From contig RDOB01000012.1 in the NCBI GenBank assembly GCA_011364965.1, forward strand, positions 1-48,263: 48,263 bases of DNA. Direction: 5' to 3'. The translations under genes and the position numbers were made by a program. This DNA is from Candidatus Heimdallarchaeota archaeon (GTDB lineage Archaea > Asgardarchaeota > Heimdallarchaeia > Hodarchaeales > Hodarchaeaceae). This document shows, piece after piece, positions 1 through 48,263 of this stretch (position 1 is its first letter; every line of letters begins with the position of its first letter). The notes under the pieces were generated by a model. The model made no database searches and was not told where the DNA came from. It saw only the letters and a list, made by a program, of their open reading frames with translations.

Positions 1-669
1 ATCTTCCATTTTAATCAAGCGCATGCCTGGTTTTAACATTTCTTCGTCGTGAGTGACACAGACAATAGTTTTTCCTTGAGAATTATTTAATGACAAAATC
101 AGTTCCATAATTTCATTACCAATGGCCGAATCTAGATCGCCTGTGGGTTCATCGGCCAGCAAAATGTCAGGATTATTAGCTAGGGAACGTGCGATCCCAA
201 TTCGCTGCTTCTCACCGCCTGAAAGCTCAAAAGGTTTATGATGACGCCTATTTTCGAGATCAACAAGTTTTAATAATTCGATAGCGCGTGGTTCTCGTTC
301 TTTTCTCTTCATCCCTGCGATTAGCATAGGTAATTCCACATTTTCCATAGCTGTGAGTACTGGATGAAGATTAAAAAATTGGAAAATAAATCCTAGCCGT
401 TTTCGCCTGATTTCACAGAGTGCACGGTCACTTAATGCTCCTAAATCCTGTTGATTTATACGTACAATGCCTGCAGAGGGTTGTTCTAGTCCTGCCATCA
501 CATTTAATAACGTGGATTTTCCGCTACCAGACGGTCCCATCACCATGACAAATTCCTCCCTATAAATCGCTAAATTAATCCCATTCAGGGCATCAACAGT
601 GTGCGAACCGAGCGTATAGCGCCGGTTTACGTTTTCTAACTCAATAATCAGTTCTTGAGCTTTACTCAT
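1..669 (-). CDS. ABC transporter ATP-binding protein, LolD/MacB type (3' end outside window; not in ORF track)
   Basis: Manual translation from ATG at 669: MSKAQELIIELENVNRRY..., Walker A GPSGSGKST, signature LSGGEKQR, Walker B LLADEPTGDLD, H-loop VTHD. Overlaps the stop of the upstream gene (ATGA). Confidence 0.93.
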   Translation of the reverse strand, partial: MSKAQELIIELENVNRRYTLGSHTVDALNGINLAIYREEFVMVMGPSGSGKSTLLNVMAGLEQPSAGIVRINQQDLGALSDRALCEIRRKRLGFIFQFFNLHPVLTAMENVELPMLIAGMKRKEREPRAIELLKLVDLENRRHHKPFELSGGEKQRIGIARSLANNPDILLADEPTGDLDSAIGNEIMELILSLNNSQGKTIVCVTHDEEMLKPGMRLIKMED

Positions 670-1538
670 TTCTCTAAATCGCCTCTTACGGGAATAATTG
701 TAGCAAATCCATTTCTCATCTCGATTTGAACATGGTTTTTAATCCCTGCTTCCTTTCTAATATCATCTGGAATCCGCATATTGCCATGATCATCAACAAA
801 TATTACTTCTTCTCTGATATCCAGTGATATTCTTGGATCAATGGCTCGATGCAAGCCTACAATTCTTCCATCTAATATTCTCATTGCTTTTACAGTCATA
901 TTCGCAAATCGGTTGTCGTGAGTTACTACAAGAAACGTTTTTCCCAGTTCCTTATTTAGAAGTTTGAAATATTCTATAATTTTAAATGTAGTAACCGAAT
1001 CCAACTCGCCAGTTGGCTCATCTGCAAGTACGATATCTGGATCATTTGCTAAAGCGACCGCAATTCCCGTTCGTTGGGCTTCTCCTCCTGATAATTGATG
1101 TGGTTTGTGATGTCCTCGTTCTCCTAGCCCAACATCTTTTAATAAATGAAGAGCTCGCTTTTTTTGTTCCTCGCGAGGCCAACGTCCATTTAATTTCATT
1201 GGAAGCATGACATTACGTAAAGCAGTTAAATTCCAAATTAAATTCCGTTCTGGAAGCTGATACAACAACCCCACACGTTCTCTTCGATGCTGAGTTAGTT
1301 GTTTTTCATTTAATTTGGTTATTATTTCTCCTCCCAGAATGATTTCTCCTGAAGATGGACGATCAATTCCTGCGATAAGATTAATCAGCGTACTTTTACC
1401 TGATCCACTTGGGCCAATTATTGCAATCAAATCTCCCTCATTTGCTGATAATTCCACTCCTCTGAGAGCAGGAACTTGGATCTTACTCTGTTCATCAACA
1501 TATAATTTAATCAAATCATTACATTCAAGGAATGTCAT
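666..1538 (-). CDS. ABC transporter ATP-binding protein with C-terminal AbrB/SpoVT-like extension
   Basis: GPSGSGKST, LSGGEAQR, LADEPTGELD, VTHD; C-terminal VDDHGNMRIPDDIRKEAGI resembles an AbrB swapped hairpin. Confidence 0.92.
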   Translation of the reverse strand: MTFLECNDLIKLYVDEQSKIQVPALRGVELSANEGDLIAIIGPSGSGKSTLINLIAGIDRPSSGEIILGGEIITKLNEKQLTQHRRERVGLLYQLPERNLIWNLTALRNVMLPMKLNGRWPREEQKKRALHLLKDVGLGERGHHKPHQLSGGEAQRTGIAVALANDPDIVLADEPTGELDSVTTFKIIEYFKLLNKELGKTFLVVTHDNRFANMTVKAMRILDGRIVGLHRAIDPRISLDIREEVIFVDDHGNMRIPDDIRKEAGIKNHVQIEMRNGFATIIPVRGDLEK

Positions 1539-1541
1539 TTT

Positions 1542-4502
1542 TTATTCCACCTTCAATATCCTACTGATATCTTTCCGTGTTGCTTGTATTGCAGGTATTA
1601 TGGTTCCAATTCCAGCTACGATCAAGATTCCTAAAATCATTTGTATCATAAGTGTTAAGGGATAACTTATAACAACAGGTGGAATTGTTTCTCCCATCTG
1701 AGTGAGTTGAAGAAACATAGTTACATAATAAATCCCTGTCATTAACCCAATAAGTGTACCAAAGCTTAAGATAGTGGCAGCTTCGACTAAAAATGATTGT
1801 CCAGTTTGGATACGAGTCATTCCCAATGCCCGTTCGACTCCAATCTCCTTTCCTCTTTCAACATAAGTGAAAAATGCAAACATCACAACTCCAATGACTG
1901 ATACAACTATACATAAAATTAAATCAGAATTTAAAATTGACAAGGTAAACCGTCTATCAAATGAATCCCGATATATCTGATATTTTAGTGCAGGAGCATC
2001 AGGTATAATTCCAGTTTCTTCATAAATCGATTCAGTTGCAGATTTAATATTATCGAGAGAGTCAATTTTCGCGATATAACTAGCTTCAGAATAAGTGAAG
2101 TACGATGCCTTATTTAACTCTTCAAACATTCCTAAACTCCCAATCATCCAATAGTAGCGAGAAAAATCGTACCATTCTCGTGGGTAAAGGTTAGGCCAGT
2201 ATTTAAAGGTTCCAACGATTCTGTATTTAAATATTTGATTATGTGTCTCATTACTAAACTGGATTGATAGATTGTCACCAATTTTTGGTTTTGTAACGTC
2301 TTCTTTAAGATTTCCTTCAAATAATATCACAGAGTGGTTATCTTCTAATTCTTTTACTAATTTTGTAAGACTTTGACTCAACTGAAACAGAGGGTCAGTG
2401 AAAGCTGTTTGAGCATAGGATTGTGGATCAATGAATAGAAAATCAAATGATCGATAAATAAATCCATGGGAGAAGTAATCCGTTCGGTAAACACCTGAAA
2501 CTGAATCCAAATGTGATACATTTTCTTTCAATATATTTCCTATTGTTTCATTTAATACTGAACCCATAGGAATTATTATATCAGCTCCATTATCATAATA
2601 GTACTTTAACTGTTCTGTTTCATCCAAAGAAAAGATTAATGAAGACGCAAGAATTGAAAAAGACAATGCTAGTGTGATTAGTAAGACTGCTCTGCTTGCT
2701 GCTTGTTGGTGCCTGACAATATTACGGATCGCAAATGCATTCACTCCTCCATCAAGTTTCCATAACATTTCTGCAATTCGTGACATTATTAGAGGGAAAA
2801 ACCGTGATATAACCATAATAGTACCGAAAAACATCAGGAAAGGCGCGGGGAGAGCTAGAAGCGAAAGGATTGGAAGGAGGGCATATATAATTGGTTCAAG
2901 ATCTCCTTCACTGAACCTTAATGCTCTTGTTAATGCCATATATGCAATCCAGGTGACTGTGCCTAATGAAAAGAGTATAATGTCTAGATAATAACGTTTC
3001 CAAGCCGGGAGGCTCGTTTCGGTAGGTTTTTGCGTTTCAGTTATCAATTGACGACTCATTCGAATCATACGTACAAAATTTAACAGTAAGGAGAAGATGA
3101 TTCCCCAAATTACTAATGTTTGGATGAATCCAAAAGAGAATTTCACTGGTGGGGATACTCCGAAAAATTGGAGGTAATCTGATGATTTCATTACTAAATC
3201 AGTTAAGAAAAGGCCAATTATAAAACCGAGTAAAATAGCTATAATTGTAGAAAAAAATATTTCTCCTACCAATGTCGTAAAAATCTGTAATGGGGATCCA
3301 CCACGGGTTTTTAGAATTCCAATCTGTTCCTGTTTTTGCTTTCTAATTAATCTGAATGAGTATGTGACAAGGTACAAGGCGATTCCAATCACAGGAACGC
3401 TAACAAAAATTAGAATGAATGTCAAACCGAAAACTACCATATCAAATCTAAGTAATGCTTCGTATATTCGACTCCATATGTTCGGATAGATGTCATTTTG
3501 GTACAAGGTTTGCTCAAAGGCTTGGATAAATCCTTGGAGTTTCTTTACCTCTTCATTGATGTTATATGCGTTAAAGTGAGATCTATCAATAAAAATATCA
3601 CAATAGACTCGACCTTCAAAATCAAAAAAAGAATAAGTTTCTGATAATTCACCCAACAAATCTATCATAAGATCTTGGGGGAAAAGCAACATGTATGGTT
3701 CCCAAAGATCCATGAGATTAAAATATTCCCATAATAATTTTGTTACATTATCAGAAATTATTACTGGATAGTTATCCTCGTAATAATATGTAAAAGACGT
3801 ATATTCTACGATTCCAACAACCGTAACTGTCTTGTTAATTTGCTCCTCCTCATATGGAATAGACCATCCTGGTAATGTTATGTTTAATTGGGAATTTAAG
3901 GTAATATTTTGGAGAATACCTCCAAAATCTCCATACCATTCTTGAATGTTCGATGGTTTTAATAAAAAAACCTCAGATGTATTGGTAGGTAATCTACCTT
4001 CCCCATGTGAGTTCACCAAATCACTCATCTGGGAATAAAACTTTGCTGAAGGTGAGGAGATCATTGTGAGATAATATTCAAGCCAATATTCTCCATAATC
4101 GTCTTGATATTCTACCCAATAAGCTATTTCTGAAGTAGAAAACCATTTAGATCTATCAATATAGTTGGCATAGTTCGCTGAGGCAATTGATGAGTTCAGC
4201 ATTGCATCATATGTTTCTATATTAAAAAATGCAGCTGGATTAGTAGAATCGTCATCATTTAAACTCCACCTATATAGTGATAGCGAGATATCTTCATCAT
4301 ACTCTGAGTAATCTTGAAATACGACCTCCTCGAAGATTTGCTCGCGATAAGATTCGATTAATATTCCACTCTGAGATACTATAGTTAGCGCTAGGATGAG
4401 ACCAATAATTGTAGGAAGGATCATTCGGCGATTAACAACAAGTAATTGGTATGTAATGACAAATGGATCAATAATCCTTGCAAAAGCGAGTTTAAATGAC
4501 AT
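1542..4502 (-). CDS. FtsX/MacB-like ABC permease (duplicated architecture)
   Basis: Two FtsX-type motifs (QKQEQIGILKTRGGS; ERGKEIGVERALGM), two large extracytoplasmic regions, multiple TM segments. ATG at 4502 is preceded by GGAG. Confidence 0.9.
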   Translation of the reverse strand: MSFKLAFARIIDPFVITYQLLVVNRRMILPTIIGLILALTIVSQSGILIESYREQIFEEVVFQDYSEYDEDISLSLYRWSLNDDDSTNPAAFFNIETYDAMLNSSIASANYANYIDRSKWFSTSEIAYWVEYQDDYGEYWLEYYLTMISSPSAKFYSQMSDLVNSHGEGRLPTNTSEVFLLKPSNIQEWYGDFGGILQNITLNSQLNITLPGWSIPYEEEQINKTVTVVGIVEYTSFTYYYEDNYPVIISDNVTKLLWEYFNLMDLWEPYMLLFPQDLMIDLLGELSETYSFFDFEGRVYCDIFIDRSHFNAYNINEEVKKLQGFIQAFEQTLYQNDIYPNIWSRIYEALLRFDMVVFGLTFILIFVSVPVIGIALYLVTYSFRLIRKQKQEQIGILKTRGGSPLQIFTTLVGEIFFSTIIAILLGFIIGLFLTDLVMKSSDYLQFFGVSPPVKFSFGFIQTLVIWGIIFSLLLNFVRMIRMSRQLITETQKPTETSLPAWKRYYLDIILFSLGTVTWIAYMALTRALRFSEGDLEPIIYALLPILSLLALPAPFLMFFGTIMVISRFFPLIMSRIAEMLWKLDGGVNAFAIRNIVRHQQAASRAVLLITLALSFSILASSLIFSLDETEQLKYYYDNGADIIIPMGSVLNETIGNILKENVSHLDSVSGVYRTDYFSHGFIYRSFDFLFIDPQSYAQTAFTDPLFQLSQSLTKLVKELEDNHSVILFEGNLKEDVTKPKIGDNLSIQFSNETHNQIFKYRIVGTFKYWPNLYPREWYDFSRYYWMIGSLGMFEELNKASYFTYSEASYIAKIDSLDNIKSATESIYEETGIIPDAPALKYQIYRDSFDRRFTLSILNSDLILCIVVSVIGVVMFAFFTYVERGKEIGVERALGMTRIQTGQSFLVEAATILSFGTLIGLMTGIYYVTMFLQLTQMGETIPPVVISYPLTLMIQMILGILIVAGIGTIIPAIQATRKDISRILKVE

Positions 4503-4729
4503 CAAAACAGTACTCCAGTGAGAATAAGGTGTAGGAGATCATTTCTTGATCATTTCTACTAATTTCGGATTACTATCGATGTTCATGTTTACTTTTAAAT
4601 GGCTTGAGATACATGAACTCAGTCTCCTTCTAGATTCATTTTCCCAAAACAATCAACACTAGTTCTAATATTATAATGATTAAATGATTTAATATCTTAT
4701 GATTAGGGGAGCAGAGGCATCTTCTGTTT

Positions 4730-5281
4730 TTACGAAAGCTGTGAAAATAAGTACGCAATTATTGCAAACCCACAGAACATAGTCCCTGAAAGCTGCATGA
4801 CCCAAAACCAGGCAAGTTCAGGAGTAGGATTCTCGGTTGCAGCTACAAGATAATTTGATCCCCAGGCTTCGATTCTTTTCCCAATTAAAACTCGATGTTC
4901 TTGGGTGACGTATAAAATCGCTGTTTTTTCCCCAAAGATGAGACCAAATATGTATATGGGTTCTAGACCAGAAAATAAATCGATTAAATAATGAACTGCC
5001 ATAGATGTAGTGAATAACGAGATTTCTGGATGGAGGTTGAAAGGAAAAATAAACCATAAAAAGAGGACGATACCATAATCATGAGTCAATTTTCGGGCTA
5101 ATTTATTATTCATATTCAATCTGATTAAAAAAAGCTCCATGAAATCTGCTAATTGACTTCCAATGAGAATTATAAGAAACCAGTGAAGATTACCCTGAAT
5201 ACTTATTCTGAAGATAGCAAACCAAAAGAAAATAACCCCCAAAGTCCATTCCGTGTGTTTTAGTGCTTCCATATTCCTCAC
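4730..5281 (-). CDS. Membrane protein, YdjM-like metal-dependent hydrolase paralog (partly degenerate)
   Basis: Hydrophobic; HTEWTLG, GSQLAD, KLTHD, HYLID motifs; paralogous to the adjacent gene. Confidence 0.6.
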   Translation of the reverse strand: MRNMEALKHTEWTLGVIFFWFAIFRISIQGNLHWFLIILIGSQLADFMELFLIRLNMNNKLARKLTHDYGIVLFLWFIFPFNLHPEISLFTTSMAVHYLIDLFSGLEPIYIFGLIFGEKTAILYVTQEHRVLIGKRIEAWGSNYLVAATENPTPELAWFWVMQLSGTMFCGFAIIAYLFSQLS

Positions 5282-5284
5282 TCC

Positions 5285-5815
5285 TCAAATAAAGTAAAAA
5301 AATATCCCCAATGCCATTATCCAAGCACCAAGAATGGTAAGTCCCCAAAACCATGAAAGCTCATCACCGATATTTTCTGAACCAATGTAAGAGCTCTTAA
5401 TGATACTCCGAATTTTACCTCCAATCCTAATCGATTGGTCTCTATCGATAAGCATTATTCCTCCTCGATGAGTGAGAGGAGAAAACAGATAGATTGGGTC
5501 TCTTCCAGCAATTATATCCTCAAGAAGATGAAGAATGCTCCCAAAGGTTAGGAAACCCAATATTGGAATTACTATTGACAAAAAGATTAGAATACTGAAG
5601 AAAAATACGGTATGTGATAACTCACGATGCCCTATAGAGAAATTTCTTCCATGGAAGAATGCCCAATCAAACAGGTCAGGAAATACAGATCCCACTCCCA
5701 ACAATAAAAATCCCAACGGGGTAACTGTAACCTCCCAAATGGATAGACAAATTAGGCTTAATCCCAGAGTCCATTCCAAATGTGCAATTGGTTCCACTGT
5801 TTCACTAATCTCCAT
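5285..5815 (-). CDS. Membrane metal-dependent hydrolase, YdjM family
   Basis: N-terminal His, GSVFPDLFD, HRELSHT, HLLED motifs typical of YdjM-like proteins. Confidence 0.75.
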   Translation of the reverse strand: MEISETVEPIAHLEWTLGLSLICLSIWEVTVTPLGFLLLGVGSVFPDLFDWAFFHGRNFSIGHRELSHTVFFFSILIFLSIVIPILGFLTFGSILHLLEDIIAGRDPIYLFSPLTHRGGIMLIDRDQSIRIGGKIRSIIKSSYIGSENIGDELSWFWGLTILGAWIMALGIFFYFI

Positions 5816-6060
5816 CAGTTTAATTACAAATTCCTGCTATTTATTGTATTGAAAGGAAATAAAATCTATTCTTTAAGAATTCTCCCGAATTAGTCAGGAG
5901 GAGGTTAAATTCTGATATTCAAAGGAAAATATTTCCTGAATGAATGTCTAATTTCTTAAGAAGAAGATAAGATACCCTGAAATGGATTAGATTTTAGCTG
6001 AAAATTATTTAAAATCTAGGAAATCCGCAAAATTTCCTTTTAATGTCTATACAGGGCTGA

Positions 6061-7854
6061 GTGAAAAGAATCAGAATTATTAATTTGAATTATGATCGGT
6101 GTAAACCTGATTTGTGTGGTTATGCCTGTTTGAAAAATTGCCCTCTTGTCATCAAAGGGCATAAAAATGTTATCACCATACGTAAGAATACAGGTAAGCC
6201 TATTATCAATAATCGAACATGCTTGATGGCAAAGAAGGGAACATGTGGAATTTGTGTAAACAAATGCTTCCCTGGTGCCATCACCGTTGTAAATTTACCT
6301 GATCCAGAGCTTTCAGGAATACTAGTTCATTGTTACGGGGAAAATAGCTTTCGGTTTTACAATATGCCTCAAATTGTACCTGGAAAAGTAATTGGACTGC
6401 TAGGAGTAAATGGGATCGGTAAGTCAACTATTTTAGAAATATTGGCTGGTAAAACGATTCCGAATGGGGGTGATTTTCAGGATCCAGAGGCTGGATATTC
6501 AAATCTTCTTAAATCAATTAGTATAGCCAGCATTAGACATTTTTTAACCGAATTAGAGAAAAAGAAGATAACAGTAGGTTATAAACCCCAAGTTTTTTCT
6601 GATTTATTAAAGAAACAAATCTCAGTTCGTGAAATCCTTTCTCAGTATCAAGAAGAAGGAGCTCCATATAGTACAAATCAGGTGATTAACTCTATGGAAC
6701 TCGAAGCAATTTTAAATCGAGATCCAGGTCGATTATCAGGTGGAGAGCTCCAACGTTTGGCTATTGCCCTTGTATTAATTAAAAATGCCGATATTTATTT
6801 AATTGATGAACCGTGTACCTTCCTCGACTTCCGTCAACGCATTAGAATGGCAGAGATATTTCATGACCTGGCAACCAAAGGGAAAGTTATATTTGTCGCG
6901 GAGCACGATATTGCCATCTTAGATTACCAAAGTGACATCATTTACGTATTTTATGGAAATTCTCATAAATTTGGAGTTATATCGAAATTAGCTTATTCTA
7001 CGAAGAAAGGGATTAATAATTTCCTATTAGGACGATTAAAAGATGAAAATATTAGAATTAGAGGAAAAGAGATTATCTTTACTAGGATGGTTAAGGAAAG
7101 AAGCTGGACTGATTTACCTAGTATAAAATACCCAAATTTTCAAAAATCCCTCGGCAGTTTTCGTTTGAATGTGAAAAGAGGGGATGTTTACTACGGAGAA
7201 ATTCTGTGTGTATTGGGAGAAAATGGATTGGGAAAAACTACATTCGCTAGAAGTTTAGCAGAGCAACTGGATAACGTTATTATCTCATTTAAGCCTCAAT
7301 TTCTCCATCGAAAATATCACGGGACAGTTCGGGAATTCCTTACAGAATATTCACAGACCTATATTGAATCCAATGATTTTAAATTGTATATTTTGAAACC
7401 TTTTTCAATTAATCACCTTTTAGATAAACCTGTATCATCTTTAAGCGGAGGGGAATTACAACGTTGTTTTTTAGCAGGATGTTTAGGAAAGAAAGCTGAT
7501 TTATACATCATAGATGAAGGAAGTGCCTTTCTTGATGTAGAAGAGCGCTTAAATGCAACTCGTGTTATTCGGCACATAATTTCAAAAAATGATGCAGCTT
7601 GTTTAGCCATTGAGCATGATATTCAAATTGCTGATGCCCTAGCTGACCGAATATTGCTTTTTGAAGGAATGCCTGGGATCCATGGTGTAACAATTGGACC
7701 CCTGGGGAAGAAAGATGGTTTGAATCGATTTCTGAAACGAATAGATGTTACATTTCGACGGGACTCTGAAACCGGTCGTGCCCGATTAAATAAAAAAGGG
7801 AGTCAATTGGACAAAATGCAGCGAACAATTGAATCCTATTATCATGACATTTAA
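6061..7854 (+). CDS. rli: ABCE1/RLI ribosome recycling ATPase
   Basis: N-terminal Fe-S Cys clusters (CKPDLCGYACLKNCP; CGICVNKC), two NBDs (GVNGIGKS, GENGLGKT, two LSGGELQR), C-terminal TFRRD..GR.R.NK.GSQLD. Confidence 0.93.
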   Translation: MKRIRIINLNYDRCKPDLCGYACLKNCPLVIKGHKNVITIRKNTGKPIINNRTCLMAKKGTCGICVNKCFPGAITVVNLPDPELSGILVHCYGENSFRFYNMPQIVPGKVIGLLGVNGIGKSTILEILAGKTIPNGGDFQDPEAGYSNLLKSISIASIRHFLTELEKKKITVGYKPQVFSDLLKKQISVREILSQYQEEGAPYSTNQVINSMELEAILNRDPGRLSGGELQRLAIALVLIKNADIYLIDEPCTFLDFRQRIRMAEIFHDLATKGKVIFVAEHDIAILDYQSDIIYVFYGNSHKFGVISKLAYSTKKGINNFLLGRLKDENIRIRGKEIIFTRMVKERSWTDLPSIKYPNFQKSLGSFRLNVKRGDVYYGEILCVLGENGLGKTTFARSLAEQLDNVIISFKPQFLHRKYHGTVREFLTEYSQTYIESNDFKLYILKPFSINHLLDKPVSSLSGGELQRCFLAGCLGKKADLYIIDEGSAFLDVEERLNATRVIRHIISKNDAACLAIEHDIQIADALADRILLFEGMPGIHGVTIGPLGKKDGLNRFLKRIDVTFRRDSETGRARLNKKGSQLDKMQRTIESYYHDI

Positions 7855-7866
7855 TTAAAAGATAAT

Positions 7867-9162
7867 TCAGAAAGGAAAAATTAAGTTGAAGAGCTCTATG
7901 GGAATGGGAAGACATACAAGTGCCACTAAAACCATAAATACAGCTACTAACTTTCTACTCGTAGTAACTGAGGAGATATCATCCAACGGTCCTGCATGGC
8001 CCGTTTGAGAGTACATAATAAGGATAAGAAGAGCAAAAGGCCAAAATCCTAAGACAAACATAATTCCTGCACTAATATAGGTCATGGTACGATGATTCCT
8101 TTCTGAAAATAGGCTTCTTGCTACATGACCTCCATCTAATTGACCAATTGGTATTAAATTAAGACCTGTAAGTAATAAACCAATGTACCCTGTAAAAGCA
8201 AGAGGATGTAGTAAAACCACAAACGATTCGGTAGTGGCAGGAACTATTATATATGCTAAAAACTCGAATAACAAAATTCGGTATCTTGTAGGAGATTCTA
8301 ATCGAAAATCTAGTACAAACAGGGAGCTTTCCATCTCACTAGGAATTAATGCAGCTGGAGCTGTAAAGGAAATCATTAATCCTAAAATGGTAAATGCTAT
8401 TGAAACTATTAAACCAAAAATTGGACCAGAAAGGCCAATATCAAACAGAGCATTTTTTGTTCGAATCGGGGATTTTTGCTGGATAAACGCTCCCATTGTT
8501 CCATAACCAAATGGAAATGGAATGAAATAGGGCCAACTGGCTTTAATTCCATGTAATCTAGAAGCAATCATATGTCCTAATTCATGTATACTAACTATTC
8601 CTACTAATCCAATGACATAAAGTAGACTTGTTAAGATAGGGTCAAGACTGGGGTCTACTTGCCGTAATATTTCCCAGCTGTTCAGTCCTACAAACATTAC
8701 TGAAAGAATCGTAAAAATATATAATATTATTGGAGTAGAAATTTTTTGTTTTTCAGATTCTTTCATTTTATTACTTATAGGTAATATATAAAGCATTCCT
8801 CTAGATTCATGAGTTGGATGCGGACGGAGGAGGGGAATAAATCCAAGTTCTCGTAACTCGTTATCTATCGCGGGCATACTTGAGGCAAGGTCACTTCTAC
8901 GTAGAATTTCATATGCTGGAATTGGAACTGTTTCCATATATGCTCTACTAGGGGACATTTCTTTATATGAAACTGACGTAACTGTAAAGAATTTGCTTAC
9001 TAGCTCGTCAATTTGCGAGTATACCCAGAATCGTGAGTTATTAAACATCATTAATTCACGTTCCTCAAGGTTTCTCCTCCCAAATAAATCCTTTGATACG
9101 AACATAGAATTTATTGAGATATTTAGATCCATCAAACAAGGAACCAAATTCGATACGAGCAT
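7867..9162 (-). CDS. Site-2 protease (peptidase M50) family membrane metalloprotease; true start probably downstream
   Basis: HELGH zinc motif, GLSGP, NLIPIGQLDGGH, multiple TM helices. Confidence 0.92.
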   Translation of the reverse strand: MLVSNLVPCLMDLNISINSMFVSKDLFGRRNLEERELMMFNNSRFWVYSQIDELVSKFFTVTSVSYKEMSPSRAYMETVPIPAYEILRRSDLASSMPAIDNELRELGFIPLLRPHPTHESRGMLYILPISNKMKESEKQKISTPIILYIFTILSVMFVGLNSWEILRQVDPSLDPILTSLLYVIGLVGIVSIHELGHMIASRLHGIKASWPYFIPFPFGYGTMGAFIQQKSPIRTKNALFDIGLSGPIFGLIVSIAFTILGLMISFTAPAALIPSEMESSLFVLDFRLESPTRYRILLFEFLAYIIVPATTESFVVLLHPLAFTGYIGLLLTGLNLIPIGQLDGGHVARSLFSERNHRTMTYISAGIMFVLGFWPFALLILIMYSQTGHAGPLDDISSVTTSRKLVAVFMVLVALVCLPIPIELFNLIFPF

Positions 9163-9795
9163 TTAAACGGTTATTCGAAAATCTCTTGGAGAGAAAGTTT
9201 CAGGTGCAATGACATCTATTAGATCTAAATTATTTTTCAATTCTAAAATCTTTTTCCCTCTGATCTTCCAAGAGGTTTCAAGCTTTTTCAAATGAAAGAG
9301 AGAAAAATTTTCATTTGAAGGAATTATGAATGTCCCTCCATAACGATTCAAAATGATGATGAATTCTTGGTTTTCAGACCATGAAGGTAACCGTAAATCA
9401 GCTAGAATCGCGATATGCCTAATATAAGTCAAACAAATAATTGGTTGAAGAAGCTGAAAGAAGAAATTCCCAAAAGAATGCTGGATTTCAAATTCTGCTC
9501 TATTTTCATGACATCTATATCGAAGAATTGGTAAGTCCTTCCAAGAAATACAGATCGGTTTGGAACCAGAATGATTGCATAATTCGACCATGAAGTGGAA
9601 TTCTATTCTCTTAATTTTTCCAAGTCCAGTAAGAGCTTCAATATATGCTTCCCTCTCATTGGAATCAGAAATGTGATTATTCCGATCAAACATGACATGT
9701 AGTAAGCGACAATTCATCTTGTATGCTAGAGAATGTTCACATAAAAGAATTATAGAAACGTTTCCCCGCAAAAAATGAAAGTTCCGATGCAGCAA
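9163..9795 (-). CDS. Hypothetical protein (start uncertain)
   Basis: 210-codon ORF filling the gap between co-oriented genes; no recognisable motif. Confidence 0.5.
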   Translation of the reverse strand: MLHRNFHFLRGNVSIILLCEHSLAYKMNCRLLHVMFDRNNHISDSNEREAYIEALTGLGKIKRIEFHFMVELCNHSGSKPICISWKDLPILRYRCHENRAEFEIQHSFGNFFFQLLQPIICLTYIRHIAILADLRLPSWSENQEFIIILNRYGGTFIIPSNENFSLFHLKKLETSWKIRGKKILELKNNLDLIDVIAPETFSPRDFRITV

Positions 9796-10725
9796 TTAAC
9801 CTTCGGTTATACTAGTTAGTTGAGAACTGAATGCTAAAACTTTATTATAAAGAGACGGGATAGGTTCATTTTTCTCTCTTAAACGATCCTTAGGGAATCC
9901 AAAGAATAAAGCAAGTCCGTTTTCCATAAAACGGATAAAGAAGACTCTACGTTCTGACTCTAATAATATTGTTGTTGCTGACTCACCATCGGAGTGTGCT
10001 AGACGCTTAACAACTGCATCAAAAAATTCTTGAACCTCAGAGAGTGATATATGATCGAATTTTGAGATATTCTCAACTTTGGTCAATGGTGCTCCTTCTT
10101 TTGTAAAAATTTGGGCCATATCAGCCGCGTTGTGCCGTATAAATGTTTCTAGTAATGGTCGTAAGGTTTTACGAGCACCACTAGCTTCTGCATATACATC
10201 ACCCATTGCTTTGAAAATGGAGTCCGAGAAAACAGATGTTGTATCATATTTTATGTCTTTTTTAACTCCTTGAAGAAGATATTCACTAATTGTTTTTCTA
10301 ACCTCCGATTTGAGATTTTTCGGAACTAAATCAGCTTTATGTTGAAAAATAAACACTTTAGCGTCTGGACTAAACTGCTCAAGTTTCTTCAAAGAGAGAT
10401 CTAAGTAATATTTAGCCCGTGATATATCAGTAATCTTAATAGAATCGACAACGAAAACTAAAGCTTTCACTCCAGAGAAAATGAATTCTGACAATTCTCC
10501 CGTAAATCGATCTAAAAATGCAGTTTGCCCGCCTAAATCGAAAATTGTAAGTTCAGTGCCTGCAATTACCTTCTGTTTTCTTTCATAATCGATTGTTGCC
10601 TCATATCTTTCCCCTTTTTTTGGTAATTTTCCTTCTATTACAACTTTAATGATTGTAGATTTTCCTGATTCCGCTAATCCTAATAAAAGAATTTTACTAG
10701 TTTTTTTACGTGCTAAATAAGACAT
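9796..10725 (-). CDS. Rag/Gtr1-like small GTPase with C-terminal roadblock-like domain
   Basis: G1 GLAESGKS, G2 ATID, G3 DLGGQ, G4 HKAD (His as in Rag/Gtr), G5 TSV; C-terminal alpha-beta-beta-alpha-beta-beta-beta-alpha pattern (AQIFTKEGAP). ATG at 10725 follows GAGGA. Confidence 0.88.
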   Translation of the reverse strand: MSYLARKKTSKILLLGLAESGKSTIIKVVIEGKLPKKGERYEATIDYERKQKVIAGTELTIFDLGGQTAFLDRFTGELSEFIFSGVKALVFVVDSIKITDISRAKYYLDLSLKKLEQFSPDAKVFIFQHKADLVPKNLKSEVRKTISEYLLQGVKKDIKYDTTSVFSDSIFKAMGDVYAEASGARKTLRPLLETFIRHNAADMAQIFTKEGAPLTKVENISKFDHISLSEVQEFFDAVVKRLAHSDGESATTILLESERRVFFIRFMENGLALFFGFPKDRLREKNEPIPSLYNKVLAFSSQLTSITEG

Positions 10726-10741
10726 TATAGTCAATCCTCAT

Positions 10742-11596
10742 TTACATACTTATCTCTCTTATGATACCTAATTTTTCTAATATCATTTCCCTTTCAAGTG
10801 GATCAGTTACATCGCGAATAGTGAATTCATTTTTAAAACGTGTTGAATTGAGTGATGAGGCACAGCTTCCAGCAAGAAACATTAGCTTCTGAAGACGTTC
10901 GTCTCTCAATTTAATGACAAAGATTCTTTTTACGACTCCATTCACCAGAATTAAGACTGAGTAAGGCGTTAAATCATCACTTGGTTCTAAACTAATTAAT
11001 TCTCCTTCTTCATCTATTGTGTAAAAACTTAATCCTGCTTTTTCAGGAATATAATACGGTTCTTCAACTATTTCTGCTTCCTCATCCAGTTCTTGAGGTA
11101 GATTTTTCATTTTATCTAGAATTGGCCTCATAATAGCTGGGTCAGAGAGATCTTGTTCTGCTTTTATACCTATTGTAGCCTCTTTTAACTCTTTTTCGAT
11201 AGAAGAATGTAACCTGAAGATTTTATTTCGATCACTTGATCGGAATATTAACCACACTGTGGATTCTCGTCCATATTCATCAATCCTAACATCCTTTGTT
11301 TTTATCGGTGACACAGTAAAAGACATCGCCAAAGCTTCTAAATCTGGGGAATCAGGGATTGGAATTGATCCATGGAGACGATAATGTTGTTTTTCGGCAA
11401 CAGTTCCAGCTCCCATGGACAAAATTGTCATGCCAATAACGCTTAGTTTAACAGTTGTATCTTCTGATATGGGGGAGATATTTAGAAGTGGATAAGGCCC
11501 CATATCCGTCATCGTGGTTGTTAACAGACCAATAAACACAATATTCACCATTAAATTAAGAAGAAATGAAATCTCGAACGAAAATATTTTGTTCAA
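10742..11596 (-). CDS. Putative longin/uDENN-like domain fused to gelsolin-like domain (likely start ~11551)
   Basis: N-term IGLLTTTMTDMGPYPL...HGSIPIP...ALAMSF...DVR....GR.TVWLIF; C-term FYTIDEEGEL...LTPYSVLILVN...RIFVI...MFLAGSCASSLN. Both are by-eye pattern matches. Confidence 0.6.
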   Translation of the reverse strand: MNKIFSFEISFLLNLMVNIVFIGLLTTTMTDMGPYPLLNISPISEDTTVKLSVIGMTILSMGAGTVAEKQHYRLHGSIPIPDSPDLEALAMSFTVSPIKTKDVRIDEYGRESTVWLIFRSSDRNKIFRLHSSIEKELKEATIGIKAEQDLSDPAIMRPILDKMKNLPQELDEEAEIVEEPYYIPEKAGLSFYTIDEEGELISLEPSDDLTPYSVLILVNGVVKRIFVIKLRDERLQKLMFLAGSCASSLNSTRFKNEFTIRDVTDPLEREMILEKLGIIREISM

Positions 11597-11622
11597 AATT
11601 TATTTCGCATATCAAGTTTTTA

Positions 11623-12561
11623 TTACTTTAGTTTTGAAATAATACTTTCTGCGATTTCTAGGCAATTCTCTTCAATAATTCTGAAAGGTTCCTTAAATAA
11701 GGTGAAAGCCGAATCTCGTCCTATTAAAATTAATTTCAAGTCTTCATTTAACATATGAGTGACCATAAGGAAATCTTCAAGTCTAAAAACATTTGTATTG
11801 ACACAAGATGAAAGCTCAAATGCATTGCTCTGGTCTAACATGCGAATGATTTGAGGACCGATTTTTTCTTGCCAGGAATTACTTTTCCCAACAGCAAGTA
11901 AAATGTCATTGCTTAAAGAAAGGAGGAATGCCCCAGCAAATTGAAGAGAGTTCATTTTTTGTGTTAAAATATCTGTGATTGCATCCGTTTGAGATCTTTT
12001 TAATGTTACTGACGAGATTGTCTGTTTAGTTAGCGCTGTAAAATAATCTAATGATTTATTGATAATCTGAGTGAAAACCAAGTTTGTTAAACGCTGTTCA
12101 TCAGAACCTTTTAAGGAGACAATGTAAGTAGGAATTTGGCCTGGGTATATTTCTTGCATTTGTGCTAACGCGTTATTTCTTAGCTTATTTCGCTCAACAT
12201 CATTTGTGATCAGATGACCTCGGTTAAGAATCAATACAACTTGGTAATTTTTATTAAATTTAGAAATTTCAGTAGTAATTTGACTAAAATCGGAGATCAT
12301 GTCATCTAAACGCTGATATGAAATATCATGAATATAAATTAAAGTATTTAATTTCATTAATATCTTTTCTTTTATAACAGGGAAAATACTTCTCAAATAC
12401 TCCTCTTCTACTTTAGAAGAGGATCTCAACCAGTCGTAATATACCACATTTTGGAAAATTCTAAGATTGGGTTCCGCTCTACCCAGTTTCATAAGCTGAT
12501 TAAAAAGTAGGTCTTTTCCTGAATGAGATAGGCCTGCAATGGCAATAAGGTTTTGTCGCAA
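11623..12561 (-). CDS. Degenerate Rag-like (pseudo)GTPase with C-terminal roadblock-like domain
   Basis: G1-like GLSHSGKD; switch region shortened, no DxxG; G4 position NRGH; LIYIHD strand retained; C-term FAGAFLLSLSNDILL. Confidence 0.7.
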   Translation of the reverse strand: MRQNLIAIAGLSHSGKDLLFNQLMKLGRAEPNLRIFQNVVYYDWLRSSSKVEEEYLRSIFPVIKEKILMKLNTLIYIHDISYQRLDDMISDFSQITTEISKFNKNYQVVLILNRGHLITNDVERNKLRNNALAQMQEIYPGQIPTYIVSLKGSDEQRLTNLVFTQIINKSLDYFTALTKQTISSVTLKRSQTDAITDILTQKMNSLQFAGAFLLSLSNDILLAVGKSNSWQEKIGPQIIRMLDQSNAFELSSCVNTNVFRLEDFLMVTHMLNEDLKLILIGRDSAFTLFKEPFRIIEENCLEIAESIISKLK

Positions 12562-12571
12562 AATGATTCCT

Positions 12572-13576
12572 CTAGGCTGGAGTTTGAAGCATAGATTCTA
12601 ACTGTGATGATAATAGTTTAACTGTTTCCTCAATTTCCTGAAGATTTCTTGATTCTAGCATTGCTTTATCTTCAGTTGAAAATAATACAAGAAGATAATG
12701 CGGGGGAATCACCGATTTATACATCATGCACGCCCCCATGCGTTTAATTTCAGATTTTGATGAAGGGATCATTCTAAGGTCATTGACTTTATCGAGAAGA
12801 TTTATAAGCTGCTCGATCTCAATATTTTCAACATCTGATGCTTGAATGCGAAAATCGGGATCCTCTAAAGAGATCAAGAGAACTTCTTCTAATCTATTCA
12901 TAAATTTTAGTGCATGGAGTAATTGTTGAATTGGACGAAGTCGTAATCTCTTTTGAATAGCTTCTAGGTCTTCTTCTTTCTCAATTCGTTCGACTTCGGG
13001 AATTACTTCACTAGCTTCTGCTGTTATTCGTTTGAAAGCTTCATGAATGGAATTATCGTAAATAGAAGTTTGTAAAAATGTTATATTCTTGGTTTTCACT
13101 GCATCCTGAAACATCTCCATCAGAAATTCCATTCGATCTGCACGTTGTGTTAAATCAGGCAAAAGATCAGTTTTATGGAGTAAAACATAGACAGCAGGCT
13201 GGATATCAGACATTTCTTCAAGTCTGGTTACCCCTTCAACAAATGCTTTCAAAGAGGCAGGAAATTTATCCGGGGTGGAGATATCACAAATGAATACAAG
13301 AACTGCAACATTGCTAAAGATAAAAGAACTCATACTACTTAAGAATCGTTTTAAAAATACCTCCTGTCCTCCTAAATCCATCACTGTTACAGATTCATCT
13401 GCTACTTGTTCTATTTGCCGTTCATAATTTAAAGTTGCCGCGTAATTTTGGGTTTCCTCTGGAGCTTTTCCTCCAAATACGACATCCCGAATTGATGTTT
13501 TCCCAGCTTGAGACAACCCTAATAAAATGATTTTGCGGGACGTCTGGGTCTTGAGTTGTTTCAGATAATGACTCAT
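12572..13576 (-). CDS. RagA/Gtr1-like small GTPase with C-terminal roadblock-like domain
   Basis: KIILLGLSQAGKTSIRDVVF, ATLNYE, DLGGQEVFL, FSNVAVLVF, LLHKTDL, TSIYDNSIHEAF closely parallel RagA/Gtr1 motifs. Confidence 0.9.
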   Translation of the reverse strand: MSHYLKQLKTQTSRKIILLGLSQAGKTSIRDVVFGGKAPEETQNYAATLNYERQIEQVADESVTVMDLGGQEVFLKRFLSSMSSFIFSNVAVLVFICDISTPDKFPASLKAFVEGVTRLEEMSDIQPAVYVLLHKTDLLPDLTQRADRMEFLMEMFQDAVKTKNITFLQTSIYDNSIHEAFKRITAEASEVIPEVERIEKEEDLEAIQKRLRLRPIQQLLHALKFMNRLEEVLLISLEDPDFRIQASDVENIEIEQLINLLDKVNDLRMIPSSKSEIKRMGACMMYKSVIPPHYLLVLFSTEDKAMLESRNLQEIEETVKLLSSQLESMLQTPA

Positions 13577-13762
13577 TATATCGAATCCTCGAGCATACTG
13601 TTAAATATACTTTTTCGACGCAACGATTTAAGATACACCAAATAAGTTTTCCGAAAGAATATTGTTGAAAAAAAGGTTAGTATAATTTAAAAATTCTGTA
13701 GCCAGATTCATGCCTGTAAATAGTAACTTTTCATCGTACACCTTGGATGGAGAGCCTAATTC

Positions 13763-14119
13763 TTGCAAAAACGAAAAAATTCTGATATTTTTTGTGAAAG
13801 CACCTGTAAACACTTTCGTTGTAGTGAAAGAATGATTAAAATCGTACATAAACAAAACGCAAAGGAAATTTTATGTCGAATGGTAGAGGGAGATGATTGT
13901 ATAGGCTATAAATGCAAATTTGCAATCTGTTTTTATCGTCCTCCAGCATTAAATCTTTCGACTGGTCATTGCTCTATGAAAAAGAAGGCTTTAATTTCAA
14001 AGCAACAAGATCAGAGAAAATCACTCCGATCCTTAAGAGAGGAAGATGATCCTCTTAAATACAGCAAGCTTTTAGATAAAAAAGTAAGGAAAAATTTCCA
14101 ATTGAAGGATTATTATTGA
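13763..14119 (+). CDS. Small Cys-rich (8 Cys) putative metal-binding protein
   Basis: C-x3-C-x4-C ... C-x7-C-x4-C-x4-C ... GHC; resembles an uncharacterised archaeal family. Confidence 0.7.
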   Translation: MQKRKNSDIFCESTCKHFRCSERMIKIVHKQNAKEILCRMVEGDDCIGYKCKFAICFYRPPALNLSTGHCSMKKKALISKQQDQRKSLRSLREEDDPLKYSKLLDKKVRKNFQLKDYY

Positions 14120-15246
14120 TCAAATCGTTCCAAAACTACTTCTCTTGCTTTTGGTAACGCATCCAACCGCTTTTGCTTATGAGAGACCATAAACTCCTGT
14201 ACAATCCCTAGAAGATTTTTCTTATCTTCTCCACATAGTAATTCCCCCGCTCGACAGGTCTGCTCGATTTTTTGAAGCTTGGTTTCATCATGCATGAAGA
14301 AAAATCTATAAAGATCAAAAACCCTACATACTTCGGGTTGTCCTCCTAATTCTCGCTGTTCATCTACTGTTGTGCGTCCCCCTGTAAATGCGTTCATCAA
14401 TTTCTTTTTTAGACTAGCTTTGGTCTCATACAAGGTTAATACTGACATTGGGTTCCTTTTGGCCATTTTATCTGAGCCATCTAATCCCTCAATTAATCTA
14501 TGGTAAGTAAAACTCGGTAAAATGAATTTATAATTCTCTTGAAAGAATTTTTTCCGTACTAAGTCATGAGATAGTCTCGCATGAGGTGCTTGATCTGCAC
14601 CAATCGGGGTAACAGTTGGTAAAGTCCCCTCAAGTAATTGTGGAAGTAGAATATCAGCTACTTGAATAAACGCTGCATTATAAACCCCTAATCTATGGTC
14701 TCCATAAATGGCTTTCACCATATTATAAGTGGCATGAGATGAGAGGAGATATCCTAAACGCATCACATCTTTCTGTTGGGACTGTCTATATACATATGCA
14801 TTGTCGAGATTTAAACCGAGGGCTATCAAATCCGCAACATTCTCAATGGCATTCTTTTCAGCTTTTTCAAGAGGTAAACGTCCATCAGCATAGCTTTCTA
14901 AATCTGCAATGCCAAAATATACCTTTCCTCCTTGTTTTTGAAAATAAATGACTTCATTACATGTTACAAGATTACCAATATGGTATTCTGCTGAGCTAGG
15001 TTTGATCCCAGTCATCACAGCAAAAGGTTTATTCTTATTCATTGCTTCAACAACCCTTTCCAGCGAAGTGTGCCCAAACATTATTCCGCGAGTCATATAG
15101 AAATGCTGACGATCTTTGGGAATCTGGGGAAGGATTTCATCCATCGGTTGAATTCCAAATTCAGCAATTAACCTATCGTAGTCAGTAACTGAGCCGCCAA
15201 AAGCATCAACTGTACTTTGAATATTGTTATCTTCATCAGGTGTCAT
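14113..15246 (-). CDS. trpS: Tryptophan--tRNA ligase (archaeal type)
   Basis: MTGIKPS..YHIGN (HIGH), QVADIL, GADQAPH, KMAK (KMSKS-like), AFTGGR, CGEDK. Confidence 0.95.
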   Translation of the reverse strand: MTPDEDNNIQSTVDAFGGSVTDYDRLIAEFGIQPMDEILPQIPKDRQHFYMTRGIMFGHTSLERVVEAMNKNKPFAVMTGIKPSSAEYHIGNLVTCNEVIYFQKQGGKVYFGIADLESYADGRLPLEKAEKNAIENVADLIALGLNLDNAYVYRQSQQKDVMRLGYLLSSHATYNMVKAIYGDHRLGVYNAAFIQVADILLPQLLEGTLPTVTPIGADQAPHARLSHDLVRKKFFQENYKFILPSFTYHRLIEGLDGSDKMAKRNPMSVLTLYETKASLKKKLMNAFTGGRTTVDEQRELGGQPEVCRVFDLYRFFFMHDETKLQKIEQTCRAGELLCGEDKKNLLGIVQEFMVSHKQKRLDALPKAREVVLERFDQ

Positions 15247-15263
15247 TAAGTATACTCTCCGTT

Positions 15264-15435
15264 AAAAAAGCAGGATCTAATAAAAACAGGACCTGAGAAA
15301 CTTTGGAACTCAGACCAATGGAGGGATTTAGAAAAAAATCTATTAATCTAATTGCTGGTGGAGAACCACTAGCGACAAATTCCATTGGTAGAGCATTCTC
15401 ATCTCCATGAAGGATAAAATAATCACTTTATTAAA
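15264..15435 (-). promoter_or_regulatory. Structured trpS leader with TATA-like box, 21-aa uORF, inverted repeats and U-tracts
   Basis: Perfect 9-bp IR (15314-15322 / 15381-15389) enclosing hairpin 15354-15373; hairpin 15293-15313; uORF 15408-15343 containing one TGG; TTTAATAA at 15435-15428. Confidence 0.45.
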
Positions 15436-15470
15436 ACCTTACTTCTTTGGTATATCCCATTTCTAGGATT

Positions 15471-16919
15471 CTAAACCAATCTATGAGTAAAATGATAGAA
15501 ACCTGAGGTTTCATAGAGAAATTGAATAATAATTATAGACGCGAGAAGGCTCAATCCAAAACAAAAGGTCATTACTGCTAGTGTTCCACTGCTTTGAAAT
15601 AATGTCCCTCCAATGAGAGTTCCTAGAATGGAACCAGTCGACATTAAAGCCTGTGTGAAACCCATTTCGCGCCCACGACTTGCTTCTTGAGTTACATCAC
15701 TAATCATACCCAGAGAGCTAGATGCAAAACAGGAGGTACACAAGAGGAACACTAAAATCATTAATACAATAACTAAATGGGGAAAGGGTATCGGTACATT
15801 AGGCACAAATTCCAACTTCTTCGTAAGTTCAAGGGAGAATGGATTCATGATTAGATGAATTATATCAGTGGCATCGAGAGCTAAAATTGCGGTAAAAGTA
15901 GCTACAAGAAGGCTTGTACCAAACACTCCAAGGATTAAGAAAGGTTTTCTTCCTAATTTATCCGATAGCTTACCGATTGTGGGTTGAATAATTCCCATTA
16001 TAGCTACACCGATAAGGAAAATAATAGCCATGAAGGATGGGCCTAAATTTTCTTCTGTAACCTCTATTAAAATGATAGGAGCATATTGTACGGCCGCACC
16101 TATTAAAGTAGTATAAGCTAACCAAGAAATAGAAAATTTCCTGAATTGTTTATCTTGAAGGCTTTCAATCATTGTCTTAAATGGATTAAGGTCCAAATTG
16201 GAACTTGCTGCAATTTCATGAAAGCTGATAGCCTCCCCTTTTTCAAGAGATTTAACTCTTTTAGGTTCATTTAGCCTGAAAACATACAGTGCACAAGCTG
16301 CAAGCATTATTACGGCAAAAAATAGAAAAGACATTTCTTGGAAAAATTCCCATGCAAACCCTCCTATAAAGAGTCCAATAGCTCCTCCAGCCGAACGTGC
16401 CAAATAAAACTTTCCCATGGTTTCACCATGATTCTCTCTGGGGGAAAGATCCGCAAAAATCGCTAATAACGGACCTGCAACCATTGCTGAAGCCATTCCC
16501 TTCAAAGAATTAGCAATAAGTAAAGCCCAATATAAATCTGGAACAATTTGGTATAATGCAAAAATTAACGGAAATGGAGCTAAAGATAGTCCAGCAAGTA
16601 ATGTTCCCACAATTAATAAGGGTCTGCGGCCGATTCGGTCGCTAAGGGAGCCAAATAAGGAAGCGGTCGATAAAGATATTATATAGTAAGCTGCAAGAAT
16701 TGCAGGTAACCCTAAAACATTGCCAATGCTATCAGCTGCTGTCTCAGGAAGGGAAATGAAAAACAGTGGAAGACAAAAGGCTGTAGATGACATTGCTGCC
16801 TCAGTTACAGCTACTGCAACCCGCAACATATTTAATTGTTCTCGAAGCAGAAAGGAAATTGGCATACCGAAGAAAGCAAGCGTATCTTTTGGTATACTCG
16901 AAATAGATTTACGAACCAC
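15471..16919 (-). CDS. MFS transporter
   Basis: Motif A twice (GSLSDRIGRR; GKLSDKLGRK); about 12 TM segments. Confidence 0.93.
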   Translation of the reverse strand: MVRKSISSIPKDTLAFFGMPISFLLREQLNMLRVAVAVTEAAMSSTAFCLPLFFISLPETAADSIGNVLGLPAILAAYYIISLSTASLFGSLSDRIGRRPLLIVGTLLAGLSLAPFPLIFALYQIVPDLYWALLIANSLKGMASAMVAGPLLAIFADLSPRENHGETMGKFYLARSAGGAIGLFIGGFAWEFFQEMSFLFFAVIMLAACALYVFRLNEPKRVKSLEKGEAISFHEIAASSNLDLNPFKTMIESLQDKQFRKFSISWLAYTTLIGAAVQYAPIILIEVTEENLGPSFMAIIFLIGVAIMGIIQPTIGKLSDKLGRKPFLILGVFGTSLLVATFTAILALDATDIIHLIMNPFSLELTKKLEFVPNVPIPFPHLVIVLMILVFLLCTSCFASSSLGMISDVTQEASRGREMGFTQALMSTGSILGTLIGGTLFQSSGTLAVMTFCFGLSLLASIIIIQFLYETSGFYHFTHRLV

Positions 16920-17228
16920 TGGATTAAATTCCCCTATGATTTGAACTTGAAGTCCAATCTGTTTTAATTATTTTAAAATAGCTGCAGGTATTAATCTCAT
17001 AACTTTCGCTTATATTAAATGCTAATAATTCCGCTTTGTATAACTGTTTTTTAACCTTCTATTACAAAAATTTACTCTACTTAAAACATACCTTACCCTC
17101 ATCCCTAAAAATCCTCCAAAGTTTTTTTAATCGCAAACTATTGTAATCGATTCGAGCGTAGGTGCTTTATTACCTGCACTAAAAAGTCTCCACGAAAATT
17201 ATAGGGAATTAATGCTTCAAAGGGATTC

Positions 17229-18134
17229 ATGATGAAGGTTAGTTTGGTTGGTTTAAGTGGTTGTGGAAAGACATCCATCTATTCAACTACTCTTGGAGGT
17301 ATGACACCTTCAGAGGTCGAACATTTGGGCCCTACGGTAATGTATGAAGTAAAGAGTCATAACTACCTTGGATTACAAATCTCACTCTGGGACTTCGGAG
17401 GACAGGAAGAATACCGTAAAAATTACTTGGAAACTCCAAAGCTATTAGCAAATACGAATCTCTTAATCTTCATCTTGGATTTGCATAACCCCGAAGACTA
17501 TGATAAGGCCGATAGCTATTTCAATGATGTTTATACTTCCATAAAGAAAAGTGGCGGATCCCCTACGGTTTTTATCTTTTATCACAAGTTTGATACAGAG
17601 AAGTATCCCGAAGATAAGCTTAACCAGAATCTAACACGCGCTAAAGAATTACCTACTGTGAAAAAGCTAAAACCTCGTTCTTTTGTTACATCTATCTTTA
17701 GACAAGAGGAATTAAGTGAAATATTTAGACAATTACTAATCTCTGATTTTGATGAGTTAAAAAAGGGTGTTGAGCAAGCTCAAGAGTACCTTCTGAAATT
17801 AAAATCAAAAATAATCGTGAGTGATGTAAATGGGAATGTAGTTACCCATAATATCAAGGGTTTTGCCACTGGAATTCAATTAAGAGAGGATTTACGAGAT
17901 TATATCCTTGCTTGCAACGTATTAAGAGAGAATTTCCTTTCTAGCGAATCAGCTTTTTTCACAGCACAATCAGACAAAAAAGATTTAAAATTGCACATTT
18001 TTAATTACGTTTTATCGGTGCTAATTATGCAGGACGAAGGAGCACCCACTGATCCGAAAGAAGATATTGATAATTTACTAAAAGAAATGAAAATCTTTTC
18101 AGATCTCATCATTGATGCAAGTAAAGAAACTTAG
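17229..18134 (+). CDS. Rag/Gtr-like small GTPase with C-terminal roadblock-like domain
   Basis: GLSGCGKT, GPTVMYE, WDFGGQ, HKFD, TSIF; C-term KIIVSDVNGNVV. Confidence 0.87.
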   Translation: MMKVSLVGLSGCGKTSIYSTTLGGMTPSEVEHLGPTVMYEVKSHNYLGLQISLWDFGGQEEYRKNYLETPKLLANTNLLIFILDLHNPEDYDKADSYFNDVYTSIKKSGGSPTVFIFYHKFDTEKYPEDKLNQNLTRAKELPTVKKLKPRSFVTSIFRQEELSEIFRQLLISDFDELKKGVEQAQEYLLKLKSKIIVSDVNGNVVTHNIKGFATGIQLREDLRDYILACNVLRENFLSSESAFFTAQSDKKDLKLHIFNYVLSVLIMQDEGAPTDPKEDIDNLLKEMKIFSDLIIDASKET

Positions 18135-18163
18135 ATGAAGAAAATCTCAATAAAACAACTTAA

Positions 18164-19645
18164 TCATTTCTGTTCTTCGTTAATTAATTTCGCTAGTTCA
18201 ATTTTCCTAGTCAAGATTTTCCCCTGATTATCTGAAATTGTCATAATGTACTCACTATCATCACCTAATCTGGGAAATTCGAAATCTAATGCCTCTGCTG
18301 GGAACCATTCGCGTACAGCTGTTTCCCAAGTATGAGATTCAAATAATTCCCCTGCTAACAATGTTATGCGAACTTGAATACGCTCTAACACTTTTCCGCT
18401 ACGATTAATGATAGTAGTTTGAATATAACGTTCATTTGGTAAGAGTTGGATATTCTGAACTCGGACTATCTGCTTTCTAATTACACCAACTTTTTCTTCA
18501 ACCAAAGTTTCTTTTTCAGGTATTGATGGCCTACCTACAGAGAGCTCTGAAGGCATTTGAAAAGCATAAGATCTTCTTCGATTGACCGTATACAATTGAA
18601 CTTTTTTCAAATTAGCTAATCTTAACACTGGTTTTAGATCTTTAATGGATATAGGTATAAGTTCTATGTAACCACTGTCTGCAGCGTCCTGTAAAATTTC
18701 TAATCCTAATCCTGTCCGCGCTAAAACAGTATTATATCCATCTGGCGCGCCTACAGATCCAACAGATATATCTGCATTTTCACTGGTGAAATCAACGCAG
18801 TAATGGCAGGAACTAGCCCGTAATCGATCCATATCATGAACTGAATGGCTGATGGTTTCACCTTCCTCCTGAATCATGTGGAATTTTCCTTTAGAAATTG
18901 TCATTTTGGAAATTTTTCCAATTGGAACTTTATCAACATCTTCTATAAAATCACGGAGTCTTTCATATGAAAATGCGTCCATACAGAAAAGACCGATCTT
19001 TAAAACAGAACTTCTCATGAAAAGCCGTACAAGACCATAGGGGGATTTTTGCATTTTATCAACAGCATCAATATTGCACGGACACCCCACAAAAGCAATT
19101 GAATGAAGGCCAGATTTAATCCCTTGTAATAATTTTCCTACTGCTTGAGATTGACTATAAATCGATCCAGATCCCTTAAGAACATCCTCGATTTTTGAAG
19201 TTAGAATGGGTTTAGGTTTCCAAGGATCCTCTTCGTCATGTGTAGTCAGAATAGCTCCGTCAACCATTTTCTCTTTTAATAAGTACACTAGTAAACTTGT
19301 TATTACACCTCCGTCCTGTCCCTTTACTTCTGGAAGAAGGGATTTTGCTCTAAAAGTATCAATAAAATTACCTAGAAGTTGAGGTACAGTCGTTTTTGTT
19401 TTAGGACATTGATGAACACACACTCCGCAGGCCGTACATTTTCCTACAAGTTGAGGGCGATCATTAACCATTTCTATAGCATTATCACTGCATGATGCTA
19501 CACAAGCGCCACAAGCACTGCATAAACCAGCATCAATCACCTCTTTTTTGAGCGTGGCAAATTTTACATCTTTTGAGTCTTTTAATCTGCGCTTCGATAA
19601 TCGGTAGCTTATTAATGAGGGAGTATCGTCATTGAGTTCAGCCAT
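18164..19645 (-). CDS. Coenzyme F420 hydrogenase/dehydrogenase beta-subunit (FrhB/FdhB/FpoF) family protein with 2x[4Fe-4S] and extra C-terminal domain X
   Basis: CSACGACVASC, CTACGVCVHQCP, QDGGVITSLL, VGCPC, IGLFC, CHYCVDFT..ADISVGSVG; about 100 extra C-terminal residues. Confidence 0.9.
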   Translation of the reverse strand: MAELNDDTPSLISYRLSKRRLKDSKDVKFATLKKEVIDAGLCSACGACVASCSDNAIEMVNDRPQLVGKCTACGVCVHQCPKTKTTVPQLLGNFIDTFRAKSLLPEVKGQDGGVITSLLVYLLKEKMVDGAILTTHDEEDPWKPKPILTSKIEDVLKGSGSIYSQSQAVGKLLQGIKSGLHSIAFVGCPCNIDAVDKMQKSPYGLVRLFMRSSVLKIGLFCMDAFSYERLRDFIEDVDKVPIGKISKMTISKGKFHMIQEEGETISHSVHDMDRLRASSCHYCVDFTSENADISVGSVGAPDGYNTVLARTGLGLEILQDAADSGYIELIPISIKDLKPVLRLANLKKVQLYTVNRRRSYAFQMPSELSVGRPSIPEKETLVEEKVGVIRKQIVRVQNIQLLPNERYIQTTIINRSGKVLERIQVRITLLAGELFESHTWETAVREWFPAEALDFEFPRLGDDSEYIMTISDNQGKILTRKIELAKLINEEQK

Positions 19646-19661
19646 ATCCTTTACCTCTGTG

Positions 19662-20081
19662 CTAATTTGATTTAGATAGTTTACGGGGTAATTCTAAGGT
19701 ATTAAAAGCAGCAATGATATCATAAGATGTTATAATTCCTGACAACTCTGCTGTTTCCTCATTGATAACTGGCAGTCTCTTAATCTTATGGATATGCATG
19801 AGCATTAATGCTTCTTTAATTAACTCTTCTTCCGAAACTGTGATCAATTCTCTTTCAACAATCTCCTTTGCTTTTACTTTACAAGGATTTTGACAGTCTA
19901 AAACAACTCGTTCAACAATATCTCTTTTAGTAATGATTCCTATTGGTTTTCCTTTTTCCATAACCAAAACTGATCCTATCTTATGATCAATGATCAGCTT
20001 TGCAGCCATCGCAATGTCATCATCGACATCTACAGAAATTATATTTGGAGTCATTACATCTTTTACTCTAGTCTCATTCAA
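19662..20081 (-). CDS. Stand-alone CBS-pair protein
   Basis: VKDVMTPNIISV, IGSVLV..GIITKRDI, IKRLPV..GIITSYDII. Confidence 0.92.
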   Translation of the reverse strand: MNETRVKDVMTPNIISVDVDDDIAMAAKLIIDHKIGSVLVMEKGKPIGIITKRDIVERVVLDCQNPCKVKAKEIVERELITVSEEELIKEALMLMHIHKIKRLPVINEETAELSGIITSYDIIAAFNTLELPRKLSKSN

Positions 20082-20091
20082 TTTATCCGAC

Positions 20092-21075
20092 TCAACCTAA
20101 TATTCTTCGAATTTTAATTGTTTCATGATCATCTTCGATCTTCAGAAAGTAAATAGTTCCTGGATCAGGCTTGGGTTTAAATTTAATCGATACCTGTTCC
20201 TCTGGTTCCCAAGTTTTAATTTTAAAAACCTCTAAATCATGTCCAAAAAACCCTTGAGATTCGTAAACTCTCAATAAAACATTATTTATTGGTTTTGAAT
20301 TAGTATTCTTCGCTGTGACTTCAATGTGCGAGTTATTATGCTTAATTTCAACTATTTTTACTCTCTTCGGTTTAATGCTCAAGTTTACCTCAGATTTTTT
20401 TACAGGAGTAGTATCTATTCTCGAAGAGGGGATAACAAATCTCCGTTTCTCTAATTTAGCCTCAGTTCCTCTACTCGCTTCAGATGATGAGTCTTCTTCT
20501 GAAAATCTGGGGAGAGTATAATTTAGTTTTTCTAAAGAAACTTTAGGAATAAGTGAGTCACATAAGGATTTTAGTTCATTTTCAACATGATCAGCAAACC
20601 TGTGAATTTCCTCTTCAATTGGCTCTTTTTCTTCAAGTAATAAACTTTTTTCCACTAAGTAACATAACTTCTCTCCCAGATTCCCTGTTATCCGTAATTT
20701 CAATTCATATAAGATTTCTTGAGCGATAAAGGAAACTCTTGATGGAGAACGAATGATTAATATAAAACGTTCCATCCTCCATTTGAGAGATTCCATTCCC
20801 GAGCGTTTCTTTGTCCTTCTGCTCTTGCATTGTAATAATGTTGCACTATAGTTAATTCCTTCCATTTCTAGATCCATATGATCAAATTTTTCAGTTTCAA
20901 TGAATTTATCTTGATGCCACCAGATTGGATGTATTTTTATAATCCGCTGTTCATCTTCATTTGCTGCCAAATCGGGTGGATAAGTGAATAATGGGACATG
21001 TCCTCGTTGTTCGTCATAGAAATATAAAAAGAAACCGTAAGAATTTCCTAATTGATTATTTTTCTGTTCACTCAT
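20092..21075 (-). CDS. Putative longin/uDENN-like protein with C-terminal domain X
   Basis: GFFLYFYDEQRGHVPLFTYP resembles the uDENN/NPR2-type first hairpin; C-terminus is similar to neighbouring genes. Confidence 0.6.
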   Translation of the reverse strand: MSEQKNNQLGNSYGFFLYFYDEQRGHVPLFTYPPDLAANEDEQRIIKIHPIWWHQDKFIETEKFDHMDLEMEGINYSATLLQCKSRRTKKRSGMESLKWRMERFILIIRSPSRVSFIAQEILYELKLRITGNLGEKLCYLVEKSLLLEEKEPIEEEIHRFADHVENELKSLCDSLIPKVSLEKLNYTLPRFSEEDSSSEASRGTEAKLEKRRFVIPSSRIDTTPVKKSEVNLSIKPKRVKIVEIKHNNSHIEVTAKNTNSKPINNVLLRVYESQGFFGHDLEVFKIKTWEPEEQVSIKFKPKPDPGTIYFLKIEDDHETIKIRRILG

Positions 21076-21182
21076 CCTAAATGTAATCCTAGTCCTTTGT
21101 TTAAATCAAACAAAGCTAATTTTTTATTTAATCTCATTTTTAATAAGATTACGACGTGAAATATATCTTAAGTACTAGTAAT

Positions 21183-22142
21183 TCAAGTGTTATTAATTTC
21201 AATCGATTTAATTGCAATAGTCGAATTTCGACTACTAATTTTTATTAAATAAGTCTCACTCTCAGATCCCTTATCAAATTCTAATATTAAATCTTCTTTC
21301 ATTGGCCAGTTATCGAGAGTTTCTTCCCAAATAGTTTCTCCAAAAAAAGCTGAGCTCTTAGAAACAACAATTTTCACATCAAATAGATCCTCATTTGGAT
21401 TTTCTAGCACTACTAGCAAATTTTGGGGGTTCTCATCGAGTTCGTGTACTCTTAATTTTATCCTGTCTTTAAAAAAATCTTTAGCACATACTCCAGCATC
21501 TGATGGAGCAAAATCAGTCACCGAACTAGGAATGATGGGTTTTACAGTAGTCTGGACTTTTTTCATTAAATTCTCTTTAAATATCTGCCATTCAGCTATC
21601 AGATTGCGTTCTATCTCTCGAATTTTAGGTTGAAGTTCTGTGAACGTTCTTTTCATAACTGGATTCGACTCGAGCTGTTTGCTTTTGTAAATTAGGGGAA
21701 AATCATGACAAAATTTTTCTTCTAATTGAGTTTTTAGGTTGTAAATGGCATCAGAATCAATGGGATTGTTATCCTTCCATAGTTTCAATACAATCCCATA
21801 CACAACGTCATTTAAGGCCGATTGTTCTTGCTGGAGAGAGAAATGCAATTGAAAAGCGGAATACACAAATTCGGAAAATTTCAGGTCAATACGGATAGGA
21901 ATATCATCTAATTTCCATATACAATGGGTTTTAAGGATGCTTACTTCATTTTGGTTCTCGCTAAGAGAGCTTGGAAAAGCGAATAGAACTTGGAGTCCTT
22001 TAATCGCGTCAAAAGAACATAGAAAAAAACCAATAACTCCTACATTGGAATCTAGGCTATTGTTTTTATGTTCCAATTGGAAATTTACATCAAAAAAAGG
22101 ATCGACATCCATCGTATTCCCTAACTTAAGGTGATTAGACAA
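21183..22142 (-). CDS. Putative longin/uDENN-like protein with C-terminal domain X, paralog of the previous gene (likely ATG at 22112)
   Basis: GFFLCSFDAIKGLQVLFAFP; shares K.H.IW and DL....YSA motifs with 20092..21075. Confidence 0.6.
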   Translation of the reverse strand: MSNHLKLGNTMDVDPFFDVNFQLEHKNNSLDSNVGVIGFFLCSFDAIKGLQVLFAFPSSLSENQNEVSILKTHCIWKLDDIPIRIDLKFSEFVYSAFQLHFSLQQEQSALNDVVYGIVLKLWKDNNPIDSDAIYNLKTQLEEKFCHDFPLIYKSKQLESNPVMKRTFTELQPKIREIERNLIAEWQIFKENLMKKVQTTVKPIIPSSVTDFAPSDAGVCAKDFFKDRIKLRVHELDENPQNLLVVLENPNEDLFDVKIVVSKSSAFFGETIWEETLDNWPMKEDLILEFDKGSESETYLIKISSRNSTIAIKSIEINNT

Positions 22143-22337
22143 TGATATTTATCTTATTTTAACCATTGAATGATACAAGTTCTAATTGAAATACAAATTA
22201 TATAATTTCTAAAACTTTCTCTTGTAAATAAGTAAAATCATCAACTTCCCCAATTTGCGAAAGCAAAAAAATTCATTAATTCCTTCATAAGTCCCCCTAA
22301 AACGGATTATATCCAACATCATAGAAATTTATTTCTG

Positions 22338-24191
22338 TTGGAGATAAATAACTTGACTGAAACTATTTGGGATGTCATTGTTGTTGGGGGAGGGCCTTCA
22401 GGCCTATCGTGTGCTATCCGTGCAGCAGAGATGGGATTACATGTCTTAGTTTTAGAAGCTCGGTCTGGTACAGAAACTGCAACAGCTGGAAGTATGTCTG
22501 TAGATGGATATCCAGGTTTCTTTAGTATTACTCGACAAGAATTGCTGGATAAGATGACTAAACAAGCGAAGTATCACGCTACTATAAAATATGCCGAGAA
22601 AGTGAGTAAACTTGAACTTAATGGTGATATTAAGCGGGTTACAACTCACGTCTCCCGAGGAGAGTTTTTTACAGAAGAAATCGTTTATCAAGGAAGAACT
22701 GTTCTAATCGCCACAGGATTCCTTCCTGGTAAATTAGGTGTCCCCGGGGAGAAAAAATACACCAATAAAGGGCTCTATTATTCAATTCCTTCAGCAGATA
22801 TAACAGATAAGAAAATTGCAATTATTGGTCATACATCTTGGACAGTACGAAATGTTCTCCATTGTGACGCGGGTGGAGCTGATGTAATTTTACTCACAAT
22901 CAAAGATAAAATAGAAGCGCATCCAGCTTTACTACGTAGGTTAAATGAAAGCTTTGTTAAGGTGATGTACAACCATGAAACAATAGCCTTTGAAGGCACT
23001 AGTCACTTAAAGAAGGTTATTGTCAGAAGAGTCAGTGATGGTGAAAGAATTCCTATTTCAGTTAATATGGCGATTATTGTTAGTAGTAAAAATCGTGATC
23101 GTGCGTTATTTTTAGATGCAGGGTTGGCAATTACTCCACAGGGAACCGTCATTGTGAATTCAGCTAATCAAGATACCAATATCCCTGGAGTATTTGCAGC
23201 TGGAAGCGCAACAAGAGGAGATTCCATCGTGGGAGTTAGTGCTGCTGAAGGTCAAAAAGCGGCCATGGAAATTTCTCGGTATATTAATATGCAAACTGAA
23301 GAGTTTAAGGATATAAATATACCTAGAAAGAAAGATTTTACTGTGGATCGATTTAAGGAGGGCCGTACTGTTATTCTTGAAAAAGAGGACTTATCTCCTG
23401 AAATAATTAAATGGGTGGTTAAAGCTCCACTTATTGCAAAAAAAGTTGAACCGGGACAATTTATAATACTCCGAATTACTACATATAGCGAAAGAATCCC
23501 ATTAACAGTTGCAGATTTTGATAGAGAGGCAGGGACAATCACTCTCATCTTTCAAAAAATTGGTAAGAGTACACGTGAAATGGGGCTTTTAAATGCTGGA
23601 GATCACATTTTAAACATGCTAGGACCGCTAGGCCAACCTGTGGAAATAAAAAAATGGGGTACAGTTGCAGTATTAGGAGGAGGATGTGGAGTGGCTCCAA
23701 TTTTGCCAAAAACAAAAGCTTTGAAAGATGCAGGTAATTATATCATAAGTATTATATCCGCTCGGTCTGGTCCTCTGCTAATATGCCGTGCTGACATGGA
23801 GGGCCCGAGTGATGAACTATATATTGCTACAGATGATGGAACTTTAGGATATCACGGTTTTGGCATAGATATATTAGAAAAACTTCTCAAAGAAGGCAGA
23901 AAAATAGACCATGTTGTCACCGTCGGTCCTATTCCTATGATGAGAGCGGTATCTGATCTTACGAAGAAATATAAAATACCTACTATTGTTAGTTTAGCCC
24001 CAATAATGATTGATGGTTCTGGAATGTGTGGAGCTTGTAGGGTTCGAGTGGGAAATGAAGTGAAGTTTGCTTGTGTTGATGGTCCGAATTTTGATGGTCA
24101 TCTAGTAGATTTCAAAGAACTTGCAACGCGTTCAAGAGCGTATTTATATGAGGAGAAGATCTCGTTGGAAAAAATGGCGCGAGATCGATAA
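22338..24191 (+). CDS. Fusion: thioredoxin-reductase-like FAD domain + NfnA/SudB (FAD/NAD-binding, [2Fe-2S]) subunit
   Basis: N-term DVIVVGGGPSG, LIATG, TNIPGVFAAG; C-term PGQFIILR..ERIPLT, GPLG, GGGCG, TDDG, VGPIPMM, DGSGMCGACRV..CVDGP. Confidence 0.9.
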   Translation: MEINNLTETIWDVIVVGGGPSGLSCAIRAAEMGLHVLVLEARSGTETATAGSMSVDGYPGFFSITRQELLDKMTKQAKYHATIKYAEKVSKLELNGDIKRVTTHVSRGEFFTEEIVYQGRTVLIATGFLPGKLGVPGEKKYTNKGLYYSIPSADITDKKIAIIGHTSWTVRNVLHCDAGGADVILLTIKDKIEAHPALLRRLNESFVKVMYNHETIAFEGTSHLKKVIVRRVSDGERIPISVNMAIIVSSKNRDRALFLDAGLAITPQGTVIVNSANQDTNIPGVFAAGSATRGDSIVGVSAAEGQKAAMEISRYINMQTEEFKDINIPRKKDFTVDRFKEGRTVILEKEDLSPEIIKWVVKAPLIAKKVEPGQFIILRITTYSERIPLTVADFDREAGTITLIFQKIGKSTREMGLLNAGDHILNMLGPLGQPVEIKKWGTVAVLGGGCGVAPILPKTKALKDAGNYIISIISARSGPLLICRADMEGPSDELYIATDDGTLGYHGFGIDILEKLLKEGRKIDHVVTVGPIPMMRAVSDLTKKYKIPTIVSLAPIMIDGSGMCGACRVRVGNEVKFACVDGPNFDGHLVDFKELATRSRAYLYEEKISLEKMARDR

Positions 24192-24194
24192 GAG

Positions 24195-25616
24195 GTGCTT
24201 AAGATGAGCGATAGCGATCGAAAAGCTAAATTGAAAAAAGAAAGAGTTCATATGGGAGTACAAGACCCTACAGAAAGAATTAGAAATTTTAATGAAGTGG
24301 CACTTGGATTAACCAAAGAACAAGCAATTTTCGAAGCATCTCGGTGTTTACAATGCAAAAAACCTCGTTGTATTATTGGCTGTCCCGTAAGTGTATCAAT
24401 AAAAGATTTTATTGCCCTATTGAAGGAAGGAGATGTTAATGGAGCAAAAGAAATTATTCTGAGTACAAATAGTTTACCTGCTATAACTGGAAGAGTATGT
24501 CCTCAAGAAAATCAATGTCAAGAATATTGTATTCATCCTAATGCGATTTCTATTGGTGCGTTGGAACGATATGTAGCAGATCATGGGGAACGCCCTATAA
24601 GTAAAAAATATGCAAGTTTAGGGACAAAAGTAGCCATTATTGGTTCAGGCCCTTCAGGTTTGACATGTGCTGCCGAACTAGCCATGAAAGGTCATGAAGT
24701 AATGATTTACGAGGCTTTACATGAATATGGTGGCGTTTTGACATATGGGATTCCTGAATTTAGGATGCCCAAGCAAATCGTAAATGAAGAGGTTGAATAT
24801 GTCAGAAGCTTAGGAGTTAAATTTGAGAAAGACATTCTTATTGGCAGAACAATAACCATAAATGAATTACTTACCGAATATAACTTTAATGCGATTTATG
24901 TTGCCTCAGGCGCGGGAGCTCCTAATTTCATGGGTATTCCAGGAGAAAGTTTAAATGGGGTGTTTTCTGCAAATGAATTTTTAACACGCGTGAATTTACT
25001 TAGAGGGGATGGTTTTCCAGACTTTGATACTCCAGTGACAGTAGGTGAAAAAGTTGCTGTTATAGGGGCAGGAAATGTAGCTATGGATTGTGCTCGGACT
25101 GCTCTTCGTTTAGGTGCAAGAGAAGTTGATATCATTTATCGCCGATCTGAAGGGGAAATTCCTGCGCGATTAGAGGAAATAATACATGCTAAAGAGGAGG
25201 GGGTTGTTTTAGGAGAACTTACTGCTCCACTAGAAATGCTGGGAAATCCTAAAGGTAATGTAGTCGGTTTAAAGTGTATAAAAATGACCTTAGGAGAAAA
25301 AGACGAATCAGGTCGGAGACGGCCTATTCCTGTTCCCAACTCCGAGTTTATTTTCCCTGTTGATACTGTAATTATTGCTATTGGGCAGCAACCTAATCAA
25401 TTAATAGCTCGTACCACGGCAGGTCTAGAAACAACTAAATGGGGAACTTTTGTACACGATCCTGAGACTGGAGCGACCTCTCGTGAGCGAATATTCTGTG
25501 GAGGTGATGTCGCTACGGGTGCAGCTACAGTTATCCTCGCAATGGAAGCAGGTAGGAAATCAGCAAAAGCTATTCACGAGATGATCTGTAAAAAAGACTT
25601 AAATTCTTCATCTTAG
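24195..25616 (+). CDS. sudA: NfnB/SudA large subunit (GltD-like NADPH-dependent flavo-iron-sulfur protein)
   Basis: EASRCLQC..CIIGCPV, GRVCPQENQC, GSGPSG, YGIPEFR, GAGNVAMD, YRR, GGD..TGAATVILAM; directly follows a SudB/NfnA domain. Confidence 0.88.
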   Translation: MLKMSDSDRKAKLKKERVHMGVQDPTERIRNFNEVALGLTKEQAIFEASRCLQCKKPRCIIGCPVSVSIKDFIALLKEGDVNGAKEIILSTNSLPAITGRVCPQENQCQEYCIHPNAISIGALERYVADHGERPISKKYASLGTKVAIIGSGPSGLTCAAELAMKGHEVMIYEALHEYGGVLTYGIPEFRMPKQIVNEEVEYVRSLGVKFEKDILIGRTITINELLTEYNFNAIYVASGAGAPNFMGIPGESLNGVFSANEFLTRVNLLRGDGFPDFDTPVTVGEKVAVIGAGNVAMDCARTALRLGAREVDIIYRRSEGEIPARLEEIIHAKEEGVVLGELTAPLEMLGNPKGNVVGLKCIKMTLGEKDESGRRRPIPVPNSEFIFPVDTVIIAIGQQPNQLIARTTAGLETTKWGTFVHDPETGATSRERIFCGGDVATGAATVILAMEAGRKSAKAIHEMICKKDLNSSS

Positions 25617-25907
25617 TAAGAAAAAGTTTTGATTTCCAACTCCAAGTGTTATTCTATCAATTATAGGTTTCTTTGAGAGAATTCATTACTCCATACTCCT
25701 GCAATCATTGTCCTTTTCTATTAAATATCTATTAAATTAGCACATGGTTGTATATGAAAAAAGAATCGAATTAAACTAATATTTGTGGATTAGTACTTTG
25801 ATTTAATAATCAATAATTATAAAGACGTCCGTTTACTTATTAAATTCATTCGTCCTATACTATGTGAATTCATGTCTTTACATTTGTCAAGAATAGGAGG
25901 TTGCGCG

Positions 25908-26414
25908 ATGAAAGATAAATTCGAAATTATACCCAAAAGGATTGCAAGAAGTCGAAAAATTCAGGTTCGGCAGTTTGAACCAGAAGAAATCTGGATAGAA
26001 TATGAACTAAATATAAAGGATCCATCATCAGCTTCCGAAGCTGTAAGAGAGGCAACAAACTTAGCAATAGAATATTTAGACGATGAGGAAAGAAAATTAA
26101 GAAGTTCTATTGGACCTGCCAAAGTATCAGTTAAAGAAAATAAGCCAATGCCTAAAGAAGAAGAAAAAAAAGAAGAATATACTATCCTAATAACAGATGA
26201 AGGGAAAAAATTAGGTAATTTCCTTATTAAACCCTCATCTGAGCCCCAATTCCTAAATTACGTACATTTATGGCTCGAAATTGATAAGAAAGAGAACTAT
26301 ATAGGCTATATGTTGAAAAATACAGGTGAGTTTAAGCTAGCAAAGAAAAATAAAGATTTCATTCTGAACAAAGGAATAGCAAAAGGAAAACATTTCAAAA
26401 TCATTGAAAAATAA
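25908..26414 (+). CDS. Hypothetical protein
   Basis: ATG at 25908 preceded by AGGAGG; two-domain appearance with a charged linker. Confidence 0.75.
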   Translation: MKDKFEIIPKRIARSRKIQVRQFEPEEIWIEYELNIKDPSSASEAVREATNLAIEYLDDEERKLRSSIGPAKVSVKENKPMPKEEEKKEEYTILITDEGKKLGNFLIKPSSEPQFLNYVHLWLEIDKKENYIGYMLKNTGEFKLAKKNKDFILNKGIAKGKHFKIIEK

Positions 26415-26465
26415 CTAAATCAGGAAAGGAAAAATGCACATTAAAAGGCTAAAAGGTGTGAAAAA

Positions 26466-27353
26466 ATGGATCGATTTTCAAGACATGCAGGAAGTTGGTA
26501 TGCAGGAACCAAAGCTTCATTAGAAAGCCAAATTCACGAGCTTTTCTTAAATAAATGGGGAGTAGGAAAGGACCCCTTGGAGTTCAAGAATGAAAGGACA
26601 CTTGAGGAAGACATTATAGGAATTGCATCTCCTCATGCAGGATATGCGTATAGCGGTCCAATTGCGTCTCATGGATATGCTCTTTTATACGATCAATTTG
26701 AAAAAATTGACAGTGCAATTGTTTTAGGCCCAAATCATAGCGGTTTTGGAGCTCCGATATCAATTTACCCCGAAGGAGCATGGAATAATCCTCTTGGGAG
26801 TATTTCAATCGATCAGGAGTTAGTTGCATTCGCAAAGTCATATTCGTTTGATAGATTACGAAATAAAATCGGATTTGAGACTTCTGCACATCTAAATGAG
26901 CATTCAATTGACATTCAACTTCCTTTTCTTCAGTATTTATACAAGGATACTTTTGAAATTTTACCAATCTGCCTAGGAGACCAATCATATAACACAACTG
27001 TTGCAGAATTATCTCAATTTCTATCTGAATTGTTGAAAGCATTTTCTGAGAGGAAAATTATAATTATAGCGAGTAGTGATCTATCCCATGAGCACAATTA
27101 TGACCTAGTTGTAAAAAATGATCAAACCATGCTATCTTATCTTGAAAAAGGAGATTTAAATGGAGCAGAACAGTACCGAAAACATGTTTCGATGACAATG
27201 TGTGGTTTTGGACCAGTTTTTACTCTGATTAGGACTGCAGCTACATTTGGAAAACCTATTGTAAAAGTGTTGAAATATGCTAATAGCTCTGATATCCACC
27301 CTGGTGGTGGTTACACAGTTGGTTATGCGAGTATAGCAGTAAGTGCTAATTAA
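26466..27353 (+). CDS. amrB: MEMO1 family protein (AmmeMemoRadiSam protein B)
   Basis: HAGSWY, PHAGYAYSG, GPNH, EHSIDIQLPFLQ, ASSDLSH, MCGFGP, VGYAS. Confidence 0.93.
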   Translation: MDRFSRHAGSWYAGTKASLESQIHELFLNKWGVGKDPLEFKNERTLEEDIIGIASPHAGYAYSGPIASHGYALLYDQFEKIDSAIVLGPNHSGFGAPISIYPEGAWNNPLGSISIDQELVAFAKSYSFDRLRNKIGFETSAHLNEHSIDIQLPFLQYLYKDTFEILPICLGDQSYNTTVAELSQFLSELLKAFSERKIIIIASSDLSHEHNYDLVVKNDQTMLSYLEKGDLNGAEQYRKHVSMTMCGFGPVFTLIRTAATFGKPIVKVLKYANSSDIHPGGGYTVGYASIAVSAN

Positions 27354-27370
27354 AAATTCGGGGCGTATTA

Positions 27371-28342
27371 ATGAAAAACGGAGTACTGATTATCGGTAAA
27401 ATCAGGTCGCGACTACAACTGACCCTGAATAACAGAATTGAAGCTTTGGTTGAAAATCCTTCTCAAATTCATGATTTAAGCGACTCCAAACGCGATTATG
27501 GTGGAATGGGTTTAGAGGTCGCTACTGGACTAGCTGTACTAGGAACTTCACCGATTTTAGTATCAGCAGTTGGACGAGACTTTGATTATCTCTTTCAGGA
27601 CTATCTTAACGACTATAACATACAATGTAAGGCATTTAGGAATAAAGAAAAGGAATCATCCATTTTAATTGAAATTAGAGACAAACAGGGGAAAAAAATT
27701 TACTTAAATCAAGAAAACGCTTATCTTTATTTGGCTGAAAATAATTTATCAGATGTTATGGATATTAATACAGCAACAAATCTCATAGGGGCATTTATTG
27801 CTACTGGAAAAGTTGAGGCTGACATAAAATTTATATCAGATGTTTATGAGTCAAATCCTCGAATTCCTATAATTCATTCCCCCGATGAGAATATTAATGA
27901 GCTTACAAAGTGGCGTCTTGAACAGGTTTTTGAAAAAATCTCAATTCTGGTTTGCTCAGAAGCTGAGCTCCAAAAGATAGAAAGCAATATGAATATTGAC
28001 CGGAAAGATATATTATCAACCGAGAATTATTCTAGATTGAAGTATATTGTGAGCTTGGAACATCGTGATCGTACGATTATCTATTCCAAGTCAAAAATGG
28101 TTAAAATTTCCGCTGCTCCTGCTGATGAAGTACTTTCCGAGACTGGTTGGAAAAATGCTTTTCGTGCTGGATTAATTTATGGGATTTTAAATAAAAAGCC
28201 AATAGAGGAAGCTGCTAAGCTTGGAGCTGCGTTGGCATCATATGCAGTGGAAACTCGGGAGTATTTTCCCTTCTATCCGAGCATTGAACAGGTTTCTCTC
28301 CGATCTTTTGAAGTTAAGGCTATAGATAAAAAATATAATTAA
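27371..28342 (+). CDS. PfkB/ribokinase-family protein with degenerate catalytic motif
   Basis: YGGMG..VA.GLA.LG, SAVGRDF, SEAE; C-terminal ETGWKNAFRAG in place of DxxGAGDAF. Confidence 0.8.
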   Translation: MKNGVLIIGKIRSRLQLTLNNRIEALVENPSQIHDLSDSKRDYGGMGLEVATGLAVLGTSPILVSAVGRDFDYLFQDYLNDYNIQCKAFRNKEKESSILIEIRDKQGKKIYLNQENAYLYLAENNLSDVMDINTATNLIGAFIATGKVEADIKFISDVYESNPRIPIIHSPDENINELTKWRLEQVFEKISILVCSEAELQKIESNMNIDRKDILSTENYSRLKYIVSLEHRDRTIIYSKSKMVKISAAPADEVLSETGWKNAFRAGLIYGILNKKPIEEAAKLGAALASYAVETREYFPFYPSIEQVSLRSFEVKAIDKKYN

Positions 28343-29313
28343 AAAAATTCTGAATAGCTGTACGCTAATTCATAATATTTTTGTGACAAAGCATTCAGTG
28401 ATTTTTTTTTCTCCTCATTTGAATTATTAGACGCTTGAAATCCATATACTTTTCCTCTAACATAAGCTCGGTAACATTTAAAGAAATAAATTATGTCCTC
28501 AAGTAATTCATCTTTACTTTCCTTGATATATTCACTCAAAAACGTATTTGATAGCTCACTTTTACCCCAAAAATCTAGGTCCATTGCGAGAAAACCTACA
28601 TCTTCCGCAACATCTCCGTAACGAAGTAAAGGATTAAACTCGATGCAATCAAAGATTTTAATTTCTTCATTTGGCAAAATGAAGATGTTTTGACTTTGCA
28701 AATCGCCATGGTTATCAGTTATTCTGTTCTCGTTGATTCTCTCTTGAAAAAGGCCTTTATTACCGTCTAAAAAACCACAAATTTTCGTTTTGAAGTTTTT
28801 ATCAATTTTTCTAAATTGCGAGGTTGTTCGAAAGTTCTCATCCCATTTTTCCCCGATGTACTTCAATTCTCCCCATTCTGGAACTTTATTGGTCTTCTTA
28901 TGAAAATCTGCAAGTTCACGTGCAATATTTTTGACAGCTTGTTCACTAACCAAATTCTTCTCAAGTAACTGACTCATCAACCGATCTTCGGGCATCTGTT
29001 TCATCCGTACGCCATATTCTATGATCTCATCCTCCCCATTGATTTTTCCCTTACTATCAATGGCGATTACATCCAAATAAATCTCAGGAGAGAATCTTGA
29101 ATTCAATTCGATCTCTTCATGGCAATATTTCTTTCGTAAATCTAAAGTGGAGAAATCAAGTATATCACCAAATTTTATCTCCTTTTTTACTTTATAAGCA
29201 AAATTTCCCGTTAAAAAAACCCATGAGATATGGGTTTCCCGAATTTCAATAGATTTTACAGGATGTTCATATGCAGATGCATTTAATAACATTTCAGGGT
29301 TGAAAGTGTTCAA
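28339..29313 (-). CDS. Aminoglycoside-phosphotransferase-like kinase
   Basis: ETHISWVFLTG..AYKVKK, HGDL..NIF, FDCIEFN, DV.FLAMDL, YRAYVRGKV. Confidence 0.88.
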   Translation of the reverse strand: MNTFNPEMLLNASAYEHPVKSIEIRETHISWVFLTGNFAYKVKKEIKFGDILDFSTLDLRKKYCHEEIELNSRFSPEIYLDVIAIDSKGKINGEDEIIEYGVRMKQMPEDRLMSQLLEKNLVSEQAVKNIARELADFHKKTNKVPEWGELKYIGEKWDENFRTTSQFRKIDKNFKTKICGFLDGNKGLFQERINENRITDNHGDLQSQNIFILPNEEIKIFDCIEFNPLLRYGDVAEDVGFLAMDLDFWGKSELSNTFLSEYIKESKDELLEDIIYFFKCYRAYVRGKVYGFQASNNSNEEKKKSLNALSQKYYELAYSYSEFF

Positions 29314-29842
29314 TATAACTCATCACTTCTCTAATGTTGATTTCAATATCTTTACCTGTGTTGACAATCAGATGCTTTTGAGTAATAGGTTCAAACCTTT
29401 TTTTCAACTCTATATAGATCTCAAAATTTGCATCACTGGTTTCTAGGTCTTGATCTAGTCTATTATTTATACGATTCTTGACTATTTCTTCTTTACAAAC
29501 CGTTTCAATTATCACCAGTTGCGTATCAAAATGTTTGCAAAGAGAGATGAGAGGCTCTCTAAGTTGAGCTGAATAGAAGGTTCCATCCACAATAACAGAA
29601 TGCTTTTGATGGATTAAAATTTCCACAAATGCATATAAGATATCATAGATGAAATTTCGATTCTTTTCCGAATAAAGATCTTCTCCAAATGGCATGTACT
29701 TATGTTCAGCCACTTTGAATATTCGTTTTCGGATAATATCTGTTGAGAGTAAAATAGGATGTGAATTTAACTCTTTTTGTAGTCTTTGTGCAAAGAAGGA
29801 CTTTCCTGTACCAGGTAACCCAGTAATAAGAATGAGAGACAC
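29294..29842 (-). CDS. P-loop kinase (AAA_33 / gluconate-kinase-like)
   Basis: GLPGTGKS, STDIIRK, VIVDGTF, R...R...SDA. Confidence 0.88.
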   Translation of the reverse strand: MSLILITGLPGTGKSFFAQRLQKELNSHPILLSTDIIRKRIFKVAEHKYMPFGEDLYSEKNRNFIYDILYAFVEILIHQKHSVIVDGTFYSAQLREPLISLCKHFDTQLVIIETVCKEEIVKNRINNRLDQDLETSDANFEIYIELKKRFEPITQKHLIVNTGKDIEINIREVMSYIEHFQP

Positions 29843-29917
29843 AATGGAATCCTTCGTAAGCTTCTAAAAAGAGGTCTCTTATGATAAAATAAAATACTAT
29901 TCTAAGCGAAGAAATTG

Positions 29918-30292
29918 TTACAAGGTAACTCCATGTGCTGCTGCACCATACGCCCACAAAGAGATTTGTTTGAAATCAACCAATTCGAGCCCGATATCCT
30001 CTAATTCGCGCCTCATCACCATTTTTAAACGATTGATTAAGATAGGTCTTTCTTTAACGATATCATCTTCATTCACATCTCCGATAATGACATCAATGTT
30101 CCGTTGAACTTGGAAAAAGAGGAAAACATTCACTGCGTCTTGATCAAGAATCCCAGAAGTTGCTGCTTTTAATAATTCGATATCCTTAACATGATAATTT
30201 AGAATCCCACGAAAATCAATTTCCTGACCTTTAGTTGATATTCGCGTATAAAAAAAGCTAAGGTTATAAATGCAATATTTTTGAACTTTCAT
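29918..30292 (-). CDS. Small protein resembling a stand-alone SPFH/Band-7 core domain
   Basis: STKGQEIDF...LNYHVKD ... IIGDVNEDDIVKER..I...L...EL..IGLELVDF pattern. Confidence 0.55.
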   Translation of the reverse strand: MKVQKYCIYNLSFFYTRISTKGQEIDFRGILNYHVKDIELLKAATSGILDQDAVNVFLFFQVQRNIDVIIGDVNEDDIVKERPILINRLKMVMRRELEDIGLELVDFKQISLWAYGAAAHGVTL

Positions 30293-30350
30293 TCTAACAT
30301 TTCCATCAGATTCTTTATCTAATTACGCTTTAAGATTGAAACATCTTGAA

Positions 30351-32120
30351 TTAGATAATTACATTAGTAAATATAAATTTATCAACATCAATTAATCCCT
30401 TATCTGTTAATTTTAAATGAGGGATTACAGGTAAAGCCATAAACGATAACGCCATTAATGGCTCATCAAATTGTGTTAGTTCTTTAAAGATCTTATTTAT
30501 ACCTTTCAGCTGGTTATAGAGGGATTGATAAGATTCAATACTCATCAATCCTGCAACAGGTAATGGAACTTCATAAATTTCATCATTTACCATAACGACA
30601 TAGCCTCCCCGGATCTTCCTAACCTGATTAATAGCTCGAATCATCATCTGAGGATTTGAACCGGTAATTATAAGGTTGTGGCTATCATGAGCTACTGTTG
30701 TAGCCATAGCAAAATTTTTGTTTTGAATACCGAAACCTTTAATGAAACCATTTCCAATGTTCCCATTTATTCCATAGCGCTCAATAACTGATAAAGAAAG
30801 AATATCATTTTCAGGTTGAGGGTAAACAATCCCATTTTTAACTTCCAATTCAATGGATAAGGCATTAGTAAGAAGAGAATGTGGTAAAACTTCAATGATC
30901 TTCATTGGATACCTTCCATCCGGAATATCCGTTTTTATCTGCAGCATGGAGGTAATAATTTCATTTTTTAATTTTATTGTATCCGTGGTCCATTCAGGGT
31001 ACTCCACTGGTGAATATTCCCAAAGAAGTTGATTATTTTGGTAAACTATTATTCCATCGAATAAGACAGTTTCAACTTGAAAATTCTCGAGATCTTGTAA
31101 GATAACTATATCTGCGTTTTTTCCAGGTGATAGACTCCCAAATATCTTCTCTAATCCAAGATAAGTTGCAGTATTGATTGTAACCATTTGTATTGCTTGA
31201 ATAGGATCAATTCCTTCCTGTACAGCGATTTGAAGTTGATGATTTAAATGGCCTTTTTCATACAGATCAATAACGTTCCGATCATCAGTTGCTAAGAGAC
31301 AATTACGAAGATCCAGATTTTTATTCTTTGTAGCTTTTAGTACATTTCTCAAATCCTTTGCGAGTGAACCCTGCCGAGCCATAACTCGCATACCCTTCCG
31401 TAATTTTTCGAGAAATTCCTCCGAAGTGGTACTTTCATGATCTGATCCGATACCTATGCTGATGTATGCATCTAAATCGTTACCTGAGACATTAGGGCTA
31501 TGGCCGTCCATAACTTTCAATGTTTTTCCTAATAGTACTTTTTTCAAAACTTCTTCATCTTTAAATAGTACACCAGGATAGTTCATAACCTCTCCAAGTC
31601 CAAAAAATCTTGGTTCATTGTTAATAAGAGTCTGAATGGATTTAGAGTCTATTATATGTCCAGAGGTTTCTAACCCTGGTGCAGCAGGTACACACGAAGG
31701 GATTTCAATAAGAAATCTCAATGGTAGATCTTCGGAATGATCGAGTAGAAATTTTAATCCATTTACTCCTAGGGTGTTTCCGATTTCATGCGGATCTAAC
31801 AAAACAGTTGTTGTGCCATGAGGAACCACAAGTTTTGAAAATTCTGCTGGTGGAAGCATCGTACTCTCAATATGAAGATGAGACTCTATGAAACCTGGCG
31901 CTATATATCTTCCACTAGCATCGAGTACCCGTTTGCAAGATTTCTCATCTATTTGTCCTGGTATTGCTACATTTATAATCTTATTCTTAAATATACGAAT
32001 ATCTGCAGGGTAAATCTCTCGTGTTAGAACATTAACAAGTAAACCGTTTTTGATAAGAATATCGGAGGAAATATCTCCCCGTGCTGCAGAAATCATGTCT
32101 TTAAGCTCTGAGATATTCAC
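30351..32120 (-). CDS. ade: Adenine deaminase
   Basis: PGFIESHLHIEST, DPHEIGN, GEVMNYPGV, DGHSP, SDHE, TDDR, VAHDSHN, ALPVIPHLKLTD. Confidence 0.95.
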   Translation of the reverse strand: MNISELKDMISAARGDISSDILIKNGLLVNVLTREIYPADIRIFKNKIINVAIPGQIDEKSCKRVLDASGRYIAPGFIESHLHIESTMLPPAEFSKLVVPHGTTTVLLDPHEIGNTLGVNGLKFLLDHSEDLPLRFLIEIPSCVPAAPGLETSGHIIDSKSIQTLINNEPRFFGLGEVMNYPGVLFKDEEVLKKVLLGKTLKVMDGHSPNVSGNDLDAYISIGIGSDHESTTSEEFLEKLRKGMRVMARQGSLAKDLRNVLKATKNKNLDLRNCLLATDDRNVIDLYEKGHLNHQLQIAVQEGIDPIQAIQMVTINTATYLGLEKIFGSLSPGKNADIVILQDLENFQVETVLFDGIIVYQNNQLLWEYSPVEYPEWTTDTIKLKNEIITSMLQIKTDIPDGRYPMKIIEVLPHSLLTNALSIELEVKNGIVYPQPENDILSLSVIERYGINGNIGNGFIKGFGIQNKNFAMATTVAHDSHNLIITGSNPQMMIRAINQVRKIRGGYVVMVNDEIYEVPLPVAGLMSIESYQSLYNQLKGINKIFKELTQFDEPLMALSFMALPVIPHLKLTDKGLIDVDKFIFTNVII

Positions 32121-32147
32121 TTAAAATAACTCCTAAGTTATATAGGA

Positions 32148-32996
32148 TTAATGAAACAATTTCACGATGATTTGCATAAGCTGGTCTGCCGTGATAACTT
32201 CTCTTTTAATAATTTCTAATTTTATTTCGTTCGTTTGGGATTTAAATCTGATATAATCATGATAATTTTCAATAAGTGCTTGCTTAAGCATCAGAGGTAA
32301 AGTTAACCTAAGAAATGATTTATTTCTTTCTGCTGTTTGATCCATATGATAGGAAACGATACTAATTAGTTCATCAGTTCTCGAGACGAGTTTTTCAAAA
32401 TCTCGACTTAGAACTTTGATAATTGATCCATCTTCACAAAGATCTTTATCTAATTCAAATACTTCTGTCATTGCTGCAGACATAGGTCTAAGAACATTTT
32501 CAGCAAATGTAGTAAGAGAGTTTTCAAGTTGTTCCTCAAAATCAATTTCCAAGTGGGTGTTAAGTGCGACAAAATAGTCTTTTCTTAATGGTCGTAATTC
32601 TGCAGTTGCAGGGTAAATATCTTTTGTAGATCCTCGAACAGATATTGGATATATATCTCCCAAATAAAATTCTAAATAACCAGCTTTGGGGATATCATGA
32701 GATAACAAAGTATATCCTTTAAGTTGTTGCGCTATTGCTTCTAGAAATTCTATTGTGATTAAAGGCATTAATTCCAGAGGAAAATCCTCATCTGGGTCAA
32801 CTCGTTTATGAATATCCATAAAAGGAAAGTTAAAAGAGACAATATCAAATTGTTTTTCATTTCCATCAATATTAAGTGTGCAACTTAATTTTTTCGGGGT
32901 TATTTGTATTGATTTAATCGCTTCTAGACCGCTTATCTCTAATGATTTATTTATAGACCCCTCAATTGACACAGGAGGGAAAAGCTGAAAATACAT
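32148..32996 (-). CDS. Hypothetical protein
   Basis: Long ORF; ATG at 32996 follows a GGTGAAAGGA RBS-like sequence; no motif recognised. Confidence 0.75.
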   Translation of the reverse strand: MYFQLFPPVSIEGSINKSLEISGLEAIKSIQITPKKLSCTLNIDGNEKQFDIVSFNFPFMDIHKRVDPDEDFPLELMPLITIEFLEAIAQQLKGYTLLSHDIPKAGYLEFYLGDIYPISVRGSTKDIYPATAELRPLRKDYFVALNTHLEIDFEEQLENSLTTFAENVLRPMSAAMTEVFELDKDLCEDGSIIKVLSRDFEKLVSRTDELISIVSYHMDQTAERNKSFLRLTLPLMLKQALIENYHDYIRFKSQTNEIKLEIIKREVITADQLMQIIVKLFH

Positions 32997-33101
32997 CTTC
33001 CTTTCACCACATAAAGAAAATCTATGCTTACCATCGTACTTCAAATTAATTATATTATAAGCGTTATTAGAGAAATTCTCTGTACAAAACGATGATAAAA
33101 A

Positions 33102-34913
33102 TCAATCTTTTCTTAATAGATCCATTAAACCACTAGATTCAAGCCATTCTCTATCTTTAGTTTTCATTTTAGAAAAATCTGAGTTTATATTTACATTTGA
33201 TAAGTTATACTGCCGAGGTTTGGAAATGGATGCGTTTAACTTGTTAACTATTTGAAGAACTTCTTCCTCGGATTTTTCATGAATTCTTTCTCGAAACCAG
33301 GCCTCTAAACTCTTCATATTTTTCTGATTTAGCCATCTGAAGTTTCCATCTAGACAATAGGTAACCCCCCAATCGTACTCATTGCGCTGAATTCTTCCAT
33401 GGGCTTGTTGTATTGAAATCAAAACTGCTTTTTCCAGAAAATCTGGGTATTTTGCAGCTTTCTTTCGTACAATAGGATCTCCCATCATAGGGAAAGGAAC
33501 TTTTGGGATAATGCATACACGTGCTAAATCATCATCTAAAGAAATCCCTTCCCATCCACTTGGAGTGATTAATACGTCTCCTTCCCTTTCGGTAATGAAA
33601 CGTTTAATTGCACCATCTGATTTTCCAGAAGTATGTGTTATCACCATTAAGCCAAGAGATTTTGCGGTAGTTTCCATTAAACGAGCCAATTCAAAGCTGG
33701 AAGACAGAATTAAAGATCTAAGATTTAATTTTTTAGTTAATTCAAGTAATTTTCGTGAATTTTTCTGGATATAATCAAATGCATTCTTTTTGCGGTCTTT
33801 TGAGGTGGAAAGGCGCTCTGCTTCCTTTAATAATATAAATGGATGAAGGTCTTTGTTGAAAGACGATACTTCATGGATAAAATGACAATGCTGGGGACTC
33901 AATCCTATTAGATTAGCTAAATATTCCCCATCGCCTATGGTTGCTGATAAAAACAGGTTTTTACTTCCCCTAAATAACTTAGAGAAGATAAAAGCAAGAT
34001 CAAAAGGTTGAAGGACAAGCTTGGTTGATCGTGATTCCCCATCTCTTTGAAAGAAAAATGCAAGATCAGATGAAACAGGGTTTTCAATCAACTCGGATAA
34101 TGCTAAAATCATCTCAGAGGATCGTCGAAGTTCTCTAAGATTATCATGGTTTGCAGCTACGGGATTTTCATTAAGTAATTTCGCCATTTCAGTCTCATAT
34201 GCTGCTAATGCTCCCTGTAACTTGTCCACATATTCCAGACCAGACTCTTGGGGAATCTCAAAATAATATTTATCCCCTAACTCTTCCGTCTCCCATGATT
34301 GAAATTGATTTAAAAGCTCTGGATCACTAGTTAATTTTTTTATCAAATTTTTCTTAATTTCAACCCGAAGTAAGTGTTCCAGATTTAATAAGTTATGAGC
34401 TTCGTCAAATATGCGAAAAGTTGCTTTATCATCTCCTAAATCTACATACTTGAATACCCACCAGTTTAAAATACGCACCTGACTTTTACGGATGTCTCTG
34501 CGCGCTTTCAATAATGCACATCGATGTCTAGCACTACAAGTTTGAGCATACAACGGATCAAAGGCACATGGAGAAATATTCGCTCCTGATTTGATGATAG
34601 GACAATAATAGGAACCTCTTCCTTTCAAAAGAGAGACAGAAAAACCATGTTTACGGGCATAGCGCTGCAGAATTTCATTCCAGAAATCCTGATGCATTTT
34701 ATAAGGCACCAAAATATCAATTTTGGCTGATGAATTATTTTTTAAGTAATCTGTTAAAATACAAGCAGCTAAATCAGTCTTACCTGATCCAGTTGGTAAG
34801 GAACAGAAGAAAGAATGGAAACGGGGCCAATTTTCTTGGATTAGAGTAAATGATCGATCTTGTTGAGGTCTAACTTGGGGATGGATAATTAAATCCGAAA
34901 TTAATGAATTCAC
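33102..34913 (-). CDS. DinG/XPD(Rad3)-family SF2 helicase with putative Fe-S Cys
   Basis: PTGSGKT, LKGR..YYC + 3 further Cys, FDEAHN, LSAT, WEGIS, PKVPFP, QQAHGRIQR..D.G. Confidence 0.88.
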   Translation of the reverse strand: MNSLISDLIIHPQVRPQQDRSFTLIQENWPRFHSFFCSLPTGSGKTDLAACILTDYLKNNSSAKIDILVPYKMHQDFWNEILQRYARKHGFSVSLLKGRGSYYCPIIKSGANISPCAFDPLYAQTCSARHRCALLKARRDIRKSQVRILNWWVFKYVDLGDDKATFRIFDEAHNLLNLEHLLRVEIKKNLIKKLTSDPELLNQFQSWETEELGDKYYFEIPQESGLEYVDKLQGALAAYETEMAKLLNENPVAANHDNLRELRRSSEMILALSELIENPVSSDLAFFFQRDGESRSTKLVLQPFDLAFIFSKLFRGSKNLFLSATIGDGEYLANLIGLSPQHCHFIHEVSSFNKDLHPFILLKEAERLSTSKDRKKNAFDYIQKNSRKLLELTKKLNLRSLILSSSFELARLMETTAKSLGLMVITHTSGKSDGAIKRFITEREGDVLITPSGWEGISLDDDLARVCIIPKVPFPMMGDPIVRKKAAKYPDFLEKAVLISIQQAHGRIQRNEYDWGVTYCLDGNFRWLNQKNMKSLEAWFRERIHEKSEEEVLQIVNKLNASISKPRQYNLSNVNINSDFSKMKTKDREWLESSGLMDLLRKD

Positions 34914-34987
34914 AGATTAACCTCATTCAATACTTCATCTGACCCAATAAAGGACTTATTGTATATAATTTAAAAAAATATTAAATT

Positions 34988-35203
34988 TTAATATTGTCGT
35001 CGGGCTTTTTTAATTTTTTTAGCAGTTTTTCGATCCATACCTTTGGGAGTTCGTGTTCGTGGAAATAATATTCCGTCACCTTCAGGTAAACTAGATTTTT
35101 CTCTTCGCTTCCGTTTGCTTTTGGATGATGGAGAAGCTTTTTCGCTCTCCTGTGGTTTTTTTTTCCTCTTCGGTTTGGGTAATCGCTTATCTTTGAGGGA
35201 CAT
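34988..35203 (-). CDS. Small highly basic protein (71 aa)
   Basis: 28 of 71 residues are K/R; occupies its own intergenic slot; TTTATATG at 35242-35235 upstream. Confidence 0.65.
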   Translation of the reverse strand: MSLKDKRLPKPKRKKKPQESEKASPSSKSKRKRREKSSLPEGDGILFPRTRTPKGMDRKTAKKIKKARRQY

Positions 35204-35259
35204 TCTTTATTCGATCCCAGAATCAGAGTTCTTACATATAAATCAATATATATTATGTA

Positions 35260-35958
35260 TTATTTATTCTTACGGAAGCGAATAAGAACACCTGTAAAGA
35301 AAGATTTCCCTTTTTCCAATTTTTTAATTTCTTTTAAAACCCCCTCCTCTTCTGGATATTTCTTTTGAATCATTTTTAATTGAATAAGAGCTTCTTTTTT
35401 CTCTCCCTTTTGAATATAGATTTTTGCTAGGGTTTTATTCGTTTTAAGGTCATTAGGATTGATTTTTTGACTTCTCTTTAATTTAATGACAGCTTCTTCT
35501 AGCTGGTTCATATCTTTTAGAATTAATCCTTGATTACGAATTGCTTTTGCAAAATCTGGTTTGATTTTGATCGCCTGATCAAATTGATCAAAGGCTTTCC
35601 AAGGCTTATTAATTTCCAATAGAATTTTTCCCGAGTTATAATAAGCCCATTCACTCTCATTGATGTTATTAGCTAATTCATAGTATTTTAAAGCCTTAGT
35701 TAAATTATCTTGGTCATAATGGAAATTACCAAGACGAATTATTAGTCGTTGGTTAAACATTTCCTGCAAATTTGCTTTATTTTCTTGATTTTCGATTATT
35801 TGATCGAATTTTTCAACCATTAATGAAAGCTGATTTAATTCTTCTGCAGAAAGAGCTGAAAATGTTAGATTATCTTTTATTTCTTGAGTGATACCAATAC
35901 TATCAAAAACCAGTGAAAGACTGTCCTGAAGTCGATAAATTTCCTGTGAGGTATTCAA
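35260..35958 (-). CDS. TPR-repeat protein
   Basis: Repeated AYYNSG..L...A...F.QAI.IKPD-type 34-aa helical units. Confidence 0.85.
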   Translation of the reverse strand: MNTSQEIYRLQDSLSLVFDSIGITQEIKDNLTFSALSAEELNQLSLMVEKFDQIIENQENKANLQEMFNQRLIIRLGNFHYDQDNLTKALKYYELANNINESEWAYYNSGKILLEINKPWKAFDQFDQAIKIKPDFAKAIRNQGLILKDMNQLEEAVIKLKRSQKINPNDLKTNKTLAKIYIQKGEKKEALIQLKMIQKKYPEEEGVLKEIKKLEKGKSFFTGVLIRFRKNK

Positions 35959-36298
35959 ATGCTATCACATATAATCTGTTCTGCTAAAATGGAGAATATT
36001 CAGGATTTGCTTTAATAATCCAAATTTTACCATCCACTATAATTCAAGATTTCTTATAAAATTTCGGTAAGTTATATAGAGTTCTTTATTCAAACTGATG
36101 TTCTTACCTCACAAATAATCTATTAGAAAATAATATGCTACTTGGGGGTCTTCGAGATTTGTTTATAGCTTGGAAGTTGAATTCAATAAATCATATTAAT
36201 ATCTGATTCAGTACTTTTAGTTGAAAGAGTAGCGGATGAAGTATAAATTATATCAGCACCACTGCTACTCGGATATCCACTACACGGACATGAAACGC

Positions 36299-36556
36299 AT
36301 GGTTGACGCTGTTGTATTATTGTGTGTATTTCCTGGAAAGGAGTATCAAGTGAAGGAAGAATTAAACAAGATTGAAGAAGTTAAGTCTTCCCGTATAACT
36401 TTTGGAGAATATGACTTGTTAGTGGAAGTAAAAACCGATAAAGTAAAAAGCTTAGGTACATTAATGACGAAAAAGATTCGAGCCATCGAAGGAGTCACAA
36501 AATCAATTACTTTAATTATAAGTGAGTCTTTAAACGATAATTCCCCAACAGATTGA
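36299..36556 (+). CDS. Lrp/AsnC ligand-binding (RAM) domain-only protein
   Basis: MVDAVVLL...PGKE..V...L, ITFGEYDLLV, KKIRAIEGV..SITLI; likely start ATG 36299. Confidence 0.85.
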   Translation: MVDAVVLLCVFPGKEYQVKEELNKIEEVKSSRITFGEYDLLVEVKTDKVKSLGTLMTKKIRAIEGVTKSITLIISESLNDNSPTD

Positions 36557-36604
36557 GAAAAAATTCATATTAAAGTAATGGTTTTAGAAATCGAATTATA
36601 TTTC

Positions 36605-36627
36605 ACTTTATAGGCGACCTATAAAGT
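36605..36627. promoter_or_regulatory. Perfect palindrome upstream of the thiamine ABC operon, candidate ThiR operator
   Basis: ACTTTATAGG-cga-CCTATAAAGT (10-bp arms) about 120 nt upstream of thiB; ThiR gene lies in the same locus. Confidence 0.6.
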
Positions 36628-36746
36628 ACGGTTATATTTTTTTAATTATCTCATCTAACGGTTGTTTGCCGTAGATGTGATGAAAATCATTCATTATGGT
36701 AATGAATTCAGTCACGTAACCTCAAAAACATCTAGAGGGCATTTAA

Positions 36747-38012
36747 ATGATGGAAGGAAAAAAAATGGGAAAAATACAACCACTCCTTATTCTGTTTCTC
36801 ATTCTAACCTGCATAATAGGAAGTATCACGATTAATTTTTCTAGTGCAAGTATGAATGAAAATATAGACTTGAATATGACGAATACATCAGAATTAGTAA
36901 TTTATACTTATGATAGTCTCCTTGCTGACCCGTATTATGATATTGAGGGGAATTTTTCAAAAGTTTCCGGTATTTCTAAGGAAAATATCCAGATTGTGCG
37001 TTTAAGCGATGCTAATGAGATTGTAATTCGACTATTACAAGAAAAAGATCAACCTGAGGCAGACATCGTGATAGGTATTGATAATGCCTTGATTCATCTG
37101 ATTGATAACAAAAGCGAGGTTTTGGAAGTGATATCTCCCCAGAATGTCAATGAGATTGATTCAAATTTAATTCAAAATCTTGACGCAGAGCAATATCTTT
37201 TACCATATGATTTTGGAATCATTAGTCTTTATTATCAAAATTCAATTATAAACTCCCAAAGTTATCCTGAGTTAAGTAATCTAACCCTTGATACTTTATT
37301 AACATCACCCCTCATATCCATGTTAATTGTTGAAAATCCTAAGTTCAGCAGCCCAGGTTTAGGTTTTCTGCTCTGGACAATAGCCATTTATGGCGATCCT
37401 GAGATTAATTTTACTGGTTTATTAAGTCGAGATTGGAGAGACTGGTGGAGTTTAGCTAAGGATGATATTCTCATAACAAAATCATGGGGAGATGCATTTG
37501 ACATCTTTTTCAATCCTGAAGAAGAAAAGCCAATAATGGTTTCTTATGGGACTTCACCAGCATATGGTTTTTGTCAATGGCAGGATAATACTACGTCAGC
37601 TGTTCTAACACATGAGAATAACCAAGAAAATGCTTGGTTACAAATAGAAGGTATTGGTTTAGTTCGTGATGCTCCAAACAAGGCTAATGCAGAAGCATTT
37701 ATCAACTGGTTTCTTAGTGAAGAACTTCAAAGTGACCTCCCTGAGCATCAATGGATGTATCCAGCCAATATTAATGCTAATGTATCAACATGTTTTACAC
37801 AAGCTTCAATACATCCCGAAAATGTTACTCGACTCAATGATTTGATCACCCCCTCTATGCTCTCCGAATATCTTACTCAATGGCAAGATGAATGGGAACA
37901 AGTTGTAGTGCAAAGGACAATTCCTGGATATGAGTATATGTTTACAACCCTTGGACTTTTATTATTGACTATTCCCATCCTCATAAGGAGAAATAAAAAG
38001 AAACAGCTTTGA
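36747..38012 (+). CDS. thiB: Thiamine ABC transporter substrate-binding protein with C-terminal IPGY-TM-basic anchor
   Basis: LVIYTYDS, ADIVIGIDN, PYDFG, SSPGLGFL, W.DA...F, VSYGTSPAY, QIEG, QWMYP. Confidence 0.9.
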   Translation: MMEGKKMGKIQPLLILFLILTCIIGSITINFSSASMNENIDLNMTNTSELVIYTYDSLLADPYYDIEGNFSKVSGISKENIQIVRLSDANEIVIRLLQEKDQPEADIVIGIDNALIHLIDNKSEVLEVISPQNVNEIDSNLIQNLDAEQYLLPYDFGIISLYYQNSIINSQSYPELSNLTLDTLLTSPLISMLIVENPKFSSPGLGFLLWTIAIYGDPEINFTGLLSRDWRDWWSLAKDDILITKSWGDAFDIFFNPEEEKPIMVSYGTSPAYGFCQWQDNTTSAVLTHENNQENAWLQIEGIGLVRDAPNKANAEAFINWFLSEELQSDLPEHQWMYPANINANVSTCFTQASIHPENVTRLNDLITPSMLSEYLTQWQDEWEQVVVQRTIPGYEYMFTTLGLLLLTIPILIRRNKKKQL

Positions 38013-38060
38013 TTCAGTAAGTACGTAATTTCAAAGGCCCACTCCTAGGAAAAGCAAATT

Positions 38061-39770
38061 ATGTTGCAGAAGAACACTTTATTCAAAATAATCTATCTTT
38101 CTCTTCCCCTAGGTTTTCTTCTTATCTTTTTCCTTATTCCATTGATCCACATAGCCTTTTTGGCGTTTGGAATAAGTCTACTCGATATTACTGAATTTAC
38201 TTTTGAGAATCTTTTTCGTGTGTTATCTCATCCATTAAATCAATATTTTCTATATTGGGATGTTCAACAAGCACTACTGACGACTATTTTTTGTGTTGTT
38301 ATTGGTTTAATTGGTTCCTACATCTTAGTTCATTATAAATTTTTAGGAAAGACATTTTTGCGCAATCTATTTACCATTCCATTCATTCTCCCTCCAATCG
38401 TGGTCTTAATAGGATTTATTGCCACTTTTGGACATGGAAGCTGGTTTAATCGAACCTGGGAATCATTAACAGGGTCAATCTTGATAGATATCTATAACAC
38501 CTATGAGGGAATTATCCTTGCACATGTCTTCTATAACATTCCTGTTATCATTCGCTTAACTGAATTGGGGTGGAGAAGCATAAATCAGGATGGGATCGCA
38601 GTAGCAAAGAGCCTTGGAGCTACTCGTTTGCAAATTTTCAGTAAAATTCAACTTCCTAAGTTATTACCAATTTTAACTGTTGCAGCCTTGTTAGTGTTTA
38701 TTTATGCCTTTAATAGCTTCGCTATTGTCTTGGTACTGGGTGGAGTTCAATATCAGACATTAGAAGTACGGATTTATTCTTTGGCAAAAAGTGAGTTCGA
38801 TTTTTCAGGTGCAGCTGCATTAACACTGGTTCAAGTATTGATTAATTTGGTTATTATAGTTCTTTATTTATTTCTTTCAAGTAAATATGAGCTTCCGGCC
38901 ACGGAGTCTGCTCAGATAGCTGTAAAACCTTTCTATAGAACACACATGCCAGTTAAGGAACTCTTGGGAAGGGTTTTGATCCTTATCTACTTTATCTTAG
39001 TAGGCGGAATCACAATTTTACCCATTACTGGCGTGATCCTTGCCTCCATCACATCTCCAGAGGGCACATTGACTTTGAGTAATTATGCGAAATTGTATGA
39101 TTATAGCATCAAGAGTTATATCGGTCTTCCTCCCAGTAATATGATACTTAATTCTTTATTTTTCGGGTTTGGAGTGATGATTCTTGCCACATTATTAGCG
39201 TTACTCTTGAATTATGGCTTAAATATTGACACTACTGTGCAAGGATTACCAAAAATCAGTTTATTAAAGAATTTCATGGGTATTTTAGTCATTTTACCCC
39301 TAGCTATTTCATCGATCACGCTTGCGTTTTCTTTATTCAGCTTATATCGAACTACTTTCATCTATGAGCAGGTACTCGGTGCTATTTTAATTGCTCATAC
39401 TTTGATCGCTTTTCCTTTTGCAAACAGAGTTATCTCAGCGTCCCGTTCAGCAATTGACCCCTCCCTTGTAAGTGTGAGTCAAAGTCTTGGTGCGTCACGT
39501 TTGAAGACATTTATAAAAATTGAATTGCCTTTATTAATACCAGGTATTATTGTAGCATGTTTATTTAGCTTTGCGATCTCCATAGGTGAATTTGGAGCAA
39601 CTAGTTTTCTAGCAAAAGCAAATTTTGCCACAATTCCAGTGGGGATATATCGCTTAATAGCTACCCGAAATATTGGCCCAGCTGCGTCATTTGCAACTAT
39701 TCTAGTCGTTATTACGATTGCAAGTTTCATGATAATAGAAAAATTAGGAAAATTGGAATTGAGATTATAA
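38061..39770 (+). CDS. thiP: Thiamine ABC transporter permease (duplicated BPD_transp_1)
   Basis: PFILPPIV, LAHVFYNIP, two EAA-like SLGA loops, SIGEFGAT; follows thiB. Confidence 0.87.
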   Translation: MLQKNTLFKIIYLSLPLGFLLIFFLIPLIHIAFLAFGISLLDITEFTFENLFRVLSHPLNQYFLYWDVQQALLTTIFCVVIGLIGSYILVHYKFLGKTFLRNLFTIPFILPPIVVLIGFIATFGHGSWFNRTWESLTGSILIDIYNTYEGIILAHVFYNIPVIIRLTELGWRSINQDGIAVAKSLGATRLQIFSKIQLPKLLPILTVAALLVFIYAFNSFAIVLVLGGVQYQTLEVRIYSLAKSEFDFSGAAALTLVQVLINLVIIVLYLFLSSKYELPATESAQIAVKPFYRTHMPVKELLGRVLILIYFILVGGITILPITGVILASITSPEGTLTLSNYAKLYDYSIKSYIGLPPSNMILNSLFFGFGVMILATLLALLLNYGLNIDTTVQGLPKISLLKNFMGILVILPLAISSITLAFSLFSLYRTTFIYEQVLGAILIAHTLIAFPFANRVISASRSAIDPSLVSVSQSLGASRLKTFIKIELPLLIPGIIVACLFSFAISIGEFGATSFLAKANFATIPVGIYRLIATRNIGPAASFATILVVITIASFMIIEKLGKLELRL

Positions 39771-39779
39771 GGGAACAAT

Positions 39780-40904
39780 ATGGCATATTTTGAAATACAT
39801 AACTTGAGCTTTCGTTATAATAACGTCTGGATATTTAAAGCACTCTCGCTACAGGGAGAAAAGGGAGAATTATTAACCATTGTTGGCCCTTCAGGATGTG
39901 GAAAAACAACTTTACTAAAAATCCTTGTAGGAATTCTAGCACCTGAGGAAGGAAGGTGCCAGATAGGAGAAGATGCTCTCTTTAATTTACCTATTGAAAA
40001 ACGGAGAATTGGATATGTCCCTCAAAATCAGGCCCTCTTTCCTCATCTATCAGTTTTTGATAACATTGCTTTTGGCCTGAAAGCTCAAAATAAAGATGAT
40101 CAAGAGATAAAGCAGCAAGTTCAGGAATTAGCAAGACTCGGTGGGCTTAATTCTCTACTGAAACGAAAACCACATGAATTAAGTGGAGGACAGCAACAAC
40201 GAACTGCTCTTCTGCGTGCTTTAGCTCCTGCGCCACGGTTACTGCTACTTGATGAACCTTTAAGTAATGTTGACTCTCAATTGCGGGAACAATTAGCGTT
40301 ATATATTCGAAGACTTCAACAGTTATATTCTATAACTACAATTTTTGTTACACATGACCTGAACGAAGCAAAAATGATTTCTGATAAAATTGTAGTTCTT
40401 AGTGGAGGTCAAATCTTACAAATAGGCACTCCTATGGATGTAAGCATGAATCCTAGCACAAGTGATGTAGCTTCAACAATAGGCATCAAGAATTTGTTTC
40501 CGATTTTATCAATGGATAAAAACATGGATTTATATATTGTTCAGATTCCAATTGGAAATATACAGGTTAAATTGAACAAAAATCAGCTTGGTAAAACCTA
40601 TAAAGGCGTGTACATTGACCCCACTCAACTAAAGCTAATAGAAATGTCTAATAAAGAGAAATTCCACCCAAATATATTTACTGGGAAAGTCATTGCCAGT
40701 ATTCCCCATCCTATGGAATCCAGACTCACATTAATTGTCGATATTGGTAAACAAGCGACCTCTAATTCTGCGATAGTAGATCAATCTGATCCAAATTGGT
40801 ACCATTCTCTGCGAATTCTGTTACCATTATCAGAGAAACGATTCAAGATAGGAATGCAAGTCATGGTGGATATCCCATACGAATCCATCCGTCTATATAC
40901 TTGA
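39780..40904 (+). CDS. thiQ: ABC transporter ATP-binding protein (thiamine import)
   Basis: GPSGCGKT, LSGGQQQR, LLLDEP, VTHD; operon context. Confidence 0.82.
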   Translation: MAYFEIHNLSFRYNNVWIFKALSLQGEKGELLTIVGPSGCGKTTLLKILVGILAPEEGRCQIGEDALFNLPIEKRRIGYVPQNQALFPHLSVFDNIAFGLKAQNKDDQEIKQQVQELARLGGLNSLLKRKPHELSGGQQQRTALLRALAPAPRLLLLDEPLSNVDSQLREQLALYIRRLQQLYSITTIFVTHDLNEAKMISDKIVVLSGGQILQIGTPMDVSMNPSTSDVASTIGIKNLFPILSMDKNMDLYIVQIPIGNIQVKLNKNQLGKTYKGVYIDPTQLKLIEMSNKEKFHPNIFTGKVIASIPHPMESRLTLIVDIGKQATSNSAIVDQSDPNWYHSLRILLPLSEKRFKIGMQVMVDIPYESIRLYT

Positions 40905-40921
40905 ATCCTATTTTAAGGGAG

Positions 40922-41896
40922 CTAAATTAATTCTAGACTCAAAAATTGGTCGATTGCTAGATTTAGGAAGGAGTCAGTATTTTGGTGACCTGAAGAAAGA
41001 GAGCTTATTGAACCTAACTTCAATCGACTAGCATGAATTACATACCATAAACCCGACATCAAAATCATCAAATCTGAGATATTGGCCAGATCGGCTCTAT
41101 TTACAGGATAAAGAGAGAACTGAGAGAACAATTCAATTAATAAGTCTTGGAGATCATATGTGAACTTATTCTGAGTTATAAGGTATGCTAAATCAACAAG
41201 GGGATTCCCAGAAGTTGAGTATTCCCAGTCAATAAAAACGACTTGGGGTTTATTCTCTTGTAAAATAATATTAGAAAGTACCAAATCGCCATGAATTCGC
41301 ACTAGATTCTCCTCCCTTATGTTTGAACCAAGAATGGTCAATTTCTCTTGGAAGAATCTCTCAACATCCTTATAATATGGTAAAGCGTCATAATTGACTT
41401 TTGAAAAGATTTCATTTTCTTCAATTGCTTTATATTCCACAATGTATCGTTTAAGTACATCAAAATAGTCATAATCAGCTGACAAAGATTTTGCGTTTCT
41501 ATGAATTTCCAAAATAGACTTGATAATCATTTCTGCATGTTTTTCAAGATCTTTTGCAACAATTGGACTCCCATCAACCCATTCTCGTACCAAGTATAAT
41601 TTAGGAGGTTTTTCATACCACGAAAGAAGCTTGGGAACCTGGGGGAGTGATTCTAAATATAATAACGTTTCTTTTTCACGTTGATAACGAAGAAAGATTG
41701 GATCATTTTTTTCATCTCTCACCTGAAATTTTTTGATTAAAATGGCATTGTTGACAAGAATATTTCGGTTATTTAACCCCCCATCAATAAATTGAGTAGA
41801 AACAACTTTAGAGGGTAATATCTCCTGCGGTATCCCTTTAAGTAAATTATCTTTTGTAGTCATATGAGACTGTATCCTAAACAGAATTTTAACCAT
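40922..41896 (-). CDS. Choline/aminoglycoside kinase-family phosphotransferase, candidate thiamine kinase (start may be 41863)
   Basis: GGLNNRN, HGDL..SNI, FIDWEYS, P..DLA; lies between thiBPQ and thiR. Confidence 0.8.
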   Translation of the reverse strand: MVKILFRIQSHMTTKDNLLKGIPQEILPSKVVSTQFIDGGLNNRNILVNNAILIKKFQVRDEKNDPIFLRYQREKETLLYLESLPQVPKLLSWYEKPPKLYLVREWVDGSPIVAKDLEKHAEMIIKSILEIHRNAKSLSADYDYFDVLKRYIVEYKAIEENEIFSKVNYDALPYYKDVERFFQEKLTILGSNIREENLVRIHGDLVLSNIILQENKPQVVFIDWEYSTSGNPLVDLAYLITQNKFTYDLQDLLIELFSQFSLYPVNRADLANISDLMILMSGLWYVIHASRLKLGSISSLSSGHQNTDSFLNLAIDQFLSLELI

Positions 41897-41989
41897 AAAA
41901 TCAGGTGATTACTCATTACTCCCGCAAAAAAGTGAGACGTATAAAAGGACCTAATATCCCATCAATATTGAAGTAGAAAGAGTGATATT

Positions 41990-42898
41990 ATGCAATTCAT
42001 TTGTGAAATAGTTCCCTCGAGTCTTCTAACTCCTTTGCGAAGAATTATTGCAAGTAAACTAGCGGAGGATGGATTTAAACAAGTAGAAATAGCCGAAATT
42101 TTGGGTATATCACAACCAGTAGTTTCTACTTATCTTAAAAATCCAGAGGTAATAGAATCCCCCCTTATCTCTCGTCCTGCATTCCAGCAAGTTGTTTCTG
42201 AACTTTATAGTCAAATTAAGACTGGAAAAACGAATAAAATCGACATGATGAATGTTATTTGTAATGCGTGTCAAGATTTTCGAACTGCAGGTCCTTTATG
42301 TGACCTTCATAGAAAAAAAGCTGTATTAAATTTTCCCCCTGACTGTCGTATCTGTTTTCCCTCCACAGAGCAAACTGTTGAGTTTGATCAGAAGCTAAAC
42401 GCAACAAAAGAGCTTTATGAGGCAGCTCAGGCACTAACGCAGTTGGGAGATCGGTTTGGTCATCTTATACCTGAAATTGGCTGTCAATTCGTTTACATTA
42501 CGCCTGAAAATCAATCAACAGCGAACATTGCTGCCTTCCCTGGCCGAATTGTGAAAGTTAAGGGACGAGGACAGATTGTCTCCCCTCCTGAATTTGGACA
42601 TGGGTCAATCCTAGCTTTCATTCTCTCTTTCTTTCGGACACACAATTCTCCTTATAGAGCGTTAATCTCATTAAAAAGGACAGATATAGTCCTGAAACAA
42701 ATTTCTTCTCATCTAAGAGTTGTATCGACTACAGAAGCTGATAAAAATTGGGAGAGTACTCTAAAAGGGTTGGTAGGAAACGACATTTCGACAATCGACA
42801 TTCTTGAAGATTCTGGAGGGATCGGGTTTGAACCTATTCTTTACCTATTCGGTACCAGTCCCTCTAATATTGTTGATCGCATAAGAGAATATTTTTAG
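41990..42898 (+). CDS. thiR: ThiR-type regulator (HTH + ThiN-like thiamine-phosphate-binding domain)
   Basis: N-term HTH (KQVEIAEILGISQPVVSTYL), Cys/His cluster, LIPEIG, AAFPGRIVK, PEFG, D.GG.G.EP.LYLFG. Confidence 0.82.
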   Translation: MQFICEIVPSSLLTPLRRIIASKLAEDGFKQVEIAEILGISQPVVSTYLKNPEVIESPLISRPAFQQVVSELYSQIKTGKTNKIDMMNVICNACQDFRTAGPLCDLHRKKAVLNFPPDCRICFPSTEQTVEFDQKLNATKELYEAAQALTQLGDRFGHLIPEIGCQFVYITPENQSTANIAAFPGRIVKVKGRGQIVSPPEFGHGSILAFILSFFRTHNSPYRALISLKRTDIVLKQISSHLRVVSTTEADKNWESTLKGLVGNDISTIDILEDSGGIGFEPILYLFGTSPSNIVDRIREYF

Positions 42899-43272
42899 AA
42901 TCTCGTTTAGGGAAAACTATAGATCAGTTTTAATAAATCAAGCTGGTCTGATAGGTCAAATGTGTTTGATTAACAAAAAAAACCAAAATAAATCTAGTCA
43001 CTAAAAAAATAGACAAGAACCTAAACAAGAAAATCTTGTTGTTGATTTTTTAATACGATTAATGTTAAAAGTAGATTTTCCTATAATACCCTGACTCTAT
43101 AGAGGAATATAAAAGCTAAGCTCTGACTCCAAATCAAGAAATCAGCATTAGATTTCAGATTTAGCTGAAAGAGATAGCGAAAAATCGACCTAGACAAGGG
43201 ATAGATGCCCAATCTATTGTTTTTAATTTATTAGAGGACAAGACAGCCCAGAGAAAGCGAAGGTCTAATTAA

Positions 43273-46200
43273 ATGCAGAAGATAAAACGATTTATGATTT
43301 TAAAAGGACTCCTATTAGCGGGAGTTTTTCTATTACTCGCCACAATTCCCACGCTTGCACGGACAGATAACAATCTCTACCCAATCTACAACACGTTCAT
43401 GTTTAATCAAGAAAGACAAATAACTTCAGGCATTGAAAATCAGACCCTGAAAACTGAGCTAGGCTATCGTGTCCATTCCATTACTTCCAGTAAGGATGCG
43501 TCCAAAGTTCGATTCATCTTTTCCATCCCAGACTTTCACTTTGATCAGCTATTGCTCCGAGTAAAGTTATCCTACAATGAGCTAACTACCGCGTTTATTC
43601 GGGGAGGACATCTGCATAATATTACAGTTAATGTCTATCCGTTTGAATTGACTATTATTGACGGAGTAAATGGTTCTGTGCAGGTGGTTGATGCCTATGA
43701 GTTATATCGAGGCACAACTCTCACATTTAACTTCAATGAGACCGCATTTATAGAAGAAGAATACTTTGAGGTCTCATTCTCCTCATGGAATAGTATGTCC
43801 TGTATAAAGGAAATACAATTTGAGCAGATTAAATTCCAACTCCATCCCCCTGAAGTTGTTACAGGGCCCGCAGTTCTCTTCCTTTGTAGTACTATTAGTT
43901 TACTCGGACTTGCGCAAGTTTTTCCGCAATATAATCGTTTCTTTACAAATCTAATATTGCTGCTATTCCTCATGCTTACCCCTCTTGCTGCTATTTATCA
44001 AATTAAGTCCATAATGGAACTGCTTCCTGACAGAGAAGAAGGAGTTACTCGGTTTACATTCTTTGGACAGGTATATGAGCGCCGAGACTTAGGAAATGGG
44101 TATTTTTCTCTCAAAAAGATCAAAGACTTGTCCACAGCATTTGAACTGAAAGCTTTGTCTGGAACTGGAGCACAGATAGTTTATCCTATAAAGGAAATAA
44201 GTTCAGAAACAAATATTCCACATTATTTAGAATCAATTGAGGATTCATCCAATTCTGAACCTACTTCACTTCCTCCTCCTATTAATGAAACAGCTAGTAT
44301 TAAGCCTATGTATCCTCATTTAGGAGCTGGCGAAGTCAACATCTCTACAACTAATATTTCAATACGTGATGCAGATTCAGGAGTTATTCATTCAAAATAC
44401 AAATTTTACAAATTTGAAGTAATCGTTTTTGATTTAGATGGGCAAGGAGATATTGAATATGTACAGCTTAATTTTACTATTAATTCATTTGAATATTCTG
44501 TAGCGTATGATAATCGAACTGAAACGTTTTTAGAGGTAAATGATCATGCATCTGATCATATAACACTCGATTTGGCATCTCCGGACCCGTTACGAATTGG
44601 ATATTATCTTAATGTCACATTTAAAATTCAAACGGATTGGGATTTACCAAATGCTGATTCTATAGCATTAACTGCTTGGGCAAATGACACAAGTACTAAC
44701 AGCGATTCTAAAACCTCGGCTACAACCTATGATTTTAACCATAATATCGAAGTAGCATCATTTAATGTAAATGATCAAACGGTCAATCCAGATACTGGAT
44801 TATTTTTCACGGGTTCTGTATATTATGAAGGAACCTTTCTTGAAGTTCCAGATAGTGAGATAACAGTTGTTACCGTTTTCCGTGACTCAACGCCTTCTGA
44901 TATCAACATTGCAACACAAAATAGTACAGAAGCAGGTTTTTCAGTCACTGGAAACTCCGAGGCGACAGTTGGTAGCTATACGTACTATCCTTTTGTAGAA
45001 CTTGCTGGGGATGGAACTGAATGGAATCTCAGTGCTACAACGATTGGAGTGATTGTGGATCGCGTTAAAATTACTGATATATCCATTTCAAATGCAGTTT
45101 ATTATGATGGTTCAAGTACCTATTGGGATAATAACGATGGAATAACTGATGAAATAACAATCACTGTTGAAGCCGTATGGGAACGTACTAGTATTGCTTA
45201 TACTGGGGAAGTGCGATTAGGACATAGTGGGGATTCTGACTGGCAAACTACAACTGGATTAAGTTTTAATGCCGATGAAAATCCAATTTTAGGCACAGTT
45301 AAACTATTAACTAGTATTAATGTGACAGCAGCTATTGAAGGAACAGGAAATGAATATGGGTCTCAAATCTACTTGGATCCCTCATTAATTTATTGGAACA
45401 TTGGGTGGGATAATGCTGCTCCAACAGGTGGAACATGGACAACCGATTATGACCTTGATGATAATACAGGGGATGGATATGCCCCATACGCTGGACCTTC
45501 TGGCAGTTATGATGCTTTTTATGATGATACTTCTTATACTGCTGATGTCTCTAGTGTGAGCGATACTGGTGCAGGAATCGCTAATTACTCAATTAAATCA
45601 GATGAACAGGGAACTTATGGAGTAACAAAGACAAATGGACTTGATATTAGCTGTACCTTGGTAGAGGGCGCAAATTCTATTTCCTTTCGAATTGTGGACA
45701 GAGTGGGAAATGTATATAGTGGAACAACTGATCTATCTATTTACTATTCAAGTACAGCAATTCCCAGTGGCTTTGATATCGATATTTCAGGTACTGCTGT
45801 CTGGACATTAGAATCCCCTAGTTTTGCTTATATTGCTAATCCAAATGATATCACAAGTGGGATATTGTATCTCGGCGCAGGGGGAGATACCCAATGGAGT
45901 ATTACCATGGATAATTCAGGGACATGGAATGCGGGAGGGGCATGGAAAGTCGTTTTTGAAGCAGGGTGGGGAACCTCACAAAAGGTCGATGATACCAGCG
46001 GAGATGGATATACATCTCTACTTTATCATTCTGATACAGGATCGGAGCCTGATATAACCATAGATATTGTCAATCGAAATGGATTGGTTCAACAGATAGT
46101 TTTAACTACGACAGCGGATACCACGGGGCCAACTTTAGATTCAATTACAGTAGTTGGGGATTCCCTGATGCCTGGCTACTCGGACTGGGATCAAGATGGC

Positions 46201-48263
46201 ATAGGGTTTAGTATTACCCCAGCTGGTATTACTGATAGTGGAGTGGGGACAAATATGGTACTTTATGAGGTAGATGATGCCACTCCCGATGCTGATGGGG
46301 GTTATAACTCCTCTGATTCACCATTCATCTATCCCATAGATGTTGGAACTTCTGGTAGCTATACCTTTTATGCAAGAGCAGTAGACAAAGTAGGAAATGA
46401 GGGTGTTGTACGGTCAGATATAGGGTATGTCGATGATAGTCCCCCTAGTTTTGACACAATCTCCTTCATTGATGCTGATTTTAATCCCAACTGGTATGAT
46501 CAAGGGGCAAGCGCTTATGCAACACTACAAATTGCATTTTTTGAAACCAATGTTTATTCAATAGATGTTATTTGTACAATCAATCTAATCGATCGAGCTA
46601 CAAACGCAACAGCGGGTCAAACGTCCCCATTCAACTCAATCATCACTCTTTCTTCAGCATTTATTGATGATAGCTATACAATCAATATAACAATAACAGA
46701 TAAAGTGGGTCAAACTGTTACAAATAACACAAATATTATTAAACTTGACAACACCGCACCTTCAATAACAGATGTAATGTCTGATTATTTTGAGGATGCA
46801 GGGGATCTAGGAGATGTATTTGGAGATATAATTAACAATATCTTTTACTTCTCCAATTCATTTTTAACAAGTGCAACAGTTACATTTACTGCGACAGGTG
46901 AAGACAATTTTGATGGATCAGGTGTTCGGGGTATTGATTTTGGTTTATTTGGTGAAGATCCACCTGAGGATCCTTCTGCTCCTTATACGGGGCAATATAT
47001 CATAAATAATGATGATGCAGATGGAACGATCATAGTCACTATTTATGATAATGTTGGGAATTCAAATTCCAGCACAATTACCTGCATTCAAGATGATACA
47101 AATCCAACTATAAGTATTACTAGTGAAGTTGAAAATAGCGATTATCTCTATGTGCTTATTTCTGGTAGTGAGGGTGTATATGGTTCCAAAATGAATAGTA
47201 ACTCGCAGACGTACGTAATCTCGGGAACAGCATTTGATTCAGGCTCAGATTTGAATAATATTTCGGATAATACCGGATTTGGAAATAATCCTTCAAATAC
47301 TGGAACACTTTCAAATTGGGAATTTATTTACTTAATTACTGCAAGCGATAATGGAAATGTTGTAATAACTTATACTGTGACAGATAATGTAGGAAATACC
47401 GCTACAGATGTGTATACGTTTTATGAAGATAATACTAACCCAAGTTTGACTGATGCCATGTCCGCTTATAATGAAGCAGGAGACATAAACGAGGTTCATG
47501 GAGTCATTGTTAACGATTGGTTCTATTTCAGTAATTCTATTCCCTCCAGTGCAACTGTCACCTTCACTGCTACGGGGACTGATGGGTTAGCTGGAGTGTA
47601 TGGAATCGAATTTGGAGCCTTTGGAGCTGATCTTGCGACCAATGACACCAGTGCTCCCTATCAGGGGGTTTATTCCATCACCAATGCTGATAGCTCAGGT
47701 ACAATTACGGTCACTATCTATGATAATGTGGGTAATTATGTCTCTGATACCATTACCTGCACTGAGGATGCTACTAATCCCAGTATTAGCGTAACAGGGG
47801 AGTCAGAAGACAGTGATTATCTTTATGTGCTTACACCGACTAGTGAGGGGATTTATGGCTCTCGAATGGGAACTGGCCAGGTTTATACTATTTATGGGAC
47901 AGCTACAGATTCTAGCTCAGGTTTAGCCTCTGTTGATGATGGAACACCTTTTAACAATCCTGCTAGAGGAGGAACATTAGCAAGCTGGCAATTTACCTAT
48001 TCTATTACTGCCTCGGATGGTGGAACAGTAGTTATCACCTACACTGCCACAGATAATGTGGGAAATACCGCTACAGATGTGTATACGTTTTATGAAGATA
48101 ATACTAATCCAAGCTTGACTGATGCCATGTCTGCGTATGCTGAAGCTGGAGATATTGGCGATGTTTATGCGGTCACAAGTAGTAACTGGTTCTATTTCAG
48201 TAATTCTATTCCCTCCAGTGCAACTGTCACCTTCACTGCTACGGGGACTGATGGGTTAGCTGG
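43273..48263 (+). CDS. Giant secreted/membrane-anchored surface glycoprotein with tandem Ig-like repeats (at least 1663 aa, truncated by window end; not in ORF track)
   Basis: Frame 1 reads open from ATG 43273 (MQKIKRFMILKGLLLAGVFLLLATIPTLA, signal-like) to the end; Asp/Thr/Ser/Gly-rich; repeated D.T.P and D.VGN motifs; many N-x-S/T sequons. Confidence 0.88.
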   Translation, partial: MQKIKRFMILKGLLLAGVFLLLATIPTLARTDNNLYPIYNTFMFNQERQITSGIENQTLKTELGYRVHSITSSKDASKVRFIFSIPDFHFDQLLLRVKLSYNELTTAFIRGGHLHNITVNVYPFELTIIDGVNGSVQVVDAYELYRGTTLTFNFNETAFIEEEYFEVSFSSWNSMSCIKEIQFEQIKFQLHPPEVVTGPAVLFLCSTISLLGLAQVFPQYNRFFTNLILLLFLMLTPLAAIYQIKSIMELLPDREEGVTRFTFFGQVYERRDLGNGYFSLKKIKDLSTAFELKALSGTGAQIVYPIKEISSETNIPHYLESIEDSSNSEPTSLPPPINETASIKPMYPHLGAGEVNISTTNISIRDADSGVIHSKYKFYKFEVIVFDLDGQGDIEYVQLNFTINSFEYSVAYDNRTETFLEVNDHASDHITLDLASPDPLRIGYYLNVTFKIQTDWDLPNADSIALTAWANDTSTNSDSKTSATTYDFNHNIEVASFNVNDQTVNPDTGLFFTGSVYYEGTFLEVPDSEITVVTVFRDSTPSDINIATQNSTEAGFSVTGNSEATVGSYTYYPFVELAGDGTEWNLSATTIGVIVDRVKITDISISNAVYYDGSSTYWDNNDGITDEITITVEAVWERTSIAYTGEVRLGHSGDSDWQTTTGLSFNADENPILGTVKLLTSINVTAAIEGTGNEYGSQIYLDPSLIYWNIGWDNAAPTGGTWTTDYDLDDNTGDGYAPYAGPSGSYDAFYDDTSYTADVSSVSDTGAGIANYSIKSDEQGTYGVTKTNGLDISCTLVEGANSISFRIVDRVGNVYSGTTDLSIYYSSTAIPSGFDIDISGTAVWTLESPSFAYIANPNDITSGILYLGAGGDTQWSITMDNSGTWNAGGAWKVVFEAGWGTSQKVDDTSGDGYTSLLYHSDTGSEPDITIDIVNRNGLVQQIVLTTTADTTGPTLDSITVVGDSLMPGYSDWDQDGIGFSITPAGITDSGVGTNMVLYEVDDATPDADGGYNSSDSPFIYPIDVGTSGSYTFYARAVDKVGNEGVVRSDIGYVDDSPPSFDTISFIDADFNPNWYDQGASAYATLQIAFFETNVYSIDVICTINLIDRATNATAGQTSPFNSIITLSSAFIDDSYTINITITDKVGQTVTNNTNIIKLDNTAPSITDVMSDYFEDAGDLGDVFGDIINNIFYFSNSFLTSATVTFTATGEDNFDGSGVRGIDFGLFGEDPPEDPSAPYTGQYIINNDDADGTIIVTIYDNVGNSNSSTITCIQDDTNPTISITSEVENSDYLYVLISGSEGVYGSKMNSNSQTYVISGTAFDSGSDLNNISDNTGFGNNPSNTGTLSNWEFIYLITASDNGNVVITYTVTDNVGNTATDVYTFYEDNTNPSLTDAMSAYNEAGDINEVHGVIVNDWFYFSNSIPSSATVTFTATGTDGLAGVYGIEFGAFGADLATNDTSAPYQGVYSITNADSSGTITVTIYDNVGNYVSDTITCTEDATNPSISVTGESEDSDYLYVLTPTSEGIYGSRMGTGQVYTIYGTATDSSSGLASVDDGTPFNNPARGGTLASWQFTYSITASDGGTVVITYTATDNVGNTATDVYTFYEDNTNPSLTDAMSAYAEAGDIGDVYAVTSSNWFYFSNSIPSSATVTFTATGTDGLA
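46747..48263 (+). repeat. Intragenic tandem repeat, period ~669-681 nt (two Ig-like domains per unit)
   Basis: GCTACAGATGTGTATACG at 47401 and 48070 (669 apart); 47518-47594 is identical to 48187-48263; an older, diverged copy starts near 46747. Confidence 0.9.

Follow-up and report, generated by a model that had tools for sequence, protein, structure and literature searches.

A Heimdallarchaeial gene cluster joining Rag-like GTPases and a longin protein: a candidate small-GTPase switch module

Introduction

Eukaryotic Rag GTPases are obligate heterodimers of two paralogues that associate through their roadblock domains. A run of four genes in Candidatus Heimdallarchaeota archaeon (order Hodarchaeales, assembly GCA_011364965.1, contig RDOB01000012.1) raises the question of whether an archaeon could encode a comparable GTPase assembly together with its own regulator. 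The first-pass annotation had seen here an operon of two intact Rag-like GTPases, a pseudo-GTPase and a longin-type protein, had proposed that it encodes a Rag-like heteromer with its own regulator, and had named a hypothetical gene and a site-2 protease as possible outputs. We followed up this proposal in the window, i.e., the whole analysed stretch of 48,263 nucleotides, and in related Asgard loci.

Results

Organization of the cluster

Four co-oriented minus-strand open reading frames, read from the sequence, occupy positions 9796-13576 as first annotated (Table 1). The spacers are short, as had been claimed, measuring 10 nt between g1 and g2, 16 nt between g3 and g4, and 26-71 nt between g2 and g3, depending on the choice of the g3 start, since its frame extends open upstream to a TTG at 11596. 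The GAGGA ribosome-binding sites ascribed to the cluster are real for three of the four genes: the motif lies 7-12 nt upstream of the g1, g2 and g4 starts, and none was found in the sequence ahead of g3.

Table 1. Predicted genes of the cluster and its neighbours in the window
Feature	Position	Strand	Length	Description
g1	13576..12572	-	334 aa	intact Rag/Gtr-family GTPase
g2	12561..11623	-	312 aa	Rag-like pseudo-GTPase
g3	11551 (ATG)..10742	-	269 aa	longin plus gelsolin-like domains
g4	10725..9796	-	309 aa from ATG	intact RagA/Gtr1-like GTPase
g5	9163..9795	-	210 aa	hypothetical; conserved part from about Met27 at 9717
g6	7867..9162	-		M50 site-2-type metalloprotease (Peptidase_M50 2.7e-23)
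Cys-rich ORF	13763..14119	+	118 aa	divergent from g1

g1 and g4 as RagA/Gtr1-like GTPases

The two proteins first annotated as intact and Rag-like bore out both descriptions, and they fall in the Rag/Gtr family rather than with Arf or Rab. The Pfam family Gtr1_RagA (PF04670) matched g1 at 1.2e-35 (123.5 bits) and g4 at 2.7e-35 (122.3 bits), whereas Arf reached 1.8e-10 (41 bits) with g1 and 58 bits with g4. The best PDB matches of g1 were Gtr1 and RagA. The G-domain profile of the g1 type scored 103-112 bits against Gtr1/RagA, 63-72 bits against RagC/Gtr2 and at most 48 bits against Arf, and the profile of the g4-type family (A8) found RagA in the PDB at E 1e-33 and 120 bits. Taken over both types, the family profiles gave 103-120 bits for RagA/Gtr1, 55-72 for RagC/Gtr2 and at most 48 for Arf, a margin of some 40 bits in favour of RagA/Gtr1 for both. 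The 120 top-scoring homologues all came from Asgard archaea.

Both g1 and g4 keep the complete G1-G5 set (GxxxxGK[ST], switch I Thr, DxxGQ, [HN]KxD and TS-x-x-D). It reads GLSQAGKT, ATLNYE, DLGGQE, HKTD and TSIYD in g1 and GLAESGKS, ATIDYE, DLGGQT, HKAD and TSVFSD in g4, and all the RagA/Gtr1 motifs originally quoted for g1 were found (AGKTSIRDVVF, ATLNYE, DLGGQEVF, FSNVAVLVF, HKTDL, TSIYD). Judged from sequence, g1 and g4 are two distinct, intact and very strongly conserved RagA/Gtr1-like GTPases.

The degenerate paralogue g2 and the roadblock tails

Gtr1_RagA matched g2 at 9e-6 (25.7 bits) over residues 55-229 alone. Its invariant motifs are non-canonical in the family alignment (A2), with GLSHSGKD at the P-loop, D43-W(-L) in place of DxxGQ and NRxH in place of HKxD; when g2 is aligned to RagA, LIYxHD falls on beta4 and NRGH on HKMD. 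Switch I and the beta2-beta3 hairpin are missing, and the AF2 model (pLDDT 85) has a reduced G-like domain of topology a-b-b-a-b-b-b-a followed by a roadblock domain at residues 189-311. The top 43 Foldseek matches of this model were all full-length Rag/Gtr chains (E 1e-12 to 1e-7); MglB came next (TM 0.66). The lack of canonical G motifs upholds the label of pseudo-GTPase: g2 arose by duplication of the g1 type and evolves fast; it retains the roadblock tail and the P-loop lysine and has lost the motifs for guanine specificity, switch I and catalysis. It was found in Hodarchaeales only, and only where the g1 tail is g2-like.

A G domain followed by a roadblock-like tail, as had been seen in three of the proteins, is supported for each of them by a different route: by the model and the Foldseek matches for g2, by profile alignment for g4 and by comparison with g2 for g1. 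Positions 7-282 of the g4-type family align to residues 5-279 of the 313 of RagA, roadblock domain included, so that at the sequence level g4 carries a RagA-type roadblock tail. The hhalign comparison of the g2 and g1 tails spans the whole tail (probability 90%, E 1.6e-6) and marks the C-terminal domain of g1 as homologous to the roadblock domain of g2. No mutual similarity was detectable between the g1 and g4 tails by sequence comparison, and a g1:g2 pairing is therefore at least as plausible. Moreover, distant g1-type proteins have long, non-roadblock tails, thus the comparison does not imply that g1 and g4 dimerise through roadblocks as Rags do.

g3 combines a longin fold with a gelsolin-like domain

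No Pfam family, Gelsolin included, matched g3. In its AF2 model (pLDDT 74.5), residues 3-146 match the Loki longin 8yqg at Z 10.1 (VIA-align), and the best fold matches include longins of Rag and Arf GAP complexes, i.e., the C9orf72-SMCR8 complex (7o2w, Z 10.0), Lst4 (4zy8, Z 9.2), and 6nzd_H, a chain of the FLCN-FNIP2 complex (Z 8.8); 8fw5_B was matched at Z 6.9. D16-x-G18-P19 closes the beta1-beta2 loop ahead of beta2 and is invariant in 26 orthologues. The beta4-beta5 loop holds D87-x-R89...G94-R95, with D87 invariant and R89 kept by 90% or more of members; D87 and R89 are placed between model strands 55-68 and 82-91. [quoted passage not shown] The Arg finger of FLCN (R164) and SMCR8 (R147) resides in the corresponding beta-L4 to beta-L5 loop (bioRxiv 10.1101/2020.04.16.045708), and the GP motif is reported to mark GAP longins alone and to be missing from GEF longins (PMC12290439). 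The model depicts the N-terminal domain of g3 as a longin of the FLCN/SMCR8/Lst4 kind in which both published GAP-longin hallmarks are present.

The original term longin-type protein was right about this fold and incomplete, since g3 is not a plain longin. Its residues 157-253 adopt in the model the gelsolin fold, in which one long and one short helix flank a central sheet, and match Thor ProGel (Z 10.7, rmsd 2.6 A over 87 aa), gelsolin, adseverin and villin (Z 8-10), and Sec23/24 (Z 7.7). The ESM Atlas rows for g3 carry PF00626 and include gelsolin, villin and CapG clusters, and the sole sequence link to gelsolins is a match of the family profile to the genome's own gelsolin-like protein (E 1e-3 over C-terminal positions). 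A C-terminal domain of the DENN type known from FLCN, FNIP, SMCR8 and C9orf72, or of the NPRL type, was not found in g3. Membership in FLCN, SMCR8 or NPRL2 was rejected on account of the gelsolin-like C-terminal domain, and g3 is therefore classed only as working like the longin domain of these proteins. The genome encodes two paralogues at other sites, C14:75120-76292 and C1:17996-18739.

In eukaryotes, longin GAPs work as pairs of two different longin proteins whose C-terminal domains are of the DENN or another type. Set against these, the operon contains one longin gene alone, with a gelsolin-like domain, which is a counterpoint to a GAP role. A tandem pair of longin genes occurs in one other locus (L051), and yeast Lst7 is longin-only (bioRxiv 10.1101/2020.04.16.045708).

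Conservation within the genus

The 20 related loci, all from one GTDB genus, keep the gene order and the spacers of 10-50 nt as far as their contigs extend, and because of this recurrence the g1-g4 arrangement is not due to chance. The spacer between g1 and g2 measures 10-11 nt in 17 of 19 loci. Median identity is 80% both for g1 (18 same-genus loci) and for g4 (20 loci), above that of ABCE1 (71%), which flanks the cluster and, like the other housekeeping neighbours MFS and TrpRS, is syntenic.

The proposed outputs, a 210-aa ORF (g5) and an M50 protease (g6), do follow on the same strand. Both travel with the cluster inside one genus only, and their role as outputs is thus unsupported. No Pfam or NCBIfam family matched g5, which shows 34-43% identity among same-genus loci. 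Three of the 18 loci with contig sequence at the expected position lack a detected g5, as do the distant loci, and a T6 run follows the g4 stop after about 20 nt; membership of g5 in the module is doubtful. Synteny of g6 is limited to the genus, and the gene is absent from distant g3/g4 loci. Upstream, 15 of the 18 loci extending beyond g1 carry the Cys-rich ORF at this divergent position (52-58% identity, no Pfam family); it is possibly a regulator.

Linkage and fusion in distant lineages

Linkage of the gene types, in permuted order, recurs beyond the genus: in a second genus, in a different class and on unbinned metagenome contigs. The g1-, g4- and g3-type genes stand in a row with overlapping stops and starts in L044, stop and start overlap in L055 too, and the trio is present in distant lineages without g2. 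A g4-type gene comes after each of three further g3-type genes (P0277, P0281, P0285), and after two of them also a g1-type gene. In P0282 the two proteins are naturally fused, residues 7-263 being 36% identical to g3 and residues 276-577 42% identical to the entire g4. The g3-g4 adjacency or fusion is the most widely conserved link of the cluster, and the conserved linkage together with the natural fusion gives real support to the earlier suggestion of an own regulator.

Of the Asgard genomes scanned, 79 of 83 from Heimdallarchaeia and 3 of the 317 others encode a member of the g3 family. Family members lie beside pairs of Arf-type rather than Rag-type GTPase genes in the Heimdall families f4 and f7, and no GTPase gene was seen adjoining them in f5 and f6; the GTPase partner class of the g3 family is therefore not fixed. 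The hallmark residues vary as well, P0282 having GT where g3 has GP, and P0289 lacking the Arg of D-x-R.

Discussion

Our hypothesis is that the cluster specifies a Heimdallarchaeial switch module built on Rag-type small GTPases and equipped with a longin regulator of its own in g3, a candidate GAP; we give this reading a probability of roughly 0.55. By analogy with the eukaryotic longins, g3 probably acts as a GAP. Its longin platform would bind the G domain of g4 and possibly that of g1, and Arg89 would speed GTP hydrolysis, in the manner of FLCN and NPRL2 towards Rags. Roadblock tails may hold the GTPases together, with g1:g2, g1:g4 and g4:g4 as candidate pairings, and g2 could serve as a nucleotide-insensitive scaffold or a partner subunit.

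The same module could operate with g3 as a GEF or a passive dimeric platform resembling TRAPP, Mon1-Ccz1 or Ragulator, the Arg and GP residues serving binding or folding. This is a rather unlikely reading, even though longin and roadblock platforms are mainly GEFs (PMC10933270), a GEF role was proposed for Asgard FLCN-like modules by Liu et al., and the fused homologue and P0289 each lack one hallmark residue, because the GP motif is reported as GAP-longin-specific, D-x-R sits in the loop bearing the Arg finger of FLCN and SMCR8, and the top fold matches come from GAP complexes. We regard it as improbable that g3 is an effector or adaptor tying the GTPases to the Asgard actin cytoskeleton instead of regulating their nucleotide state. 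The matches of its C-terminal domain to Asgard and eukaryotic gelsolin domains (Z 8-10.7), the profile match to the genome's gelsolin-like protein and the ESM Atlas clusters would fit such a role, but Pfam Gelsolin is not matched, conservation peaks in the longin domain, and gelsolin-like domains also occur in the GTPase-binding coats Sec23/24.

The composition of the module can be read differently as well. g1 and g2 may form an active/pseudo heterodimer through their related tails, with g4 and g3 working as a separate unit, as in the fusion. This division is quite possible, at less than even odds: the homology of the g1 and g2 tails, not shared by that of g4, the near-constant g1-g2 spacer, the restriction of g2 to loci with a g2-like g1 tail and the wide g3-g4 link favour it. 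The persistence of the g1/g4/g3-type trio in distant lineages without g2 stands against it, as does the pairing of RagA and RagC tails despite their low similarity. That the genes are conserved neighbours with no functional unit is very improbable. Shared descent in one genus could account for the 20 syntenic loci and for the equally syntenic ABCE1, MFS and TrpRS flanks, but not readily for permuted linkage in another genus, another class and unbinned contigs, for the gene fusion, or for spacers of 10-50 nt and the overlaps in L044 and L055.

The switch module with g3 as its candidate GAP resembles several known systems. With eukaryotic Rag/Gtr (RagA/B-RagC/D; Gtr1-Gtr2) it shares the Rag-type G domain (HKxD, DxGGQ), the C-terminal roadblock and the use of two different paralogues, here encoded together, with profile scores far above those of Arf and Ras. 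The archaeal cluster differs by its third, degenerate paralogue, and by profile score g1 and g4 both fall nearer RagA/Gtr1 than RagC/Gtr2, thus no A/C correspondence is evident; as far as tested, this archaeon offers no Ragulator, TORC1 or lysosome context. MglA-MglB likewise sets a prokaryotic small GTPase gene beside a roadblock/longin-superfamily regulator, and MglB resembles the g2 tail, but MglB is a free homodimer of roadblock subunits, no roadblock domain is fused to MglA, and the sequence families differ.

The cluster shares its GTPase plus roadblock architecture with the Asgard Rag-likes of MK-D1, LokiRagO and LokiRagM. MK-D1 has a Rag-like pair in an operon, predicted by AF2 as a Gtr1/Gtr2-like heterodimer (Tran et al. 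2024, PMC10933270); in our cluster, unlike there, the operon also includes the longin gene and the pseudo-GTPase. The solved LokiRagO (8yl2) and LokiRagM (8zla/9m28) are described in the PDB as monomer and homotetramer, thus heterodimers are no rule in Asgard. Asgard GTPase genes were reported as generally not sharing operons with roadblock or longin genes (PMC10933270). Asgard Rag-likes, one Rag operon pair and GP longins have been published previously, while the Rag-longin linkage, the g3-g4 fusion, the gelsolin-like domain and the pseudo-GTPase appear to be new.

FLCN-FNIP (Lst7-Lst4), GATOR1 NPRL2-NPRL3 and C9orf72-SMCR8 are like g3 in longin fold, GP motif and Arg loop, and the genetic coupling of g3 to Rag-type GTPases, and to Arf-type ones elsewhere in Heimdall, mirrors the action of FLCN and GATOR1 on Rag and of CSW on Arf. 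Compared with these complexes, g3 is a single longin gene, its tail is gelsolin-like and not of the DENN or NPRL type, and it is small (~265-269 aa). A precedent in archaea is a set of 15 Heimdallarchaeial GP-motif longins of the FLCN/SMCR8 type, whose partner GTPase was left open, ArfR or Rag (PMC12290439). These share with g3 the GP and Arg arrangement and the focus on Heimdallarchaeia, and the operon, the trio and the fusion now name candidate GTPase partners. The cluster and its recurrence could offer a testable archaeal counterpart of the nutrient switch that Rags and their GAP form in eukaryotes.

Organization of the gene cluster

The cluster lies on contig C5 of a 2.97-Mb assembly that is about 87% complete, and the relatives of the window's genes all come from Hodarchaeales or Heimdallarchaeia MAGs. 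The four genes g1-g4 are separated by spacers of 10 nt (g1-g2), 26-71 nt (g2-g3) and 16 nt (g3-g4). GAGGA ribosome-binding sites, which the first-pass annotation had attributed to the whole cluster, are present upstream of g1, g2 and g4, and none was found upstream of g3. The sequencing runs listed for positions 7867-14200 are all DNA (20 of 20, from estuary, marine-sediment, mangrove and soil metagenomes) and none is RNA. The promoter and terminator scan was of a bacterial type that does not apply to archaea, and its counts equaled those of shuffles.

Coordinates of the cluster genes and of the features discussed with them
Feature	Coordinates	Strand	Length	Remark
g1	13576..12572	-	334 aa	Rag/Gtr-family GTPase
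g1 N-terminal extension	13550-13576	-	9 aa	residues 1-9, MSHYLKQLK
g2	12561..11623	-	312 aa	degenerate Rag-like protein
g3	11551..10742	-	269 aa	longin and gelsolin-like; ATG agrees with orthologue N-termini; ORF open from 11596
g4	10725..9796	-	309 aa	Rag/Gtr-family GTPase
g4 N-terminal extension	10693-10725	-		MSYLxRKK
g5	9163..9795	-	210 aa	hypothetical gene
M50 protease	7867..9162	-		site-2 type
Cys-rich ORF	13763-14119	+	118 aa	divergent from g1
Third Rag-like GTPase	17229-18134		301 aa	Gtr1_RagA 2.7e-22

The hypothetical gene g5 and then the M50 protease follow 3' of g4. The former is conserved at 34-43% identity, could not be found in three loci of the same genus and has no family in Pfam, NCBIfam or Atlas. 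A T6 run occurs about 20 nt past the g4 stop and the conserved part of g5 starts only at Met27 (9717), which suggests that the g1-g4 transcript may end at 9740-9796. In the distant loci examined, neither g5 nor the protease accompanies the g3/g4 module outside the genus, and the earlier proposal that they are outputs of the cluster is thus unsupported.

The Cys-rich ORF has no Pfam family and could be a dedicated regulator. Eighteen loci have contigs that reach upstream of g1, and 15 of them carry this ORF at the corresponding position, with 52-58% identity. The gene of the third Rag-like GTPase runs convergently towards those of an FrhB-like protein, a CBS-pair protein and two paralogues of about 320 aa without a Pfam family, all within 17229-22142; the position of this GTPase gene is kept in most same-genus loci.

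Intact and degenerate Rag-like GTPases

Both g1 and g4 carry the canonical G1-G5 motifs, including the Rag-type HKxD, and match Pfam Gtr1_RagA with 1.2e-35 and 2.7e-35, Arf reaching only 1.8e-10 and 1.1e-15, respectively. Their closest solved structures are, in order, Gtr1/RagA, Gtr2/RagC and Arf. A deeper g4-type profile (37 sequences, 38-82% identity) matched human RagA with E 1e-33 and 120 bits, Gtr2 and RagC with 55-72 bits and Arf with <48 bits, and a profile of the g1-type G domain scored 103-112 bits with Gtr1/RagA, 63-72 with RagC/Gtr2 and at most 48 with Arf. Since the RagA/Gtr1 scores far exceed those of Arf, the proposed Rag kinship of both proteins holds at the level of profile comparison, where neither sides with Arf/Rab. 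As judged from these comparisons, the g1 and g4 types alike resemble RagA, and no division into a RagA and a RagC counterpart is apparent. The 120 best homologues of g4 are all Asgard. The short basic N-terminal extensions of g1, invariant in 13 orthologues, and of g4 might contact a membrane or a partner.

The expected G domain plus roadblock tail was likewise recovered. Positions 7-282 of the g4-type profile align with RagA residues 5-279 of 313, and the match thus covers the G domain and nearly the entire roadblock domain; g2 has this architecture according to its model and Foldseek, and g1 through a tail homologous to that of g2. The g4 tail alone gave no hhalign match to the g1 or g2 tails, and its shallow profile gave none in the PDB, the RagA tail being reached only by the deeper family profile. 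A language-model search with the g4 tail returned eukaryotic PF04670 clusters at 0.82-0.84, under the 0.9 line, and is a lead only.

The nucleotide-site motifs of g2 are invariant yet non-canonical across 25 orthologues: the P-loop reads GLSHSGKD with Asp in place of Ser/Thr, D43-W replaces DxxGQ and NRxH replaces HKxD. HDISYQ was ruled out as its G3 motif because the alignment with RagA puts it on beta4. The AF2 model of g2 (pLDDT 85) has a reduced G-like domain without switch I and the beta2-beta3 hairpin, and residues 189-311 follow the roadblock order helix-strand-strand-helix-strand-strand-strand-helix. The best 43 Foldseek matches of this model are full-length Rag/Gtr chains, followed by MglB. 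In hhalign, g2 aligns with g1 from residue 53 through the C-terminus (probability 90%, E 1.6e-6) and with g4 over a weak G-domain stretch and nothing more, so g2 is, by sequence, a g1-type duplicate that has degenerated. The protein evolves faster than g1 and g4 (median identity 54% versus 80%), and Hodarchaeales are the only group in which it was found.

The longin/gelsolin-like protein

No sequence match for g3 was found in Pfam, NCBIfam or the PDB. Its AF2 model (pLDDT 74.5) consists of two domains. By model comparison, residues 3-146 form a longin fold. Its best matches are a longin from Lokiarchaea at Z 10.1 and the C9orf72-SMCR8 complex at Z 10.0; Lst4 follows at Z 9.2, then one chain of the FLCN-FNIP2 complex (Z 8.8) and one of GATOR1 (Z 6.9). 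In residues 157-253 the model has a gelsolin fold that is closest to Thorarchaeal ProGel (Z 10.7 with an rmsd of 2.6 A across 87 residues); gelsolin, adseverin and villin follow at Z 8-10, and the gelsolin-like domain of Sec23 has Z 7.7. Searched against its own genome, the g3 family profile matched a gelsolin-like protein over the C-terminal domain positions (E 1e-3).

FLCN, NPRL2, SMCR8 and C9orf72 share a GP motif, absent from GEF-type longins, just before beta2 and beside the arginine finger (PMC12290439), and the loop from beta-L4 to beta-L5 holds R164 of FLCN and R147 of SMCR8 (bioRxiv 10.1101/2020.04.16.045708). In g3, D16-x-G18-P19 precedes beta2, and D87-x-R89 and G94-R95 lie between the fourth and fifth strands; 22 family members, at 25-58% identity, were compared, and at least 90% of them keep the GP, D-x-R and G-R positions. 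The C-terminal domain of g3 differs from those of FLCN, SMCR8 and NPRL2 in being neither DENN- nor NPRL-like. We therefore liken g3 to their longin domain, as which it would work, and do not file it as a member of those families.

The same genome encodes two more GP-motif longin paralogues of g3 (C14:75120-76292 and C1:17996-18739) and a two-domain gelsolin-like protein with a Pro/Thr-rich linker (C12:172683-173648).

Conservation and linkage

Twenty loci located via g3 share the order third Rag, MFS, (TrpRS), small divergent ORF, g1, g2, g3, g4, g5, M50 protease and ABCE1. All belong to one GTDB genus, and the synteny is by itself weak evidence for that reason. Within these loci g1 and g4 (median 80%) are more conserved than ABCE1 (71%). 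A complete Hodarchaeales cluster at 55-81% identity also occurs in a contig deposited as 'Bacteroides sp. SM23_62_1' (L017, LJUQ01000002.1), which is probably a mis-binned archaeal contig.

A sister-genus contig carries g1-type, g4-type and g3-type genes consecutively, with the g4-type start overlapping the preceding stop. When 1.84 billion representatives were scanned in full with HMMER, only 114 clusters belonged to the g3 family, of which about 18 had both domains, and metagenome contigs were inspected for eight of them. In three of the eight, a g4-type gene (42-45% identity over its full length) directly follows the g3-type gene, and in two of these three the gene after that encodes a long-tailed protein with a g1-type G domain; in a fourth contig, a g1-type G-domain gene directly follows the g3-type gene. 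A natural fusion of 597 aa was also found (P0282, L050:5001-6794, NCBI MFX1533204.1), in which residues 7-263 correspond to g3 (36% identity, E 7e-57) and residues 276-577 to the entire g4 (42%, E 9e-85).

Of 400 Asgard genomes scanned, 83 belong to the class of the window and 79 of these have the g3 family, compared with 3 of the 317 others. In Heimdall family f4 (L088-L091) a g3-family gene adjoins a tightly packed pair of Arf-type GTPases, and in f7 (L095, L096) there is one such GTPase at a distance of about 1.2 kb. These GTPases (about 335 aa; PF00025, 125 and 66 bits) have C-terminal extensions of about 130 aa and are not Rag-type. No GTPase was seen adjoining the g3-family gene in f5 and f6. 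The conserved theme is the association of a g3-type longin with Arf/Rag-superfamily GTPase genes, with the Rag version in the window's lineage.

Further arrangements were seen. Tandem g3-family paralogues of 270 and 279 aa lie by a TnpB-like gene with no GTPase nearby (L051:5001-6798) and may form a longin heterodimer. Two proteins with a g1-type G domain fused to a 700-800-aa tail (L049:3002-5983, L055:4252-6924) have low-complexity repeats and three repeated helical modules in the tail, with no family assigned.

Discussion

We hypothesize that g3 would be a direct regulator of g4, perhaps also of g1, and most likely a putative GAP using Arg89; this reading is based on the kind of longin, the pair of hallmark motifs and the fusion. 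By analogy with Rags and MglB, the roadblock tails would probably hold the GTPases together. A GEF or scaffold role of g3 appears less likely in view of the GP motif, which the fusion replaces by GT. The four genes could also represent a mere neighbourhood, for which the confinement of the full synteny to one genus leaves room; the recurrence of g3-type next to g4-type genes in other contigs and in one polypeptide argues for a functional link.

The pairing could alternatively be g1 with g2 and g3 with g4. The common tail type of g1 and g2 and their 10-11 nt spacer are consistent with this, as are the g3-g4 fusion and the different sequence type of the RagA-like g4 tail. The complex prediction of g1, g2 and g4, with g4 as the partner, gave ipSAE 0.00 in a run without controls and yields no verdict. 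The gelsolin-like domain could confer an actin-linking effector role, in line with its matches to ProGel and gelsolin, and it also resembles Sec23. A bolder reading, with a probability of roughly 0.3, is a regulated Rag-style switch in which g3 would be the direct GAP of g4, g1 and g2 would be the second arm of the dimer, and the gelsolin-like domain would link the whole to actin or to a GTPase contact of the Sec23 kind. On this reading, the partnership of Rags with GP-motif/Arg-finger longin GAPs, known from FLCN and GATOR1, would predate eukaryotes and survive in Heimdallarchaeia as a compact operon and, in one lineage, as a fused polypeptide.

The candidate set, comprising a pair of RagA-like GTPases, a pseudo-GTPase and a longin protein of 265 aa, is small and expressible. 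It allows one to ask experimentally whether archaeal relatives of eukaryotes already had the Rag/longin-GAP logic known from eukaryotic nutrient sensing. It also provides a natural pair of active and pseudo-GTPase paralogues and a longin/gelsolin-like architecture without earlier description; our search found no published description of a Rag-longin operon, such a fusion, a longin-gelsolin architecture or a Rag-like pseudo-GTPase.

Rag-like GTPases that carry a fused roadblock or longin domain have already been published from Asgard archaea, as has one Rag-like pair in an operon of MK-D1 with an AF2 heterodimer model; according to that paper, GTPase genes generally lie outside operons of roadblock or longin genes (PMC10933270). 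Lokiarchaeal Rag-like proteins in the PDB are described as a monomer and a homotetramer, and no accompanying papers were found in the literature search. Liu et al. described an Asgard operon of an FLCN-like DENN protein whose GTPase is Rab-like and not Rag, although Rag-like GTPases are abundant, and a 2025 survey of longin GAPs reported GP-motif longins in Heimdallarchaeia and asked which GTPases partner them (PMC12290439). The cluster, its permuted versions and the fusion bear on both of these published gaps, the non-Rag operon of Liu et al. and the partner question of the survey.

Follow-up and report, generated by a model that had tools for sequence, protein, structure and literature searches.

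A gene cluster of a Hodarchaeales (Asgard) archaeon encodes three proteins that share a C-terminal domain of about 90 residues, here named domain X, and it adjoins the gene for one particular Rag-type GTPase. The X domains are homologous and have an Ig-like fold, they are restricted to this gene module, the module is conserved, X co-occurs with one Rag orthogroup, and it has been exchanged between carrier proteins. On balance, X is likely to serve this module alone as a docking domain, which gathers its proteins around a dedicated Rag-type GTPase. From the comparative data we infer that X mediates binding, docking or oligomerisation.

In the window, i.e. the whole analyzed stretch of 48,263 nt, the four genes of the cluster are co-oriented on the minus strand, at the coordinates given in an earlier note on this DNA. 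They encode an FrhB-like protein (FrhB-X or P0001, 493 aa, 18164..19645), a CBS-pair protein (P0004, 139 aa, 19662..20081), and two proteins that combine a longin domain with X, P0002 (327 aa, 20092..21075) and P0003 (21183..22112). The P0003 ORF opens with a TTG at 22142; its true start is probably the ATG at 22112, because the homologues begin with MNIDPFF, and all 56 of them (about 310 aa) start at the equivalent of M11. The gene for the Rag/Gtr-type GTPase (P0005, 301 aa, 17229..18134) is located on the plus strand and is convergent to the FrhB-X gene, with stop codons that are only 29 nt apart. A TrxR-like/NfnA fusion and an NfnB are encoded near the X cluster, at 22338-25616.

The relatedness of the three C-termini, which had been proposed in the earlier note, was borne out, and the limits given there are close to the refined ones. 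These are aa 394-483 of the FrhB-like protein (18197..18466; AlphaFold2, hhalign and HMM), aa 239-326 of P0002 (20098..20361; AlphaFold2 strands and hhalign), and aa 219-316 of P0003 in ORF numbering (21195..21488; hhalign and an HMM match with E 1.2e-29), all on the minus strand. In pairwise BLASTP comparisons the FrhB tail matched the tails of P0002 (E 5e-7) and P0003 (E 2e-5), and no significant match was found between the P0002 and P0003 tails, so that the tails are linked via FrhB. Family profiles built from 18, 64 and 56 homologues were compared with hhalign, and all three pairs were recovered: X of FrhB with X of P0002 (probability 96.2%, E 2.3e-9), X of P0002 with X of P0003 (97.1%, E 5e-11), and X of FrhB with X of P0003 (89.6%, E 1.9e-6). 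When X was compared with the N-terminal domains as a control, the probabilities were below 1%. Among the 8367 ORFs of the genome, each leave-one-family-out HMM retrieved the other two proteins as the sole significant matches (E 1e-10 to 1e-4, next best ORF 0.27 or worse), and the HMM built from the two longin tails retrieved the FrhB tail with an E of 1.3e-10. The genome contains exactly three copies of X, all of them within this operon. A profile search of 1.84 billion representative proteins yielded only 72 matches, namely longin-X proteins, FrhB-X proteins, a fusion of longin-X with four CBS domains, and a weak tail of CARDB/ASH-type repeat proteins.

The domain had been described as unannotated, and indeed no sequence match was found in Pfam, NCBIfam or PDB. 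When 136 X sequences were compared with Pfam, the commonest weak match was Por_Secre_tail (18 members, best E 0.0031), and none of the 136 matched the CARDB model. AlphaFold2 modelled the FrhB tail (fragment 385-493, pLDDT 88.7) with seven strands at fragment positions 10-99, followed by a short C-terminal helix (aa 484-492, 18170-18196, minus strand), and the P0002 tail has the same strand pattern. The seven strands agree with the predicted Ig-like sandwich, but the suggested likeness to adaptin appendages is not supported as a specific one, because dozens of unrelated Ig-like domains are tied with it. The structural matches form a flat list with Z 8-9.7 that includes GH2, transglutaminase, HAP2, and alpha-2-macroglobulin domains. 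The VIA scores of the BBSome chains 6vbu_9 (Z 8.7, 81 aligned residues, rmsd 2.4) and 6vbu_1 (Z 8.3) are shared by many GH2, transglutaminase and HAP2 domains; the aligned regions of these chains are presumably GAE domains. X is a seven-strand sandwich like the CARDB, NPCBM-associated (NEW3), and ASH-type Ig-like repeats, including the BBSome GAE ears, and its profile weakly matches repeat proteins with Pfam CARDB, NPCBM_assoc, PTHB1_GAE, HYDIN/ASH, and Cep192 domains (E 1e-7 to 1e-3 for distant CARDB or NEW3 repeat proteins). In contrast to these repeats, X itself matches no Pfam model (best E 0.003), and it occurs as one cytoplasmic copy at the C-terminus of enzymes and regulators instead of a secreted repeat array. 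Its likeness to GAE or adaptin ears is indistinguishable from that to other Ig-like domains. The conserved residues of X (N, F, W, F, Y and K) resemble a sandwich core and do not indicate an interface.

The cluster is conserved across Asgard lineages, and its most constant neighbor is the P0005-type Rag gene, which had been left out of the earlier finding. Of 400 Asgard genomes, 180 contain X, most often with three copies, and 150 contain the P0005-type Rag, counts that overstate the support from co-occurrence because the genomes belong to one phylum and are not independent. Both are found in the families f1, f13-f17, f20, and f21, most other families contain neither, and X occurs without this Rag in f9, f18, and one f4 genome. 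The distance between FrhB-X and the P0005-type Rag is at most 1.4 kb in 29 of the 32 genomes for which both coordinates were listed. At four loci the set on one strand comprises the CBS protein, longin-X (or longin-X fused to four CBS domains), FrhB-X, Rag, and an arrestin-like protein with X; at a further locus the genes are reordered and the set is retained. In family f20 longin-X is often located 10-55 kb away from the trio of FrhB-X, Rag, and arrestin-X, and the Hodarchaeales layout consists of two longin-X paralogues without arrestin-X. FrhB-X without a neighboring Rag was found in family f9, at one additional locus, and in two genomes of the same genus as the source, and therefore X does something for FrhB alone. 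In congeners, the same locus contains Rag-NuoE-NuoF-NuoG-like-NfnA-NfnB-X in place of FrhB-X. Here X resides on a GltD/NfnB-like enzyme, and of the X profiles the FrhB-type one gives it the highest score; two congeners with NfnB-X have no FrhB gene at all. This replacement indicates that the conserved feature is a redox enzyme carrying X, and not FrhB as such.

It is possible, albeit doubtful, that X is a passive structural appendage, i.e. a stabiliser, a spacer or an oligomer cap, which was spread by local duplication and recombination, so that its carriers would share ancestry but not binding. Such a role would fit a fold that is the most generic Ig-like sandwich, the flat list of matches, the core-like conserved residues, and the genomes that hold FrhB-X without the remaining module. 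However, several Asgard families retain X on three or four carriers that are unrelated to each other, with three copies in the typical genome, no other ORF of the Hodarchaeales genome carries it, and it shifted from FrhB to the NfnB-like enzyme exactly where the redox operons were swapped; a neutral domain is not expected to track the module so closely.

The FrhB-like protein, a stand-alone iron-sulfur flavoprotein, consists of a 2x[4Fe-4S] ferredoxin domain, the FrhB_FdhB_N and FrhB_FdhB_C core, a basic linker, and X. The Pfam matches to FrhB_FdhB_N (E 3.2e-21, 75.7 bits, cut-off 22) and FrhB_FdhB_C (E 6.9e-41, 140.1 bits, cut-off 23.3), accompanied by Fer4 family matches, place it in the FrhB/FdhB/FpoF family, and it is the sole PF04432 gene of the genome. 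Its 18 orthologues (471-496 aa) have a mean column identity of 81%. FrhB-like PDB chains align to aa 31-349 only, and solved chains that have only the FrhB module stop near aa 349. This position is close to the end of the P0001 core, so that the tail represents an addition, in accordance with the earlier statement that the family normally lacks it. With scores below every NCBIfam equivalog cut-off for FrhB or FpoF (193.7 versus 331.5 for FrhB, 157.9 versus 475 for FpoF, and 158.3 versus 444 for a third model; TIGR03289, NF040616, and NF006808), P0001 is, judged by its sequence, a subfamily separate from both. It shares the ferredoxin domain and the FrhB_FdhB_N/C core with FpoF and FrhB, subunit F of F420H2 dehydrogenase and the beta subunit of F420-reducing hydrogenase, and its alignment to the solved FrhB-like chains is full-length. 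In contrast to these systems, no hydrogenase, Fpo or formate dehydrogenase partner is encoded near P0001, which adjoins a Rag GTPase and has an additional tail of roughly 145 aa with X. F420 is probably made by this archaeon, because its genome has two CofE genes and a CofH that scores above the cut-off.

The middle gene encodes a CBS pair, as had been proposed (Pfam CBS 95.4 bits, E 2.6e-27, two stretches). A CBS gene is part of the cluster at seven other loci, and Helarchaeota-type genomes encode a longin-X protein that continues into four CBS domains (e.g. P0170), a fusion that ties the CBS protein to the longin-X protein. P0005 carries a Rag/Gtr G domain (PF04670, Gtr1_RagA, aa 3-202, E 2.7e-22, 79.8 bits, cut-off 22), and its best PDB sequence matches are two entries with the deposited name 'GTP-binding protein', 8yl2 and 8zla, followed by RagA and Gtr1. 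Over its full length, P0005 shares 45-47% identity with the orthologues that other Asgard families have beside FrhB-X, whereas the paralogues within the window are only 26-31% identical over about 120 aa.

Both proteins of about 320 aa have a longin fold, as had been expected, P0002 according to its model and the VIA matches (aa 12-186, 20518-21042, minus strand) and P0003 according to its N-domain profile (roughly aa 33-192 in ORF numbering, 21567-22046, minus strand). P0002 has no match in Pfam or NCBIfam. In its AlphaFold2 model the order beta-beta-alpha-beta-beta-beta-alpha-alpha-alpha (E14-21, E25-32, helices 34-60, E67-71, E74-84, E101-111, H112-133, H137-149, H155-175; pLDDT mostly 80-95) is followed by a low-pLDDT linker (aa 187-233) and the seven-strand sandwich. 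The best VIA matches, with Z 10.2 to 6nzd_H of the folliculin complex, 10.1 to 8fw5_B of GATOR1, and 9.9 to Sec22, belong to a range of Z 9-10.2 that covers FLCN, the GATOR1 chain, Sec22, VAMP7, AP-3 sigma, sedlin, and a Lokiarchaeal longin; the FLCN/NPRL matches are thus tied with SNARE, adaptor, and TRAPP longins, and a SEA-complex chain is also among the top matches. The label 'uDENN-like' is not supported, because the proteins consist only of the longin domain, a disordered linker, and X, with neither cDENN nor dDENN and with no Pfam DENN match. P0002 and P0003 are paralogous (hhalign of the N-domain profiles 98.1%, E 1.4e-13), and in many MAGs the members of the two families carry consecutive NCBI locus tags. 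A candidate catalytic (arginine-finger) loop, rich in Arg and Lys, connects strands 4 and 5 of the P0002 longin domain (aa 85-104, 20764..20823, minus strand); in this loop R87, K89, R91, G93, M94, K98, W99, E102, R103, and F104 are each kept in at least 90% of 65 family members. The P0003 family lacks this loop and its conserved arginines. In GAP-type longins the arginine finger, e.g. R164 of FLCN or R78 of NPRL2, is spatially adjacent to the GP motif.

Another explanation, which we regard as unlikely, is that the cluster mainly encodes a soluble metabolic redox enzyme. The CBS protein, the two 'longin' proteins, and FrhB-X or NfnB-X would then be part of this complex or help to assemble it, and the Rag-type GTPase would serve in assembly or metallocentre insertion and not as a signalling switch. 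The redox neighbors at this locus (the TrxR-like/NfnA fusion and NfnB), similar genes at two other loci, and the NuoEFG-NfnAB operon of congeners, in which the Rag gene comes first, are in favor of this explanation. However, Pfam and PDB sequence matches place the GTPase in the Rag/Gtr family, and to our knowledge this family is not among the GTPases known for metallocentre insertion. In addition, the longin fold is known from GTPase regulators and adaptors and not from redox subunits, and an arrestin-fold protein with X belongs to the set in other lineages. Very improbable is a function of X as a sensor of small ligands or lipids with an inter-sheet pocket as in PDE-delta or RhoGDI, by which all carriers would respond to one metabolite or recognize the modified tail of a GTPase: Foldseek matches PDE-delta (1ksj_B) and RhoGDI (2jhz_A) with a TM of 0.5 by query and an E of about 1e-3, but dozens of unrelated sandwiches match at least as well, neither protein is among the top 50 VIA rows, and no pocket or ligand residues were identified in X.

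No described system with such a layout was found in the literature searched, in line with the earlier note. One of the closest comparisons is with FLCN-FNIP and the NPRL2-NPRL3 pair of GATOR1/SEACIT, because the Asgard module likewise contains a Rag/Gtr-family GTPase and two paralogous longin proteins, with FLCN, a GATOR1 chain, and a SEA-complex chain among the top structural matches. Only one paralogue has the conserved loop arginines, which recalls the catalytic and non-catalytic subunits of the eukaryotic pairs, and by analogy this asymmetry is the one expected of a FLCN-FNIP- or NPRL2-NPRL3-like GAP heterodimer. NPRL2-like longins have been reported to be abundant in Asgard archaea (bioRxiv 10.1101/2020.10.19.343400), and Asgard longins of the FLCN/SMCR8 type with a GP motif and an arginine finger have been described (PMC12290439). 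The GP motif lies at the loop before strand 2 of the GAP-type longins FLCN, NPRL2, SMCR8, and C9orf72 (PMC12290439). In contrast, its Pro is absent in the P0002 and P0003 families, in which the invariant Gly (G25 of P0002) is followed by His or Leu, respectively, and the GAP role is putative. The module also differs from FLCN-FNIP and GATOR1 in the absence of a DENN module, DEPDC5, and the NPRL2-specific C-terminal domain, and from the eukaryotic Rag system in the absence of a TOR kinase context. Furthermore, unlike eukaryotic longin GAPs, the Asgard longins have an Ig-like domain at the C-terminus, which a redox enzyme and, elsewhere, an arrestin-like protein carry as well.

As a docking domain, X could bind either to X or, in every carrier, to one common partner, e.g. 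the Rag dimer. The longin pair would regulate GTP hydrolysis by Rag. In addition, the GTPase would be coupled to the redox state of F420, ferredoxin or NAD(P)H, and to adenylate or another CBS ligand. A more far-reaching and tentative proposal is an Asgard Rag switch that senses redox state and energy, in which three X domains would assemble a flavoenzyme (FrhB-like or NfnB-like), a longin pair similar to FLCN-FNIP or NPRL2-NPRL3 (or a longin and an arrestin), and a CBS sensor on one Rag, so that redox state and adenylate charge would set its nucleotide state. If true, nutrient sensing through Rag and GATOR1/FLCN would have a prokaryotic forerunner in this switch, and X would represent a new class of module-private assembly domain. 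The module offers a testable set of partners for an archaeal relative of the eukaryotic nutrient switch.

The cluster in the window comprises four co-oriented genes on the minus strand, which encode P0003 (21183-22142, a 319-aa ORF), P0002 (20092-21075, a 327-aa ORF), the CBS-pair protein P0004 (19662-20081, two CBS motifs in Pfam) and the FrhB-like protein P0001 (18164-19645, 493 aa), in which Pfam recognizes a ferredoxin domain, FrhB_FdhB_N and FrhB_FdhB_C. The spacers between P0002, P0004 and P0001 are 10 and 16 nt, and that between P0003 and P0002 is 107 nt. The gene for the GTPase P0005 (17229-18134, plus strand, 301 aa, Gtr1_RagA in Pfam) is convergent with that of P0001, the two stop codons lying 29 nt apart. 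Neither P0002 nor P0003 has a Pfam match. The ORF of P0003 opens at TTG 22142, but because all homologs (56/56) begin at the equivalent of Met-11 (MNIDPFF or MDVDPFF), ATG 22112 is probably the start.

According to the earlier note, the FrhB-like protein and the two ~320-aa proteins share a C-terminal tail, here called X. Homologs of P0001, P0002 and P0003 were gathered (18, 64 and 56, respectively), the tails were cut out, and the family profiles were compared. In BLASTP, the FrhB tail matched the tails of P0002 (E 5e-7) and P0003 (E 2e-5), and there was no direct link between the latter two. The family profiles matched for FrhB-X and P0002-X (96.2%, E 2.3e-9), P0002-X and P0003-X (97.1%, E 5e-11), and FrhB-X and P0003-X (89.6%, E 1.9e-6), while the control, X against either N-terminal domain, remained below 1%. 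The 2.97-Mb genome has 8367 ORFs of 60 aa or longer. Against this set, each single-family X HMM had the other two proteins as its only significant matches, an HMM from both longin tails found the FrhB tail with an E of 1.3e-10 (next-ranked ORF 0.31), and a merged HMM recovered exactly three copies, all inside this operon. The common tail is therefore real and far beyond chance. A separate operon on the minus strand (9796-13576) encodes two Rag-like GTPases, a Rag-like protein and a 284-aa protein, none of them with X.

The AlphaFold2 model of the FrhB tail, based on the merged alignment, has a pLDDT of 88.7 and consists of seven strands and a short C-terminal helix, and the P0002 tail has the same fold. 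Foldseek and VIA-align returned long, flat lists of Ig-like sandwiches, among which none stands out. Examples are the C-terminal domain of transglutaminase (Z 9.7), GH2 and GH3 accessory domains, DUF3244, HAP2 domain 3, alpha-2-macroglobulin MG domains, FlaF/FlaG, Asf1, and BBSome chains (Z 8.3-8.7), the aligned regions of which are presumably GAE domains. The Ig-like sandwich proposed previously was thus right, whereas the suggested likeness to adaptin appendages is not distinguishable from that to any other Ig-like domain. A likeness to PDE-delta or RhoGDI was also considered, and was no better than that to unrelated sandwiches. Pfam gave no convincing match to 136 X sequences (best E 0.003), PDB sequences gave none (best E 1.9), and NCBIfam, searched with the whole proteins, held no usable named family for X. 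When 1.84 billion representative proteins were searched with the X profile, only 72 matched: longin-X and FrhB-X proteins, a longin-X-CBSx4 fusion of 641 aa and, more weakly (E 1e-7 to 1e-3), large repeat proteins whose domains are assigned by Pfam to CARDB, NPCBM_assoc, PTHB1_GAE, HYDIN/ASH or Cep192. With so few matches and a generic Ig-like structure, X is thus a new, narrow sequence family inside a very common fold. Its conserved residues look structural.

Solved FrhB-like chains align with residues 31-349 of P0001. Since chains that consist of this module only stop there, the last ~145 residues are taken to be an addition. P0001, the only PF04432 gene product of this genome, reaches none of the NCBIfam equivalog cut-offs for FrhB or FpoF. 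The genome encodes CofH (above cut-off) and two copies of CofE, so F420 is probably made.

In the AlphaFold2 model of P0002, a longin fold at the N-terminus is joined to X by a disordered linker (aa 187-233). The N-terminal domain best matches the folliculin complex (chain H, Z 10.2 over 141 aligned residues), followed by a GATOR1 chain (Z 10.1), Sec22 and a SEA-complex chain (both Z 9.9), and other longins, including a solved Lokiarchaeal one. As these matches are tied, the modeled domain is a longin whose kind is not told by the structure. Of the former label "longin/uDENN-like", the first half therefore stands, and the second is a misnomer, because a DENN core is lacking. PDB sequences, searched with a profile of full-length longin-X proteins, yielded only coiled-coil noise. 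P0002 and P0003 are paralogs over their full length (N-terminal domains 98.1%, E 1.4e-13), and by sequence comparison an asymmetric pair: the P0002 family keeps R87, K89, R91, G93, M94, K98, W99, E102, R103 and F104 within or next to the loop that links strands 4 and 5, whereas this loop is short and unrelated in the P0003 family. Where GAP longins of eukaryotes and certain Asgard longins have a characteristic "GP" motif (PMC12290439), the P0002 family has G-H and the P0003 family G-L. The otherwise disordered and variable linker of the P0002 family contains a conserved k-L-R-F-s-I-P (P0002 aa 209-216; 20428-20451, minus strand), which may be a linear binding motif, and the FrhB core is followed by a similar F-Q-I/M-P-S. 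An F-x-I-P-S upstream of X, as in P0002 and FrhB, was dropped as a general feature, as other Asgard families and other carriers do not keep it.

The synteny of the X-bearing cluster is retained, as the closest and the most distant FrhB-X orthologs found by protein search lie in loci of the same layout (L005 and L006), i.e., longin-X, longin-X, CBS and FrhB-X, followed by a Rag in convergent orientation. On the other side of the longin-X genes of the window, in divergent orientation (22338-25616, plus strand), are genes for a 617-aa TrxR-like and NfnA/DHODB-type fusion and a 473-aa NfnB/GltD-like protein without X; the pair has the same position in L006 and in L012, a locus of the same genus, so it may be part of a wider neighborhood. 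Within the phylum, X is present in 180 of 400 genomes, most often in three copies: in 21/21 other genomes of the genus, in nearly all genomes of the families f13-f17 and f21, and in 130/135 of f20, while most other families are devoid of it. A P0005-type Rag (E 1e-60 or better) occurs in 150 of the 400, all within families that also have X; X without this Rag was found in f9, where FrhB-X is present, in f18, and in one f4 genome. P0005 shares 45-47% identity over the full length with the Rags adjoining FrhB-X in other families, versus 26-31% over only ~120 residues with the Rag-like genes of the 9796-13576 operon, and it represents a distinct orthogroup. According to the listed coordinates, FrhB-X lies at most 1.4 kb from a P0005-type Rag in 29 of 32 genomes (exceptions G065, G125 and G126), counts that are descriptive and carry no statistical test because these genomes are related to each other. 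FrhB-X stands alone, without a nearby Rag ortholog, longin-X or arrestin-X, in L009, L020 and the genomes G069 and G070, which belong to the genus of the window and have a single X copy each. In L009, the neighbors of FrhB-X are MarR/TrmB-type regulators.

Other families combine the carriers differently. In f13, f14, f17 and f20, FrhB-X, Rag and a ~390-aa arrestin-like protein ending in X are encoded on one strand. The Arrestin_C match is weak (0.0038), and the family is well conserved. In most cases, either CBS and a single longin-X or a longin-X-CBSx4 fusion precedes this unit (L013, L016, L018, L019, L021, L007); L011 has the same gene set in a different order and four X carriers. In f20, longin-X is often encoded far from FrhB-X, Rag and arrestin-X. 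The Hodarchaeales layout of the window has two asymmetric longin-X paralogs, no arrestin-X and a convergent Rag; here, a second longin-X appears to take the place of arrestin-X, which again gives three X domains. The arrestin-like N-terminal part was not found in this genome, which is 87% complete (best E 0.82). Between longin-X and FrhB-X, a gene for a 682-aa C25 (gingipain-type) peptidase-like protein lies in f14 (L013:9062-11107) and a large gene with an 890-aa ORF in f13 (L021:10141-12810). A 450-aa protein of f16 (P0186, G125:C63:5919-6176) with a C-terminal X, ~4 kb from the Rag ortholog, may be a further carrier type; its N-terminal part has no recognizable domain (Pfam gave nothing at E 0.001 or below).

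About ten congeners have the third X at the C-terminus of a 581-588-aa GltD/NfnB-like protein (Fer4_20 and Pyr_redox_2) instead of FrhB. The respective operon, which replaces FrhB-X (L012:1122-7665 in G063, same genus), has the Rag ortholog at its head, followed by NuoE-like, NuoF-like, NuoG/formate-dehydrogenase-like and NfnA-like genes, with NfnB-X last, and it converges on CBS, longin-X and longin-X at the same place. It resembles a complex of the flavin-based electron-bifurcating type that is linked to a GTPase. The X of NfnB has its highest score against the FrhB-type X profile (63 bits versus 45 and 37), and two NfnB-X genomes (91-93% complete) contain no FrhB-family gene. Thus, the conserved item beside the longin, CBS and Rag genes is an X-bearing redox enzyme, and not FrhB itself. 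This swap within one genus is a natural experiment, which argues that the module needs an X-tailed redox enzyme rather than a particular one.

The earlier note had proposed a docking or oligomerization role for X. Based on gene order, phyletic pattern, fusions and folds, we lean towards X being a docking domain private to the module, by which the redox enzyme and the longin pair (longin and arrestin in other lineages) would be brought together with the dedicated Rag, either via X-X contacts or via one common partner. The longin pair would act on the Rag GTPase in analogy to FLCN-FNIP or NPRL2-NPRL3, and a metabolite input would come in through the CBS protein; a putative physical link between the latter and longin-X is supported by the longin-X-CBS fusion. 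Complex prediction for P0002 and P0003 with the FrhB-X tail as the scored partner gave 0.00, a value obtained without controls that speaks neither for nor against binding. Several observations count against a simple docking picture, namely FrhB-X without Rag (f9, L009, G069/G070), the often remote longin-X of f20, and the structural character of the conserved X residues. The exchange of FrhB for NfnB is the strongest comparative argument for X as a functional docking tag. Among the alternatives, a passive appendage is unlikely, a metabolic complex with an assembly GTPase seems quite improbable, and a ligand-binding role of X, whose structural matches are generic, is very doubtful.

Both Rag-like GTPases and longin proteins are numerous in Asgard archaea. 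Rag-like GTPases and FLCN- or NPRL2-like longins of these archaea have been published (PMC10933270; PMC12290439; bioRxiv 10.1101/2020.10.19.343400), and gene order rarely reveals which regulator serves which GTPase (PMC10933270). Our literature search found no description of Rag and longin proteins tied via a common domain to FrhB/NfnB-type enzymes, CBS and an arrestin-fold protein. This window contributes the Hodarchaeales layout and, among congeners, the exchange of FrhB for NfnB. One Rag orthogroup with fixed companions marked by the private domain X offers cognate candidates for GAP assays, pull-downs and cryo-EM. In addition, the signals that an ancestral switch of the Rag type may have read before there was TOR are suggested by the link to redox enzymes of the F420/NAD(P)H type and to a CBS protein.
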